From Desulfatiglandales bacterium (GTDB lineage Bacteria > Desulfobacterota > DSM-4660 > Desulfatiglandales > Desulfatiglandaceae): a stretch of DNA of 64,000 nucleotides. This document shows, in pieces, positions 1 to 64,000 of the stretch (position 1 is the first letter of the stretch; the number at the start of each line of letters is the position of its first letter). Where the stretch lies: NCBI GenBank assembly GCA_963662465.1, contig OY759599.1, positions 6,048,001 through 6,112,000 of the forward strand. The letters run 5' to 3'. Under the pieces are notes generated by a model. It was not told the origin of the DNA. It was given only the letters and a program-made list of their open reading frames with translations, and did no database searches. A program made the position numbers and the translations under genes.

Positions 1-1151
1 ATGACGATAATGCCGCCGATGAGCATGGATTTGAAGCCCTTCTCTATGGAGTCTTTTCCAAGGGAGGGTCCCACCGTCCGTTCTTCAATGATTTTAACAG
101 GCGCGGGAAGTGCCCCCGCTCGCAATACGATGGCCAGGTCTCTCGCCTCGTCGGTAGTATAACGTCCCGTAATTTGAGCTTTCCCACCGGAAATTTTATC
201 CTGAATAACAGGTGCCGAATTGACTTTTCCGTCCAGTACGATGGCCAGACGTTTCTTGATATTTTGGGCTGTTACCTGCTCGAAAAGCCTTGCCCCCCTG
301 GCATCAAAGGCAATGGAGACATAGGGCTCGTTATATCGGCTGTCGATTTGTACGCGAGCATCCGTCAGGTATTCCCCGGTGAGCGCCGTCCGTTTTTTCA
401 AAAGATAGGGGGTTTTCTGTTCATGGCCGGTTTTGGGATCAACGGAAACCTGGTACAAAATTTCATCCCCCGGGGGAATATTCCCTTTAAGCGCCTCTTG
501 CACACTGTGTTCTTCGTCCACCAGCTTAAATTCCAGGAGGGCGGTTTTACCGATCAGTGCAATAGCCCTTTGAGGGTCTTTGATACCGGGCAGCTGAATC
601 AGAAGTCTGTGGTTTTCCTGAGGACGAATATCCGGTTCACTGACCCCGAATTGGTCAATTCTGTTTCGAATGGTTTCCAGGGCCTGCTCCACCGCCATTT
701 TCATGATATGAATTTTGGCGTCGGGGTTAAGAACCATCTGAAATACGGGTTTTCCATTCTGGTTGGGCATGGATTCCACGGTAAAATCCGAATAACCGGC
801 AGCCACCATGTCCTGGAACACCGTTTCGTCTTTCGACCGCATGAGGGTAATCATGATGCCGTCAAGACCATTGCGTTTCAAGGCAAGGTACCGAACTTTA
901 TCCTTTCGCAGATCCCCTTTCATCTCGTCTACCACCCTTTCAAGGTGGCTTTCAATGGCCTTTGAGGCCTGTACTTCCAGAACAAGATGCATCCCTCCCT
1001 GCAAATCAAGACCCAGGTGAATCTTGTCTTTCGGCAGAATACTCGACCACCATGCAGGAACCTCGCCGGTTATGGACGGCACAAGATAAGCCAATGCCGC
1101 CAAGATTGCAAACAACGCGATTGCGCCACGCCAACTTAAGCTTTTAGACAC
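1..1151 (-). CDS. secD: Protein translocase subunit SecD (3' end outside window)
   Basis: Translated by hand on the minus strand from GTG at 1151: N-terminal TM helix, LGLDLQGG motif, LAIVLRAGALPAPV and ERTVGPSLG motifs. Follows yajC. Absent from the ORF track because it runs off the window. Confidence 0.95.
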   Translation of the reverse strand, partial: MSKSLSWRGAIALFAILAALAYLVPSITGEVPAWWSSILPKDKIHLGLDLQGGMHLVLEVQASKAIESHLERVVDEMKGDLRKDKVRYLALKRNGLDGIMITLMRSKDETVFQDMVAAGYSDFTVESMPNQNGKPVFQMVLNPDAKIHIMKMAVEQALETIRNRIDQFGVSEPDIRPQENHRLLIQLPGIKDPQRAIALIGKTALLEFKLVDEEHSVQEALKGNIPPGDEILYQVSVDPKTGHEQKTPYLLKKRTALTGEYLTDARVQIDSRYNEPYVSIAFDARGARLFEQVTAQNIKKRLAIVLDGKVNSAPVIQDKISGGKAQITGRYTTDEARDLAIVLRAGALPAPVKIIEERTVGPSLGKDSIEKGFKSMLIGGIIV

Positions 1152-1198
1152 TTGCTACTCCCAGATTGGGTTCATGAGGACCATTGGATTGTCTGTCT

Positions 1199-1522
1199 CT
1201 ACTGTTGTCCCTTGGTTGCCACACCGGAAATGGAACCCCTTGCAATTTTGACTCTCACTTTCGGCGCGATTTCCACGGTGACCACGTCATCCGTGAGCCC
1301 GGTGACCACGCCGTGAAGACCACCGCCGGTCACAACCCGATCCCCTTTTTTAATGGCGGCAAGCAGTTGTTTATGTTGTTTGGCCTTTTTCTGTTGCGGC
1401 CTGATCAGCAGAAAATAAAAAATTGCGAACATCAAAATAAGGGGTAAAAAGGCACCGAATCCGCTACCCGCGCCTTCGCCGCCACCGCCCAAATTACCCA
1501 TGGCATGCGCTAAAAAATTCAT
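1199..1522 (-). CDS. yajC: Preprotein translocase subunit YajC
   Basis: FYFLLIRPQQKK and GDRVVTGGGLHG motifs; ATG at 1522 with GAGGAGG RBS; classic tgt-yajC-secD order. Confidence 0.95.
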   Translation of the reverse strand: MNFLAHAMGNLGGGGEGAGSGFGAFLPLILMFAIFYFLLIRPQQKKAKQHKQLLAAIKKGDRVVTGGGLHGVVTGLTDDVVTVEIAPKVRVKIARGSISGVATKGQQ

Positions 1523-1536
1523 TCTTGAACCTCCTC

Positions 1537-2667
<1,131 letters not shown>

Positions 2668-2807
2668 TTAGCTGTTAGCTATTAGCTGTTAGCCGTTAGC
2701 TATTAGCCATTTGGGAAAAAACCACGCCTGATGGGCTTTTTCTTCCGAACAAGTTTTCTTAAATCTCTCATTTCTTATCAGTTTAACAGCTAACAGCTAA
2801 CAGCTAA
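2668..2807. repeat. Intergenic element of inverted heptamer arrays, (TTAGCTG)n ... (CAGCTAA)n
   Basis: TTAGCTG-like array at 2668-2709 and its reverse-complement array at 2783-2807. Related copies at about 40091-40124 and 62240-62352. Confidence 0.8.
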
Positions 2808-3868
2808 ACAATCACCATAGCATCGCCGTAGCTGTAAAATCGGTATTCATGCGCGATGGCCCAGGCATAGGCCTTTTTTATCAAATCGAACCCGGCAAAG
2901 GCCGACACCAGGAAGAGCAGTGAACTCTTAGGCAGATGGAAATTCGTAATGAGCCCATCCACCACATGAAAATCAAATCCGGGCGTGATCAGAAGCCCGC
3001 TTTCTCCATGACCTGCGCGCACCCCTTCTTTCGCGGTCCATGCCGTTTCCAGAGCACGAACCACAGTTGTTCCAACGGCAAAAACTTTCCCCCCCCGCTG
3101 CCTGGTTTCGGTAATTAAACGCACGGTGTCAGGCTCGATAAAATAACGCTCCACTCCCAAACGGTGCCTTCGAATGTCCTCTGTTTCCACGGGCCGAAAT
3201 GTGCCGTAACCCACATGAAGCGTTAAAGGTGCAATGGAAATGCCGCGCGCCTTAAGTGCATCGATGACATTTTGGGTAAAATGGAGCCCGGCTGTAGGCG
3301 CCGCAACCGCGCCGTCCCGCATGGCATAAACCGTTTGGTATCTTTCTTTGTCAAGGGCAGCCAGCGAAACGTCTTTCGATCGCTTTATGTAAGGGGGTAG
3401 AGGAAGATGCCCTTTTTCAGCCAAGAGACCTTGAATGCCTTTTCCATCCTCGGAAAAGGATATCCTCACCATGCCCCGTTCAAGGACCTCTTCTATTTCT
3501 CCTGAAACCCCGTCAAAAAAAAGCAGGCCTCCCCGCTTCGGTCTTCGGGAAGACTTCAGCAGGCACAACCTGGGTCCGCGGTGCTGTTCCTCAACGTCGA
3601 AATGTTCCAGAACAAGAATCTCCACTTTCCCCCCGCTCTCCTTGCGGCCAAAAATCCTCGCGGGAAGCACCCGGGTATTGTTCACCACCAAAAGATCATG
3701 GGGTTGGAGAAGAGACGGCAACTCAAAAAAATGGCGATCTGAAAGTACGCCTGTTGAGCGATTCACCCTGAGCAATTTAGAATGATCCCGTTCCGCAGCC
3801 GGAATCTGAGCGATGCGGTCTTCCGGGAGATGAAAATCATAATGTTCTGTTTTCAGCATTGGAAACAC
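2804..3868 (-). CDS. queA: S-adenosylmethionine:tRNA ribosyltransferase-isomerase
   Basis: PLPPYI, AVAAPTAGLHF, TNFHLPKS and YRFYSYGDAM motifs; adjacent to tgt. Start may be the ATG at 3859. Confidence 0.97.
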   Translation of the reverse strand: MFPMLKTEHYDFHLPEDRIAQIPAAERDHSKLLRVNRSTGVLSDRHFFELPSLLQPHDLLVVNNTRVLPARIFGRKESGGKVEILVLEHFDVEEQHRGPRLCLLKSSRRPKRGGLLFFDGVSGEIEEVLERGMVRISFSEDGKGIQGLLAEKGHLPLPPYIKRSKDVSLAALDKERYQTVYAMRDGAVAAPTAGLHFTQNVIDALKARGISIAPLTLHVGYGTFRPVETEDIRRHRLGVERYFIEPDTVRLITETRQRGGKVFAVGTTVVRALETAWTAKEGVRAGHGESGLLITPGFDFHVVDGLITNFHLPKSSLLFLVSAFAGFDLIKKAYAWAIAHEYRFYSYGDAMVIV

Positions 3869-3949
3869 TTCAAATCGCGTAAGATATACAAATTCAATTT
3901 TTAAGTCAAACGGTTTTATTTCCTAACAACAATCGCCGGGCCGCCAACC

Positions 3950-4031
3950 GGGCAGACACATAGGTCTGCCCCTATCCATCCCACCTTTTGATTCGCAACA
4001 TACTTGTAGGGGCGGACCTGTGTGTCCCCCC
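3950..4031. repeat. Pair of GTAG-type REP elements
   Basis: GGGCAGACACATAGGTCTGCCCCTA and GTAGGGGCGGACCTGTGTGTCCCCCC: imperfect palindromes with a GTAG foot, inverted relative to each other. Confidence 0.75.
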
Positions 4032-4161
4032 TGCTTACACATATTGCTTGATATCTGAAAAAGGATCAGTTAGTTATGATCCGATAACAAATTTCCCATG
4101 ATGGGAATTCAAAAAAAGGAAGTCAGAAAGATTTTAACGAGCGCCAAAAGGAACTTGTAAA

Positions 4162-5838
4162 ATGAAATTTGCAATTGATGTGATATTAAAAAAAACCCTT
4201 TCCTGCTGTTTTGAGCAGGATAAACTCAAGGAAACTGTTTTTCCGAATTATGTCATCGAAGTGCCCAAAAATTCCGAACATGGCCATTTTGCCACCAATT
4301 TACCCATGACACTTGCCGCAAGTCAAAAAAGAAACCCTCGGGAAATTGCATCAATTATTTTAGACAATCTAAAGGATGAGGAAGATTTTTTTGAAAAGGC
4401 CGAAATCGCGGGACCTGGATTTATCAATTTTACGATTCGAGCAAAAGAATGGCGCCGTATTCTCAATCAAATTCTTCAGGCTGATGAGGATTACGGTCGG
4501 AGCGAGATGGGGCGCAGTGAAAAAATTCTGGTGGAATTCGTCAGCGCCAACCCAACGGGGCCGCTTCATCTCGGTCATGGCCGGGGCGCCGCTTTGGGTG
4601 ATACCCTCTGCAGGATACTTTCCTTTTGCGGGCATCAAGTCGTTCGAGAATTTTATATCAATGATGCCGGGTTGCAGATCAAAATGCTGGGGGAGTCCAT
4701 TTGGGCCCGCTTTAAACAGATGGATGACCCGGGCTTCGCTTTTCCTGAAAATGGCTATCATGGCGACTACATCCTGGATTTGGCCGAGACCATTTCAAAG
4801 GAAACGGATTTAACCCTTCTGAGCCATGAGGATGCTATAGACCACTGTTCCGAATCCGGAAAGGCCATCATGCTGAAGGATATTCAGCAGGTATTGACCC
4901 GTTTCAGGGTGGACTTTGATGTTTGGTCGTGCGAGAGCGATCTTTATGCCTCGGGTTTGCTTGACAAAACATTGGAAGCCGTACGGGACAGGGGGCATCT
5001 GTATGAGCAGGACGGCGCGGAGTGGATCAGAACCTCGGAATTCGGGGATGACAAGGACCGGGTGATTCGAAAGGGGGACGGACAGTTTACCTATTTTGCG
5101 TCGGATATTGCGTATCACCTGCAAAAACACCAGAGGGGGTTTACAAAGGCCATCAACATATGGGGCGCTGATCACCATGGGTACGTTCCTCGCGTAAAAG
5201 CGGCGCTTTTGAGTCACGGCATACCTTCAGAGTGGCTTTCCGTTCCCTTGATCCAACTGGTAAAGTTGTGGCAGGATGGACAGGAAGTTCGGATGAGCAA
5301 GCGGGCCGGGAATTTTGTAACACTCCAGGAACTGTTGGATGAAGTGGGGATTGATGCGGCACGTTTTGTATTCCTTACCAAGAGCCACGATTCGCCGCTT
5401 GATGTGGATATGGATCTTGTAAAAAAACAGGATAGCGAAAATCCCGTCTATTATGTTCAATATGCGCATGCCCGGATATGCAGTATTATTCGAAAGGCTG
5501 AATTGGATGGGATTGTCGTGCCGGATCGCCATGATGGGCTTTCAGAATGCCTGGCGCTGGAAGAGGAAATGGCCCTCATCAGGACCCTGTCGGAATTCCC
5601 ATCGCTTCTGGAGGATATCTCCAAAACCTTAGAAGCACACCGGTTAACCTATTACCTGACGCACTTGGCGGCATCCTTCCATCGATACTTCAATATGGGA
5701 TCAAAAAAAGCGGCGCTTCGGGTGATCACTGAAGATAAAAACCTGACCCAGGCCAGGTTGGTCCTGATTTCGGGCGTGAAGATCGTCATTGCAAACGGAT
5801 TGAACCTGCTGGGTGTCAGCGCACCCGAAAAAATGTAA
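4162..5838 (+). CDS. argS: Arginine--tRNA ligase
   Basis: VEFVSANPTGPLHLGHGR (HIGH motif), MSKRAG and NPVYYVQYAHAR motifs. Confidence 0.97.
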   Translation: MKFAIDVILKKTLSCCFEQDKLKETVFPNYVIEVPKNSEHGHFATNLPMTLAASQKRNPREIASIILDNLKDEEDFFEKAEIAGPGFINFTIRAKEWRRILNQILQADEDYGRSEMGRSEKILVEFVSANPTGPLHLGHGRGAALGDTLCRILSFCGHQVVREFYINDAGLQIKMLGESIWARFKQMDDPGFAFPENGYHGDYILDLAETISKETDLTLLSHEDAIDHCSESGKAIMLKDIQQVLTRFRVDFDVWSCESDLYASGLLDKTLEAVRDRGHLYEQDGAEWIRTSEFGDDKDRVIRKGDGQFTYFASDIAYHLQKHQRGFTKAINIWGADHHGYVPRVKAALLSHGIPSEWLSVPLIQLVKLWQDGQEVRMSKRAGNFVTLQELLDEVGIDAARFVFLTKSHDSPLDVDMDLVKKQDSENPVYYVQYAHARICSIIRKAELDGIVVPDRHDGLSECLALEEEMALIRTLSEFPSLLEDISKTLEAHRLTYYLTHLAASFHRYFNMGSKKAALRVITEDKNLTQARLVLISGVKIVIANGLNLLGVSAPEKM

Positions 5839-5848
5839 GAAAAACGGC

Positions 5849-6496
5849 ATGCCGGAAAAAGAAGAAAAGGCTGAAAAAGGGAAAAAGGGTCTTCGCCTGG
5901 CGCTTTCTCGTACGGAGCTTTTTTTTTGGAGCCTGGGTCTTTTAGTCCTTTTGGGCTGGATCTTTACCCTGGGCGTTCTGGCGGGCAGGGGCCTTTTGCC
6001 CAGTGGCGCAAGGACTTTGGCTGAACTCAAAAACCAGATTGTTAAGCTCCAGGAGATGGTGGGTAAAAAAGATGCTTCGGAATTGGACCGAATTAAGGGA
6101 GTGCAAATAAACCCGGAATTTGGATTTTATGATGAACTTTCTTCAAAAAAAATGCCTGTGGTGCAAAGCCCGCGCGAACCGCCCCCTAAACGATCCATTA
6201 TTGAAAAGACGGAACAACCGAAAGTGGAACAATCGAAACCGGCATTGTCTGTTTCAGAACGATACGTGGTTCAGGTGGCTTCCCTGGATCGAGAAAAACC
6301 GGCATTGGGAATGGTCAATCAACTGGTAACGCGAGGATATTCTGCTTACCATTACAAAGTTTTCGTCAAAGGGCGGTGCTATTACCGCGTACGATGCGGC
6401 CCATTTAAAACCAGGGCGGAAGCTTTGAGTGTCCAGAAAAAACTGGCGAATAAGGAACATCTGAAAGGTTACGTTCAAAAGGTTGATGGGCAATAA
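5849..6496 (+). CDS. SPOR-domain membrane protein
   Basis: N-terminal TM helix and C-terminal YVVQVAS...YYRVRCGPF SPOR signature; typical position after argS. Confidence 0.85.
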   Translation: MPEKEEKAEKGKKGLRLALSRTELFFWSLGLLVLLGWIFTLGVLAGRGLLPSGARTLAELKNQIVKLQEMVGKKDASELDRIKGVQINPEFGFYDELSSKKMPVVQSPREPPPKRSIIEKTEQPKVEQSKPALSVSERYVVQVASLDREKPALGMVNQLVTRGYSAYHYKVFVKGRCYYRVRCGPFKTRAEALSVQKKLANKEHLKGYVQKVDGQ

Positions 6497-6538
6497 GGAA
6501 CAATCGTTAAGCGAAAAACTGACAAAAAGGAATAGACT

Positions 6539-7021
6539 GTGGTATACGACGAATATGAATATCCGCTTGTGAGAAAAGCGGTCATTGAGGATATTGAATC
6601 GATTCACGGAATTTTAAACGCCTTTGCTGCGAAGGGTCGCTTGTTGCCCAGGTCTCTCAGCGAGCTTTATGAACATTTACGCGCCTATTTTGTCTTGGAA
6701 GCGGCGCCGGGAGCGCACGTGCAGGGGGTCTGTGGTCTAGGGATATGCTGGAAGGACCTGGCGGAAATCAAATCGCTGGCGGTTGTTGAGGCATTGCAGG
6801 GACGGGGACTGGGACGAAAACTCGTGGATGCATGCTTGAGTGAGGCTTCCGCACTCGGGCTTGACAAGGTCTTTACGTTGACCTATGTCCCCGAATTTTT
6901 CGTTAAAAGGGGGTTTTGCGAGGTCGACAAATCGTGTCTTCCCCACAAGATATGGGCTGACTGCTTGAAATGCCCCAAGTTTCCCAATTGCGATGAAACC
7001 GCCCTGATGCTTCAACTTTGA
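6539..7021 (+). CDS. GNAT N-acetyltransferase (short ArgA-like)
   Basis: LLPRSLSELYE, LAEIKSLAV, QGRGLG acetyl-CoA loop and KIWADCLKCPKFPNCDE. Confidence 0.85.
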   Translation: MVYDEYEYPLVRKAVIEDIESIHGILNAFAAKGRLLPRSLSELYEHLRAYFVLEAAPGAHVQGVCGLGICWKDLAEIKSLAVVEALQGRGLGRKLVDACLSEASALGLDKVFTLTYVPEFFVKRGFCEVDKSCLPHKIWADCLKCPKFPNCDETALMLQL

Positions 7022-7037
7022 AAGTGTGGAGGGAAAA

Positions 7038-7418
7038 ATGTTTGGCATTGGCATGCCGGAATTAATTATCATTTTGGTCATCGCCCTAATCGTTATCGGA
7101 CCCAAAAAGCTTCCCGATCTGGCCAAGGCCCTGGGAAAAGGACTGTCCGAATTCAAAAAGGCGACCTCGGAAATCAAGGACGGGTTGAACCTGGACGAGG
7201 AACTGAAAGAGACCCGGGAAGGCTTGGTAGATGCCGTCAGCGGCCTGGATAACCCCGTAACTTCAAAAAAACCGGATTCCTCAAATGGCAAAGCCTCAAA
7301 ATTCGAAGACTTTGATGAAATGCTGGACGATTACCATAAGGAAAGCGTACCGCCTTTAAAGGACGTGAAAGAGAAAACCCCGCCGGAGATTCCGATGGAG
7401 AAAGACCGAAATGGATAG
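7038..7418 (+). CDS. tatB: Twin-arginine translocase TatA/TatB-family subunit
   Basis: MFGIGMPEL...GPKKLPDLA; overlaps tatC. TatB rather than TatA is inferred from length and position. Confidence 0.8.
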   Translation: MFGIGMPELIIILVIALIVIGPKKLPDLAKALGKGLSEFKKATSEIKDGLNLDEELKETREGLVDAVSGLDNPVTSKKPDSSNGKASKFEDFDEMLDDYHKESVPPLKDVKEKTPPEIPMEKDRNG

Positions 7419-8172
7419 CGAAGAAAAACAACCCTTTCTAAGCCATTTGGAGGAACTCCGCAAGCGTCTCATCATATCCGCTATCGCGGTTGGAATCGGT
7501 TTTGCAGCTTCATACGCCTTTGCTGAAAGGCTTTTTGGTTTACTGGTGGCACCGCTGCAAGCAGTTATGCCGGAGGGAGGGCATCTGATCTTCACCAATC
7601 TCCCCGAGATGTTTTTCACCTACTTAAAAGTATCGTTTTTGGCGGGCATATTGTTGGTGGCCCCGTTCATTTTCTACCAGATATGGATGTTTATCGCTCC
7701 GGGTCTTTACAAAAAGGAAAAGAAATATGTGATCCCTTTTGTTGTGGCTTCCACCATCCTTTTTGTGGGAGGGTCCCTTTTTGGCTATTTTATTGTTTTC
7801 CCATTTGGTTTCAAGTTTTTTGTCGGATTTTCAAACCAATATGTAGAGGCTTTGCCCTCGGTAAAACAGTATTTTTCCTTTGCCATAAAACTTCTATTTG
7901 CCTTTGGGGTGGTTTTTGAACTTCCGGTCGTTATTTTTTTCCTGGCAAAAATGGGCGTGGTGACGCCCCAGTTGCTCAGGAAAAAGCGTAAATACGCGAT
8001 TTTGATGACGTTCGTTGTGGCTGCGATCCTCACCCCCCCTGACGTCATCACCCAGTGCATGATGGCGGGACCCCTGATCATCCTCTATGAAATAGGCATT
8101 CTGGTGGCACAAGTCGCCTGGAAGAAAAAAGAGGACAAGAAAAAAGAAGCGGAGGACGAAGTCAATGAATAG
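7411..8172 (+). CDS. tatC: Twin-arginine translocase subunit TatC
   Basis: HLEELRKRL, FIAPGLY, FELP and LTPPD motifs; multiple TM segments. Confidence 0.97.
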   Translation: MDSEEKQPFLSHLEELRKRLIISAIAVGIGFAASYAFAERLFGLLVAPLQAVMPEGGHLIFTNLPEMFFTYLKVSFLAGILLVAPFIFYQIWMFIAPGLYKKEKKYVIPFVVASTILFVGGSLFGYFIVFPFGFKFFVGFSNQYVEALPSVKQYFSFAIKLLFAFGVVFELPVVIFFLAKMGVVTPQLLRKKRKYAILMTFVVAAILTPPDVITQCMMAGPLIILYEIGILVAQVAWKKKEDKKKEAEDEVNE

Positions 8173-9856
8173 ATACCGCCCTGTTTCCGGAAATGGTCAG
8201 GAGTAGTGGCGTTTTTAGGGCTTCCCCTTCGGTATCGAAGCTGAAAGGGCCCGTTACGCCATCAAAAACCGGCAGGTCAACCAGCGCTTGTCGCAAATTG
8301 TTCCGGGTTTGAAGGTTGCTTTGGGTAAGGATTGTTTTTAACAAATGGATGGTGTCGTACCCACTGGCTGCCAGGATGCTCGGTATTACACCAAAGTTAT
8401 TCCTGTAATCATTTACAAAGGCCATGACCTTTGGGTCTTCGGAGTTTGCTGCAAAGCCTGAAGAAAAAACAGCGCCCTGGAGATAGTGGGCCAAATCCAA
8501 CAATTGGGGAGACTGCCAAGGCCTGGTGCCGATCAACCGAACACCCAGAACATCATGAAATGCCAGTTGCGGTGCAATCATGGCGACCCGCGGGTAGATG
8601 TCGGGAATGAAAACCGCATCAAAGTCGATCAGGGGGGGGGCTTCTTCGCCTTCGGTGGTTTTTCCTTTATGGTAAAGTCCCACCATCTTTTTGATTTGAT
8701 CCGCAAAGTCTGTTGTATCCGTGGGATAAGATTCGACTGCCGTGACGCTGCCGCCCATTTCATCCAGTTTATCCCAAAAGAGGTTCATGCAAAATCGTCC
8801 ATAGGCGTTGTCCGGGTATAAAATACCGAACCGCTCCAATCCCCATTGGCCCATGGCCACCTGAAGGAGTGCATTGATTTCCTGTGTTGGGGTGAGGAAA
8901 TTTCGAAATACCATATTCCCCACCTTCACAATATCCCGCTGTTGCGTGAGGGCGATCATTGGAATACCCAGTTCCTGTGCTTTTGCTGCAATGGAAACGG
9001 CTGTTTTGCTGGAAAGAGGGCCGATGACGCCCACGACTTTCTGTTTGTTAACCAATACTTCAAGCGCATCCATCGCTTTTTCCGGACTTCCCCCCGTATC
9101 CTTTATAATTACCTCAATTTTCGTCCCATCAAGGGGAACATTCAGCATTCCCAGTGTTATTCCATTGAGGACTTCTTGACCAAAGACGGCAAAGGGGCCG
9201 CTTAAGGGGAGCAAACAGCCGATGCGGTTTGCGTTGATGGACATCTCTTTTGCTATCTGTGCCGGGATTTCCAGCTTTTCATCCAGTTGCGCTTCCTTTT
9301 CAGGGTCATCTTTCCACGCTTTTTTGGCTTCAATCCACCAGAAAAAAGCCTCCTCCGTTTCTCCCAATGCACAGAAATCATCCCCCAGCAGAACAAGAAT
9401 ATCCTTTTTCAGAAAGTGCTGTTGATACCGGCCAAGCCACCGAAAGGCTTCGTCGGCGGAAGCCTCATATTTCCCCAGCTGATTGAGAATAAGCGAAATT
9501 TGATATCGTATTTCAGGCATCCAGGTATAATTGGGATAGGTCTTTGAAAGCCTTTCGAGGAAACTGAGGGCCTTTTCCGGCTGTTTTAGCTTCAAATGGA
9601 TTTTCGCCATGCGTTGAAGGGCCAGGGGCATTCGGTTGTCCCCGGGGGCGCGTTTTAAAAAAATATGGTAGCTCGCCAACGCTTTTTGAAAATCGCCGCT
9701 TCGCTGGTATTTTTCAGCTATGGCAAAGGGATCCGAACGACTTTCCGGCGCCGTGGGGGGTGCGGGTTTTTTGGGTTGGCAGGCAAATAAAAAAAGGACC
9801 ATCCCTGCCAGTAAAACAGAAACAGCCCTTTTAATTGGAATGGAGCAAACAATCAC
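8162..9856 (-). CDS. LpoA-like lipoprotein (TPR repeats plus periplasmic binding protein fold)
   Basis: Lipobox-like LFAC, TPR-like helices, IGCLLPLSG and FDAVFIPD type-1 periplasmic binding domain. Exact start uncertain. Confidence 0.8.
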
Positions 9857-11763
9857 TTCTTCACTTCCTCAAAATCAGCATCCACCACATCATCATCCTT
9901 GGCGGCGCCTGCATCGGAATCCGGTCCCGGACCCGGCTGCCCCTGCGCTTGTTCCTGGTTCGCGTTGGCATAAATGGCTTCCGCCAGTTTGTGGGAGGCG
10001 TTGGTCAATTCTTCAGTGAGTTTTTTGATTTCTTCCGTATTTTCCCCTTCCAGGGATTTTTTCAGTTTTTCGATGGCTTGATCAATATTTGACTTAATGG
10101 CGTTATCCAGTTTGTCGCCGACTTCCTTGACTGATTTTTCGGTGCTATAGATCAGGGAATCAGCCATATTTCGTGCATCAATGAGTTCACGTTTTTTCTT
10201 ATCTTCTTCCGCGTGCAGTTCGGCGTCTTTTACGAGGTTTTTGATCTCTTCTTCGCTCAAGCCGCTGGACGCGGTAATTTTGATGGATTGTTCTTTACCC
10301 GTTCCGAGATCCTTTGCGGAAACACTAACGATGCCGTTGGCATCGATATCAAAGGTTACCTCAATCTGGGGAACGCCTCTGGGAGCGGGAGGGATTCCCA
10401 CCAGTTGAAAACGTCCCAGGGTTTTGTTATAGCCGGCCATTTCCCGCTCTCCCTGAAGGACATGAATTTCAACCGCAGGCTGGCTGTCGGCCGCCGTGGA
10501 AAACGTCTGACTCTTTTTGGTGGGAATCGTTGTGTTTTTTTCGATCAGCTTGGTGAATACGCCGCCAAGGGTTTCGATTCCCAGGGACAGCGGCGTGACG
10601 TCGAGAAGAAGAACGTCTTTGACTTCCCCCTTCAACACCCCGCCTTGAATGGCTGCACCTACCGCCACTACCTCATCGGGGTTGACGCCCTTGTTGGGTT
10701 CCCTGCCGAAAATTTCGGCTACCTTTGCCTGAACCTTGGGCATTCGGGTCATGCCGCCCACCAGGATAACGTCATCAATTTCGCTGGCGGAAAGTCCGGC
10801 ATCTTTCATAGCCATCTGACAAGGCGCCACTACTTTCTGAACGAGATCGTCCACCAACCCTTCCAGTTTGGCACGGGTCAGTTTGATGTTCAGGTGTTTA
10901 GGACCGCCGGCATCCGCGGTAATGAAGGGAAGGTTGACATCGGTTTCCATGGAGCCGGAGAGTTCCGTTTTGGCTTTTTCAGCGCCTTCTTTCAATCTCT
11001 GAAGGGCCATTTTGTCACTCCGCAGATCAATGCCCTGATCCTTTCTAAATTCATCGGCCAAGTAATCAATAATCCTCAAATCAAAATCTTCACCCCCCAG
11101 ATGGGTGTCGCCATTGGTGGATTTGACTTCGAAAACCCCTTCCCCGATTTCCAGAACAGAGATGTCAAAGGTACCGCCGCCCAGATCAAAAACCGCAATC
11201 TTTCGATCGCCCTTTTTATCCACGCCAAAGGCTAGAGAGGCTGCTGTGGGCTCATTGATGATTCTCTCAACATTCAGACCCGCAATGCGTCCGGCGTCTT
11301 TTGTGGCCTGCCGCTGGCTGTCATTAAAATAGGCGGGAACCGTAATGACCGCGTCCGTGACGGTTTCTCCCAGATAACTTTCAGCGGTCTCTTTCATTTT
11401 TTTAAGGATAATGGCGGATATTTCAGCGGGGCTGTAATCTTTTCCCCTGATGTTCACATGGGCGTCACCGTTGGGCGCCTTACTGATGTTGTAAGGGAGA
11501 ACTTTGATGTCCCTGCTGACCTCCGGTGAGTCAAATTTTCTACCAATCAGCCGTTTAACCGCAAAAACCGTGTTTTCCGGGTTGGTTACGGCCTGCCGTT
11601 TGGCGGTCTGCCCAACCAGTCGTTCTCCGCCTTCCGTAAAGCCCACAATAGAAGGCGTTGTCCGGCTTCCTTCAGCATTGGCGATCACAACGGGATCTCC
11701 GCCTTCCATCACGGCTACGCACGAGTTGGTTGTCCCGAGATCAATTCCTATCGTTTTTCCCAT
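9853..11763 (-). CDS. dnaK: Chaperone DnaK
   Basis: [17 protein letters not shown] and [15 protein letters not shown] motifs. Confidence 0.99.
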
Positions 11764-11774
11764 TTACCTGCCTC

Positions 11775-12386
11775 CTAAGTATTTTTTATCTTATTAACAA
11801 CGACCATGGCTGGTCTGATAAGTCTCTGGTTCAACAAATATCCTTTTTGAAGTTCCATGAGCACTGCTCCGGGAGCTGCTTTGTCATTTTCCTGTTCAGA
11901 AACAGCTTCGTGGAAATTGGGATCAAAGGGCTCGCCGACGGCTTTTACCGCTTCCACACCGGCTTTTTCCAGGACGTTCATCAGTCCTTTCAGCGTAAGA
12001 TCGACCCCTTCCCGTAAAGCGTCGAAGGCGGCTTTGTCTTCAGCGTGGGCAAGGGCTTTTTCCAGGTTGTCCGCAACGGGAAGCAGTTGTTTGGTAAGGA
12101 TTTCGTTTCCGTACTTGATCAATTCCTGCTTGTCTTTCTGGAACCGTTTTTTCATGTTTTCCATTTCCGCCTGTGAACGGAGATAGCTGTCCAGATTATG
12201 ATCCGCCGATGCCTGCACTTCCGATATTTTTTCAATCAACTGGTCTTTTGTCATGTCCGATAAAGAGATTTGTTTGTCTTGTTCATTTTGAAATTCGTCT
12301 CCCGGGGTCAAATCCCCTTCCCCAATGACTTCTTCCGGTAAATCATCCGTTGTTGATTTTTCTTCCATGACATCAATCCTGGCCAC
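11775..12386 (-). CDS. grpE: Nucleotide exchange factor GrpE
   Basis: FDPNFHEAV and QKGYLLNQRLIRPAMVVV motifs; directly upstream of dnaK. Confidence 0.97.
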   Translation of the reverse strand: MARIDVMEEKSTTDDLPEEVIGEGDLTPGDEFQNEQDKQISLSDMTKDQLIEKISEVQASADHNLDSYLRSQAEMENMKKRFQKDKQELIKYGNEILTKQLLPVADNLEKALAHAEDKAAFDALREGVDLTLKGLMNVLEKAGVEAVKAVGEPFDPNFHEAVSEQENDKAAPGAVLMELQKGYLLNQRLIRPAMVVVNKIKNT

Positions 12387-12632
12387 ATTTCACTCCTGCA
12401 AATAACATAAAACGGGGTTGTCTTTCATTTCGTACATAGGCGTTACGTTAAGCATCGGAAAAAGCTTTGTCAAGCGGCACTTTTTGAACTTTTCCCAGGA
12501 TAAAAAGGGTCTGTTTTTAATGAAAAAAATGGTTGAAAAATGGCTGTTGACAACAAAGAGAAAACGATCGCATGTCTAAAATCATATTAAGGCGTCCCGC
12601 AGCTATGCCCGAGATAATTTTTAAACAGGCGC

Positions 12633-13259
12633 TTATTGGCCGCTGGGGAAATTGGCCATGATCCTTTTAAGATCTTTCAGCAGGAGCGGCGCATTTTCCC
12701 GAGTAAGGCGATGGGTTTCGTCATTTGTTTTTCCGGTGGGTTTGATGAAAAGACCATCGGCGCCGGCTTTAAACATGGCGACCGCGTCACTGATCAGCGA
12801 TTTTCGGGTATAAAAAACCGCCGGTATTTCAGGGTAATACTTTCGTGTTTGTTCCAGGTTTGAGAGACCATACTTCCGGTTTTGTCCGATTTTATTGCAA
12901 ACGCCTTCAAAGAGGGATCGCCAGCTGTCCACGATGGAAAAAAATCGCTTCAGATATTCATTGTTTACATCGCCGGCGATGTTGTCCAAGCCGGCATAGA
13001 CATCCTCCAAACATGGGAAATCGGCAATTTTTTTCTGAACCTCTTTCATGGGGGTTATCCGGGGGCTTGTTACGGTTTCATCCTGCCCCCAGAGATCCAG
13101 GAGAAATAGCGCCGGTACAGCGTTTTTCAATAGCGTTTTGGCTTCGTCAAAAGTGTATGCTTGAACAAACTGAAAATCCGGCGCACAGGGTGCGATTTCA
13201 TGCTTAACCAGGTCATGCTCGAAATTGGAATCATCAATAAAACAAATAATCGGTTTCAT
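12633..13259 (-). CDS. Atypical response-regulator receiver protein with a large insertion
   Basis: Receiver motifs FIDD, LFLLD, FYT and GADGLFIKP, with about 70 extra residues after the phospho-acceptor Asp. Confidence 0.65.
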   Translation of the reverse strand: MKPIICFIDDSNFEHDLVKHEIAPCAPDFQFVQAYTFDEAKTLLKNAVPALFLLDLWGQDETVTSPRITPMKEVQKKIADFPCLEDVYAGLDNIAGDVNNEYLKRFFSIVDSWRSLFEGVCNKIGQNRKYGLSNLEQTRKYYPEIPAVFYTRKSLISDAVAMFKAGADGLFIKPTGKTNDETHRLTRENAPLLLKDLKRIMANFPSGQ

Positions 13260-13276
13260 AGCTTTCCTCTAAAAAT

Positions 13277-13540
13277 TTATTTAATGAGTGTAGAAGAGTT
13301 GTTGACAGATTTTATTGCAATTGTCAATTGAGGGTGTGCCTGGACAGCAATTCTCATAAAGAGGTTGACGCCGGGGATGGAGCAGCCGAGTCTCCCGTCA
13401 ATCATGGAAGAGGTGCCCCCGGTGACACGACCGATGACGTTTTGCACCGAATTAGGACCTATGAAGGTGCCGCTTTCCCCGGTATTGATGTTGAAGGACT
13501 GGAAGCTGTGAAAGAGATTACTCCCCGCCTGGGACCCCAT
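13277..13540 (-). pseudogene. Filamentous haemagglutinin (TPS) N-terminal domain fragment
   Basis: GSNLFHSFQSFNI...NVIGRVTGG...IDG motif; truncated before the NPNG motif. Confidence 0.75.
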
Positions 13541-13646
13541 TTTGGTGTCCTTTCAGCAAGCATGCACAGATGAAAAATAATTTTATTTTTTTTGAGGGTG
13601 ATGCCATGCCGTGGTAAGCACGGCATCTATGCTTTAAGATGATTTA

Positions 13647-13880
13647 TTAATTTTGAGAGGGTATTAACTGCCTGAAATTCCAGGGCAGCCATTTTTCAGG
13701 ATTTGCCGCAACTGCGGATGCGTTTTTCTGAAGGGCCACCAGATAGTCGAAAGGATTTTTGTGGGCCAGGTTGCAGGTTTGGATAAGGCTCATGAGCATG
13801 TCGCCTACATCCGCTCCGTTCTGCGTTTTGTAAAGCAGGGAGTTTTTTCTGTGAATAATGGATTTTTTCAACAGGCTGCT
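13647..13880 (-). pseudogene. IS66-family transposase C-terminal remnant
   Basis: LKKSIIHRKNSLLYKT...MSLIQTC...NPFDYL...WLPWN resembles the TnpC C-terminus; possible GTAAGC end at 13614. Confidence 0.75.
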
Positions 13881-13914
13881 GACAGCTTCGCGGTAAAATG
13901 GATATCTGCGCCAA

Positions 13915-14587
13915 TCAAGGGCTCGGACGGCCTCTGGCGCGAAGCCTGATAGGTTTACCATTTCTATGTAAGCCCATCTTATTAACAGCAGCAATCAATT
14001 TGTGCATGGTTACGATATTCGTTTTTGAGAGCCCCTTCATATTTGCCAAGTATATCACTTCCAAAGGGCTTTCATACAATCCACCACTCCTTTCAAAAAA
14101 GAGTCGAATAAAGCTGTCAAGGTTCATGCTAACCTCGCCGCTCATTAGCACCAGTATAAGCGAAAAGAATTCTATCAGTTTGTTCTCCAATAGAAGCGTT
14201 CTCAGCGTCATGATGCTCTGTTTTCGGAAATCGCGATCGTGTCGCGTACCGGCAGGGCCAAGCTTTTCGATACCTTCTTTGATGGCCTCTTTTTGGGTTT
14301 CGATCTTGGCGTACTCGGCTTTTAGTACCGCTAAGCGGTTATTTCGTTGATCGAGTCGCGTCCCATGGTCTTTCTCTTTTGACTCTTCTACCTTCTTTTC
14401 TTGCTCCTTAATTTTTTCTTCTTTCCTGAACGCTTTCCTTTCTGCTTTCTGCAACTGTTCTTGTTTCTCGTCAACTTTACGCTGGTGGTGACGATCTACA
14501 CACTCAATTTTTTTCGTCCCGTAGTTGACGTCCAAGGCGCCATGCTCTTTCATCCTTCTGAAGTTGTTCTCTTGCTTTTCGGTTCGC
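13915..14587 (-). pseudogene. 5'-truncated putative transposase (family unclear)
   Basis: QENNFR motif followed by a coiled-coil region; the frame stays open up to the terminal repeat of the IS21-like element. Confidence 0.55.
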
Positions 14588-14850
14588 TGCTTGGGCGCTA
14601 ACCAAAATGGAACCAGTTTTGCTACTCCAAACGGAACCAGATATTGCGCACTGGTCTTTTCCTTTTAGAAGGGTTTTCTTGTAAATTTGTTAGAGGTTGC
14701 ATGAAAGAGTATATCAGATGGTATTTTAAAAATGCTGGTGAGACACGTAGCGTTCTGGTTGAAGAATCAGTGATGAGGATACCATCAATATGGTGATGGC
14801 AGAGAAGAGGGGATTAGATTTTTCGGTTAAGGGCAATGCTTATTGAGGAA

Positions 14851-15048
14851 CTATTTGTCTATGTCATAGTCGTCCGGTAAATTCAGGAGGCCTCCCTTCG
14901 CCAATTGATCCTCAATCAAATATCCAATTTCCCCGTTTTTTTTCAGCTGTAGAATCATCCATTTGGGGAGACGAATGGTGAGCAGTTCACGTCTCAAATG
15001 TTCCGGTTTCTTTCTTCGGCCGGCGCCTACCCGTTTTCCACCTCTCAT
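14851..15048 (-). CDS. Small basic DNA-binding protein (RGGxRxGAGR motif, RHH-like)
   Basis: MRGGKRVGAGRRKK...LTIRLPKW; lies inside the element downstream of istB. Confidence 0.6.
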   Translation of the reverse strand: MRGGKRVGAGRRKKPEHLRRELLTIRLPKWMILQLKKNGEIGYLIEDQLAKGGLLNLPDDYDIDK

Positions 15049-15146
15049 TTCAAGCTCCAAGACAAGGTAATTTCTGATATTCGTGTAACGAGATTCAAAC
15101 AGACCGGTGATATTCAGACCTCAAAACCGGCCCTTTGGCGAACATC

Positions 15147-15980
15147 TCATTTTCTGAGGGAAGGACCATCAATATGAATGTTGATGCAGCGATGGTTGAG
15201 ACGATCCAGCAAGGCATCGACCATGTCCTTTGGTTCAAGCAGCGAATACCATTGTTCAGGTTGAAGATTGGTCGTAATAATTGTGGACCGACCGGCTTCA
15301 TAGCGATCTTTCATGAGTTTAAAAAAGGCGTTCATCTGCTCTTTTTTGAGGGTCAGGTATCCCAGTTCATCGAGCAGAAGCAGGTCATATCTGCAAAGGG
15401 CATTGAGGAGTTTCGGGGTGGACCGATCTGCCAAAGACGCATAGAGCTGATCCAGCAAATCCTGAACATTATAAAAACGCCCCCGGTACCCGGCAATAAT
15501 GGCTTGACGAAGGATCCCCACGGCCAATCCCGTTTTGCCGACGCCGGTTTTTCCATGGAACACGATGTTTTCTCTTCGGCTGATAAAGTCAAGGCCGGAC
15601 AACGTCATGATCAGGGCAAATTTGTTCTATTTGTAAACCTTTGATATCAAAACCTTATGAAGGACACATCAATTCAAACAAATCAATGGATTAGCGTTAG
15701 AACAAATTCACCGTGACGTCATGATCCGGCTCTTCTGTATTCCCGGCTGAAGATCAAACGGAAAGGAGTTGAGGGTCCATTCCCATGGAAGCTTTGCAAT
15801 CTGGACCCGATAGATCATGCTGCGCTCCTGCCGGAAACGTAATTCCTCAGCCAGGAGATTGTAGATGACCTCGTGAATGGAAAAACCGTTCTTTTCAGCC
15901 GAAGCCAACTGTTCTTCGAGAGCCTTCAGCATGCCTTTAAACTTCAAATCAATGAGTAACTGTTCAATTTTCTTTTTCAT
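15147..15980 (-). pseudogene. istB: IS21 helper ATPase IstB interrupted by a MITE
   Basis: Two same-frame ORFs (15708-15980 and 15147-15608) with Walker A GKTGVGKT and Walker B LLLLDELG. Removing 114 bp (MITE plus one TSD) restores a 239-aa protein. Confidence 0.9.
15612..15715. mobile_element. 104-bp MITE with ISAs1-type ends
   Basis: Ends CAGGGCAAATTTGTTCTA and TAGAACAAATTCACCGTG; 10-bp TSD ACGTCATGAT at 15602-15611 and 15716-15725. Confidence 0.92.
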
Positions 15981-17359
15981 AGATCAAAAAAGTCTCCCGC
16001 GATATAATCGAGAATAATGTTTTCCAGACGCGACAAATCAAAAAGTCCATATTTAAGCGCCTGTGTTATGGCTTTCAAAAAAGGTTCCCCGGGATAAGTG
16101 CGTTTCAGATGAAGCAACCGACGTAACTTGACCACACCGCGACCGTGACTTCTTTTCTTCAGTTCAGCCACATACTCATCCAGGATGGCATCCTCTCCCG
16201 TCAACAGCTGTTCTTCTTTTGAAGGGATTCGGGGATCTTTTTTTCTTCGAATGGGAACATGGTGACCGGGCAGGGTTGTTCGGGTGTTGCGTTTATCCAG
16301 TATGCGGTCATGTTCCGCCACTTTTGTGTTTTTGTCGTAAACGATGACCTTGAGCCAATGTTTCTGTACTTCCAGGGAGTTCCCAATCAGCGCTTCAGGG
16401 ACTGAATAGCGGTTGGTGTCCAAGTGCACATATCCCTGAACATCGGCTACCCTGTGTTCTGCCACATAGACTGGCGGCTGGTATGCCGGTAAATCAATGA
16501 GATATGGCTTTTCAATGACATAGGCCTCATCCGGCGTCATCCCTAAAGCCCGTTTAAACTTTTTATCGCTTGTATTCCGGCACCAGTCGATTGCCTGCCG
16601 GTTCAAATCCTGCCAGCTAACAAATGTTCTACCGGGAAGAAAATTGTTTTCCACAAAATGAAAAGGCCTTTCCACACGGGCACTTCGATTGGCGTCTCCT
16701 ACAGCATGGGCCTCAAACCGGGTTCCATACATATCGCCGAAGTATTTCATTTCAGGCGCAATCAATGCATCAGGCCCGGTGCCGCCGGCCACAATAACAT
16801 TGGTGTTGTCAACCATGCACCGGGAACACACCCCGTCCATAAACTCGAATGCTTTTTTTAGGAAAACCTTGCACTCAAACCGGGTAAAACAGGGGTAATA
16901 CTGAATAAAAATCCTTCGGCAAAAGGCCAGGGTCAGGGACGCGCACTGGGTCGACATTTTTTTCCCATTAATGACAACCAGATGGGGTGACGTATCATGC
17001 TGCATCTCCTGACCGGGTTTAAAATGGTATTGGCCCGCCCGTCTTTTTTTACGTTCCCGGATCTCGTACTTTCTCATAATCCAGGTCAGACTCTGATAAG
17101 GGATTTTGATCTGTTGGCGGCTTTCCAGTTCCTCGGCTACTCGCACGGCATTTCCTTTACATTCCTTGAAAAGCTCGCGGATCAACGGGACATGTTCTTC
17201 ATACCGGGAGTTCCTTTGGGGTACCGCCTCTTCGTCATGATCATCTAAAACCTTCGTGACGGTATTGCGACCGGCCTTCAGGGTTTTGGCGATGTCGCGC
17301 AAACTCATGCCGGTTTTTTTCAATTCCACAATGGCATCTTTTTTGGATTGTCGGATCAT
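15977..17359 (-). CDS. istA: IS21-family transposase IstA
   Basis: N-terminal HTH, PGQEMQHD / VDN / RVERPF DDE motifs and C-terminal NRYSVP; ATGA overlap with istB. Confidence 0.92.
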   Translation of the reverse strand: MIRQSKKDAIVELKKTGMSLRDIAKTLKAGRNTVTKVLDDHDEEAVPQRNSRYEEHVPLIRELFKECKGNAVRVAEELESRQQIKIPYQSLTWIMRKYEIRERKKRRAGQYHFKPGQEMQHDTSPHLVVINGKKMSTQCASLTLAFCRRIFIQYYPCFTRFECKVFLKKAFEFMDGVCSRCMVDNTNVIVAGGTGPDALIAPEMKYFGDMYGTRFEAHAVGDANRSARVERPFHFVENNFLPGRTFVSWQDLNRQAIDWCRNTSDKKFKRALGMTPDEAYVIEKPYLIDLPAYQPPVYVAEHRVADVQGYVHLDTNRYSVPEALIGNSLEVQKHWLKVIVYDKNTKVAEHDRILDKRNTRTTLPGHHVPIRRKKDPRIPSKEEQLLTGEDAILDEYVAELKKRSHGRGVVKLRRLLHLKRTYPGEPFLKAITQALKYGLFDLSRLENIILDYIAGDFFDL

Positions 17360-18240
17360 AATTGGGTCGCTTTCTTGAGTTCCAGTGCTTGTTTTTCTAT
17401 CTTTTTCACCCAGGTTTTGAGCGTTTGTTTCTTCAACTGATCGCTTTTTGGGTAATGGACATGCGAAACGGTTTTCACCAGACGTTTGAGAACCGCATAT
17501 GCCATTTCAATATCCTTGAACCATTTGCCTTCCGGTCCATCATGAACTTCTTTGGCTTGTTTAGACTGGGTTCTTTGTTCGAGAACTTTTATGAAAAGGG
17601 ATGGATTTTCCAGCATGTGGTCTCGAACAGACCGGTTGCTTTTCTGGTAATGTGCGTAGAAACGGGCCAGTTCCCTTGTGGATAGAGGTTCTTTTTCCAG
17701 GTGGGCCAACAGTTTTTGTGCGTCTTCACCGTTGGCGCGCGCCAACGGCGCCATGACACGGCTGGCAGCCCAGGTTGAAAGTGAGCCTGCAATCACGGTT
17801 CTCAAAATATTTTCCGGCAGGGCTTCAACCAGGTCCAGCCGCCGTTTTACAAAACTCTTGTCGCGCCCTATTCGGGTTGCAATATGGGAGAGGCTGCACC
17901 CAAAACGCCGATGTAATTCCTGAAGTAAAACAGACTGCTCAATGACTTCCCATTGCCGTTCATTGGCCTTGGTTAAAAGCGAAAACATGGCATTTTGTTC
18001 GTTTTCTTTTGAGAATTGGACACATATCCGGTCCTTTCCACAAGCACAAAGCGCTCGAACACGCAGGTAGCCATCAATCAGAATCAGTTTGTCTTTTTCT
18101 TCAATAGCCAGGGCCGGAACGATCTGCCCGTAAGTTTCGATGGAATCCCTCAATCGCTTTAAAGCCTGGTGATTCATTATCCGGCAATGAGCGTAACGCA
18201 ACTCCAGCAAATGAATATCAACGGTTCGGATGGATTCCAT
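17356..18240 (-). CDS. ParB/Spo0J-like protein
   Basis: LRDSIETYGQIVP...LIDGYLRVRAL (ParB N-terminal GxxRxxA-type motif) followed by HTH SLSHIATRIGRDKSFVKRRL; ATGA overlap with istA. Confidence 0.85.
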   Translation of the reverse strand: MESIRTVDIHLLELRYAHCRIMNHQALKRLRDSIETYGQIVPALAIEEKDKLILIDGYLRVRALCACGKDRICVQFSKENEQNAMFSLLTKANERQWEVIEQSVLLQELHRRFGCSLSHIATRIGRDKSFVKRRLDLVEALPENILRTVIAGSLSTWAASRVMAPLARANGEDAQKLLAHLEKEPLSTRELARFYAHYQKSNRSVRDHMLENPSLFIKVLEQRTQSKQAKEVHDGPEGKWFKDIEMAYAVLKRLVKTVSHVHYPKSDQLKKQTLKTWVKKIEKQALELKKATQL

Positions 18241-18637
18241 ACCCAGTCTCCCGAAAGATTTCCTCTATGGTTTCTCCAAGACTGACCCAATTTCCTTGCC
18301 GGATCTCCTTTACCTGTTTCACAATCACAGGACGTCTGGGAAGCGAAAGAACCTGAAACAGACGGCCATCAAACCCAATCAGATCCTTGTCCAACAAGCC
18401 ATCGCGGGCATCGATATATTGATCCAAATGCACCTTTAAAATCCGGCAGATTCTGTCGTAACCATAATAAGAGAGCCCGTTTTTGTCAGATACCAACACC
18501 AGAAAAATGTAGAGCAGCAGCTCATGATGATTCAGGCTCTCCCAAAAGCCGTTTCTCAAAAAACGATGCTCCAGAAAGCCGAAGCTTCCATTGATGACAC
18601 GCACTCTTTCGGGAAAAAGGACTCTTTTTTTGATCAT
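18218..18637 (-). CDS. Winged-helix-like protein
   Basis: ELLLYIFL...GLSYYGYDRICRIL...ARDGLLDKDLI resembles HTH_36 / replication-initiator wHTH domains; AGGAG RBS. Confidence 0.65.
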   Translation of the reverse strand: MIKKRVLFPERVRVINGSFGFLEHRFLRNGFWESLNHHELLLYIFLVLVSDKNGLSYYGYDRICRILKVHLDQYIDARDGLLDKDLIGFDGRLFQVLSLPRRPVIVKQVKEIRQGNWVSLGETIEEIFRETGYGIHPNR

Positions 18638-18649
18638 TTTTTTCTCCTG

Positions 18650-19066
18650 TCATGGATATGGGGTTTTCTCAAAGCCTGTTACATCTGAAAAAACCCTCCC
18701 TGCATAAGCACGGCGAGGAAAATGGTCCACAACAACCCCGATCGACCCGCAAAAAAGACAGCTGGGTCGGTTCCCCGACCGCTTTTTGGGTTCAATATCA
18801 CAGTCTTTTTGAGGTGTTGAACTATCATCACCAGGGTTCAGTCCATTTTTTTTGGATTTTTTTGTTTTTTCGTACAAACGACGGCGCTCTTTCCCTTTTT
18901 TCGAATTGCGGTATTTCCCCTGAGCTTTCCGGTGCAGCTGTCTTTGGCGTATCCTGCGACATCGTTCCCCACAATAGGCCTGGCCACGCCAACACGACCG
19001 ACAAACGTGAAAAAAGCAACCACAACATCGGCATTGAACCACTCTTAAAAGGACATCTCCCATCAT
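18650..19066 (-). CDS. Cys-rich basic hypothetical protein (putative Zn finger)
   Basis: CRCC...CRSC...YCGERC cluster, Arg/Lys-rich helix and C-terminal CLFC; first gene of the element operon. Confidence 0.7.
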   Translation of the reverse strand: MMGDVLLRVVQCRCCGCFFHVCRSCWRGQAYCGERCRRIRQRQLHRKAQGKYRNSKKGKERRRLYEKTKKSKKNGLNPGDDSSTPQKDCDIEPKKRSGNRPSCLFCGSIGVVVDHFPRRAYAGRVFSDVTGFEKTPYP

Positions 19067-19141
19067 TCCGGCCTTGCAATTGGCCGGAAACACACTTATA
19101 TAAAATTGGCGTGTGTGTGGCTTCCGGCTCTATCCGGTGGT

Positions 19142-19177
19142 CAAAAAAGAAGGCCCGAAGCGGCTACTTCGGGCCTT
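19142..19177 (-). terminator. Intrinsic terminator-like hairpin in the leader of the element operon
   Basis: Minus strand GAAGGCCCGAAG-TAGCCG-CTTCGGGCCTTC followed by TTTTTT, about 80 nt upstream of the first ORF. Confidence 0.7.
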
Positions 19178-19428
19178 CACCATCCATTCTACAAAGTAAA
19201 TCGCATTTCCACTTAACCAAGCCTCTGTCTTGGAAGAAGAAAACCAAATCCAAAGAAAATAGATTTTATAAAAATTTATTGAAAAGTAAATCTACATCAA
19301 CGACTCCTTTGCCGCCACTTATGGATCCCTCATCGTCCGCTATACCTGAGGGCCGTACTCACTGGCGGTGACAGCCAATGGTTCAATTTCCATTAGCAAA
19401 CTTGGTTCAGTTTTGATTAGCGTTGAAG

Positions 19429-20013
19429 CCCTTATTTAATCATGTCGAACAAGCGCGGGTAAATGGTGGCGTTACTGAATTCGAATTGGTCGACAAAGAG
19501 GATCCGGAAAAAACGCATCGCTTCCGATTCCTTAACCATGTACCTCTCAACGCCTCTAACAAGGATGTACTGGTTAACTTTCTGGAATATTGGGAAATTA
19601 CACCGGAAAAAACACAGCATTTCAGTTGGGTGACTGATTTTATCATAGAAAAGGACAATGCATACGAGCTGATGCGAGGCGGTCGTGCGAGATGGAAGAT
19701 CGAAAATGAAACCTTCAATACTCTTAAAAACCAAGGTTATCATTTTGAACATAACTTCGGCCTTGGCAAGAAGAATCTGAGTGTTGTTTTCGCGATGCTC
19801 ATGATGATTGCATTTCTGGTTGATCAAACGCAGCAGCTTTGTTGTCCCTTATTTCGAGCTGCATGGCAGAAACTCGGTTCCAAAAGAGAATTATGGGAAC
19901 GTATGAGAGCTCTGTTTAAAGATTTTGAATTCAAATCCATGAGGATGCTCTATGAAGCTCTCTATTATGGTGTGAAATTCCAAGCGCCAGTCATTTTGTA
20001 TGACACTGGGTGA
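19429..20013 (+). pseudogene. 5'-truncated DDE transposase (ISNCY-like)
   Basis: GRARWKIENETFNTLKNQGYHFEHNFG motif; N-terminal half missing at the IS21-like end; possible single IS end GCGGGAATTGCTG at 20249-20261. Confidence 0.8.
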
Positions 20014-20305
20014 ATTTGCGATGTCCAATTTGCATACAAGAGTGCTCTCAATAAAAAATCTGGAGTTTCCGGAAATGGATATCTCTGTCCTGACTCAGAT
20101 CTTTTTACGTTCTTTCTCTTCTGGAAAGCCTCAATCTGTGAAAAATCGAAGGAGCCAACAGTGAATTTGGAGTAATCTTCTGAAAAGTTTTTGATCTCAC
20201 CGTTTATTTTTCAAATTTGTGTTACAAACTCGGTGAGTAAATTCCTGAGCGGGAATTGCTGAAGGAGGTATAGTATACTGTTAATCGGCTGGTGTATTCC
20301 GGAAT

Positions 20306-20353
20306 GGGGATGAGCGTATCCTTGGCGATGGTGAATTTGTGGAGAAGGTACTT
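20306..20353 (+). pseudogene. Very short remnant of a REP-associated tyrosine (Y1) transposase
   Basis: Translates to GDERILGDGEFVEKVL, which I recall from deltaproteobacterial RAYT-like proteins; only 16 codons. Confidence 0.45.
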
Positions 20354-20761
20354 GTCCGAACGCCGTCTTTTAATCCTGTCCATCTAAGAAATCCTGTTCA
20401 TCGTGTTCAAGACAATAAGGATGCCCACAGTGCCTGATAACCCTTTGCCCGTTTTTAAAAACTATAAAAATCACAGGCATCCTTCATTTTCCAGTTTACA
20501 CTTTTGTCCCCATGCATTTCGTTTCCAAGCATGAAACTCCCCCCAGAGACAAGGCATGCCTTGTCCCTACAGCAGCCGCGTGCCTTTGTACAACCTGCTT
20601 TTGTGTTCCATGAGAATGTACCGGCCAAAATCCCAGTACAAACACCCCGCCGTCAAGCAAAAACCCATTTTGCTCTTCGCTGTCGTATATTCCTTTTACG
20701 ATCTCTTTTTATTTCTCGCGCAAAGACGCCAAGACGCAAAGTTTGGGCTTGGTCCTAACTT

Positions 20762-21008
20762 CAATACCCGTGAATGAATAGTATTCATGCCGATTTTCAA
20801 CCATGAAGAACATGAAGGTCATGAAGAAAAAGGGTTTCAAGGACTGCCTGACCGACGGTTGTCGCCTTTTTAGCCATTGCAGTCCGGATGTTTTCTTTTT
20901 TTAAAGGCCTTCATGTTCTTCATGTTCTTCATGGTGACTATTAAGAGTGTTGCATTCTAAGATCTTATGTCTTTCAACTATGTGAACAGGATTCATTCAC
21001 GGGTATTG
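20762..21008. mobile_element. 247-bp MITE with IS4-type ends
   Basis: Perfect 18-bp IR CAATACCCGTGAATGAAT, identical to the ends of the IS at 22780-24459; no TSD visible. Confidence 0.85.
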
Positions 21009-21191
21009 GGTTTAGGTACACTGCAATGTCACGCCCTTACAGGGCTCTGCATCAGAGGCTTGCCCATTCAGTCGCGAGGTGCGAACCGCAGAATATTGAA
21101 CAAGGAATTCGGTTTCTCCTTACATTTCATCGTTATCAGTGATTTGCTGATTAATTTCATATTGTCCGGCCATTCGGTAATCCCAGTCTGC

Positions 21192-21698
21192 TTAAGTCAG
21201 TTTCAATACAGCAATGATAACCCCGGACATGGTCACGGTCAGTCCAAAAGACCAGACCATAAAACGGTCTATCCTTTTGGTGAGGCTTTCAAAGCGAGCA
21301 TCCATCTGCTCAAAGCGTTTATCTACTTGTTCGAAGCGCTTATCCACCTGTTCGAAGCGCTTATCCATGTCCTCACGCATTTCTTCGAAGCGCTTGTCCA
21401 CTTGCTCGAAACGCTTATTTATATCCTCACGCATTTCTTCGGAACGTTTATCCACCTGTTCGAAGCGCTTATTCATGTCCTCACGCATTTCTTCAAAGCG
21501 CTTGTCCATCAGGTCGAAGCCCTGCTTCATCAAATCACGCTGGTTTTTTAATTCTTCTTCCACCCGAACCATGCGTTCACGAAGCTCTATCTCATAGACG
21601 TGAGGCGGTTTGGAAAAATTCTGCATCTGCAGCCAACCACTCAGGTTACTGCGCACATACTCACCGATGGCTTCATAATCTTCCTGTGCAATAGGCAT
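21192..21698 (-). CDS. Membrane-anchored repeat coiled-coil protein, copy 1 (168 aa)
   Basis: GAGGAG RBS; RFEQVDK and RFEEMREDMDK repeats; C-terminal hydrophobic helix. Confidence 0.85.
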   Translation of the reverse strand: MPIAQEDYEAIGEYVRSNLSGWLQMQNFSKPPHVYEIELRERMVRVEEELKNQRDLMKQGFDLMDKRFEEMREDMNKRFEQVDKRSEEMREDINKRFEQVDKRFEEMREDMDKRFEQVDKRFEQVDKRFEQMDARFESLTKRIDRFMVWSFGLTVTMSGVIIAVLKLT

Positions 21699-22086
21699 TT
21701 TGATTGCTCCTCATTGTTGTTGGGGCCATGTTGATGTTACGACCCTTATAATCTAAGGCGGCAAACCGCAGTTTTAAGTTTTAAGTTCTTCTAGCAATGA
21801 ATTTCTGTTGTTATATTGATCATCTTGTTTTTTTCGAAGCATTTAATCTGTAAGTCACTAAAGCATGTTTTCCTGAACATTTGAAAAGCGTTAGGTTTCC
21901 TGAACTCTTTCATTACATTAACGAGCATAACCTTTCCCAAAACTGAAGTCAATCCTATGAAATTCCAGCCGCATTTTCTATCCTTTCCAAGGATCAGTTT
22001 ACAAAAAATCCCCAAAGAACCCTGAAGTCAGATTCACGCTTTTTTTGCTTTATATCAATGGCTTGGCTTGGTCCGCCCCACAATTA

Positions 22087-22242
22087 GGGAACTGGAAGAA
22101 AATACGACGCATATCATGCAGAATTTTTGTTCGTCTTCAAGGCGTGATGGCAGGTGCATAGTGGGCTATGTGCCTGTTATCACAACGTAGAAGACGAGCA
22201 AAAAGGCAAACAGGATGCGTAGATTATTTTTTGGAAGGTCCC
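22087..22242. mobile_element. 156-bp palindromic miniature element
   Basis: GGGAACT...AGGTCCC ends flanked by TTA on both sides; the interior folds as one long imperfect hairpin centred on CATAG-TGGG-CTATG. Confidence 0.7.
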
Positions 22243-22779
22243 TTACATCAATTGTCCCAATCACCTGGTTTGCAAAATTTATAAAAATATCGGCATCCTT
22301 CATTTTCCAGTTTACACTTTTGTCCCCATGCATTTCGTTTCCAAACATGAAACTCCCCCCAGAGACAAGGCATGCCTTGTCTCTACAGCAGCCGCGTGCC
22401 TTTGTACAACCTGCTTTTGTGTTCCATGAGAATGTACCCGCCAAAATTCCAGTACAAACACCCCGCCGTCAAGCAAAAACCCATTTTGCTCTTCGCTGTC
22501 GTATATTCCTTTTACGATCTCTTTTTATTTCTCGCGCAAAGACGCCAAGACGCAAAGTTTGGGCTTGGTCCTAACTTCAATACCCGTGAATGAATAGTAT
22601 TCATGCCGATTTTCAACCATGAAGAACATGAAGGTCATGAAGAAAAAGGGTTTCAAGGACTGCCTGACCGACGGTTGTCGCCTTTTTAGCCATTGCAGTC
22701 CGGATGTTTTCTTTTTTTAAAGGCCTTCATGTTCTTCATGTTCTTCATGGTGACTATTAAGAGTGTTGCATTCTAAGAT

Positions 22780-24459
22780 CAATACCCGTGAATGAATTGG
22801 CTTCACTTTTTCTGAGGCCAATCCTCAGTAAAGATAATCGTCAAAATAAAAAGAAATTCTATATAAAAGCGAGAAAAAACGATCTAATAAGGCCATACGG
22901 CTGATTTTAGCGAATAATGCCGCAATACGGAGCGGGACATTCGCTTCATACTCGTTTAAACTCTGATGGGTTCATGTAAAGACCAACTAATCAGAAAACT
23001 TAGACGAGGATAGAGTCATGATCAAAAGGGTTTCAGAAATTTTTTCCAAAATTGAAAGTGATTTTGAGTTTGCTCCTTTTGAAAAAATTATTCAACCGAT
23101 CATTGAGGATGCTCTCAAAGAACATCAGAAAGACAAATACAGGAAAGGCACGATTCTGACGCCGGTTGTTTTGGTTTGGCTATGCTTTGCATTAGCTTTG
23201 CGTCGAAACTTGAATTACGACAAAACTTTGAACTGGCTGGTCGCCGGTATGCGCTGGAAGGATTTGGATTTCCATGGAAAATTTGTAAAAGCAGGCACGA
23301 TTAGCCATGCTCGATCCAAAATGGGAATTGACGTCTTTCGTACCATTTTTTACAGATTTGCTTCGACTTTCAAAGACATTGAACCTCCTGATTTTCATGG
23401 AATGAGAACCGCTATGTTTGATGGTACCTCCTTGACAATGCCGGACACTGAAAGCAATTGGCAAAAGTTTGGAAAACACAACTCGGGAAGAGGCTACGGC
23501 GCATTCCCGCAAATGAGATTGGTTGCATTAATGGGTCTGACTGCCCGTCGAATTATAGATATTGCTTATGCTCCCTACAAAGGAAAAAAGACCGGCGAAA
23601 GAACCTTGATGTTTCAAATCCTGAAAAGATGTTCAATAGAAAGCGCATTATTGCTTTTTGATGCTGGATTTTACTCATTTGATTTGGCCAATTATATGTT
23701 CGAGAATGGGATTCAACACATTATGAAAATAGCAAAATCGGGAAAATTAAAACCAATTCCTGGTTCCCAAATGCTTGACGGCAGTTATCTGAGCAAAATT
23801 GACGGGAAAATCGTTGAATCGGAAGACCCGAAAACCGGCCGGAAAAAATGGAAAAAGGTTGAAATAATCGTTCGTGTAATTCATTTCCAAATTCCAGGTT
23901 TTCGACCTGTACGTTTAATTACAAGCCTCTTGGATTCAGATATCAGCGCAAAAGAGATTGTCACCCATTATCATAAGCGCTGGGATATAGAAATTGCTTT
24001 TGATGAAATTAAAACTCATCAGTGCGCTACTCTTAAAGGGCAAATGCCGACCATAATTCGTAGTAAACGCAGTGATTTGGTTGAACAGGAATTGTATTCA
24101 ATAATGATCGTATACAATCTGATTCGCTCTTTGATCCAAGAAGCAACAAACATGGAAGGCGGTGATCCTTTGTTGATCAGTTTCGTAGATACTGTCGATC
24201 TTATCATACAAAGTGCCCCACTCATGAGTATGATAACGGGAAAGAGAAAAGAAAAGCGGTCTTTTCTGCTTAAAATGATCGCAGAATCAAAAATTGATAG
24301 ACCACGCAGACCCAGACGTAATCCACGGGTCATAAAAGTAAAAATGTCTAATTTCAAACGAAAGCGTAGCAAGGATAAATCGCAAACCGTCCATTTCAAT
24401 CAAGATGTGGAAGTCCTGTACAAAAAGGCAGCATGAACATCATTCATTCACGGGTATTG
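22780..24459 (+). mobile_element. IS4-family insertion sequence (1680 bp)
   Basis: 18-bp IRs CAATACCCGTGAATGAAT; 10-bp TSD ATTCTAAGAT at 22770-22779 and 24460-24469; empty site present at about 20954. Confidence 0.95.
23018..24436 (+). CDS. IS4-family transposase
   Basis: FDGT, FDAGF and YHKRWDIEIAFDEIK (YREK) motifs. Confidence 0.93.
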   Translation: MIKRVSEIFSKIESDFEFAPFEKIIQPIIEDALKEHQKDKYRKGTILTPVVLVWLCFALALRRNLNYDKTLNWLVAGMRWKDLDFHGKFVKAGTISHARSKMGIDVFRTIFYRFASTFKDIEPPDFHGMRTAMFDGTSLTMPDTESNWQKFGKHNSGRGYGAFPQMRLVALMGLTARRIIDIAYAPYKGKKTGERTLMFQILKRCSIESALLLFDAGFYSFDLANYMFENGIQHIMKIAKSGKLKPIPGSQMLDGSYLSKIDGKIVESEDPKTGRKKWKKVEIIVRVIHFQIPGFRPVRLITSLLDSDISAKEIVTHYHKRWDIEIAFDEIKTHQCATLKGQMPTIIRSKRSDLVEQELYSIMIVYNLIRSLIQEATNMEGGDPLLISFVDTVDLIIQSAPLMSMITGKRKEKRSFLLKMIAESKIDRPRRPRRNPRVIKVKMSNFKRKRSKDKSQTVHFNQDVEVLYKKAA

Positions 24460-24697
24460 ATTCTAAGATCTTATGTCTTTCAACTATGTGAACAGGATTC
24501 ATTCACGGGTATTGGGTTTAGGTACACTGCAATGTCACGCCCTTACAGGGCTCTGCATCAGAGGCTTGCCCATTCAGTCGCGAGGTGCGAACCGTAGAAT
24601 GTTGAACAAGGAATTCGGTTTCTCCTTACATTTCATCGTTATCAGTGATTTGCTGATTAATTTCATATTGTCCGGCCATTCGGTAATCCCAGTCTGC

Positions 24698-25246
24698 TTA
24701 AGTCAGTTTCAATACGGCAATGATAACCCCGGACATGGTCACGGTCAGTCCAAAAGACCAGACCATGAAACGATCTATCCTTTTGGTGAAGCTTTCAAAG
24801 CGAGCATCCATCTGCTCGAAGCGCTTATCCACCTGCTCGAAGCGTTTATCTACCTGTTCAAAGCGCTTATCTACCTGCTCAAAGCGCCGTTCCACCTGAT
24901 CGAAACGTTTATTCATGTCCTCACGCATTTCTTCGGAACGTTTGTCCACCTGTTCGAAGCGCTTATTCATGTCCTCACGCATTTCTTCGGAACGTTTGTC
25001 CACCTGTTCGAAGCGCTTATTCATGTCCTCACGCATTTCTTCAAAGCGCTTGTCCATCAGGTCGAAGCCCTGCTTCATCAAATCACGCTGGTTTTTTAAT
25101 TCTTCTTCCACCCGAACCATGCGTTCACGAAGCTCTATCTCATAGACATGAGGCGGTTTGGAAAAACTCTGCATCTGCAGCCAACCACTCAGGTTACTGC
25201 GCACATACTCACCGATGGCTTCATAATCTTCCTGTGCAATAGGCAT
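24698..25246 (-). CDS. Membrane-anchored repeat coiled-coil protein, copy 2 (182 aa)
   Basis: Paralog of 21192-21698 with two more heptads. Confidence 0.85.
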   Translation of the reverse strand: MPIAQEDYEAIGEYVRSNLSGWLQMQSFSKPPHVYEIELRERMVRVEEELKNQRDLMKQGFDLMDKRFEEMREDMNKRFEQVDKRSEEMREDMNKRFEQVDKRSEEMREDMNKRFDQVERRFEQVDKRFEQVDKRFEQVDKRFEQMDARFESFTKRIDRFMVWSFGLTVTMSGVIIAVLKLT

Positions 25247-25524
25247 TTTGATTGCTCCTCATTGTTGTTGGGGCCATGTTGTTCTTACGGTCCTTATAAT
25301 CTAAGGCGGCAAACCGCAGTTTTAAGTTCTTCTAGCAATGAATTTCTGTTGTTATATTGATCATCTTGTTTCTTTCGAAGCATTTAATCTGTAAGTCACT
25401 AAAGCATGTTTTCCTGAACATTTGAAAAACGTTAGGTTTCCTGAACTCTTTCATTACATTAACGAGCATAACCTTTCCCAAAACTGAAGTCAATCCTATG
25501 AAATTCCAGCCGCATTTTCTATCC

Positions 25525-25662
25525 TTATACCTTTCGCAAATAGCGTTGCATAATGGAATTCCTTTTGAACTAAAGGTTCCAAATAAGGTTACCGCTAAAA
25601 CACTTCAAGACGCTGAAAATAGAAAAAACCTTCATCAAGTAGGGGGAAAGACCCTTTTTTAA
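25525..25662 (+). pseudogene. RelB/DinJ-family antitoxin 3' fragment
   Basis: Translated by hand as LYLSQIALHNGIPFELKVPNKVTAKTLQDAE; starts at the duplication breakpoint; no toxin gene follows. Confidence 0.65.
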
Positions 25663-25910
25663 ACTGAGCACCCTGATGAACCTTGTCATAATCAAGTAAT
25701 CCTATCATCCTTTTTAATCATGGTTCAAGACGATGCTGCCAACGCCGAATTGCAAGGGAACGAGCGCTTCCTAAATTGTCCCAGTTTGTGACCGTAGCCT
25801 TTTTTTTGGTTTCGCGCTTGTTGATTCCTCAATTTCCGGTTGCTCATGACTGGGTTGCATTTTCTGGTCTGTTTCTGGGGCGGATACGGGGTTCGGTAGG
25901 TATGGGTACA

Positions 25911-26016
25911 GGGCAGGCACAGGGGCCTGCCCCTACGGGGACATTGTAGGTTAATGCCAATCCCAATTTTACCGGTTAGCGCGGTCTCCCGTAGGGGCAA
26001 CCCCCTGTGGTTGCCC
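25911..26016. repeat. Pair of GTAG-type REP elements
   Basis: GGGCAGGCACAGGGGCCTGCCCCTAC and GTAGGGGCAACCCCCTGTGGTTGCCC. Confidence 0.75.
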
Positions 26017-26296
26017 TGTTTGTGCCCACAAATCTAGAAATTTGGGGGGCCAAAAACCGAGCAACAAATTTGAGCGCTTTTGGCTCTTTTTAGACGCCCT
26101 AGGTTTAGGTACACTGCAATGTCACGCCCTTACAGGGCTTTGCATCAGAGGCTTGCCAATTCAGTCGCCCGCTGTTAAAAGGGGTGCAATACAAAAAGGT
26201 TGCATAGAATAAAACGTGATTATTTCCGTACAACAATCATAGGACCGCCAACTGATTAATTTCATATTGTTCAGCCATTCGGTAATCCCAGTCTGC

Positions 26297-27016
26297 TTAA
26301 GTCAGTTTCAATACGGCAATGATAACCCCGGACATGGTCACGGTCAGTCCAAAAGACCAGACCATAAAACGGTCTATCCTTTTGGTGAGGCTTTCAAAGC
26401 GCTTATCTACCTGCTCAAAGCGCCGTTCCACCTGATCGAAACGTTTATCCATATCCTCGTGCATCTGCTCAAAGCGCTTATCCACCTGCTCGAAGCGCCT
26501 GTTCACCTGTTCGAAGCGCTTATCCATGTCCTCACGCATTTCTTCGAAGCGCTTATCCACCTGCTCGAAGCGCCTGTTCACCTGTTCGAAGTGCTTATCC
26601 ATGTCCTCACGCATTTCTTCGAAGCGCTTATCCACCTGCTCGAAGCGCTTATCCATGTCCTCACGCATTTCTTCGAAGCGCTTATCCACCTGCTCGAAGC
26701 GCCTGTTCACCTGCTCGAAGCGCTTATCCATGTCCTCACGCATTTCTTCGAAGCGCTTGTCCACCTGTTCGAAGCGCTTATCCACCTGTTCGAAGCGCTT
26801 ATCCACCTGTTCGAAGCGCTTGTCCATCAGGTCGAAGCCCTGCTTCATCAAATCACGCTGGTTTTTTAATTCTTCTTCCACCCGAACCATGCGTTCACGA
26901 AGCTCTATCTCATAGACGTGAGGTGGTTTGGAAAAACTCTGCGCCTGCAGCCAACCACTCAGGTTACTGCGCACATACTCACCGATGGCTTCATAATCTT
27001 CCTGTGCAATAGGCAT
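26297..27016 (-). CDS. Membrane-anchored repeat coiled-coil protein, copy 3 (239 aa)
   Basis: Same head and anchor as copies 1 and 2; stalk of 13 heptads and 5 hendecads. Confidence 0.85.
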   Translation of the reverse strand: MPIAQEDYEAIGEYVRSNLSGWLQAQSFSKPPHVYEIELRERMVRVEEELKNQRDLMKQGFDLMDKRFEQVDKRFEQVDKRFEQVDKRFEEMREDMDKRFEQVNRRFEQVDKRFEEMREDMDKRFEQVDKRFEEMREDMDKHFEQVNRRFEQVDKRFEEMREDMDKRFEQVNRRFEQVDKRFEQMHEDMDKRFDQVERRFEQVDKRFESLTKRIDRFMVWSFGLTVTMSGVIIAVLKLT

Positions 27017-27117
27017 TTTGATTGCTCCTCATTGTTGCTGGGGCCATGTTGATGTTACGGTCCTTATAATCTAAGGCGGCAAGCCGCAGTTTTAAGTTTT
27101 AGAATTTGATGGCACAC

Positions 27118-27345
27118 TTAAATCTGATCTTCCGTCTGCTTCCGCTCCGGCATGAAATCACTGGAAACACCTGGTGCATCAAACCAGTCATCCCAGGATT
27201 GACCCGCCGGTGCAATGATTCGCTTGCTGCCGATTGCCGTGATTTCAACATCCTTGACTGATTCCGGGAAGGCAATCTGCTTGGAAAGACGAACTGCCTG
27301 ACTTCGATTGCTTTTAAAAAGTTTGGTTTGGAGAGAAGACATCAT
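27118..27345 (-). CDS. vapB: VapB-type (AbrB/SpoVT fold) antitoxin, orphan
   Basis: TKLFKSNRSQAVRL...SWDDWF...SSDFM motifs; GGAGG RBS; no vapC downstream. Confidence 0.85.
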   Translation of the reverse strand: MMSSLQTKLFKSNRSQAVRLSKQIAFPESVKDVEITAIGSKRIIAPAGQSWDDWFDAPGVSSDFMPERKQTEDQI

Positions 27346-27437
27346 GCTACCTCCATCTAAGATTCATCTGTTTTGGTGATTCAAGCAGCCAGAATTCAGG
27401 AAACAGGATTCAGAATACATATTTACCAACGTTTCAA

Positions 27438-27466
27438 ATGATATAAACCACTCAAGGATATGTCAA
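27438..27466 (-). promoter_or_regulatory. Sigma70-like promoter of vapB
   Basis: TTGACA-17 nt-TATCAT on the minus strand. Confidence 0.7.
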
Positions 27467-27469
27467 TAG

Positions 27470-29412
27470 GAGAGGTTTGCGCTGTACCGTTTTTGTGCCG
27501 TACCGGGGGTGTTCTGGGCCCCAAAAAAACGCGGGCGCGAGGTCTGAGAGGGCGACATGGCAGCAGAATATTATGGTTTCCAAAGACATACCCCAAAAAC
27601 CCGATAATTGGACATGCTAATCCCTTTAAATTTAAATTAAATCATTTATTTATAACTATTTTAAATAAATTGGATTAGGCGGCTCTGGCTATTGGCCGTA
27701 CAAGGGAGCGCATTTGCTCAATACGGCCAGCCCTTACATGACCAAGGGCCATTGCCATCATTACGGCGGTGGCCAAGCAAACTCTTGTTTGCATTTTGGC
27801 TTGGCCGCGTATGTAATGTTTCTCAAAACCAAAATCATTATCGATCCGACTGTTGATTCTCTCCAAAGAAGAACGCCGATTATACGCTCGGTCCCAACCC
27901 TGCGTACCATAGGGAATGGGTGTGAAGATTCGCCGATCTTCCTCAGTGATATTTATTCTGACAATTCGCCCATAATCTCCGGGATTAACTTGCCCCGCAG
28001 ATGAACACTCTCCACATCCTTCACAGGAAAAGCCGTTTGCAGCTGCGGGACAACGATATTTCAGGGTATTGCGATTTTTTTCAAAGCCACAAAAAGCCAT
28101 GTCCCGCTGTTCTCCAGTAGCCGGACAAATACAATGGACTGTCCCTTTCTCAGTATACACAATGGTATCTGCCCGGTCAGGATAAAGAGGTCGTGTGATC
28201 GGTTTTGCAGGATCGTATCCCGGCTCATTCTTTTCATCTCTCCACAGTTCACGGGTATCAATGCCGGGCCGAATCCCATATTCATCCAACAGCTGAGCCT
28301 TAGTTTTGCCGGAATCCAAACCACGGTCCGCCACAAAATCATCACAGCGCTCGCCAAGCTGCGGTGTTTCCTCAAAAATTTCTTTGATCATGCTTCGCAG
28401 TTCCTTGTGTTCCGAATGCGAGGCAGGTGTTACATGAACTGCCACCGGAATTTCATATAGGGTATCAGCGATCAAATGAAGGCCATATCCAAACCAGCTT
28501 TTTACTTTTGTCCACTGCTTTCCGGTTTTACTGTCTGTCCCTTTCGTTTCATGCTTGCCCCAATCTGCATCCGTATCGGAGGTTTCACCGGTTTTCCGGC
28601 TTTCTTGTCCCGTACTATAACTGTTGATAGCCTTGCCGTCATACCCTAAATGACAACCAAAATCAGGGAGTTCTGTCATTAAGGATTCTCGAAGCCCACG
28701 CACCATGCCGCTGACCATATTACCATATTCTTCCAGTTCTATGACGCTCCTTAAAAATCTTGAGAAATTCCAACTACCTGGAACCAAAAAATATGCATTT
28801 CCGCTCTCAGACCGTATGATTTCCATTCGGCCCGTTTCCTCATTGCGTCTCAGTTCAGCTACCGGTTTTTTTTGCCTCGGCAGAATATCAAATCCGCATG
28901 CCTCTAATAACGCCGGATTCCTGGACAATTCGCGAATCAAAGATTCAATGGATGCATGCTGGAACACGACTCCCGCAATAAGCGCGTTCCACATTGCGCG
29001 TATCGGAAAATCATCTCTCCCATTGCCGCGACGCTTTTCAAGTGCCGCTACAATATTCTCATCAGGCAGATTATCGCGCACCAGATAGAAACGGTCCAAA
29101 TCCGAGCGTGCTTCGACATCATTCCACGAAAAAAGAAACGGACTCACTGCTGCCAAGTTTCGGCCTCCATCAAATATTTAAAGAAACACTCTATCCTGTT
29201 ATCTGATGAAGGCATTGTACAATATTTTGTATTAAAATCAAGGTATTCCGACAAGTTCTTTCGCTTGGGGTGAAAAAATGGAAAATTCCGACTCGATCTA
29301 GCTAAGTGCTTGATTTCAGGATGCCCACCCATCTTTTTTTTGGGGTAATGTTTTTTTGACACTGCCAAATCCCTCCAGGATACCAGAGACTTAAGCACAG
29401 CGCAAACCCCTC
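27470..29412 (-). mobile_element. Insertion sequence (IS1182/IS5-like DDE, 1943 bp)
   Basis: 16-bp IR GAGAGGTTTGCGCTGT / ACAGCGCAAACCCCTC; 5-bp TSD AATAG at 27465-27469 and 29413-29417. Family assignment tentative. Confidence 0.85.
27675..29156 (-). CDS. DDE transposase
   Basis: GYDGK, WFGYGLHLIAD, ADRGLDS and YNRRSSLERINSR motifs with a Cys-rich insertion. Confidence 0.88.
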   Translation of the reverse strand: MAAVSPFLFSWNDVEARSDLDRFYLVRDNLPDENIVAALEKRRGNGRDDFPIRAMWNALIAGVVFQHASIESLIRELSRNPALLEACGFDILPRQKKPVAELRRNEETGRMEIIRSESGNAYFLVPGSWNFSRFLRSVIELEEYGNMVSGMVRGLRESLMTELPDFGCHLGYDGKAINSYSTGQESRKTGETSDTDADWGKHETKGTDSKTGKQWTKVKSWFGYGLHLIADTLYEIPVAVHVTPASHSEHKELRSMIKEIFEETPQLGERCDDFVADRGLDSGKTKAQLLDEYGIRPGIDTRELWRDEKNEPGYDPAKPITRPLYPDRADTIVYTEKGTVHCICPATGEQRDMAFCGFEKNRNTLKYRCPAAANGFSCEGCGECSSAGQVNPGDYGRIVRINITEEDRRIFTPIPYGTQGWDRAYNRRSSLERINSRIDNDFGFEKHYIRGQAKMQTRVCLATAVMMAMALGHVRAGRIEQMRSLVRPIARAA

Positions 29413-29423
29413 AATAGGATATC

Positions 29424-31344
29424 CAGGGTGAATTTATTCTTCCGAATTATCCAAATAAAATATAAAAGTTGCGCTACATTATGGACAGAAACCCTCGGAT
29501 GGTGTATATACTGTGACAGGCACCAAACCAATTCGGGGTTTAAATTCTTGAACGTTAAGCAAGTCCGCATTCAAATAGTCCGCCCGCTTGAAGAACAACG
29601 CTTTCAGCATCTGATGCAGTCGCATCATTATTTGGGCGCTCTTCCCAAGATCAGCGAAACCCTCTGGTATACAGCTAGACTAAATAGTGAGTGGATTGCG
29701 CTTGTCAGTTTTTCTGCTCCCGCTTTGAAATGTACACCAAGGGACAGCTGGATCGGATGGAATTTTCGCCATCAATACGATCGACTGAAACTGGTAACCA
29801 ATAACAGTCGTTTTCTAATTTTGCCCGAATGGCATATTCCGAATCTCGCATCCCGTATCCTTTCATTATGTCGGAAGCGAATGCAGGCTGATTGGCAGGA
29901 GCGTTTCGGGCATCCGGTTGTACTCCTGGAAACCTTTGTGGACCCAAAGCAATTCCACGGAACCGTATATCGAGCGTCTAATTGGATATATGTTGGTAAA
30001 ACAAAGGGTTTTCATCGAACTCGCCAAGGCTACAGCGATAAAGCGGATTCACCGAAAATGGTTTTTCTTAAACCATTGGTTTCCAATGTTCAAGCACTGT
30101 TATCCCGACCTGTTCTCAAAAAACCATATCTTACAGGAGGTTACAAAATCATGCTCAGTGCGGAACATATGAAATCTCTACCCGACTTTTTTGCTCAAAT
30201 TCCCGACCCGCGTCGATCCCAGGGACGACGTCACAGGCTCTCCACTGTTCTGGCCATTGCCACCGCCGCAACACTGTGCGGAATGCGCGGTTATCTGGCG
30301 ATATCCGATTGGGTAAATGGTCTTGGACAAAAAGCCCTTGAGCGTTTCCGTTGCCGATATGAAAATAAGCGCTATGTAGCTCCCAGTCAGTCTACTATCC
30401 GTGATGTTCTGGTTCGCGTTGACCCCACAGAACTCGACAAAGCTCTCCAGCGTTGGAATCTGCTTTACGGTGAACAGGACGAAAGCTTGGCCATCGATGG
30501 AAAAACCATGTGTAATGCCATCGATGAACAAGGTTATCAGACTCACATCATGAGTGCTGTCGGCCATCAAACTAAGACCTGTTACACCCAAAAAAAGTCG
30601 GTTCTCTCCCTGTAGAAGGCAAAGACGAACTCAAGCGAACCAATGAAATCAAAACGGCTGCCCCTTTACTGGACGCGATCGATATCGAAGGCAAAGTCAT
30701 TTCAGCTGACGCACTGCTAACCCAAAGGACTTTTGCTAAATATTTGGTCGAGCAACGCAACGCCCATTACCATTTCATCGCCAAAAACAACCAGCCCACA
30801 TTACTTCAAGACATTTCCCTGTATTTTGAGGGCTGCAACGATCCTGATTTCATACAACACGATGCTCCCGATCATGGTCGCATCGAAGTGCGCAAAATAT
30901 GGACGACTACCGAACTTAACCTATACCTGGATTTCCCGTATGTCGGCCAGGCTTTTATGATCCAGAGAGAAGTTACAAACAAGAAAACCGGTAAATGCAC
31001 AGTTGAGGTTGCTTACGGCATAACGAGTCAATCACCTGATCAGGCGAATCCCGAACGTGTACTTTCTATCAATCGCGGTCACTGGAGCATTGAAAACGAG
31101 TGCCATTACATCATCGACTGGAACTACGACGAAGATCGAAGCCGAATAAGAACCGGCAATGGTCCTGAAAACATGACCAGGCTGCGTAGATTCGCGGTGG
31201 GCGTCATTAAGGCGAAAGGTGTTCGCAGTGTAGCCCAGAAAATGCGCCAGCTCACGCAGAACGTAAGGGGTGTCTTCGACTATCTCAAGATGACCAAAAA
31301 TTCAGTGCCCCAAGCGTGATACCTGTTAGAACAAATTTACCGTG
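29424..31344 (+). mobile_element. ISAs1-family insertion sequence (1921 bp)
   Basis: Ends CAGGGTGAATTTATTCT and AGAACAAATTTACCGTG; 10-bp TSD ATAGGATATC at 29414-29423 and 31345-31354. Confidence 0.93.
29548..31319 (+). CDS. ISAs1 transposase with N-terminal DUF4338/DruA-like domain, joined by a probable -1 frameshift
   Basis: ORF1 has HHYLG, NNSRFLILP, GTVYRASNW, then PDPR...GRRH and AIDGK. A_AAA_AAG at 30591-30597 leads into the -1 frame with TNEI, ADALLTQ, HGRIE and RGHWSIEN. Start TTG 29548 inferred. Confidence 0.85.
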
Positions 31345-31462
31345 ATAGGATATCCCTATCGTAGGAAATCTGCGCGACCGTGAATATTCAAATATCTCAA
31401 GTTTCCAGTTGGTAATCCGTTTCCTTTGGATTCTTTTCAATTTATCATTACTACCTGCAAGT

Positions 31463-32590
31463 TTATACGGGGTATTTTCCTTGTGTCAACCGCATCCCTA
31501 AATCCCTGAGCTGATTCGCCATCCTGTCTACAGCGGATTGATTTCCAATTCGGGTCAGATTCCCCAGGTCCGCAATGGCGTCCTTAAAAATATCATGCTT
31601 AAGCACAGCAAGGAATGCTTTATGTTCGGGATGGCCCGGAATGTGAACCGCTCTTTCTTTGAACTCGCTGTTTGAAAAGGTTCCCCAGTTGAGCAGTTGG
31701 CCGAAATAGACATGATCAAACCGGAACCGTCTGCCCAGGCGGACAAAGTCCGGCATTTCGCGGAAGTTGTTTTCCTGGACCACCATACTGATTTTAACCG
31801 ATTTCAGGGGGCTGTTCAAGCGCAGGCGCCTGATAAAGTCCAGGTTATCCAGCAACCGGTTAAAGTCGCCACCCCTGCGGTTGACGGCATAAACCGCCGG
31901 TGTGGCGGCGTCGATGGAGATTTCAGCGGCGGTGATGAGCGGTTGAATATCCTTCGGCAAGGTATCCCACATGCGCGGGGTCCACAGCTGACCGTTGGTG
32001 TGCAGACAGATATCCTTCAGATTCGGCATTTCTTGACGGTCCATGGATTGCAGCCATTTTCTGAAAAAGGGGCTGCCGAAAGGATCTCCCGAACCGCTGA
32101 TATAGAGCAATTCGGCCTGTCCAAGGGCCTGTTTCCGGATTTTCTTTTCGATCGCCGCTATTTCCCGCCGGCTGTCCGTTTCCACGATCATGTGGTTGCG
32201 ACAGGTGGGGCACGTCAGGTTGCAGGACTGATCGTAGGTACAGATGATTTTTCGGGGACCGTAAGGGAGCCGGGTTAAGCCTTTTCTGATCACCTCCTGA
32301 AATATGGGGTCGGTAACGGCCTTAATTTTCTGAACCGGACCGGATCGGGTCTGTAAAAAGGCACATTTTTCAACATCACAGAATTGAAAAGACCCGTCCA
32401 GGATGGAGCGCCGGATGGCCCTGGCTTTTTGACCGTTCCAGATCTCTTCCACGGATGCATGCCGGATATTGCCGATACAGGTGTTCAGCCAGGACGGACA
32501 GCACAGGTATACACCGCCCCGGTCGTTTAGCTGGGTGATTTCGAACCATTCAAAGGGTTTGGAACAAAATATCTTTTGCCGCGGCCACAT
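31463..32590 (-). CDS. Radical SAM protein with N-terminal SPASM-like domain
   Basis: CNLTCPTC radical-SAM motif; N-terminal C..PF...VYLCC...IGN...EIWN SPASM-like segment. Confidence 0.85.
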   Translation of the reverse strand: MWPRQKIFCSKPFEWFEITQLNDRGGVYLCCPSWLNTCIGNIRHASVEEIWNGQKARAIRRSILDGSFQFCDVEKCAFLQTRSGPVQKIKAVTDPIFQEVIRKGLTRLPYGPRKIICTYDQSCNLTCPTCRNHMIVETDSRREIAAIEKKIRKQALGQAELLYISGSGDPFGSPFFRKWLQSMDRQEMPNLKDICLHTNGQLWTPRMWDTLPKDIQPLITAAEISIDAATPAVYAVNRRGGDFNRLLDNLDFIRRLRLNSPLKSVKISMVVQENNFREMPDFVRLGRRFRFDHVYFGQLLNWGTFSNSEFKERAVHIPGHPEHKAFLAVLKHDIFKDAIADLGNLTRIGNQSAVDRMANQLRDLGMRLTQGKYPV

Positions 32591-33055
32591 TTACTTCTTT
32601 CTAAGCTTATTCAATATGTTTTTCAGAAAATCTGCCGGATCCAGCTTCAGCCGAAACGGTCCGGGTGTCGGATCGAAGGTCTTTTTTTTAAATTCCAGAT
32701 TGATTTTCTGATGCTGCCAATCATCTTCAAAGTCGATAAAAGGTTCTCGAAGTTTTCTGAAAAATGCAGTGTTTTGAACGATGCGCACCTTTTCCCATTC
32801 GTCCTCCATTTGCAGGAAATCAAACAGTATCCCAACGGACGGCATGGTATAATCGTCCACCGCCACCATCCCCCCCGCCTTGAGCCTGAGCGATGAATAA
32901 TACCAGTCGATGATGGGGAGCGGGAACCGGTGAGCGCCGTCAATAAAGACCATATCCAGTTCCCGGGGGATATGGTCGCCGCACGGCAGCGCGATTTCCG
33001 AACTTTCACTGAGAAAGCTGATATGTTCAAGTAGATTGAGCTTCCGGCCGCAAAG
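32591..33055 (-). pseudogene. 5'-truncated class I SAM-dependent methyltransferase
   Basis: DMVFIDGAH...LKAGGMVAVDD motifs; the frame is open to about 33055 but lacks the N-terminal SAM-binding motif. Confidence 0.65.
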
Positions 33056-33270
33056 TTACTTTTGCGCAGCTGGAAAACCGGATTTTTCAAAAACAAACGG
33101 ACGCCGTCACCTCCCGGATCCTTCGCCATATCAGTATCTATCATCGTCTGCCGGCCCAGCGATGGGAAAAACGACGTATCAAAAAAAACTATTAACCTTG
33201 TAAAATTGCGCAATGTCTGGCATTATAACCTTGTAAAATTACTTCTATACAGTTTAAAAGCAAGGACATC

Positions 33271-34581
33271 GTGTACATGGAACGTCAAATTGACACAAAA
33301 CTTCTGGATTGGAAAAAGAGTGAATTCAGAAAGCCTTTGATCATAAGAGGGGCGAGACAGGTCGGGAAAACATTTTCCGTATCCGGTTTTGGGGCGAATC
33401 ACTTTGAAGCATTTATAAAGATCGATTTTGAACGGGATCGGACAAGCCACAAGATCTTTGAGGGAGATCTGTCTGCCAAAAGGTTGCTTTCGGAGCTTGA
33501 AATTCACGCCAATAAATTAATTATACCAGGGAAAACCCTGTTATTTTTTGATGAAATCCAGGAATGTGAAAGAGCCTTATTGAGCCTGAGGTATTTTTAC
33601 GAGGAAATGCCTGAACTCTATATTATTGCAGCAGGTTCCATGCTCGAATTTACGCTGGGCAATATATCCTTTCCCGTGGGACGCGTTTCCTTTGAATGGA
33701 TGAGGCCCATGACTTTTCATGAATTTTTAATCGCATCCGACCGGAAAATCCTTGCGGATACACTGCCGTCCATTTCAGACTTCAAACCCATAAGCCAAAC
33801 CACCCATCTTAAGATAGTAGAACAGCTCAAGCTTTATTTTCTCGTGGGAGGAATGCCAGAGGCTGTGAAAAGATATGCCGGAACAGGAAGCGTAAGCCAA
33901 AGTTTTATGGTTCATGATGAAATATTTCAATCGTATCTTCAGTCATTGGTAAAATACAATCAGAGAGCGGATGTTGACAGCCTGGATCATTTGTTGCGAT
34001 CTTTGCCTGCCCACGTGGGAAAACAAATCAAATATACCCGGCTGGACCCTGAGCGAAGAATTGAAAAAACCAAAATGTCTCTTCAACTACTTGAAAGAGC
34101 ACTGCTTTGCCATATTATCAGGTCATCTAATGCCGATGGACTTCCCCTGAATGCCGGCGCCTCGCTAAAAATCATGAAACCGCTTTTTTTGGATCTGGGA
34201 TTGATGCAGTACCATTGTGGGATTCACCCATCAGATATCTTGAATGAAAAGGACCTCTCAAAGGTATATAAAGGTGCTCTGGCGGAACAGTTCGTCGGAC
34301 AGGAAATATTGGCGGCGGGAGGATCTGAAAATTTCAAAATGTTTTACTGGTCAAGGGCAAAAAAGAGCAGCTCGGCTGAAGTGGATTATCTTTATGTGAA
34401 AAACAGCAGAATATTTCCCGTGGAGGTTAAAAGCGGACCGGCCGGGAAGCTCAAAAGTCTGCACATTTTCCTGCAAGAGCATCCCAATATTAAAAAGGGA
34501 TATGTCATGTCTTCGGCTCTTTTTGAGAAACAAACAGCGAAAAACCTCGTATTCATGCCGATGTACACAAGATTTAAGTGA
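33271..34581 (+). CDS. AAA+ ATPase with DUF4143 domain
   Basis: GARQVGKT, FFDEIQ, GGMPEAV and C-terminal EVD...PVEVKSG motifs. Confidence 0.9.
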   Translation: MYMERQIDTKLLDWKKSEFRKPLIIRGARQVGKTFSVSGFGANHFEAFIKIDFERDRTSHKIFEGDLSAKRLLSELEIHANKLIIPGKTLLFFDEIQECERALLSLRYFYEEMPELYIIAAGSMLEFTLGNISFPVGRVSFEWMRPMTFHEFLIASDRKILADTLPSISDFKPISQTTHLKIVEQLKLYFLVGGMPEAVKRYAGTGSVSQSFMVHDEIFQSYLQSLVKYNQRADVDSLDHLLRSLPAHVGKQIKYTRLDPERRIEKTKMSLQLLERALLCHIIRSSNADGLPLNAGASLKIMKPLFLDLGLMQYHCGIHPSDILNEKDLSKVYKGALAEQFVGQEILAAGGSENFKMFYWSRAKKSSSAEVDYLYVKNSRIFPVEVKSGPAGKLKSLHIFLQEHPNIKKGYVMSSALFEKQTAKNLVFMPMYTRFK

Positions 34582-34760
34582 ACCACCCTTCAAAAACCCC
34601 TTTACAAAGGTTACCGTTAAAGATTACATTTCCCAAACAAATTCACAAGCATTCTCGTTATGGTGTTTTATTCCTTGAAATCCTGTCAACAATAACAAGA
34701 ATAAGAACACTTAACATTTTTTACTTTGCGGCTTGCCGCTTGAGGAAGGATTGTATTTAC

Positions 34761-35417
34761 ATGGAGCAGAGCAGTCACATTCAGAAAGAGGCGTTATTGA
34801 AAGAGGCAAAAACTAGAAGTGGGTTGAAAAAAAAGGGTGTATTTCGGGAATATGCGGAGGCGGCGATCATTGCTGTTCTTCTGGCGCTTTTTATTCGAAC
34901 CTTTGTGGTGCAGGCCTTTAAAATTCCGTCAGGCTCCATGAAACCCACACTTCTGGTGGGCGACCATATTCTGGTCAACAAATTTTTATATGGCATCAAG
35001 ATTCCCTTTATCAACAAAACCCTGATCCCTGTCAGCGACCCCAAACGGGGCGATGTCATCGTTTTCATTTACCCCGTGGACCCGGATAAGGATTTTATCA
35101 AGCGTGTTATCGGACTTCCCGGCGACAAGATTGAGATGTCGGGTAAAAAAGTGTTGATCAATGGTAAGCCGTACGATGACAAACACGGATTTTATTCCAA
35201 TTTGGGCCGAACAACCGATGCCAAGGTCGGAGAAAATAGCCATTTCGGCCCGGTCACGGTCCCCGAGGGACATCTCTTTGTCATGGGGGACAACCGAAAC
35301 CATAGCTATGACAGCCGGTTTTGGGGATTTGTGCCCCTGTCGTCGGTCAAAGGAAAAGCCTTTATCATTTACTGGTCCTGGCCCCACTGGAAACGGTTTC
35401 TACACATTGTAAACTAA
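34761..35417 (+). CDS. lepB: Signal peptidase I
   Basis: IPSGSMKPTL, FIKRVIGLPGD and GDNRNHSYDSRFWG motifs; ATG 34761 preferred over the ORF-track start. Confidence 0.95.
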   Translation: MEQSSHIQKEALLKEAKTRSGLKKKGVFREYAEAAIIAVLLALFIRTFVVQAFKIPSGSMKPTLLVGDHILVNKFLYGIKIPFINKTLIPVSDPKRGDVIVFIYPVDPDKDFIKRVIGLPGDKIEMSGKKVLINGKPYDDKHGFYSNLGRTTDAKVGENSHFGPVTVPEGHLFVMGDNRNHSYDSRFWGFVPLSSVKGKAFIIYWSWPHWKRFLHIVN

Positions 35418-35522
35418 AGTGTTGACAGAATATTATTCATTGCGTAAACTGAAAACTTTTCAAAAACCAATAACCGATATCGCTGTTTGCGGGTTCAAAA
35501 TCGTCATTTTCCCTAACCCTGA

Positions 35523-39083
<3,561 letters not shown>

Positions 39084-39129
39084 GTGTGATAGAACAGCCG
39101 GAAGGTCGAAAACCTTAACCATGATTTTT

Positions 39130-39161
39130 AAAAAAGGCCTCTTTTTAAGAGGCCTTTTTTT
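39130..39161. terminator. Bidirectional intrinsic terminator
   Basis: AAAAAAGGCCTCT-TTTTA-AGAGGCCTTTTTT between the convergent PFOR and surE genes. Confidence 0.85.
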
Positions 39162-39239
39162 ATTTGGGTCCGAATATCGAACAAGGAATGTCCGATGATG
39201 AAGTTTTACTTCGACAGTCATTATTCGATATTCTGCGGT

Positions 39240-40022
39240 TCAAAAAAATACTTTAAAATGCATGTTACAAAGGATATCGCTGTTTTTAAGTCGCACCAGC
39301 TCCCCTTCAGCGGTCAGATCGTAATGGATGGGAGTGATGGTAATCTTATTCTGTTTGAGGGCCGCGGAATCGTTGTCGGGATTTCCGTTTTCAATGAATG
39401 TTTCACCGCTCAACCAGTAGTAAACGTTTCCCCTGGGGTCACGACGTTTTTCAAAACGTTCCTTAAATCGGCTGGTCCCCTGTCTTGCCAGGCACACGCC
39501 TGAAATCTTTTCAGGGGACACCGGGGGAATATTCACATTCAGGGCCGTGCCGTCTTTAAGGCCGCTCTCCGTGAGAATCCGGATGATGTTTCGGCTGAAG
39601 CGGGCGGCGAAAGAAAAATCTTGCTCAGGTTGAAGGCCAAGCGATATGGCGGCGGAAGGAATGCCTAAAAATGCCCCTTCCGTGGCGGCGGAGACCGTTC
39701 CCGAGTAGAGGATGTTGACGCCCACATTATTGCCCCAATTGATGCCTGAGAGGATAATGTTCGGCGGCGGATCCAGAATCTCCTGCACCGCAATCTTCAC
39801 GCAGTCAGCCGGGGTGCCGTTGACGGCGTAGCCGAAAAAGATCCCCTTTTTGTGTACAGGTTTGACGCGTATGGGATCGGCAAGGGTGATGGCGTGGCCC
39901 ACGGCGCTCATTTCCAGTTCAGGCGCGATAACGTGAAGGTCATGATCGGATTTAAGGGCTTCATGCAGGGCAAAAAGCCCCGGCGCATGAATGCCGTCAT
40001 CATTGGTCAGCAGTATTTTCAT
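39240..40022 (-). CDS. surE: 5'/3'-nucleotidase SurE
   Basis: ILLTNDDG, GTPADCV and SGIN...YSGTV motifs. Confidence 0.96.
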   Translation of the reverse strand: MKILLTNDDGIHAPGLFALHEALKSDHDLHVIAPELEMSAVGHAITLADPIRVKPVHKKGIFFGYAVNGTPADCVKIAVQEILDPPPNIILSGINWGNNVGVNILYSGTVSAATEGAFLGIPSAAISLGLQPEQDFSFAARFSRNIIRILTESGLKDGTALNVNIPPVSPEKISGVCLARQGTSRFKERFEKRRDPRGNVYYWLSGETFIENGNPDNDSAALKQNKITITPIHYDLTAEGELVRLKNSDILCNMHFKVFF

Positions 40023-40256
40023 GTTTATGACCCGTGTTCCTGTTGCTTCCTGAAACCAATTTCTGTATATTTCCGCTTTACCATGAAAATGCAGCTGTTA
40101 GCGATTAGCTGTTAGCCGTTAGCTTGAAAGCGGTAGATGTCATTTTCATGCGAGGGGGGTGGCAAATCCCCTTGCCATGAAAGTTTACCTCATTTTCCAC
40201 AAAAACGCCATTTTCAAAAATGGGGCAACATCTTATCAATTCAAAGGGAGAGCAAC

Positions 40257-40787
40257 ATGGCCGTGGAAGTGAAAAAAAAGACAATGCTGCATCAGGGTCG
40301 GATATTCCGGCTTATGCGGGAAAATATCACCCTGGAAAACGGGGTCAACACGGATATGGATGTGATCCGACATCCCGGCGCCGCCGCCGTTGTCCCCTTC
40401 GTGGATGAAAACACCCTGTTGATGATTCGGCAATACCGGTATGCCGCCGGAGGGTATATCTGGGAGATACCCGCGGGAACCCTTGATCCCGGTGAAACCC
40501 CTCAGACCTGCGCCGAACGCGAATTGATCGAGGAAGTCGGATTTTCAGGGGGAACATGGCGGTTCCTGGGTGAAATTACCCCGCTGCCCGGTTATTCGGA
40601 TGAGTGCATTCATATTTTTGCGGCAACGGATCTGACCCCCGCACACCAGCATCTCGATCATGATGAAATTCTGGAGGTGCATAAGGTCGGCTTTCAGGAT
40701 GCCCTTGAGATGATTCGAAACAATGAAATTCAGGATGCAAAAACCATTTCAGGATTGTTTCTGGCAAAACTCCGGATGAAGGATTAA
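40257..40787 (+). CDS. NUDIX hydrolase (ADP-ribose pyrophosphatase-like)
   Basis: EIPAG...GE...AERELIEEVG Nudix box, QYRY and DAKT motifs. Confidence 0.9.
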   Translation: MAVEVKKKTMLHQGRIFRLMRENITLENGVNTDMDVIRHPGAAAVVPFVDENTLLMIRQYRYAAGGYIWEIPAGTLDPGETPQTCAERELIEEVGFSGGTWRFLGEITPLPGYSDECIHIFAATDLTPAHQHLDHDEILEVHKVGFQDALEMIRNNEIQDAKTISGLFLAKLRMKD

Positions 40788-40794
40788 AAAATCA

Positions 40795-41850
40795 ATGGTT
40801 TCGATTCGACAGCTGCTGACCCGGACGCCGGTAACGGTGTCCGCACCCTGTCGCGTGGACACGGGCGGCACATGGGATATCAAGGCATTGGCTCTTCCCC
40901 TGCAAGCCGTGGTTCCCGTCACCGTGAACATGGCGCTCACCCTCAGGACGACCGTAACCCTTCAGCCCTATGAAGACGGTTGGGTGAAAATATCATCCCG
41001 CGGCTTTGCCCGCACTGAAACATTCGCGACTGATCGGTTGCCGTTCGACTCGCCCTTCGGGATTTTCTTCGCGGCGGTGTCTTATTTCGGTTTTCATGGT
41101 TTGGAAGTGAAGATCGATTCCCAGTCTCCGGTCAAATCCGCTCTTGGGGGGTCCAGTACCGCCCTTGTGGCCCTGGTGGGCGCCCTTCAGGAAGTGCCCG
41201 TGCTGGATGACCGGGGCCTTTCCAGGAAAGAAATCCTTCATCTGGCCTATCACCTGGAAGACGGCGTCAGTGGCGGAAATTGCGGTATTCAGGATCAGGC
41301 CGCGGCTGTTTATGGCGGCGTTCACCTGTGGAAATGGCATTTTGGAAATTCAGTCGAACCTCTGACCCGAATTTCATTGTTGGATCAAAAGGGTCGAGAA
41401 ACGCTTTCAAACCATATCCTGGTGGCTTACAGCGGCAAGAGCCATGTTTCCGCCCGTACCAATCATCAATGGATCAATGATTTTCTATCCGGCAAAACAC
41501 GGTCTGGATGGATCAAGGCCAATGGCGTTGTGCATTCTTTTGCCCGAGCCATCGAGATCGGGGATTGGGATCAGGCTGCGTTTTTCCTGAGGGAAGAAAT
41601 GGCCTTAAGGCGCGAAATTACCCCCGAAGCCCTTGATGAGGCAACGGAAAAGATGGTGGGGACAGCGGAAAGCATCGGCTGCGGGGCCCGGTTCGCCGGC
41701 GCCGGGGCCGGCGGATCCGTCTGGGCCATAGGGAAAAAGGCGAACGTGGATATGTTGAGAAAAAAATGGCGGGAATTGCTGGCGCCCATAAAGAGCGCTC
41801 AAATACTTTGTGCCGGGATCGATTCCGAAGGGGTACGTCGGGACGTTTGA
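40795..41850 (+). CDS. GHMP-family sugar kinase
   Basis: APCRVD, PVKSALGGSS, CGIQDQ and GAGAGG motifs. Confidence 0.85.
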   Translation: MVSIRQLLTRTPVTVSAPCRVDTGGTWDIKALALPLQAVVPVTVNMALTLRTTVTLQPYEDGWVKISSRGFARTETFATDRLPFDSPFGIFFAAVSYFGFHGLEVKIDSQSPVKSALGGSSTALVALVGALQEVPVLDDRGLSRKEILHLAYHLEDGVSGGNCGIQDQAAAVYGGVHLWKWHFGNSVEPLTRISLLDQKGRETLSNHILVAYSGKSHVSARTNHQWINDFLSGKTRSGWIKANGVVHSFARAIEIGDWDQAAFFLREEMALRREITPEALDEATEKMVGTAESIGCGARFAGAGAGGSVWAIGKKANVDMLRKKWRELLAPIKSAQILCAGIDSEGVRRDV

Positions 41851-41861
41851 ATAAAGTATCA

Positions 41862-42134
41862 TCAATTGACGGTCTGCCGATACACCATCCCATAGGTTCC
41901 TGTTTCAAATAGTCCTTTCAGTTCCCCCAGGAGGGTGTTTGTGGCCTGTTCCACCATGAGGATATCCAACTCTGAAACCAGGTCCATGTCCAGACTTCCG
42001 ATTTCTTCTTCCAAATCTTCAAATTGCATTAAAAACGCTTCATTTTTAAACGCTTCACTGATGGCGCTGTGTACGTCAATGATGGTGCCGACGCAGTGTT
42101 GCACCCTGAGCCGATATTGGTCGGTTGTGTTCAT
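41862..42134 (-). CDS. Hypothetical protein
   Basis: Acidic helical ORF with AAGGA RBS, downstream of the pilT cluster. Confidence 0.6.
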   Translation of the reverse strand: MNTTDQYRLRVQHCVGTIIDVHSAISEAFKNEAFLMQFEDLEEEIGSLDMDLVSELDILMVEQATNTLLGELKGLFETGTYGMVYRQTVN

Positions 42135-42190
42135 CTGTTTCCTTTTTAATGATGTTGTACGAATCGCTAGTGGCATCTATTGCGTGACGC

Positions 42191-42862
42191 CTATCCCTTG
42201 CCTAGTTCGTCGAGTGTTTCCGTAAAGGCCCCGTAAAAATTCTCGTGGTTCCATAGGGCTGCTTTTAAGATGCCTGCAAATTCCTTCATATCCTTGGGGT
42301 TCACGACCAGGTTGGCACTCAACCCGAAGGCGGTCATGCGATCCATGGTGGTAAAGTCCGATCCCAGCAAAACCAGGAAGCTTTTTCTGCGGGTATGCAT
42401 GGGCAGCCGGTTCAGGTAGTGAAGTATGGGGCTCTGCGCCCATGGAACACCGTCAAAATGGTTTGAAAGAACAACCAGGTCAAAAAGATGAAAGCGCATT
42501 TTGCTGATGCCCTCTCCGGCATCTTTCACCAGAACCGTTTTGTAACGCAACCCTTCCGCAGCCTCTTGAACACCGCTGTCAGCTTCAGATTTATTTAACA
42601 TCAACAAAGCCAGTTTCGCTCCCTCTTCATAGAAATCGAGGGAAAAAGGATCCTCGTTGCGATATCCCTTATCGTGTTCAGGCAGCTCCGAACCCATTTC
42701 CGCGGGTTCCTGAATTAAAGGCGACGCCGGCTTGGCTTGGGTCTTTTCAAAAGAAATTTTACTGTTGCATTTTGGGCAATTGGCCGTTACCCGACCGTTT
42801 TCGGGAACTTTTTCATCAGGGATTTTGAGCCTGGCCTGGCAATTTGTGCAGACAATTTCCAT
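42191..42862 (-). CDS. Zinc-ribbon protein with degenerate receiver-like domain
   Basis: N-terminal CTNC...CPKC, linker, then FDLVVL receiver-like fold. Confidence 0.75.
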   Translation of the reverse strand: MEIVCTNCQARLKIPDEKVPENGRVTANCPKCNSKISFEKTQAKPASPLIQEPAEMGSELPEHDKGYRNEDPFSLDFYEEGAKLALLMLNKSEADSGVQEAAEGLRYKTVLVKDAGEGISKMRFHLFDLVVLSNHFDGVPWAQSPILHYLNRLPMHTRRKSFLVLLGSDFTTMDRMTAFGLSANLVVNPKDMKEFAGILKAALWNHENFYGAFTETLDELGKG

Positions 42863-42883
42863 TGATATCTCCCTATCCGTCGG

Positions 42884-44056
42884 TTAGCGCTTGTCTTTTT
42901 TCCCATATTTTGTATCCACCGTCAAGTTTTCAATGGTCGTTGTCTTTTCACCCCTGGCCGATTTTATGGAATCAATGGCCCGCCCCACGATGGCCCTTTT
43001 CGAAGCGTAGCTCATAGCAGTTTCTTCCGTGATGAGGTCTTTTTTGTAGAGACCGATGATGGACTGGTCAAAAGTCATCATACCGAAGGCATTCCCACCC
43101 TCTATGATTTCATAAAAGGTTTTCCCCTCTGACTCGCCGTGCAGAATGGAGTCCTTGACGCGCAAGTTGGCAGCCATGATCTCAAAGGCGGCAATACGTC
43201 CGCCGCCGATCTTGGGCAACAGACGCTGGCAGGCAATCCAACGAAGTGTGTCCGCCAGTCGCACGCGAATCTGGGTCTCTTCTTCCTTATCAAAAAGACC
43301 CACAAACCGGTTGACGGTCTGCCCGGCGTCCACGGTGTGCAGGGTGCTGAGTACCAGGTGCCCGGTTTCCGCAGCGGATAGACCGATATCCACGGTGACC
43401 CTGTCTCGCATTTCCCCCACTAAAATTGCCTTGGGCGCCTGCCTTAGCGCAGCCCTTAGCCCGGAGGCGAAAGAATCAAAATCTATGCCCAGTTCACGCT
43501 GGTTAAAGGTAGATTTTTTCTGGGAATGAACAAACTCCACCGGGTCTTCCAACGTCACCACATGGACGGATTTTTCTTCATTGATTTCATTGAGGACGGC
43601 CGCCAGAGAGGTGCTTTTGCCGGAACCGGTGGCGCCGGTTACCAAAACAATCCCGTTTCTTTCCTGCGCCATTTTTAAAAAAGCGGCCGGCAGTCCTATT
43701 TCCTTTATCGTCGGCACCCGTGTGGACAACTGCCGCATCACAATGGAATAACAACCCCGCTGGGAAAAAATGTTCACCCTGAAGCGGGCCTTTCCCGCCA
43801 GTTGATAGGAGATATCGCATGACCCTTCCGTCAGAAGATTTTTGATTAAACGACGATCTCCTTTAATCAGGTTAAGGGCGATGGCTTCGGTTTGAAAGGG
43901 TGTCAGTTTTCTCGGAAGCGGCTTCAGAAGTACGGGTTTCAGCTGTCCGGAGGACTCTACCTGGCAAGGCTTATCCACCGTGAAGTTGAGGTCCGACACA
44001 TTGTCGTAGGCCTTTAGCATCGACGTCAATATATAGTCGAGTTCCTGCTGTTTCAT
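42884..44056 (-). CDS. PilT/PilU-family type IV pilus ATPase
   Basis: GATGSGKST, EDPVE, GEMRD and TGHLVLSTLHT motifs. Confidence 0.93.
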   Translation of the reverse strand: MKQQELDYILTSMLKAYDNVSDLNFTVDKPCQVESSGQLKPVLLKPLPRKLTPFQTEAIALNLIKGDRRLIKNLLTEGSCDISYQLAGKARFRVNIFSQRGCYSIVMRQLSTRVPTIKEIGLPAAFLKMAQERNGIVLVTGATGSGKSTSLAAVLNEINEEKSVHVVTLEDPVEFVHSQKKSTFNQRELGIDFDSFASGLRAALRQAPKAILVGEMRDRVTVDIGLSAAETGHLVLSTLHTVDAGQTVNRFVGLFDKEEETQIRVRLADTLRWIACQRLLPKIGGGRIAAFEIMAANLRVKDSILHGESEGKTFYEIIEGGNAFGMMTFDQSIIGLYKKDLITEETAMSYASKRAIVGRAIDSIKSARGEKTTTIENLTVDTKYGKKDKR

Positions 44057-44080
44057 CGCAATGCCTCCCTCTTCTTTACA

Positions 44081-45163
44081 TTACACATCCGTAAAATCTT
44101 CCGGAGGATTCTTGAGATAAGGAAGAAATTTCGTTTTGTCGTTGGATTTCCCGTATGCCTCGTCAGGGCCGATTCTCCCTTTTGACAGGTGCTCCATGAT
44201 GGCGTCATCCAAGGTCTGCATACCGTATTTTTTTCCGGTTTGCAACATGGATGGGATTTGGAAAGTCTTTCCCTCACGAATCAGGTTTCGGACCGCCGGG
44301 GTGGCAATCATGATTTCCAGTGCCGCCACCCGGCCTTTCTTGTCGATCCGTTTAAACAGATTCTGGGCCACTACGGCTCTAAGCCCATCGGAAAGGGTGT
44401 TGCGGATCTGCTCCTGTTGATTGGTGGGAAAAACCTCAATCACGCGGTCCACGGTCTTGGCGGCGCTGGTGGTGTGAAGGGTTCCGAAAACCAGGTGACC
44501 GGTCGCCGAGGCCTCAATGGCCAGGGATATGGTTTCCAGGTCCCTCATTTCGCCTACCAGAATAATGTCCGGGTCTTCCCTCAAAGCGCCCTTCAGCGCT
44601 GCTGTAAACGATCGGGTATGAAGGCCCACTTCCCGGTGATTCACGATGGCTTTCTGGCTTTTATGAACGAATTCAATGGGATCCTCAATGGTCAGGATGT
44701 GGTCTTTGCGGGTCCTGTTGGCTTCATCCACAATGGCCGCCAAAGTAGTTGATTTGCCGCTTCCGGTCGGCCCGGTCACCAGCACAAGTCCCCTTGGCAA
44801 AGAGGCCAGTTTCCGAACGACGGGGGGCAACCCCAGCTGTTCACAGGTGAGAATATCAGAAGGGATTTCCCTGAAAACCGCTCCCACACCGTATTTTTGT
44901 TGAAAAAAATTGGCCCGGTAACGAGCAAGGTTTGGGATTTCATAAGCGAAGTCTACATCTCCGGTTTCTTCAAAAACCTTTACCTTTTCTTCCGGAGCGA
45001 TTTCATAGAGCATCCCTTTGAGCGTATCGTTATCCAGGGCCTTATATTTTACCCGTTCAAGCTCACCCTGTATTCGCAAAACGGGCTGTTGGCCCGACAT
45101 CAGGTGAAGGTCCGATGCCCCCTGATCATTCATCAACCTGAAAAACGCATCAATTTGCGCCAT
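44081..45163 (-). CDS. pilT: Type IV pilus retraction ATPase PilT
   Basis: ASDLHL, GPTGSGKST, LREDPD and AVRNLIRE motifs. Confidence 0.95.
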   Translation of the reverse strand: MAQIDAFFRLMNDQGASDLHLMSGQQPVLRIQGELERVKYKALDNDTLKGMLYEIAPEEKVKVFEETGDVDFAYEIPNLARYRANFFQQKYGVGAVFREIPSDILTCEQLGLPPVVRKLASLPRGLVLVTGPTGSGKSTTLAAIVDEANRTRKDHILTIEDPIEFVHKSQKAIVNHREVGLHTRSFTAALKGALREDPDIILVGEMRDLETISLAIEASATGHLVFGTLHTTSAAKTVDRVIEVFPTNQQEQIRNTLSDGLRAVVAQNLFKRIDKKGRVAALEIMIATPAVRNLIREGKTFQIPSMLQTGKKYGMQTLDDAIMEHLSKGRIGPDEAYGKSNDKTKFLPYLKNPPEDFTDV

Positions 45164-45360
45164 GACATCCTCCCACGCCTGAATTTCTGATGAACCCTTG
45201 GAACAATCAGGGAAAATCATTATACGCAGAGAGCGACTCTGTCAACCCTAAAGCGGCAAACCGTAAAATTTTCGGTTTTTTAAGTTTTAAGCAAACATGA
45301 GCATACTAGGAATTATATTGACAAGAGATCAACCCTTTGATAATTTTTTCACAACCACTC

Positions 45361-45424
45361 AGGTCTTTTGGTTATCCCGAAAGGCCTTTTTTTTGCCGCG
45401 AAACCGGTTTTGCAACATAACGGT
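45361..45424 (+). promoter_or_regulatory. Structured panB leader (terminator-like hairpin; possible pan RNA motif)
   Basis: AGGTCTTTTGG...CCGAAAGGCCT plus T-run, then a second hairpin ACCGGTT...AACGGT, between TTGACA (45318) and panB. Confidence 0.4.
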
Positions 45425-45475
45425 GCTTGGCGCTCGTCCTTGACCTTAAACAGCTATCAATAAGGAGGAATAAAC

Positions 45476-46309
45476 ATGGCCCAGGAGAAAATTACCATTG
45501 GCGCCTTACAGAAAAAAATGCAAACAGGTCAGAAAATCACAATGATGACGGCCTATGATTACCCAACCGCGAGTCTTGTGGATCAAGCCGAAATCGACAC
45601 CATTCTGGTGGGAGATTCCCTGGGCATGGTGGTGCTGGGCTACGATTCAACGGTGCCCGTGACCATGGACGAAATGATTCACCACTGTAAAGCGGTCCGC
45701 AGGGGCACAAAACGCGCCTTTGTGATCGGCGATATGCCGTTTATGTCCTATCAGGTGAGCCTTGAAAAGGCAGTGGAAAATGCCGGGCGTTTTATCAAGG
45801 AAGCCGGATGTGAATGTGTGAAGCTGGAAGGGGGTACGGAAATGGTCCCCGTGGTGAAAGCCATCACTACGGCAGGCATTCCCGTGTGCGCGCATATTGG
45901 ATTAACCCCGCAAACCGCCACAAAATTGAGCGGTTTCAAGGTTCAGGGCAAAGATGCGGAAGGGGCCGGAAAATTGATTCAGTCAGCCAGGGACCTGGAA
46001 GAAGCGGGGGCTTTCATGATTGTTCTGGAATGCATTCCCGATCTGGTGGCGTCAAGGATCACCGATGCCCTCCACATCCCCACCATCGGCATTGGCGCAG
46101 GCAAGGATTGTGATGGCCAGGTGTTGGTCTACCATGATCTGGTGGGGCTTTTTGAGCGGTTCACACCCAAGATGGTCAAACAATACGTGAATCTGGCGCC
46201 TCAAATCCGAGAGGCCCTGATTCAATACAAGCGCGAGGTGGAAGAGGGGTCATTCCCCGGTCCGGAGCATAGTTTTGCCATGAAAGAGGAAGAAGCGGGA
46301 AAGATGTGA
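45476..46309 (+). CDS. panB: 3-methyl-2-oxobutanoate hydroxymethyltransferase
   Basis: TAYDY, LVGDSLG, DMPFMSY, KLEGG and HIGLTPQ motifs. Confidence 0.97.
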   Translation: MAQEKITIGALQKKMQTGQKITMMTAYDYPTASLVDQAEIDTILVGDSLGMVVLGYDSTVPVTMDEMIHHCKAVRRGTKRAFVIGDMPFMSYQVSLEKAVENAGRFIKEAGCECVKLEGGTEMVPVVKAITTAGIPVCAHIGLTPQTATKLSGFKVQGKDAEGAGKLIQSARDLEEAGAFMIVLECIPDLVASRITDALHIPTIGIGAGKDCDGQVLVYHDLVGLFERFTPKMVKQYVNLAPQIREALIQYKREVEEGSFPGPEHSFAMKEEEAGKM

Positions 46310-46333
46310 GTTTATCCACACAGGAGTCATGCC

Positions 46334-47266
46334 ATGAATTTTTTAATCGTCGGTCCCGGCGCCATGGGTTGCGTCTTTGCCGGTCATCTGAAAAAGGCCG
46401 GTCACTCGGTGGTTATTCTGGATTACAGGGAAGACCGGGCCAACCGTATCAATGTGGACGGCATTACCCTGGAAGGGGTTGGGGGAGACTTTAACGTCCA
46501 AGTATCCGCCGTTACGGGAAAACCGCCTCAGAAAATAGATGTGGTCCTCATTTGCGTCAAAGCCTATCAAACAAGAGAGGTTGCCGATGCTCTGGCCGTC
46601 TGGCTTGATCCCGAAGCTGTGGTACTCACCCTGCAAAATGGTCTTGGCAATCTGGAAACCCTTAAAAAAACATTCGGCGCAAAACGAGTATTGGGCGGTG
46701 TTACCGCGGAAGGGGCGACCCTTCTAGGTCCCGGCCATGTGCGGCATGCCGGGCGAGGACCTACAATTATCGGCCCACTGGGACCGGACGACGGACCCGT
46801 GGCGGGCATTGTTTCCGCTTTTGCGGACGCCGGTTTTGAGATCCGTGCCGTGGATGGCGTGGAGGACCTAATCTGGGGCAAGCTGATCGTAAACGTGGGC
46901 ATCAACGCCCTGGCCGCCATTACAAAGCTCAAAAACGGCCGATTGCCAGGCATAGAGGGTACGCGTCAGGTGATGAAAGAGGCAATTTTTGAGGCCGTTA
47001 GCGTTGCGGACGCCAAGGGTATACGGTTGCCCTTTCCGGATCCCGTAGCGCGGGTCTTGGAAGTGTGCCGCGGCACGGCCGACAATATTGCGTCCATGCT
47101 GCAGGATGTGTTGGCCCAGCGCGTCACGGAAATCCGATTTATTAACGGGGCTATTGTTTCGGAAGGTCGGAAACTGGGCATTCCAACGCCTGTCAATTTC
47201 ACGCTGAGCTGTTTGGTTCAGGCGCTTCAGGATTCCTACAGGGAGGTCGTTCAGGCACGGTTTTAA
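46334..47266 (+). CDS. panE: 2-dehydropantoate 2-reductase
   Basis: GPGAMG, LQNGLG, WGKLIVN and SMLQD...TEI motifs. Confidence 0.93.
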   Translation: MNFLIVGPGAMGCVFAGHLKKAGHSVVILDYREDRANRINVDGITLEGVGGDFNVQVSAVTGKPPQKIDVVLICVKAYQTREVADALAVWLDPEAVVLTLQNGLGNLETLKKTFGAKRVLGGVTAEGATLLGPGHVRHAGRGPTIIGPLGPDDGPVAGIVSAFADAGFEIRAVDGVEDLIWGKLIVNVGINALAAITKLKNGRLPGIEGTRQVMKEAIFEAVSVADAKGIRLPFPDPVARVLEVCRGTADNIASMLQDVLAQRVTEIRFINGAIVSEGRKLGIPTPVNFTLSCLVQALQDSYREVVQARF

Positions 47267-47322
47267 GTTTTAAGTAGAAAAACGAAACGATATCATATAG
47301 TTGTAAGGATATAGGGTATTTT

Positions 47323-47811
47323 TCAGCTTTGGGAAACCAACAGCTTCTGACCCGGCCTGATGGGCTCATCTACCGTCATTTGATTCAATTTGCACAGTCG
47401 GTCCACTGTGGTGCCGTATTTTCCGGCAATTGCGGAAAGACTGTCCCCGGGACGTACCGTGTGATATCGCTTTACAGTATTTGATGTAGGTCGGGTCATT
47501 TTTTCCATAAGGGCTATTTTGGTTTCCAGAACCTCCAGCCGCTCTTCAATCCGAGCAAAACCAGTCTCCGTGGAATCCACTGTTTCCCGGGCCGATTTCT
47601 CTTCGTTGCCAAAGACCATGACCAGTACAACAATCAAAACCAGAACAACTGAAGCTGCTGCCGGCATCCATTTCGCACTGTGTTTACGCTTCAAGCGGCC
47701 GGCACGTCCCAGCCTTTCATTTCTCGGAATGTATTCCAAATCATCAACGATACCATTCATGAATTCCGGAACAGCGTCATCCCTTTCGTGCTTAACGGTT
47801 TTATCGGTCAT
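47323..47811 (-). CDS. LysM-domain membrane protein
   Basis: TM helix, coiled coil and C-terminal YHTVRPGDSLSAIA...GQKLLV. Confidence 0.85.
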   Translation of the reverse strand: MTDKTVKHERDDAVPEFMNGIVDDLEYIPRNERLGRAGRLKRKHSAKWMPAAASVVLVLIVVLVMVFGNEEKSARETVDSTETGFARIEERLEVLETKIALMEKMTRPTSNTVKRYHTVRPGDSLSAIAGKYGTTVDRLCKLNQMTVDEPIRPGQKLLVSQS

Positions 47812-48035
47812 TCTGAAACCCCTGACGCCTAACATTTTTCATGGACCGAATCTAACATGTCATTTTGTTCATGTCAACAAAACAATATAAGCTAAATCAA
47901 TGACATATATTAAGATATACTCCTTATTGCATGTCGAATATCCGGATCATTGAAATTTTATTTGACAAAACCCCAAAACGATGGTTCACTGAAAGGAATC
48001 AAGACCCTGTAACAACCCGGCGCGGAGGATACTAA

Positions 48036-48941
48036 ATGGACGATCGTTCATTCACCATGGTCATGGCTTCATTTGCGGCCGATTCTCTGGCTCTGGGCGC
48101 TCACTGGATGTATGACACCCTGGCCATAGCGCGGCAATTCGGACGGGTGGATGCATTGTTAAAACCGCTGTCCAACAGCTATCATCCCACAAAAGAACTG
48201 GGGGATTTTACCCACTACGGGGACCAGACTTTTATACTTCTGGAATCCCTGGCGGCGCGGAAACGCTTTTTGCTCGCTGACTTTTCGGTTCGCTGGAAAA
48301 CGCTTTTTGAAAACTACACCGGTTACATGGACCAGGCCACCCAGGGAACCCTTGCCTCATATGATTCCGGCAAAAAACCCGAAAATGGCGGTTCCCCTTC
48401 CGACGACTTGGCCGGCGCCACCCGTATCGCCCCCCTGGTTTATGTGTATTCGGATGATCTTGAAAGCCTGACCGAGGCCGCGCGAGCCCAGACGCGAATG
48501 ACCCACGCCAACCCCTTGACCGTGGAAAGTGCGGCTTTCTTTGCAGAGGTGACTTTCCGGGTTTTAGGCGGTTTGACGCCCCGGAAAGCAATTCAGGAAA
48601 CCGCCGGCGAACATCTCAGGGATTCCCCCCTTTTTGAATGGGCCAATGCTGGCCTTCAGTCGGCTGGAAATAATTCCGTTCAAACCATTATTCGCTTCGG
48701 CCAGAGTTGCCATACGCTGGAAGCCTTTCCCGGCGTCATCCATTTGATTGCCAAATACGAAAACGATCTGAAAGAAGCGCTGGTCCAGTCGGTCATGGCG
48801 GGAGGCGACAGCGCCGCCAGGGGTATGCTGGTGGGGATGGTGCTGGGAGCGTATTTGGGCGCTGAAAGCCTTCCCCGGGAATGGGTATCAAATTTAAAGC
48901 GTGGTGAACAAATCACCCGGATGTTGCAGGACCTTCGTTGA
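48036..48941 (+). CDS. ADP-ribosylglycohydrolase family protein
   Basis: ADSLAL, THYGDQ, RMTH and GGDSAARG motifs. Confidence 0.85.
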   Translation: MDDRSFTMVMASFAADSLALGAHWMYDTLAIARQFGRVDALLKPLSNSYHPTKELGDFTHYGDQTFILLESLAARKRFLLADFSVRWKTLFENYTGYMDQATQGTLASYDSGKKPENGGSPSDDLAGATRIAPLVYVYSDDLESLTEAARAQTRMTHANPLTVESAAFFAEVTFRVLGGLTPRKAIQETAGEHLRDSPLFEWANAGLQSAGNNSVQTIIRFGQSCHTLEAFPGVIHLIAKYENDLKEALVQSVMAGGDSAARGMLVGMVLGAYLGAESLPREWVSNLKRGEQITRMLQDLR

Positions 48942-49208
48942 GGAGATTGGGGCTTGACTAGACCGTCGACGTTTTTTTAACTCAAAAACTGTACCAGCCC
49001 TCATGCCCATTAGGGCAAAACCACGGATCAAGGCGGAGGATTTGCCTCCAGGTTGGCTGTTTTATCCAACTTCGGAGAAAAACCCGCTGCCGCCGGACAT
49101 CGAACCGTTTACAAATAACATCAAACCGAGCCCAACATTACAGGAATTTTGGCATTGTTGTTTATTTGCAAGCCTCATCTTACTGAGGTTTAAGGAAAGG
49201 AGGGCGCC

Positions 49209-49757
49209 ATGAAAAAGGAATTGATGAATTATGAAGCTATCTTGAAAGTGACGCGGGACGTCGTTCAGTCCAGGGATCCCGAAGAGGTGGCCCTTTTGAC
49301 GGTGGAAAGTGTAAAAAGAGCCTTGCAGGCCAAAGGATGCGCACTGCTTCTTTTTAATCGCAAAACCGATGAATTGGAGGTCGCCGCTTCTTTTGGCTTG
49401 AGCAATGAATACCTCAACAAAGGTCCGCTCAGCTCAATGCGGTCTATTGCCGGGTCTTTAAAAGACGGTCCCGTGGCCATATCCGACGTTGCCGATGATC
49501 CGCGCATTCAGTATCCGGAAGAAGCCCGGAAAGAGGGTATTACTTCGATTCTTTCCGTGCCCATTGTTGTGGGGAGAAACCCCATTGGCGCGTTGCGCGT
49601 GTACTCAGCGGAACCTTGGGAGGCAACACTGGAAGACGTGAACCTGGTCCAGGCCCTGGCGCAGATCGCCGGTATGGGGTTGGAGCTGGCACGGCTGTAC
49701 AGGGGCCTCAAGAGCAGTATTGAAATCCTGAAGTCCAAGCGAGATCCCAAGGAGTAG
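49209..49757 (+). CDS. Stand-alone GAF-domain protein
   Basis: DDPRIQYPEEARKEGITSILSVPI...IGALRVY. Confidence 0.88.
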   Translation: MKKELMNYEAILKVTRDVVQSRDPEEVALLTVESVKRALQAKGCALLLFNRKTDELEVAASFGLSNEYLNKGPLSSMRSIAGSLKDGPVAISDVADDPRIQYPEEARKEGITSILSVPIVVGRNPIGALRVYSAEPWEATLEDVNLVQALAQIAGMGLELARLYRGLKSSIEILKSKRDPKE

Positions 49758-49812
49758 GGGTAGACCTGTGTGTCTGCTCAGTAAAGGGCGAACGCACAGG
49801 TTCGCCCCCTAC
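49754..49812. repeat. Pair of GTAG-type REP elements
   Basis: GTAGGGGTAGACCTGTGTGTCTGCTC and GGGCGAACGCACAGGTTCGCCCCCTAC between convergent genes. Confidence 0.75.
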
Positions 49813-49832
49813 ATTGGTGGCCAAAAAAGGCA

Positions 49833-50624
49833 TTATTGCGGGTTATAGATTTCCAGGAGTCTCTTTTCCGTTTCGCCCTCGATTTTGGCTATAATCTCAA
49901 CATAATTGGCAATACTGGAGTTTTGAAGTTTGTGGCGCAGGAGTTCATCCACCTGGAAAATGCCCGCTGAATTGGCCAGGGTGATCACCAGTTTTACCGG
50001 TTTTTTCTCTCCCTTTTCAATATTCACGGAGTCCACGGCCTGGGCCGAGATGGAGTGAATGTTCACTCGGCCCGTTTCAAAGGGGATGCGAGAACGTCCT
50101 TCGGTCATATCCAGGGCATCCGCCACCTTGAGGACTCCCGCTTCGATGGTTAAACAGGTTTCCTTGGCATTGTGGGCCACAATGGCGTGCAGCACTTCCG
50201 ACGTTATGGTAGTCAAATCAGGCTCTTCATAGATGCCTTTCAGTAGTTCCCGGGCCTTGGGGTAGGCCAGAAAAAGGCTGTATTGCTCGTGATGAACACG
50301 ATGAACGGCGATGCCGATGTCATGCAGACATGCGGCAAGGACCACAATGAGTTCCGCATCATCCTGCCCCAAAGAATGATTTTTTACCACACTGGGTTCA
50401 ACCCCTCCCTCTATGAGCAACCGCAGCAACTTCAGGGCGGCATTGGCCACGATGCGGATATGGATTTCCCCATGGTCGCTGATGCCGCTCCGATCCATGG
50501 CATTCACGTTGGCGCATTTCCAGAGTTGCAGCAGCTCCGGATCTTCGTTGATGCGATGGGCCAACTGTTTTATTTTATGATTTTTTTTAGCTAGAACGAA
50601 GAATTTCATAAGGTTAGATGACAA
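49833..50624 (-). CDS. HD-domain phosphohydrolase
   Basis: DHG..H, LHDIG and VADALD motifs; start uncertain. Confidence 0.85.
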   Translation of the reverse strand: MSSNLMKFFVLAKKNHKIKQLAHRINEDPELLQLWKCANVNAMDRSGISDHGEIHIRIVANAALKLLRLLIEGGVEPSVVKNHSLGQDDAELIVVLAACLHDIGIAVHRVHHEQYSLFLAYPKARELLKGIYEEPDLTTITSEVLHAIVAHNAKETCLTIEAGVLKVADALDMTEGRSRIPFETGRVNIHSISAQAVDSVNIEKGEKKPVKLVITLANSAGIFQVDELLRHKLQNSSIANYVEIIAKIEGETEKRLLEIYNPQ

Positions 50625-50637
50625 CCCTTTTTTTCAA

Positions 50638-51954
50638 TTATGCAGGCCTTTCCATCTTGCAGCCGCTCTGTTCCGGTGTTTGATAGGCCTCGCGTGCAGG
50701 CACTTTCCCCACAACATCAAAATAATCCCAGGGCTCCGTAATTTCCTGCTGACTTTTGCACCGAACAATGAGTGCATCGTTAATGGCCTGGTGGTTCTCT
50801 TTGTAGATGTATCCGGGATTGGCGAACATGTCCCGAAATTCATGGCCTTCCAGTTGTTCAATGATCTTGTCGGGATCCTTGGCGTTGGCGCGTTGGACGG
50901 CTTTGATGAATTGCAGGGTGGCGGAATAATTGGCCGCCGTGAGCCAGTGGGGCGGCGCTTTCATAACTTTTTTGAACCGTTCCACGTAGGACTTGACCCC
51001 CGGATTTTCAGACTTCCAGTACCACGATACCGTGGCATAGTCCCCTTCGTAAACCTTCACACCCGCGGCATGGATATTGGCGGTAAACATGAGGGCATGG
51101 AGTATGGCCATTTTCTTTTTAAGGCCGAATTCATTGGCGGCTTTGGTGGCGTTGACCGTATCCGCGCCGGCATTTAAAAGAACGAGAACGTCCGCTCCGG
51201 AATTCAGCGCCTTGATCATATAAGGCGAAAAATCAGATGTTCCCAGGGCAACCATGTCGTTGCCGATAATTTTACCGCCCTTTTTCTCCACGGCGGCACG
51301 GAAATTTTTCAGCAGATCATGCCCCCAGGCGTAATCGGCCGTGATGGCGTACCATTTTTCCCCCAGGTTTTCGGCCGCCCACAATCCGCCGGCCGTGGCC
51401 AGCATATAATTGTCATATCCCCAATCAAAACCGTAATAATTGCACTTATCGCCGGTCTGTACCGTGGTGCCTGAATCCACCGAAATGAAAAGTCGTTTGT
51501 ATCGGCGCGACTGCTCATTAACGAGCAGGGAACAGGCGGACTGGGGCACGTCAATGATGACATCCACCTTTTCCTTTTCGTAAAGTTCCCTGGCTTCTTC
51601 ATTGGCAATCCCCGGGTCCAGGCGGTGGTCTCGGACGATGACCTGGATAGGCTTTCCAAGGGCTTTTCCGCCGGCGTCTTCCACGGCCAGCTTGATGCCC
51701 AGGAGATCCTGTTTGTTCAGAAACGCATAGGTCTTATTCATATCGATCATCACGCCGATTTTCAAGGGGTCGGAGGCCCAGGCGGGTTTAATCCAGACAT
51801 GCGGCGCCACGGCGGTCACAGCCCCGGTAATGGCGGCTGTTTTGATGAAATCGCGGCGGGTCATCATTGAGGGTTTTTTTTCTTCGGAAAGCCCCTTTTT
51901 TCCATTTTCCACCTTCATGGTTTCAGTGTCCTTGGTTTTTTTTGGGTCCCCCAT
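50638..51954 (-). CDS. Tat-exported ABC substrate-binding protein (branched-chain amino acid type), orphan
   Basis: TRRDFIK twin-arginine signal, ADYAWG and DFSPY motifs; no permease genes adjacent. Confidence 0.88.
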   Translation of the reverse strand: MGDPKKTKDTETMKVENGKKGLSEEKKPSMMTRRDFIKTAAITGAVTAVAPHVWIKPAWASDPLKIGVMIDMNKTYAFLNKQDLLGIKLAVEDAGGKALGKPIQVIVRDHRLDPGIANEEARELYEKEKVDVIIDVPQSACSLLVNEQSRRYKRLFISVDSGTTVQTGDKCNYYGFDWGYDNYMLATAGGLWAAENLGEKWYAITADYAWGHDLLKNFRAAVEKKGGKIIGNDMVALGTSDFSPYMIKALNSGADVLVLLNAGADTVNATKAANEFGLKKKMAILHALMFTANIHAAGVKVYEGDYATVSWYWKSENPGVKSYVERFKKVMKAPPHWLTAANYSATLQFIKAVQRANAKDPDKIIEQLEGHEFRDMFANPGYIYKENHQAINDALIVRCKSQQEITEPWDYFDVVGKVPAREAYQTPEQSGCKMERPA

Positions 51955-52274
51955 TGCAACCTCCTTTTCCCTAAACGTTGTTTTGGTTCAAACGGTCAAA
52001 TACCGCTTCTAAAATCAAGGAACCTCGGATTTTGATTATCTCCGTCATAATTAACCTTGTGACTTCTTTTAATCAATAAAGCATACTACAGAACAGATTT
52101 GTATCTGTCAAAATTTTCTTCTAAAATCCCCCTGCTATGAAGGACCTGTAAGTGTCGCATGTCGATCTGAATCGTGACGCATAAAAAGTTCTTGACAACG
52201 GGTAAGTTGCCATGAAAGGATTTTCAACAGATTGAATTTCTTAAATGTGTAAACTGTGGCGGAAAGGTCGAGAA

Positions 52275-52724
52275 ATGGCTGGGAAAGGGGAACGACAGTC
52301 TATTCAAAATCCGGGAACCCCCATCCTTTTCGTTGATGATGATCCAATCATCCATCGGGTGGTGGCCAAATATCTGGAGGATTGGAATGTGACGTCGGTT
52401 TTTTCCGGATGGGAGGCACTGGAACTTCTTGAAAAGAAGAACTTTGTCATTGTTATTACAGACCTTAAGATGCCGGGCATAGACGGCATGGAGCTTCTGC
52501 ACAAAATCAAAGCCAAATACAACAACCGCGTGCAGGTGATTGTTATTACGGTTTCGGATGATTTGGATGACCTTGTGGGCGCATTGGACGGCGGCGCCAG
52601 CGACTTTTTACTGAAACCTCTCAAAAAAGAGGTGCTGATAGAGGTCCTACGGCACACCGTGTCAAGAATTAATCGGTGGAATCAATCCTTGAACATGCTC
52701 ATTCGCAAAAACAGTCCCCCTTAA
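52275..52724 (+). CDS. Single-domain response regulator
   Basis: FVDDD, TDLKMPGIDG and GASDFLLKP motifs. Confidence 0.9.
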   Translation: MAGKGERQSIQNPGTPILFVDDDPIIHRVVAKYLEDWNVTSVFSGWEALELLEKKNFVIVITDLKMPGIDGMELLHKIKAKYNNRVQVIVITVSDDLDDLVGALDGGASDFLLKPLKKEVLIEVLRHTVSRINRWNQSLNMLIRKNSPP

Positions 52725-54430
52725 ACCACCCGTGTTGACTTTTTTTCCAATATTGCTTGGGCGTGGGCCATGGCATGCAGCGTAGTGTTGCGCCCCCCGA
52801 GAAGTCTTGCAATTTCCATGACCCTCATTTCAGGGGTGAGTTCCTGGATGGCGGCCCGGGTTCGTCCCCCCTCGACCTCTTTTTTTACCAGAAAGTGGTT
52901 GATGCCCTGGGATGCAATTTGAGGCAGATGCGTAATGCAAAAAATCTGATGAAATGCGGCCAGTGATAAAAGTTTTTCGCCCACAACCTCGGCTGTAGCG
53001 CCGCTGATACCGGCGTCAACTTCGTCAAAAACGATGGTTTCCACGGAGGCGTTTTTGGCCAGAATTGTTTTGACGGCCAGCATGATCCTGGAAAGTTCCC
53101 CCCCCGAAACAATCGTTGACATGGGTTTCAAGGCTTCACCGGGATTGGTGGAAAGCATGAAGGCCACGCGATCAAAACCGTCGGGGCCTAATGCTTTAAT
53201 GCGGTATTCTTTTGCCGCCTGGGTCTCTGGCGGATCCCCTTCAAATGGCGCCTCAAACCGGGTATCCTTCATGTGAAGTTGCCGGAGTTCTCTTTCCATC
53301 GCCGTTTTGAGCCCTTGAGCGCCCTCTTTTCTTTTTTGGGAAAGGCGTTCCGCCTGCTCAATCAGGCTTAATTCCATGGCTTTCCGTTTCTTGATGAGCG
53401 TTGCCAGCGCCTCTTTTTGATTCGTCAGATCGTCAAATCCTGAGGCCAGTTTTTCTTTGAAATTCAGAACCTCTTCAAGGGTTCCACCATATTTTCGTTT
53501 GAGTCCGTTTAACGCATCGAGTCTGTCTGAAATGGCCGACAGCCGTTTGGGATTAATCTGAACGCTTTCCTGGAAATCCCTCAGCGCAAAAGAGACATCC
53601 TCAATGTTGACTTGAATTTCAGCCAGGGAATTCGCCATGGGCAAAAGGCGTTTGTCCAGTTGGGCGCCTTTCGCAACGCTTTTTCCACAGCGGGAAAGGA
53701 GCGAAAGAATGGAATCTGCTCGCTCATAAAGGATTTGATGTCCGTTTCGAGCGATTTCCAACAAATCTTCGGCGTGTTGGAGCCGAACTTTTTCTTCGTT
53801 TAGAAGGTCATCCTCCCCGAGCTTTGGCTGTACGCTTTCAATTTCCCGCAGCTGAAAATCCCCGAGTTCCCGGCGTTCCCGCTGTTCGGCGATTCCTTTC
53901 TCATTTTCATGTATTCGGTCTTTTAATCTCTGGTATCTTTCAAATTCGGCGCTGAAACGATTTCGGTCTTTTTTTAATCCGCTGAACTCATCCAGCAGAT
54001 AAAGATAATGCTCGGGTTTCAACAGATGTTGGTGGGCATGCTGGCCGGAGACACTGACCATATGCGGTCCCAGGCGAGCCAGCATCTGAAGTGTGGACAG
54101 GGAACCGTTGATCAGTACCTTGTTTCGTCCCGCACGGAAAATGACTCTTTTGATGAGCAGTTCCCGGTCGAATGGAATGTTCCACTCCAGCAGCAGTTGC
54201 TTCAATTTCGGATTGCTCGGAAAGACAAAAAACGCTTCCACGGATGCTTCCATGCATCCTGTGCGAATCAGATCCGAGTAAGATCTTTCCCCTAAAATAA
54301 GATTGATGGCCCTGATAATGATAGACTTGCCGGCGCCGGTTTCGCCGGAAAGTATGTTAAGGCCATTCTTCAGGGAAAATTCCAGATTGTCGATAATGGC
54401 GAAATTATGGATGTTTAGATTGACAAGCAT
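52721..54430 (-). CDS. recN: DNA repair protein RecN
   Basis: GETGAGKS, SGGELSR, FDEVDAG and ITHLPQIA motifs. Confidence 0.96.
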   Translation of the reverse strand: MLVNLNIHNFAIIDNLEFSLKNGLNILSGETGAGKSIIIRAINLILGERSYSDLIRTGCMEASVEAFFVFPSNPKLKQLLLEWNIPFDRELLIKRVIFRAGRNKVLINGSLSTLQMLARLGPHMVSVSGQHAHQHLLKPEHYLYLLDEFSGLKKDRNRFSAEFERYQRLKDRIHENEKGIAEQRERRELGDFQLREIESVQPKLGEDDLLNEEKVRLQHAEDLLEIARNGHQILYERADSILSLLSRCGKSVAKGAQLDKRLLPMANSLAEIQVNIEDVSFALRDFQESVQINPKRLSAISDRLDALNGLKRKYGGTLEEVLNFKEKLASGFDDLTNQKEALATLIKKRKAMELSLIEQAERLSQKRKEGAQGLKTAMERELRQLHMKDTRFEAPFEGDPPETQAAKEYRIKALGPDGFDRVAFMLSTNPGEALKPMSTIVSGGELSRIMLAVKTILAKNASVETIVFDEVDAGISGATAEVVGEKLLSLAAFHQIFCITHLPQIASQGINHFLVKKEVEGGRTRAAIQELTPEMRVMEIARLLGGRNTTLHAMAHAQAILEKKSTRVV

Positions 54431-54751
54431 GTCATTTCGAAGCCATTAATGGGTCCTTTTAGGTTTCTATTCGCTGAACGCAAACCTGCGCCCTAATATC
54501 CATGGAACCAAATGTCGATTTAAATAATGTTTGCAAAATTTTTCCATGCCATAAATCTCTCCTCTGCGAAAAAAGACAATCGTTAGAAAAGTTTTGGTTT
54601 TCCCAAGCCTGCCGGCGTTAAAGATCGGAACGGCAGGTGGGTCTTTTGAAGCATTGACTTTGGCCATAGATATCATTAAAGTCAACGTTCGTCGACCAAA
54701 ATTTGGTCATTTTCCGCGTTAAAAGGGACAACTGCTCCCAAAATAAAGTGC

Positions 54752-56152
54752 ATGATAATGAAATTGAAAAAAGGACACACGCTTGAGCTGAACATTGAAA
54801 GGATGGCCTATGGGGGCCGCGGCATTGCACGCATGGATGGATTTGTGATCTTTGTACGCGGCGCCGTTCCCGGGGACAGGGTTATGGCCAGAATCTACAA
54901 AAAAAAGAAGGATTATGCCGAGGCAGGCCTTGTGGAATTGCTGGATGCATCATGTGATCGCATCGAAGCCGCCTGTCCATATGCGGGATACTGCGGGGGT
55001 TGTCAATGGCAGCATGTGGCCTATGAAAAGCAGTTGGAATTTAAAAGCGAACACATAAAGGAACCCCTTGAACGTATTGCGGGACTGAAAGATGTGCTGG
55101 TTCGACCCCTGCTTCCCTCTGGCAATATTTTTGGGTACCGAAATAAAATGGAGTTTTCCTTCTCCGACAGGCGGTGGTATCTTCCCGATGAACTGCCTTT
55201 TAAAGAGAAAGGCGAAGATTTTGCGTTGGGACTCCATGTGCCCGGGACTTATCATAAGGTTATTGATATGACGGCATGTTTGCTGCAGCCGAAAACGGGA
55301 AACGAAATCTTGAGAGAAGTCGGGCAATACGTAAAGGATTCGGGCATTCCGGTTTATGGGTTGAAAAGCCATAAAGGCTTTTGGCGTTATTTGACCATTC
55401 GCCATTCCGAGGCGTTTGACCAGTGGATGGTCAATCTGGTCACGTCGGAAGAGAATGTATCCATGGTTCAGCCCCTGGCCGACAGCCTCTGTCAAAAGTT
55501 TGAGGGGATCAAGACCGTGGTCAACAATATCAATGGACGAAAGGCTTCCATTGCAGTCGGAGAACACGAAAAAGTCCTCAGGGGCGATGGGTTTATCAAC
55601 GATAAAATTGGTCCCTTTACCTTCCGGATTTCGGCAAACTCGTTTTTCCAAACCAATACCTCTTCCGCTGAAAAACTCTATAATCAGGTGCTTTGTTATA
55701 CGAACCCGAAAGGCACGGAAATGGTGCTTGATCTGTACAGCGGCACCGGCACCATTCCGATTTTTCTGGCAAGCCGGGTTCGTGCCGTTACCGGCATAGA
55801 GATCAGCGAAAGCGCCACGGCGGACGCAAACAGGAATGCCTTGGAAAACGGCGTTCGGAACTGTCAGTTCGTATGTGGCGACATTCGTGAAAAACTTGGG
55901 CAAATAGCCTTTAAACCCGATATTATAATTATTGATCCGCCGCGCGCGGGAATGCATAAGGATGTGTTGGCCGAAACGCTGGCCCTTGCCCCTTACCGAA
56001 TCGTTTATGTTTCGTGCAATCCCACAACCCTGGCCAGGGATTTGGAGGCAATGGTTGAATTTTACGATTTGAATGAAATACAGCCGGTTGATATGTTTCC
56101 ACACACATTTCATATTGAAGCGGTTGCCAAGCTTTCCCGTCGAAAAAAATGA
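54752..56152 (+). CDS. rlmD: 23S rRNA (uracil-1939-C5)-methyltransferase
   Basis: TRAM domain, C..CGGC, SFFQTN, DPPRAG, YVSCNP and DMFPHT motifs. Confidence 0.93.
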   Translation: MIMKLKKGHTLELNIERMAYGGRGIARMDGFVIFVRGAVPGDRVMARIYKKKKDYAEAGLVELLDASCDRIEAACPYAGYCGGCQWQHVAYEKQLEFKSEHIKEPLERIAGLKDVLVRPLLPSGNIFGYRNKMEFSFSDRRWYLPDELPFKEKGEDFALGLHVPGTYHKVIDMTACLLQPKTGNEILREVGQYVKDSGIPVYGLKSHKGFWRYLTIRHSEAFDQWMVNLVTSEENVSMVQPLADSLCQKFEGIKTVVNNINGRKASIAVGEHEKVLRGDGFINDKIGPFTFRISANSFFQTNTSSAEKLYNQVLCYTNPKGTEMVLDLYSGTGTIPIFLASRVRAVTGIEISESATADANRNALENGVRNCQFVCGDIREKLGQIAFKPDIIIIDPPRAGMHKDVLAETLALAPYRIVYVSCNPTTLARDLEAMVEFYDLNEIQPVDMFPHTFHIEAVAKLSRRKK

Positions 56153-56250
56153 CAAAAGCTGGAAAAAGATTGACAAAACCATATTTTAAAAATATTCTGG
56201 CGTGCTAGATGCGTTAAATGATTCAATTCGAGTAAAGGGGGTGATTCATA

Positions 56251-56340
56251 ATGGCCGTAAGTTTATCGGCGATTTTCTTTGCGAGGCCTTACGGTCCCGG
56301 CGAATGCTGCATACCCCCCCAAACATATGAGTGCTTTTGA
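56251..56340 (+). CDS. Putative 29-aa leader peptide upstream of rpsU
   Basis: MAVSLSAIFFARPYGPGECCIPPQTYECF preceded by AAAGGGGGTG; promoter TTGACA-17-TATTCT at 56170-56198. Confidence 0.35.
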   Translation: MAVSLSAIFFARPYGPGECCIPPQTYECF

Positions 56341-56509
56341 ACCTTCATCGCTTCAACAGGTGAGCCCTGATGCTTATTTGCCAGTGACCCATATATAACG
56401 ATGACAAGATAGACCCTGTCCGCTGTTGAAAGCGAAGGAAAGCATCTCTGATTGTTGTGAGGTGTTTTTTTTTGAACTCAGACTTCTTTATGGTGCAACG
56501 AGGTAATTT

Positions 56510-56695
56510 ATGAAAGTAATTGTTCGTGATAATCAGATCGAAAAAGCGATTAAAGATTTAAAAAGGAAGTTAACCAAAGAGGGTTTTTTTTCGGAAATCA
56601 AAGAACGGCGTTTTTACGATAAGCCGAGTGTACAGAAAAAAAAGAAACAGGCCAAGGCTGCAAAAAGACGTCGAAAAAAAATAAGAAGATTTTAG
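56510..56695 (+). CDS. rpsU: 30S ribosomal protein S21
   Basis: IEKAIKDLKRK...ERRFYDKPS; GAGGT RBS. Confidence 0.93.
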   Translation: MKVIVRDNQIEKAIKDLKRKLTKEGFFSEIKERRFYDKPSVQKKKKQAKAAKRRRKKIRRF

Positions 56696-56861
56696 CTTTT
56701 CCTTGCTGCGGATGCCGGGAAAGCTTGCGGTGGGGGAACTCGTGTTTCGTGTTTTGAGTGTGGTTTTTCACTTGACAAAATGAGGACCAATTAGGTAAAT
56801 ACCCGAAACTGTTTGCCCCTTATTGACTCAACCCATAACCGGATGCAAGAGGCTTACGACC

Positions 56862-57578
56862 ATGAAAAACAAAACGAATTCCGCTGAAAACGGAACCCAA
56901 TCATCCATTGGAGGCTTGGTCCCGAGGTGGATTAATCTCAGCCTTGCAGTTCAGGACGTCAGTTTTTTCGTCTTAGGCCTTGTCGGCGCCTTGATTGTGG
57001 GTTGGGTAATTTTTCCTGCGGTACTCTATTCCAAGCAACCGCAGCCCATCAATTTCAATCACGCCTTGCACCTTGATTCTGAAAAAGTGGACGGCATTGA
57101 AGGGGATACGCCGGAAGAGAAATGTCAGACCTGCCACGCCTTCCGAGAAGACGGCAGTTTCGCGGGCATTCCGAAACTCGATAAATGCATGGAATGTCAC
57201 GATGATCCCGAATCCCCCCTGGGAGAAACGCCGGAAGAGAAACAATTCCTGGAGGAGTATGTTGCCGATGAGAAACCGATTCCGTGGCTTGTTTACTCAA
57301 AACAGCCGGACTGTGTTTATTTTTCTCATATTGCCCATGTCAAAATGGGTGAAATGGCATGTGCCACCTGCCATGGTGATTTCGCAAGCAACCAAAAACT
57401 GCCGTTATATGTTGAAAACCGGTTAACCGGTTACAGCATCAATATCTGGGGAAAAAATATTTCCGGATTTCATCTGAATAAAAAGCCGTCTGACCGTATG
57501 AAGATGGATGACTGTGCCGAATGCCACACCCAAAAGGGACAGGAACAGAATAACGCCTGTTTCGTGTGTCACAAATAA
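56862..57578 (+). CDS. qrcA: Quinone reductase complex multiheme cytochrome c subunit
   Basis: TM helix, QPINFNH, five CxxCH motifs and a C-terminal NACFVCHK. Confidence 0.9.
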   Translation: MKNKTNSAENGTQSSIGGLVPRWINLSLAVQDVSFFVLGLVGALIVGWVIFPAVLYSKQPQPINFNHALHLDSEKVDGIEGDTPEEKCQTCHAFREDGSFAGIPKLDKCMECHDDPESPLGETPEEKQFLEEYVADEKPIPWLVYSKQPDCVYFSHIAHVKMGEMACATCHGDFASNQKLPLYVENRLTGYSINIWGKNISGFHLNKKPSDRMKMDDCAECHTQKGQEQNNACFVCHK

Positions 57579-57591
57579 GGGGAAGATGACC

Positions 57592-60063
57592 ATGAAAATA
57601 ACCAGAAGAAATTTCATCGCATCTGTCGTTGGCGGGGTCGTGGGAATTCAGGTCACGCCTCTACCCTGGAAGCTTACGGATGACGCCGCCATATGGACCC
57701 AGAATTGGCCCTGGGTGCCGGTTCCCCCCACCGGCGCCGCCACGGAGGAAAATACCGTTTGCAATCTCTGTCCGGGAGGATGCGGCATTTCCGTCAGGAA
57801 AGTCGATCAAAGGGCCGTCAAGATAGAAGGTCGTACCGATTATCCCATAAACCCGGGGGGTGTTTGTCCGGTGGGTATGGGTGGTCTTCAATTGCTTTAC
57901 GATAATGACATGCGGTTTCCCGGACCCATGAAGCGGGCCGGCGCCAGGGGTGAGGGTCAGTTTGTCGAAATCAGCTGGGGCGAAGCTTACGACATTCTGG
58001 CATCGCGGATATCGAAGTTGCGGAAAGCCGGAAGGCCCGAGGCCATTGCCGCTGTTGACGGGAATGCCGAGGGAACAACCACATCCTTGTTGATCCAAAG
58101 GTTTATGCGAGCTGTGGGGAGTCCCAATTATGTGAAGCCCGCATCGATCACGGATACCTATGCCATGGGCAACCTTTTGATGTTGGGGAAATCAACCCCA
58201 ATGGCCTATGATCTGGAAAATTCCGATTATGTGTTGAGCTTCGGCTGTGGCCTCCTGGAAGGTTGGGGTGCTCCCGGTCGGGTGATGAATGCATGGGGCA
58301 TGTGGCATGATGCCAATCCGGCCAAACGGAAAACCAAGGTTGTACAGATTGAATCCCGGGCGTCCAACACCGCATCCAAAGCGGATTTCTGGGTAGCGCC
58401 CCGCCCCGGGACCGATGGCGCGTTGGCCCTGGGCATTGCACATGTACTCATCAGCAAGGGGCGTTTAGATCAGCGATTTCTAGACAATTTTTCCTTTGGA
58501 TTTAATGACCTGACGTCTTTAAGCGGTCAAAAAAAACCTGGCTTTAAATCGCTTGTGTTAAAAAACTATTCCCCCGCACAGGTGGAAAAAATCACCGGGG
58601 TTGACGCAAATGCCATTGTCTCATTGGCGGAAAATTTCAGCAAAGCAAAGACGCCGGTTGCCATTTACGGAAAAGGAAAAAACAATCTGAACGGCAGCCT
58701 GTATGAATTTATGGCAGTCCAAAGCTTGAATGCTATTGCGGGAAGGATCAACCGTCCGGGAGGCGTTTTGCTCCCAGATCCGCTTCCCCTGTCTCCCCTT
58801 CCTGACTTTGACCCTGATGAAGCGGCTGCGGAAGGTCTGAAAAAACCACGCCTCGATGGCGCGGGGTCGCCCGCATATCCTTTCTCCCAGAGCCTTATCA
58901 ACCACTTTGCCAAAGCCATTAACAACAGTGCGCAATCACCGGTAGATACGCTTCTTGTCTTTTCGGCAAACCCGTTTTTTACCGTTCCAGATGGCGGCGG
59001 GTTTAAGAATGCGCTGGAAAAGATCCCCTTCATTGTGAGCTTTTCGCCATACCGCGATGAGACAGCCAACATGGCCGATCTCATCTTGCCGGATCATAAC
59101 TACCTTGAGAAAATGGAGGATACGGTCTGGCCGGTCGGACTGCAGTATCCCTTTTTCGGGCTGTCAAAACCGGTGGTGGAACCTGTAAACAACACGCGGA
59201 ACGTTGGTGATGTGGTCATTTCCCTGGCCAAAGCCGTGGGCAATGAAACCGGCGGTGTATTTCCCTGGGAGAATTTTGAAGAAGCACTTCAGGTTCGGGC
59301 AAAGGGCCTGTTTGAGGCGGGCGGCGGAATGGTCCATTATGATCCTTCCCATCCTGCCTGGAGATTTAACCCGTTTCGGAGTATTCCTAAACCAACATAC
59401 GGCTCCTTCGATGAAATGTGGGAAGCAATGAAATCGGGCGGGATGTGGTATAGACCCGTGACCCTTGGAAAATCTTGGGAAGGTCTTTTCAGCACTCCCA
59501 GCGGCAAATTTGAATTCGTCAGCCAGAAACTGGCCCAGGCCGTTATGGCATATTCCCATGAAACGTCTGTGAAAGAGGCTTTTCGTCAATTGGGAATCCG
59601 CGTTTCCGGCGCCGAAGCGTTTATGGGGCATTACCAAGCCCCCAAACTGGGTGTGGATCGTTCCAAGTATCCCCTTTTCATGGTTCCCTATGAGATGATG
59701 AATCTAGCGGGTGGATGGATACCAACGCCGCCCTTCCTCTACAAAACCCTTTTTGACAGCCAGCTCTTGAAAAACGAATCTTTTGCCGCGATAAATCCCG
59801 AGACAGCCGCCAAATACAATTTGGGGCAAGGCGATCGGGTACTTGTCGAATCACCTGCCGGGCAACTGAAGGTGCGGGTGGATCTTTTTGAGGGAGCGAT
59901 GCCGGGGATGGTTTACATGCCGCTGGGGTTCGGGCACACAGCCTATGATGAATTCCAGAAGGGAAAGGGCGTTAACCCGAACAATATCGTCAATGCCTTA
60001 AATGATCCGGTCAGCGGCTATCCGGTCTGGTGGAATACGCCAGTTAAGTTAACTAAGGTTTAG
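57592..60063 (+). CDS. qrcB: Quinone reductase complex molybdopterin-oxidoreductase-like subunit
   Basis: TRRNFI Tat signal, WKLTDDAAIWTQNW, CNLCPGGC...C cluster motif and ADLILP. Confidence 0.9.
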   Translation: MKITRRNFIASVVGGVVGIQVTPLPWKLTDDAAIWTQNWPWVPVPPTGAATEENTVCNLCPGGCGISVRKVDQRAVKIEGRTDYPINPGGVCPVGMGGLQLLYDNDMRFPGPMKRAGARGEGQFVEISWGEAYDILASRISKLRKAGRPEAIAAVDGNAEGTTTSLLIQRFMRAVGSPNYVKPASITDTYAMGNLLMLGKSTPMAYDLENSDYVLSFGCGLLEGWGAPGRVMNAWGMWHDANPAKRKTKVVQIESRASNTASKADFWVAPRPGTDGALALGIAHVLISKGRLDQRFLDNFSFGFNDLTSLSGQKKPGFKSLVLKNYSPAQVEKITGVDANAIVSLAENFSKAKTPVAIYGKGKNNLNGSLYEFMAVQSLNAIAGRINRPGGVLLPDPLPLSPLPDFDPDEAAAEGLKKPRLDGAGSPAYPFSQSLINHFAKAINNSAQSPVDTLLVFSANPFFTVPDGGGFKNALEKIPFIVSFSPYRDETANMADLILPDHNYLEKMEDTVWPVGLQYPFFGLSKPVVEPVNNTRNVGDVVISLAKAVGNETGGVFPWENFEEALQVRAKGLFEAGGGMVHYDPSHPAWRFNPFRSIPKPTYGSFDEMWEAMKSGGMWYRPVTLGKSWEGLFSTPSGKFEFVSQKLAQAVMAYSHETSVKEAFRQLGIRVSGAEAFMGHYQAPKLGVDRSKYPLFMVPYEMMNLAGGWIPTPPFLYKTLFDSQLLKNESFAAINPETAAKYNLGQGDRVLVESPAGQLKVRVDLFEGAMPGMVYMPLGFGHTAYDEFQKGKGVNPNNIVNALNDPVSGYPVWWNTPVKLTKV

Positions 60064-60075
60064 GTGAGGTAGCTC

Positions 60076-60939
60076 ATGAAAAAAGAAAATGACCACGGGA
60101 AACCTGACGCCGGTCATAAAGCCCTGCATCAATCCCGTCAAAAGTATGGCATGGTCATCGATCTTGACAAATGTACCGGGTGTGGAACGTGTATGGTTGC
60201 CTGTGCGGCGGAAAACAATGTTCCCGTAAGGGCCGACCAAACCGATAAAGAGCGTACCATTACCTGGATGAGGCTGTATAAGATCTCCAATGGAAAAAAA
60301 TTCCCCCATACGGAAGTGAGTTATTTTCCCCGACCCTGTATGCATTGCGATCACCATCCACCGTGCGTTTCCGTGTGTGTGGCTACGGCTACGAAACTGG
60401 ATTTCAATACCGGTATCGTCAGCCAGATTTATACCCGATGTATCGGCTGTCGGTATTGCCAGGCAGCGTGTCCTTATGGCGCCCGGTACTTTAACTGGTG
60501 GGATGTCTTCCCCCAGGATAAAGGTATGGATCGCTATCTGTCTCCGGATGTTTCTCCCAGAATGCGGGGCGTTGTAGAGAAGTGTACCTTTTGCCATCAT
60601 CGACTGATGCGGGCAAAAAGTCAGGCTTACGCGGAAGGTCGCAGGGAAGTGGCGGAGGGCGAATATGTGACGGCCTGCACCGAAGCCTGCCCGGCGGGCG
60701 CCATTACTTTCGGGGATTTAAACAACCCGAAACATGCCGTATCGAAATTGAGCAAGCACCCCTATGCCTTCAGGCTTCTCGAACGTCTGGGGACGGAACC
60801 CAAGGTGTACTACCTCTCCAGCAGAGATTGGGTGCGTCGGTTGGCTGACAATTTCCTGCCCGGAGAATATCAACCAGTCGTCAACAGGACCTGGGCCGAA
60901 GAGGAATGGTCCACCAAACCGGGTCGGGACCAGTTTTAG
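60076..60939 (+). CDS. qrcC: Quinone reductase complex iron-sulfur subunit
   Basis: NrfC-like Cys motifs (CTGCGTCMVAC, CIGCRYCQAACPY) and GVVEKCTFC. Confidence 0.92.
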   Translation: MKKENDHGKPDAGHKALHQSRQKYGMVIDLDKCTGCGTCMVACAAENNVPVRADQTDKERTITWMRLYKISNGKKFPHTEVSYFPRPCMHCDHHPPCVSVCVATATKLDFNTGIVSQIYTRCIGCRYCQAACPYGARYFNWWDVFPQDKGMDRYLSPDVSPRMRGVVEKCTFCHHRLMRAKSQAYAEGRREVAEGEYVTACTEACPAGAITFGDLNNPKHAVSKLSKHPYAFRLLERLGTEPKVYYLSSRDWVRRLADNFLPGEYQPVVNRTWAEEEWSTKPGRDQF

Positions 60940-60991
60940 GAATGTAAGGATCAAAAAAATGGCATGCTATCAGATGTCAGGAGGATGAGTA

Positions 60992-62233
60992 ATGGATTCC
61001 CCATTGTTACCGCATGGCGTAAAGAGATGTACCCCGGGGGTCTTTTTTCTATGGACCCTGCCTTGGCTGGCGTTGCTCGCATGGGGGGGCCTCTCGGCCG
61101 TTCTATGTCTTTGGAAGGGCTTGAACCAGACCAATATGAGCAATGTTTTCGCTTTTGCTCTGTGGATTGTTTTTGATCTGGCGGTGATTGCTTTGGGCGC
61201 CGGCGCTTTTTTTACCGGTTTTCTAACCTATATTGTGGGTCGCAAAGAGCTGAAAAGCATCATCAACACGGCGGTTATCATTGGTTTTATCTGCTATTCC
61301 GGCGCCATGGCCATGCTGGGCATCGACATTGGTCAGCCTATCAGGGGCTGGTTTATTTTCTGGCATGCCAATATTCACTCCATGCTGGTGGAGGTGTCCT
61401 TTTGCATCACCTGTTATTTGACCGTTTTAGCCATTGAATTCATCCCGATCATCCTGGAAAATAGGAAAATTGAAAAGGTAAAGGAACTACGGTTATTGGG
61501 TCACAATCTCCATGAGGTCATGGCGGTTTTTGCGGCAACAGGAACATTCTTATCCTTCTTCCACCAGGGGTCTCTGGGGGGTATGTTCGGCGTCATGTAT
61601 GCGAGGCCTTTTGCGGCTCGAGAAGGCTTTTATATCTGGCCCTGGACCTTTTTTCTCTTTGTGCTGTCCGCCATTGCCTGCGGACCGTGCTTTACCATTC
61701 TCTGTACAAAACTGACCGAATTCCTTTCACGCAAAAAACTGGTTCCTGACGATGCGATTCAATTTCTGGCGAAGATGTCCGGCTGGCTTCTCACACTGTA
61801 CATGGTTCTGAAGACCTTGGATTATCTGGGCTGGATATATGGTGTTGTCCCGAGAGCCGGGTTGACATTTATGGATTTTTTCAACGAAGGTCCCTATGGC
61901 GTTTGGATGATCATCGTTGAGATGGTATTTTGCGGATTTCTCCCTGCTATTATTTTGATGACGCCGGCCGGTCGAAAAAGCCAGGGCTGGCTTATCTTTG
62001 CCAGCCTGTTAAATTGTACCGGGATTGTGCTGAATCGGTTTCTGTTCATCATCGTGACCCTGGCGGTTCCGGTGATGCCCTTTGACCGCTTTTGGGGTTA
62101 TCTTCCCACGTGGCAGGAGTGGGGCATCGGGTTGGCGGTGATCGGTTATGGATTTATCGTTTTTTCCCTGGCTTATCGCTATTTGCCCATGTTCCCGAAG
62201 GAGACTGCTCTGAACCCGTTGCCGGTTGAATGA
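60992..62233 (+). CDS. qrcD: Quinone reductase complex NrfD/PsrC-family membrane subunit
   Basis: Multi-TM protein with DLAVIALGAGAFF, DIGQPIR and HQGSLG motifs. Confidence 0.92.
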   Translation: MDSPLLPHGVKRCTPGVFFLWTLPWLALLAWGGLSAVLCLWKGLNQTNMSNVFAFALWIVFDLAVIALGAGAFFTGFLTYIVGRKELKSIINTAVIIGFICYSGAMAMLGIDIGQPIRGWFIFWHANIHSMLVEVSFCITCYLTVLAIEFIPIILENRKIEKVKELRLLGHNLHEVMAVFAATGTFLSFFHQGSLGGMFGVMYARPFAAREGFYIWPWTFFLFVLSAIACGPCFTILCTKLTEFLSRKKLVPDDAIQFLAKMSGWLLTLYMVLKTLDYLGWIYGVVPRAGLTFMDFFNEGPYGVWMIIVEMVFCGFLPAIILMTPAGRKSQGWLIFASLLNCTGIVLNRFLFIIVTLAVPVMPFDRFWGYLPTWQEWGIGLAVIGYGFIVFSLAYRYLPMFPKETALNPLPVE

Positions 62234-62239
62234 TAGTGG

Positions 62240-62352
62240 TTAGCTGTTAGCGGTAAGGCATTAAAAGAGAGGTCACAAGGTAGGAAGAAAAGCCCGTTTG
62301 GTTTTGGGATGTATAAGGGGCTAACAGCTAATAGCTAACAGCTAACAGCTAA
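62240..62352. repeat. Inverted heptamer-array element (same family as 2668-2807)
   Basis: TTAGCTGTTAGC ... CTAACAGCTAATAGCTAACAGCTAACAGCTAA with internal GGAAGAAAAGCCC. Confidence 0.8.
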
Positions 62353-62365
62353 TAAGGAGATCGCC

Positions 62366-62530
62366 ATGACACCATTTTCTTTTGAATGGCAGTGGAACAT
62401 TGAGTATATGATTTTTTTCGGATTGCTGTACCTTGCTTTGGGGATCATCGGCGGGGGAATTACCGTTGTGGCCATTAAAACGGCCCTTCAGGTATTCGGA
62501 TTTATGCGGGAAAGAGATTTCCACGATTAG
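62366..62530 (+). CDS. Small single-TM membrane protein (54 aa) at the end of the qrc operon
   Basis: AAGGAGA RBS; MTPFSFEWQWNIEYMIFFGLLYLALGIIGGGITVVAIKTALQVFGFMRERDFHD; below the ORF-track size cutoff. Confidence 0.8.
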   Translation: MTPFSFEWQWNIEYMIFFGLLYLALGIIGGGITVVAIKTALQVFGFMRERDFHD

Positions 62531-62547
62531 AAAGAACTTTACCCCTG

Positions 62548-62579
62548 TTCACAAGGGTTCTTTTCGGAACCCTTGTGAA
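62548..62579 (+). terminator. Strong hairpin ending the qrc operon
   Basis: TTCACAAGGGTTC-TTTTCG-GAACCCTTGTGAA, a 13-bp stem without a clear U-tract. Confidence 0.6.
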
Positions 62580-62819
62580 GCCCTGATCTAAAATTTGAAA
62601 TTCCAATTTTTGAGCAGTAAATCTCAACTAAATTCTAAATCTCAATTCTCAAATTCAATTCAACGCAATTTTTGTGCAAATCCTCAAATTATCAGAGATG
62701 CTTCAGTGTTGTTTTCTAGTTGCAGTGTTATATCGGTTGTGACATATTCATAAAAATAGGAACTTTGAAAGCCTTCAACCCGAACACCCAAAAGATTTCA
62801 AAACGAACGGTGGACATTG

Positions 62820-64000
62820 ATGGAAGCGTTTTTTAATCTCAAAACTCCCGATGAAGTTTTTCTAATCGTCGATGATTTTTCTCCCGTCGGCCAAGAAACC
62901 GTTTCCCTGGAAGATGCTTTAGGTCGGGTGCTGAGCCTGGATTTAACCGCGCCGGAGGATTTGCCTGATTTTTTTAAATCCACCATGGACGGCTATGCGG
63001 TTCACGCCAAAAACACTTTCGGCGCCACGGAAAGCCTTCCTGCCCTGCTGGAAATTGCCGGCGAGGTTTCCATGGGCGAGGCTGGAAAAATGGGTTTAAA
63101 ACCGGGACAAGCCGCAAAAATTCCCACCGGCGGCATGCTGCCCAAAGGCGCCGACGGGGTGGTGATGGTGGAGTACTGTACCCTCCTGGATGCGGGAACC
63201 CTTGAGGTCAGTCGCGCCATAAGCCCCCTGGAGAACATTATTCAACCCGGAGACGACTTCAAGCTGGGATCGCTCCTCCTACCCAAGGGAAAACACCTGC
63301 GACCCCAGGACCTGGGCGTCCTGGCGGGCCTGGGATTTTATGAAATTCCGGTCTTTCGCAGGCCATTGGTCGCCATCCTGTCCACCGGCGATGAAATCGT
63401 GCCGGTTTCCGGAAAACCTGATCCCGGGCAAATTCGAGACATCAATCGGTACACGCTGGGTGGCCTGTGCCGAAACATGGGGGCTGTTCCCATCTATATG
63501 GGCATATGTCCGGACCATTTTGAAACCCTCAGGGAAATGGCGGAAAAAGCCCTTGTAAAAGCCGATGCCTTGTGGATATCGGGGGGCAGTTCCGTGGGAA
63601 CCCGGGATTTCACCCTCAATGTCTTTGAAACCCTTCCCGATTTTTCATTGCTGGTTCACGGCATATCCCTCAGCCCAGGCAAACCGACCATTATGGGCCG
63701 CTCCGGCGCCAAACCCGTGATCGGTTTTCCCGGACATCCCGCTTCAACCGCCGTGGTGGCGGAAATTTTCATGACCAGAATGCTGGCAACGATTTCCGGC
63801 CGCATGGATGCGCAACATGATGTTCATTGCTTCAAGAAAGCCATCCTCAATCGAAACATCCCTTCATCCGGGGGGCGGGAGGATTATGTTCGCGTTAAAC
63901 TGGAAAAAGACGGGGAACGCTTGACCGCCGTACCCATATTTGGAAAGTCCGGCTTGATTTCAACATTGGCGGCGGCGGACGGGCTGGTCAGAATTGACAT
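62820..64000 (+). CDS. moeA: Molybdopterin molybdotransferase MoeA (3' end outside window)
   Basis: Translated by hand: ALGRVL, STMDGYAV, IPTGGMLPKGADGVVMVE, LSTGDE, SGGSSVG and PGKPT motifs. Confidence 0.93.
   Translation, partial: MEAFFNLKTPDEVFLIVDDFSPVGQETVSLEDALGRVLSLDLTAPEDLPDFFKSTMDGYAVHAKNTFGATESLPALLEIAGEVSMGEAGKMGLKPGQAAKIPTGGMLPKGADGVVMVEYCTLLDAGTLEVSRAISPLENIIQPGDDFKLGSLLLPKGKHLRPQDLGVLAGLGFYEIPVFRRPLVAILSTGDEIVPVSGKPDPGQIRDINRYTLGGLCRNMGAVPIYMGICPDHFETLREMAEKALVKADALWISGGSSVGTRDFTLNVFETLPDFSLLVHGISLSPGKPTIMGRSGAKPVIGFPGHPASTAVVAEIFMTRMLATISGRMDAQHDVHCFKKAILNRNIPSSGGREDYVRVKLEKDGERLTAVPIFGKSGLISTLAAADGLVRID

Follow-up and report, generated by a model that had tools for sequence, protein, structure and literature searches.

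An IS21-family element with ParB-like and putative Zn-ribbon genes ahead of istA and istB belongs to a deep, widespread branch

The window, a 64,000-nucleotide stretch of DNA from a Desulfatiglandales bacterium (contig OY759599.1), holds a copy of an autonomous 4725-bp element of the IS21 family. The element moves as one unit through IstA/IstB DDE transposition and makes target duplications of 7 bp, sometimes 8 bp. A ParB-like gene stands directly before istA-istB and, in most sub-branches, behind a gene for a putative Zn-ribbon protein. This ParB-IstA-IstB linkage is a family trait of a deep, widespread branch of IS21.

The transposable unit occupies positions 14590–19428 of the window, where six genes, all on the minus strand, lie between imperfect terminal repeats in the order Zn-ribbon, wHTH, ParB-like, IstA, IstB and small RGG protein (Table 1). 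The ends were placed exactly at 14590 and 19428, the bases at which the flanks of 19 other genomic copies diverge. End-versus-end comparison showed the terminal repeats to be identical at 37/50 positions, and each end carries two sub-repeats of ~19–20 nt with a spacing of 24 nt. The Zn-ribbon and wHTH ORFs are separated by a gap of 12 bp, the wHTH and ParB-like ORFs overlap by 23 bp, and ATGA overlaps join the ParB-like ORF to istA and the istA stop to the start of the first istB piece. All of this bears out an earlier note on this DNA, which had described a unit with these limits, internal motifs in its inverted repeats, six co-oriented genes with tight junctions, and extra genes lying within the moving unit; the boundaries of the other genomic copies confirm the last point. 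Repeat searches of the element found no internal array of binding sites besides the terminal sub-repeats; one 12-mer occurs twice around the RGG gene, no more than chance would allow. An Rfam scan of the element gave nothing meaningful (a single match, E 0.24).

Table 1. Features of the element, in window positions
Feature	Position	Strand	Description
Terminal inverted repeat, istB/RGG side (right end, gene orientation)	14590..14649	-	first letters CTTGGGCGCTAACC
Right-end sub-repeats	about 14597-14616 + 14621-14640	-	repeat search
Small basic RGG ORF	14851..15060	-	69 aa, MELEMRGGKRVGAGRRKK...; optional module
istB 3' piece	15147..15608	-	AAA+ core; PF01695 E 7.6e-42
Insertion splitting istB	15613..15726	.	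114 bp, absent from other copies
istB 5' piece	15708..15980	-	PF01695 E 3.4e-11
istA	15977..17359	-	460-aa DDE transposase, divergent IS21 type
ParB-like gene	17356..18240	-	294 aa; ParB/Srx N-domain, HTH, helical C-terminal part
Winged-helix-type (wHTH) gene	18218..18637	-	139 aa; HTH_36 E 5.5e-5, 23.3 bits, below the 25-bit cut-off
Zn-ribbon basic protein	18650..19066	-	138 aa from likelier ATG 19066; longest ORF from GTG 19093
Hairpin 3	19066..19089	-	TTCCGGCC-N8-GGCCGGAA, abuts start codon
Hairpin 1	19149..19178	-	13-pair G+C-rich stem, then T6; resembles an intrinsic terminator on the gene strand
Promoter-like site TTTACT-16-TAAAAT	19263..19290	-	upstream of hairpin 1; consensus match only
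Terminal inverted repeat, Zn-ribbon side (left end, gene orientation)	19369..19428	-	last letters GATTAGCGTTGAAG
Left-end sub-repeats	about 19379-19397 + 19403-19421	-	repeat search

Twenty-three two-ended copies were found in the same genome, about 100% identical and scattered over both strands of the 8.16-Mb chromosome; 17 of the 23 were exactly 4725 bp long. Target duplications in the IS21 family measure 4–8 bp (ISfinder), and here they were 7–8 bp in 16/23 copies, 6 bp in one, 5 bp in one and absent from five. The 23 two-ended copies, 16 with duplications of 7–8 bp, put the end structure far beyond chance. A contig in run X1 joins both flanks of copy L005 and skips 4732 letters (4725 + 7), so that this site is polymorphic, with an empty-site allele. 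The near-identical copies, their duplications and the polymorphic L005 site mark the copy set as recently active. No target consensus was detected among the 16 reconstructed 7–8 bp duplications, and their GC content is 48%, against 49.5% for the genome. With no consensus and with copies scattered as they are, a dedicated selector for a specific site or structure was not apparent, and the suggestion of Tn7-like target selection found no support.

The best NCBIfam family for IstA was transpos_IS21 (E 1.9e-37), at 129 bits below the 160-bit cut-off, while the Pfam match to Mu-transpos_C_2 (E 9.6e-17) lay above the family cut-off. In 33 relatives residues D122, D184 and E230 do not vary, and IstA shares about 25% identity with ordinary IstA genes from the same phylum. 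Intact IstB, as in copy L005, has 239 aa, and the 3' piece in the window corresponds to residues about 87–239. The sequence dividing the two pieces includes a miniature element of ~105 bp with ~35-nt inverted ends and a flanking 11-bp direct repeat, ACGTCATGATC; this miniature element has 14 genomic matches. The window copy is dead through this insertion in istB, and it has no target duplication.

The IS21 prototype, as published (PMC10122671), is about 2 kb long, with two ORFs, istA and istB, and with sub-repeats L1/L2 and R1/R2 at its ends. The present element resembles IS21 and IS5376 in its IS21-type DDE transposase, in the IstB AAA+ helper encoded directly after istA (broken in the window copy), in the two sub-repeats per end and in its short target duplications. 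In contrast to them, it measures 4725 bp, has six ORFs inside its ends instead of only two, has a structured leader between its end and its first gene, carries ParB, Zn-ribbon, wHTH and RGG genes and encodes a sub-cut-off IstA. The two-ORF feature describes known IS21 members rather than mechanism. A literature search found no published description of a ParB/Zn-ribbon branch of IS21, in agreement with the earlier note, which knew of no characterised IS21 with this layout.

In 62/65 metagenome loci with 400 nt or more downstream, the start of IstA lies beside ParB, and all genome loci with an IstA 85–100% identical carry ParB. Pairwise identities of ParB and IstA were correlated over 48 loci (r = 0.94), and the trees of the two proteins had 32 of 44–45 splits in common (at most 2 in 500 label shuffles). 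The expected co-occurrence and co-evolution with IstA were thus recovered for ParB. A ParB ORF also precedes IstA relatives that are only 31% identical (L199, E 6e-28; L162 and L166, E 3e-22). Searches with tblastn had pointed to absence of ParB from IstA relatives 31–36% identical, which the profile search ruled out for L162 and L166; loci L146, L147 and L168, being truncated or broken, are uninformative on ParB. ParB was seen only with IstA-type transposases, with L171, where a ParB-like ORF follows a Zn-ribbon and wHTH head at a contig end, as a weak exception. Public data hold 450 ParB representatives at 50% identity.

The dN/dS values (Zn-ribbon 0.31–0.35, wHTH 0.12–0.30, ParB 0.19–0.27, IstA 0.11–0.16) show purifying selection on these extra genes. 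The portrayal of the extra genes as core and not cargo in the earlier note is supported for the ParB and Zn-ribbon genes, which are stable, co-inherited and under purifying selection, but not for the wHTH gene, confined to one sub-branch, nor for the RGG gene, missing in close relatives. Nor is ATGA coupling of ParB to IstA a family trait, as the overlap occurs only in the closest clade and a gap of about 10–25 nt is found elsewhere.

ParB, Noc and KorB are CTP-dependent DNA clamps and repressors, and residues of the GERRxR and ENLQR motifs have roles in CTP binding and hydrolysis. The element-encoded protein is like them in having an N-terminal ParB/Srx domain followed by an HTH (Pfam HTH_ParB, E 1.2e-6). 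Its profile matched solved ParB with E 3.3e-15 over residues 27–205; the N-domain plus HTH, at about residues 20–205, aligned with the solved structures of ParB, Spo0J and Noc (E 3e-15 to 2e-8), and the predicted model (pLDDT 84) had ParB, Noc and KorB as its top Foldseek matches. In contrast to these proteins, it has its own C-terminal part, family-specific and helical with an invariant GPE..W.K motif in the alignment, and its gene is embedded in a transposase operon. No ParA-like ORF was present within the element (ORFs, Pfam), which also yielded neither a parS-like site nor a binding site for one of the accessory proteins, the hairpin-1 palindrome being a candidate site only. Compared with M. 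xanthus ParB, GERRxR (GERRWR) reads GYLRx(K/R), ENLQR appears as K(N/A)N(D/E)R, and another residue stands in place of the Box III Glu. The CTP motifs are thus partly kept: one Arg and the final Arg are retained, as is the Asn (in the protein of the window copy, Ala then Asn); these substitutions lend no support to the working CTP clamp implied earlier. A predicted complex of IstA, IstB and ParB scored 0.05 against a mark of 0.32, which speaks neither for nor against binding.

The Zn-ribbon protein was recognized by its Cys pattern and basic tail only, with eight Cys invariant in the alignment (C12, C15, C22, C25, C32, C36, C103 and C106). Pfam, PHROGs and NCBIfam held no family for it, an atlas look-up returned unnamed clusters only, and its predicted fold (pLDDT 72) had no PDB match at E ≤ 0.001; YacG and FCS fingers, which filled the top rows with E > 1, were discarded as relatives. 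The Zn-ribbon ORFs of other sub-branches are homologous (E 6e-11) and form one family. Such an ORF lies upstream of ParB in 59/69 loci with room when a wide Cys motif is used (38/69 with a stricter motif). The second ParB-IS21 type in the same genome, L199, lacks a Zn-ribbon ORF ahead of ParB, so even this gene is not universal. In the element of NaphS2 the Zn-ribbon gene has a dS of 1.79 vs 0.36 for ParB, indicating replacement by recombination.

The wHTH gene, which has 412 unnamed homologues, is part of a swappable head cassette. The Zn-ribbon and wHTH head is also found ahead of distant IstA genes (17/28 loci), of a tyrosine recombinase and of an IS110 transposase, which speaks for a role independent of the chemistry of IstA/IstB. 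Locus L179 has a single ORF with both HTH_36 and an rve core, a fusion which hints that the wHTH part may act physically with a transposase. For the RGG protein there was no Pfam, PHROG or NCBIfam match; its nearest named atlas clusters were RHH families (only 0.83–0.88, a lead only), so that it is possibly a ribbon-helix-helix DNA binder. The RGG ORF follows IstB in 14/27 loci with room, is absent from the close relatives L024 and L064, and has homologues beside other recombinase genes in the same genome. Both the wHTH and the RGG genes are swappable.

A structured leader of 335 nt separates the element end from the first gene. Hairpin 1 is kept in all loci of the clade, with compensatory changes in more distant elements, and its palindrome occurs in this genome only inside element copies (25/25). 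Hairpin 3 has a conserved loop, TTGCAAG, and a covarying stem. Across the leader 96.8% of cells were paired and double changes were seen in 10/18 pairs, values reached by 0/500 shuffles. IS200-type leader control uses a terminator near the end, which blocks read-in transcription, and a stem-loop that hides the ribosome-binding site. The leader here is similar in its terminator-like hairpin just inside the end and its second hairpin abutting the start codon; it differs in that the element family is unrelated and that its hairpin sequences accompany the type-1 Zn-ribbon gene, also where this gene occurs in other types of element. The TTTACT box of the promoter-like site is conserved in relatives, and promoter scan sites were no more numerous than in shuffled sequence. 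That this site lies upstream of the terminator-like hairpin counts against the regulatory reading taken up below.

We infer that the accessory proteins most likely act in control or architecture on the element's own DNA, a reading which we hold with middling confidence. It draws on the DNA-binding-domain matches of ParB and of the wHTH protein (the latter just below its cut-off), on the RHH leads for the RGG protein and the Cys pattern and basic tail of the Zn-ribbon protein, and on the shared Zn-ribbon and wHTH head, the conserved leader, the element-restricted palindrome and the lack of a target consensus. Against it count the failure to identify a binding site for the accessory proteins, the HTH_36-rve ORF of L179 and the missing Zn-ribbon ORF of L199. 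The accessory proteins would be DNA or RNA binders whose targets are the DNA of the element itself and its leader, where they would set the amount of transposase and help to build or restrain the end complex; their role would be that of a KorB/Noc-like repressor or architectural factor, not that of a Tn7-like target selector or a partition system. The operon would be insulated by the terminator-like hairpin and the start-codon hairpin of the leader, and IstA and IstB would be translatable only downstream of the accessory genes. That ParB was seen, but for the weak exception of L171, only with IstA-type transposases is compatible both with regulation and with a direct part in the IS21 machine.

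One such direct role, which we put forward only tentatively, would make ParB and the Zn-ribbon protein the third and fourth working subunits: a nucleotide-gated or bridging clamp might load at the element palindrome and either mark the element's own DNA (self-immunity, copy-number control) or pass the ends on to IstA/IstB. If so, this would be the first transposon using a ParB-type clamp. It is rather unlikely that the two proteins form an obligatory transposition subunit, for example a DNA-loading or bridging factor bringing IstB or IstA to the target or the ends, which corresponds to the target-selection or loading module proposed in the earlier note. Throughout the branch ParB and IstA are inherited together; ParB overlaps or tightly precedes istA, was seen with IstA-type transposases only and has a conserved, family-specific C-terminal part that is a possible contact surface, and the wHTH-rve fusion in L179 points the same way; however, the 16 duplications have no consensus and the GC content given above, the CTPase motifs are only partly kept, and the head accompanies chemically unrelated recombinases.

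The same spread of the head over unrelated elements, the replaced Zn-ribbon gene of NaphS2 and the swappable modules, with RGG absent from close relatives and its homologues beside other recombinase genes, would suit selfish or adaptive passengers (e.g., anti-defence or host-silencing DNA binders) without part in transposition or control. This too we find rather unlikely, given that the extra genes stand first in the transposase operon, ParB keeps its place next to IstA with a deep co-phylogeny, conservation of the leader hairpins goes along with that of the Zn-ribbon gene, and the Pfam, PHROGs and NCBIfam scans gave DNA-binding or ParB-type matches or none.

ParB proteins are plasmid partition factors, HTH_36-type domains occur in some replication proteins, and the head cassette accompanies element types that we take to pass through abutted-end or circular forms, from which one might suppose that ParB and wHTH maintain or segregate an excised circle. 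This idea, also raised in the earlier note, is highly improbable, since the element has no ParA, replication initiator or origin, its ParB motifs are degenerate, and the available part of the IS21 account (PMC10122671) describes action on single and tandem elements and not on a maintained free circle.

A large active branch is hereby documented, with about 25 copies in one genome and with istA/istB joined to ParB-type and Zn-ribbon proteins. IS21 serves as a structural model for how an AAA+ partner steers a transposase. Should the accessory proteins have a regulatory or direct part in transposition, this thoroughly studied machine would gain a further layer, and the ParB fold a new function. 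Accessory DNA binders are familiar from Mu and Tn7, in the Mu repressor, Ner, MuB target immunity and the target selectors TnsD/TniQ. The present element is comparable in joining an IstA/IstB-like core (MuA/MuB- or TnsB/TnsC-type) to extra element-encoded DNA binders, but these have no homology to the accessory proteins of Mu and Tn7, and no site-specific target was seen, unlike with TnsD/TniQ. The analogy with MuB and TnsC is drawn in the published account (PMC10122671). That IS21, IS110 and tyrosine-recombinase elements share the swappable Zn-ribbon and wHTH head points to a module of general use in the control of mobile DNA, of which we found no description in the literature. With an intact copy and many natural variants at hand, these proposals are directly testable.

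The runs consist of contigs only and cannot show absence; no end-to-end (circle or tandem) junction and no transcript ends were listed among them. RNA-library contigs of X7 and X9, in which DNA carry-over is possible, cover 28/30 bins of an element 90–99% alike.

The element holds six co-oriented ORFs, and an ORF scan reproduced the order and tight junctions that the earlier note had read from the sequence, with all six on the minus strand. In a Pfam scan the two IstB pieces match PF01695 (E 7.6e-42 and 3.4e-11), IstA matches Mu-transpos_C_2 (E 9.6e-17), the ParB-like protein matches HTH_ParB (E 1.2e-6) and the wHTH protein matches HTH_36 slightly under the cut-off (E 5.5e-5). Against the NCBIfam model transpos_IS21, IstA scores 129 bits (E 1.9e-37), under the 160-bit cut-off. 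Pfam, PHROGs and NCBIfam gave no family match for the Cys-rich and RGG proteins.

Features of the window element (positions in the window)
Feature	Position	Strand	Remark
TTTACT box	19290..19263	-	conserved, promoter-like
Hairpin 1	19178..19149	-	13 pairs, then T6
Hairpin 2	within leader		variable
Hairpin 3	19089..19066	-	abuts ATG at 19066
Cys-rich (Zn-ribbon) ORF	19093..18650	-	ORF scan
wHTH gene	18637..18218	-	12-bp gap after Cys-rich ORF
ParB-like gene	18240..17356	-	23-bp overlap with wHTH gene
IstA gene	17359..15977	-	ATGA overlap with ParB-like gene
IstB gene, split	15980..15708 and 15608..15147	-	start at 15980, ATGA overlap with istA
Miniature inverted-repeat element, ~105 bp	15613-15726		~35-nt imperfect inverted ends; 11-bp direct repeat flanks
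RGG ORF, 69 aa	15060..14851	-	N-terminus MELEMRGGKRVGAGRRKK

The IS21 family is described as having two ORFs (PMC10122671), whereas the window element has six. Full-text literature searches found no paper on an IS21 element that contains a ParB, Zn-ribbon or wHTH gene, in agreement with the earlier note's view that no characterised IS21 of such a layout is known.

Numerous ~100% identical copies are present in this genome, that of an environmental bacterium from sediment; it is a single 8.16-Mb contig, C1, on which the window spans 6048001-6112000. Exact-end matching counted 23 copies with both ends: 17 measure 4725 bp, two 4744 bp, two 6656 bp and one 6532 bp, and the copy in the window 4839 bp. 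Another four matches have one end only, and two of these are full copies in which an end is altered. Compared over their flanks, 19 further copies stop matching precisely at CTTGGGCGCTAACC... and ...GATTAGCGTTGAAG, which correspond to window 14590 and 19428, the limits first proposed for the element. The imperfect inverted repeats with internal motifs were also recovered: the terminal ends agree at 37 of 50 positions, and each carries two sub-repeats of ~19-20 nt, 24 nt apart, a layout given for prototypical IS21 ends as well (PMC10122671). An intact copy lies at C1:4395596-4400320. The variants with 19 extra bp lie at C1:174103-178846 and 360993-365736, those of 6656 bp at C1:1533098-1539753 and 5974616-5981271, and that of 6532 bp at C1:6833271-6839802; the 6656- and 6532-bp variants each hold ~1.8-1.9 kb of foreign DNA.

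Target duplications of 7–8 bp flank 16 of the 23 copies, with 6 bp in one, 5 bp in one and none in five, the window copy being among the last. The 16 sites with 7-8 bp duplications share no consensus and have 48% GC (genome 49.5%), which argues against the suggested Tn7-like target selection. In sequencing run X1, which may be the sample from which the genome came, one contig links both flanks of L005, a copy with intact istB. It skips 4732 letters, equal to 4725 plus one 7-bp duplication, and 8 letters are shared at the joint. The site thus exists both as an empty-site allele and with the insertion, as would fit a recent move of the element.

Relative to L005, the window copy has two substitutions and a 114-bp insertion that splits istB; the inserted miniature element has 14 matches in the genome. 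The right flank (19429-20013 and beyond) lies inside an IS4-like repeat, with weak NCBIfam IS4 matches and at least 14 further genomic copies at 90-100% identity, and no target duplication marks its joint with the element. The left flank is unique sequence. Given the split istB and these ill-matched flanks, the window copy is dead and rearranged. To its left, 13647-14553 carries the remnant of an IS66 C-terminus (PF13817, a weak match) beside a coiled-coil-like ORF of 212 aa with no family; pieces of mobile DNA form a patchwork here.

ParB accompanies IstA well beyond this genome. In genome_contigs, all relatives with IstA at 85-100% identity and the head present (strain NaphS2, which has many copies, and three MAGs, two at 98% and one at 100%) carry Zn-ribbon, wHTH, ParB, IstA and IstB; a Planctomycetota-labelled MAG contig (IstA 90%) starts within parB, its head lying outside the contig. 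The order ParB-IstA-IstB also occurs on a contig with IstA at 50% identity. A word-indexed search gave 984 ParB homologues at E<=0.001, mostly on 1-6 kb contigs, and profile A1, built from 22 ParB homologues, retrieved 450, 2727 and 19798 of 1.84 billion representatives at E<=1e-30, 1e-10 and 0.001. Metagenome scanning with A1 yielded 383 confirmed relatives, from which 80 loci were kept. Among the 65 metagenome loci that continue for 400 nt or more past ParB, 62 have the IstA start next to it, the exceptions being L118, L119 and L135. A recurrent deletion form on metagenome contigs L115-L119, with ParB residues ~7-254 joined to the last ~35 residues of IstB, may be non-autonomous and keep the head genes. 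Five loci (L074, L075, L096, L102 and L140) hold only the first ~98 IstA residues.

Within a phylum sample, 19 of 401 genomes have an IstA match at E<=1e-20. ParB lies upstream in the three loci with IstA at least 49% identical and upstream sequence present (L143, L144 and L145; L150, in the same identity group, is a C-terminal IstA fragment only). Profile searching also placed it upstream of the 31%-identity relatives L162 and L166 (E 3e-22), and no ParB precedes IstA genes that are about 25% identical. Across 48 non-identical loci that contain ParB and IstA in full, the pairwise identities of the two proteins are correlated (r = 0.94). Their trees have 32 of 44-45 splits in common, where shuffled labels gave at most 2 in 500 runs, and 25 of 31-35 splits with support of at least 0.8. 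Such agreement is expected for linked genes; it shows that no swapping of ParB has taken place. A direct role of ParB in the transposition machine would sit comfortably with its place beside IstA; we consider that role rather unlikely.

The accessory genes differ in how widely they occur. Of the 69 loci that extend 650 nt or more upstream of ParB, 59 have a Zn-ribbon ORF there, and at least several of the other ten (Ga0255 loci inspected) are frameshifted copies from one sample series. By motif, nine of the ORFs are type 1 (the window's), 39 type 2 and 11 type 3; an HMM from the 39 type-2 ORFs reaches the window protein at E 6e-11, so the types belong to a single family. Eight Cys are invariant in type 1, whose model (pLDDT 72) found no solved-fold match at E<=0.001. 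The wHTH gene (9 of 69 loci) is limited to a sub-branch with ParB at least 63% identical. It has 412 homologues at E<=0.001, none named, and homologues are present in 27 of 401 genomes. In 28 loci the wHTH homologue is downstream of a Zn-ribbon ORF, and the type-2 HMM recognises 19 of 21 ORFs in that upstream position. Next comes a distant IstA (with rve and/or Mu-transpos_C_2) in 17 of the 28; L186 has an IS110-type DEDD transposase there, L198 a tyrosine recombinase and L171 a ParB-like ORF. On this gene order, Zn-ribbon plus wHTH is a head cassette common to unrelated elements. At L179 (1501-2442, genome G384) one 313-aa ORF joins wHTH (HTH_36) to the HTH and rve parts of an IstA; this may be a true gene fusion or a pair of genes with a frameshift.

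The RGG gene comes after IstB in 14 of the 27 loci long enough to show it, is absent from the close relatives L024 and L064, and is 69-78% identical in elements with ParB at only ~50% identity. In the window's genome, homologues also occur within two other IS21-type elements. Others (65-67% identity) directly precede a 584-697 aa ORF at L201 (C1:3317500-3324000; RGG at 3115-3318(-)) and L202 (C1:4983500-4990000; RGG at 2933-3136(-)); by eye, from its N-terminus, this ORF looks like a large serine recombinase. Seven solo RGG copies of this kind are present. The earlier proposal that the extra genes are core machinery stands in part: ParB and the Zn-ribbon co-occur with IstA-IstB, and the ParB and IstA trees agree, but wHTH and RGG are patchy.

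Compared with L064, L024 and L066, dN/dS is 0.31-0.35 for the Zn-ribbon gene, 0.12-0.30 for wHTH, 0.19-0.27 for ParB, 0.11-0.16 for IstA and 0.06-0.07 for IstB; purifying selection acts on all accessory genes. That these genes are passengers is rather unlikely. Against NaphS2, dS is 1.79 for the Zn-ribbon gene and 0.36 for ParB, so the element head has been exchanged by recombination.

Profile A1 can be aligned to the solved structures of ParB, Spo0J and Noc across residues ~20-205 (E 3.3e-15 to 2e-8), and the ParB-like model (pLDDT 84) has ParB, Noc and KorB as top structural matches. The GERRWR motif of M. xanthus ParB aligns to GylrlK/R and ENLQR to kNndR, so that one Arg, the Asn and the last Arg of the CTP motifs are kept, and the Glu residues and first Arg are lost. 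In B. subtilis ParB the positions lost here reportedly matter for CTP hydrolysis and binding. The aligned residues thus neither back nor exclude a working CTP clamp. The ParB-like protein ends in 90 helical residues that are specific to the family and include an invariant GPE..W.K motif. Maintenance of an excised circle by the accessory proteins, for all the likeness to ParB, is very improbable.

Between the left end, as seen in gene orientation, and the first gene lies a structured leader of 335 nt. Hairpin 1 is kept in all loci of the clade; distant elements with a type-1 Zn-ribbon show compensatory changes in it, and have an A-run before it in place of the T-run after. Over 14 sequences, 96.8% of cells in hairpins 1 and 3 are paired (slid controls 29-61%), and 10 of 18 pairs show double changes, with 0 of 500 shuffles as good. 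All 25 genomic occurrences of the hairpin-1 palindrome are within element copies. The hairpins may be either RNA structures (terminator, start-codon mask) or palindromic protein sites.

An IstA tetramer synapses the ends of IS21 (PMC10122671) and IstB shapes the target and activates IstA (PMC11208146). Here too the chemistry would be carried out by IstA and IstB, and the accessory proteins would form a control or architectural layer on the element's own DNA. We give this layer roughly an even chance, because ParB and wHTH match DNA-binding domains and the Zn-ribbon and RGG proteins are predicted nucleic-acid binders, because the accessory proteins are translated before the transposase, because the head cassette goes together with recombinases of three unrelated chemistries, and because no target preference was seen.

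A second, distant ParB-IS21 type is present in the same genome (L199, C1:6812500-6819000), with another copy near C1:8095257-8099109. Its 298-aa ParB-like gene (E 6e-28, profile) overlaps that of a 494-aa IstA, 31.6% identical to the window's. Further genes of L199 encode a 276-aa IstB, a protein of 164 aa bearing a CHC2 zinc finger of the DnaG type (PF01807, E 1.1e-7), and an RGG homologue (80% identity). Ahead of its ParB there is no Zn-ribbon ORF. A further IS21-type element with three genomic copies (L200, C1:7834500-7841000) encodes a 901-aa IstA-like protein, 23% identical (tblastn), followed by two tandem RGG-like ORFs and then IstB. Pfam reported no rve in the 901-aa ORF at E<=0.01; with its C-terminal Toprim domain (PF13155, E 6.5e-8), the ORF looks like a transposase-primase-like fusion.
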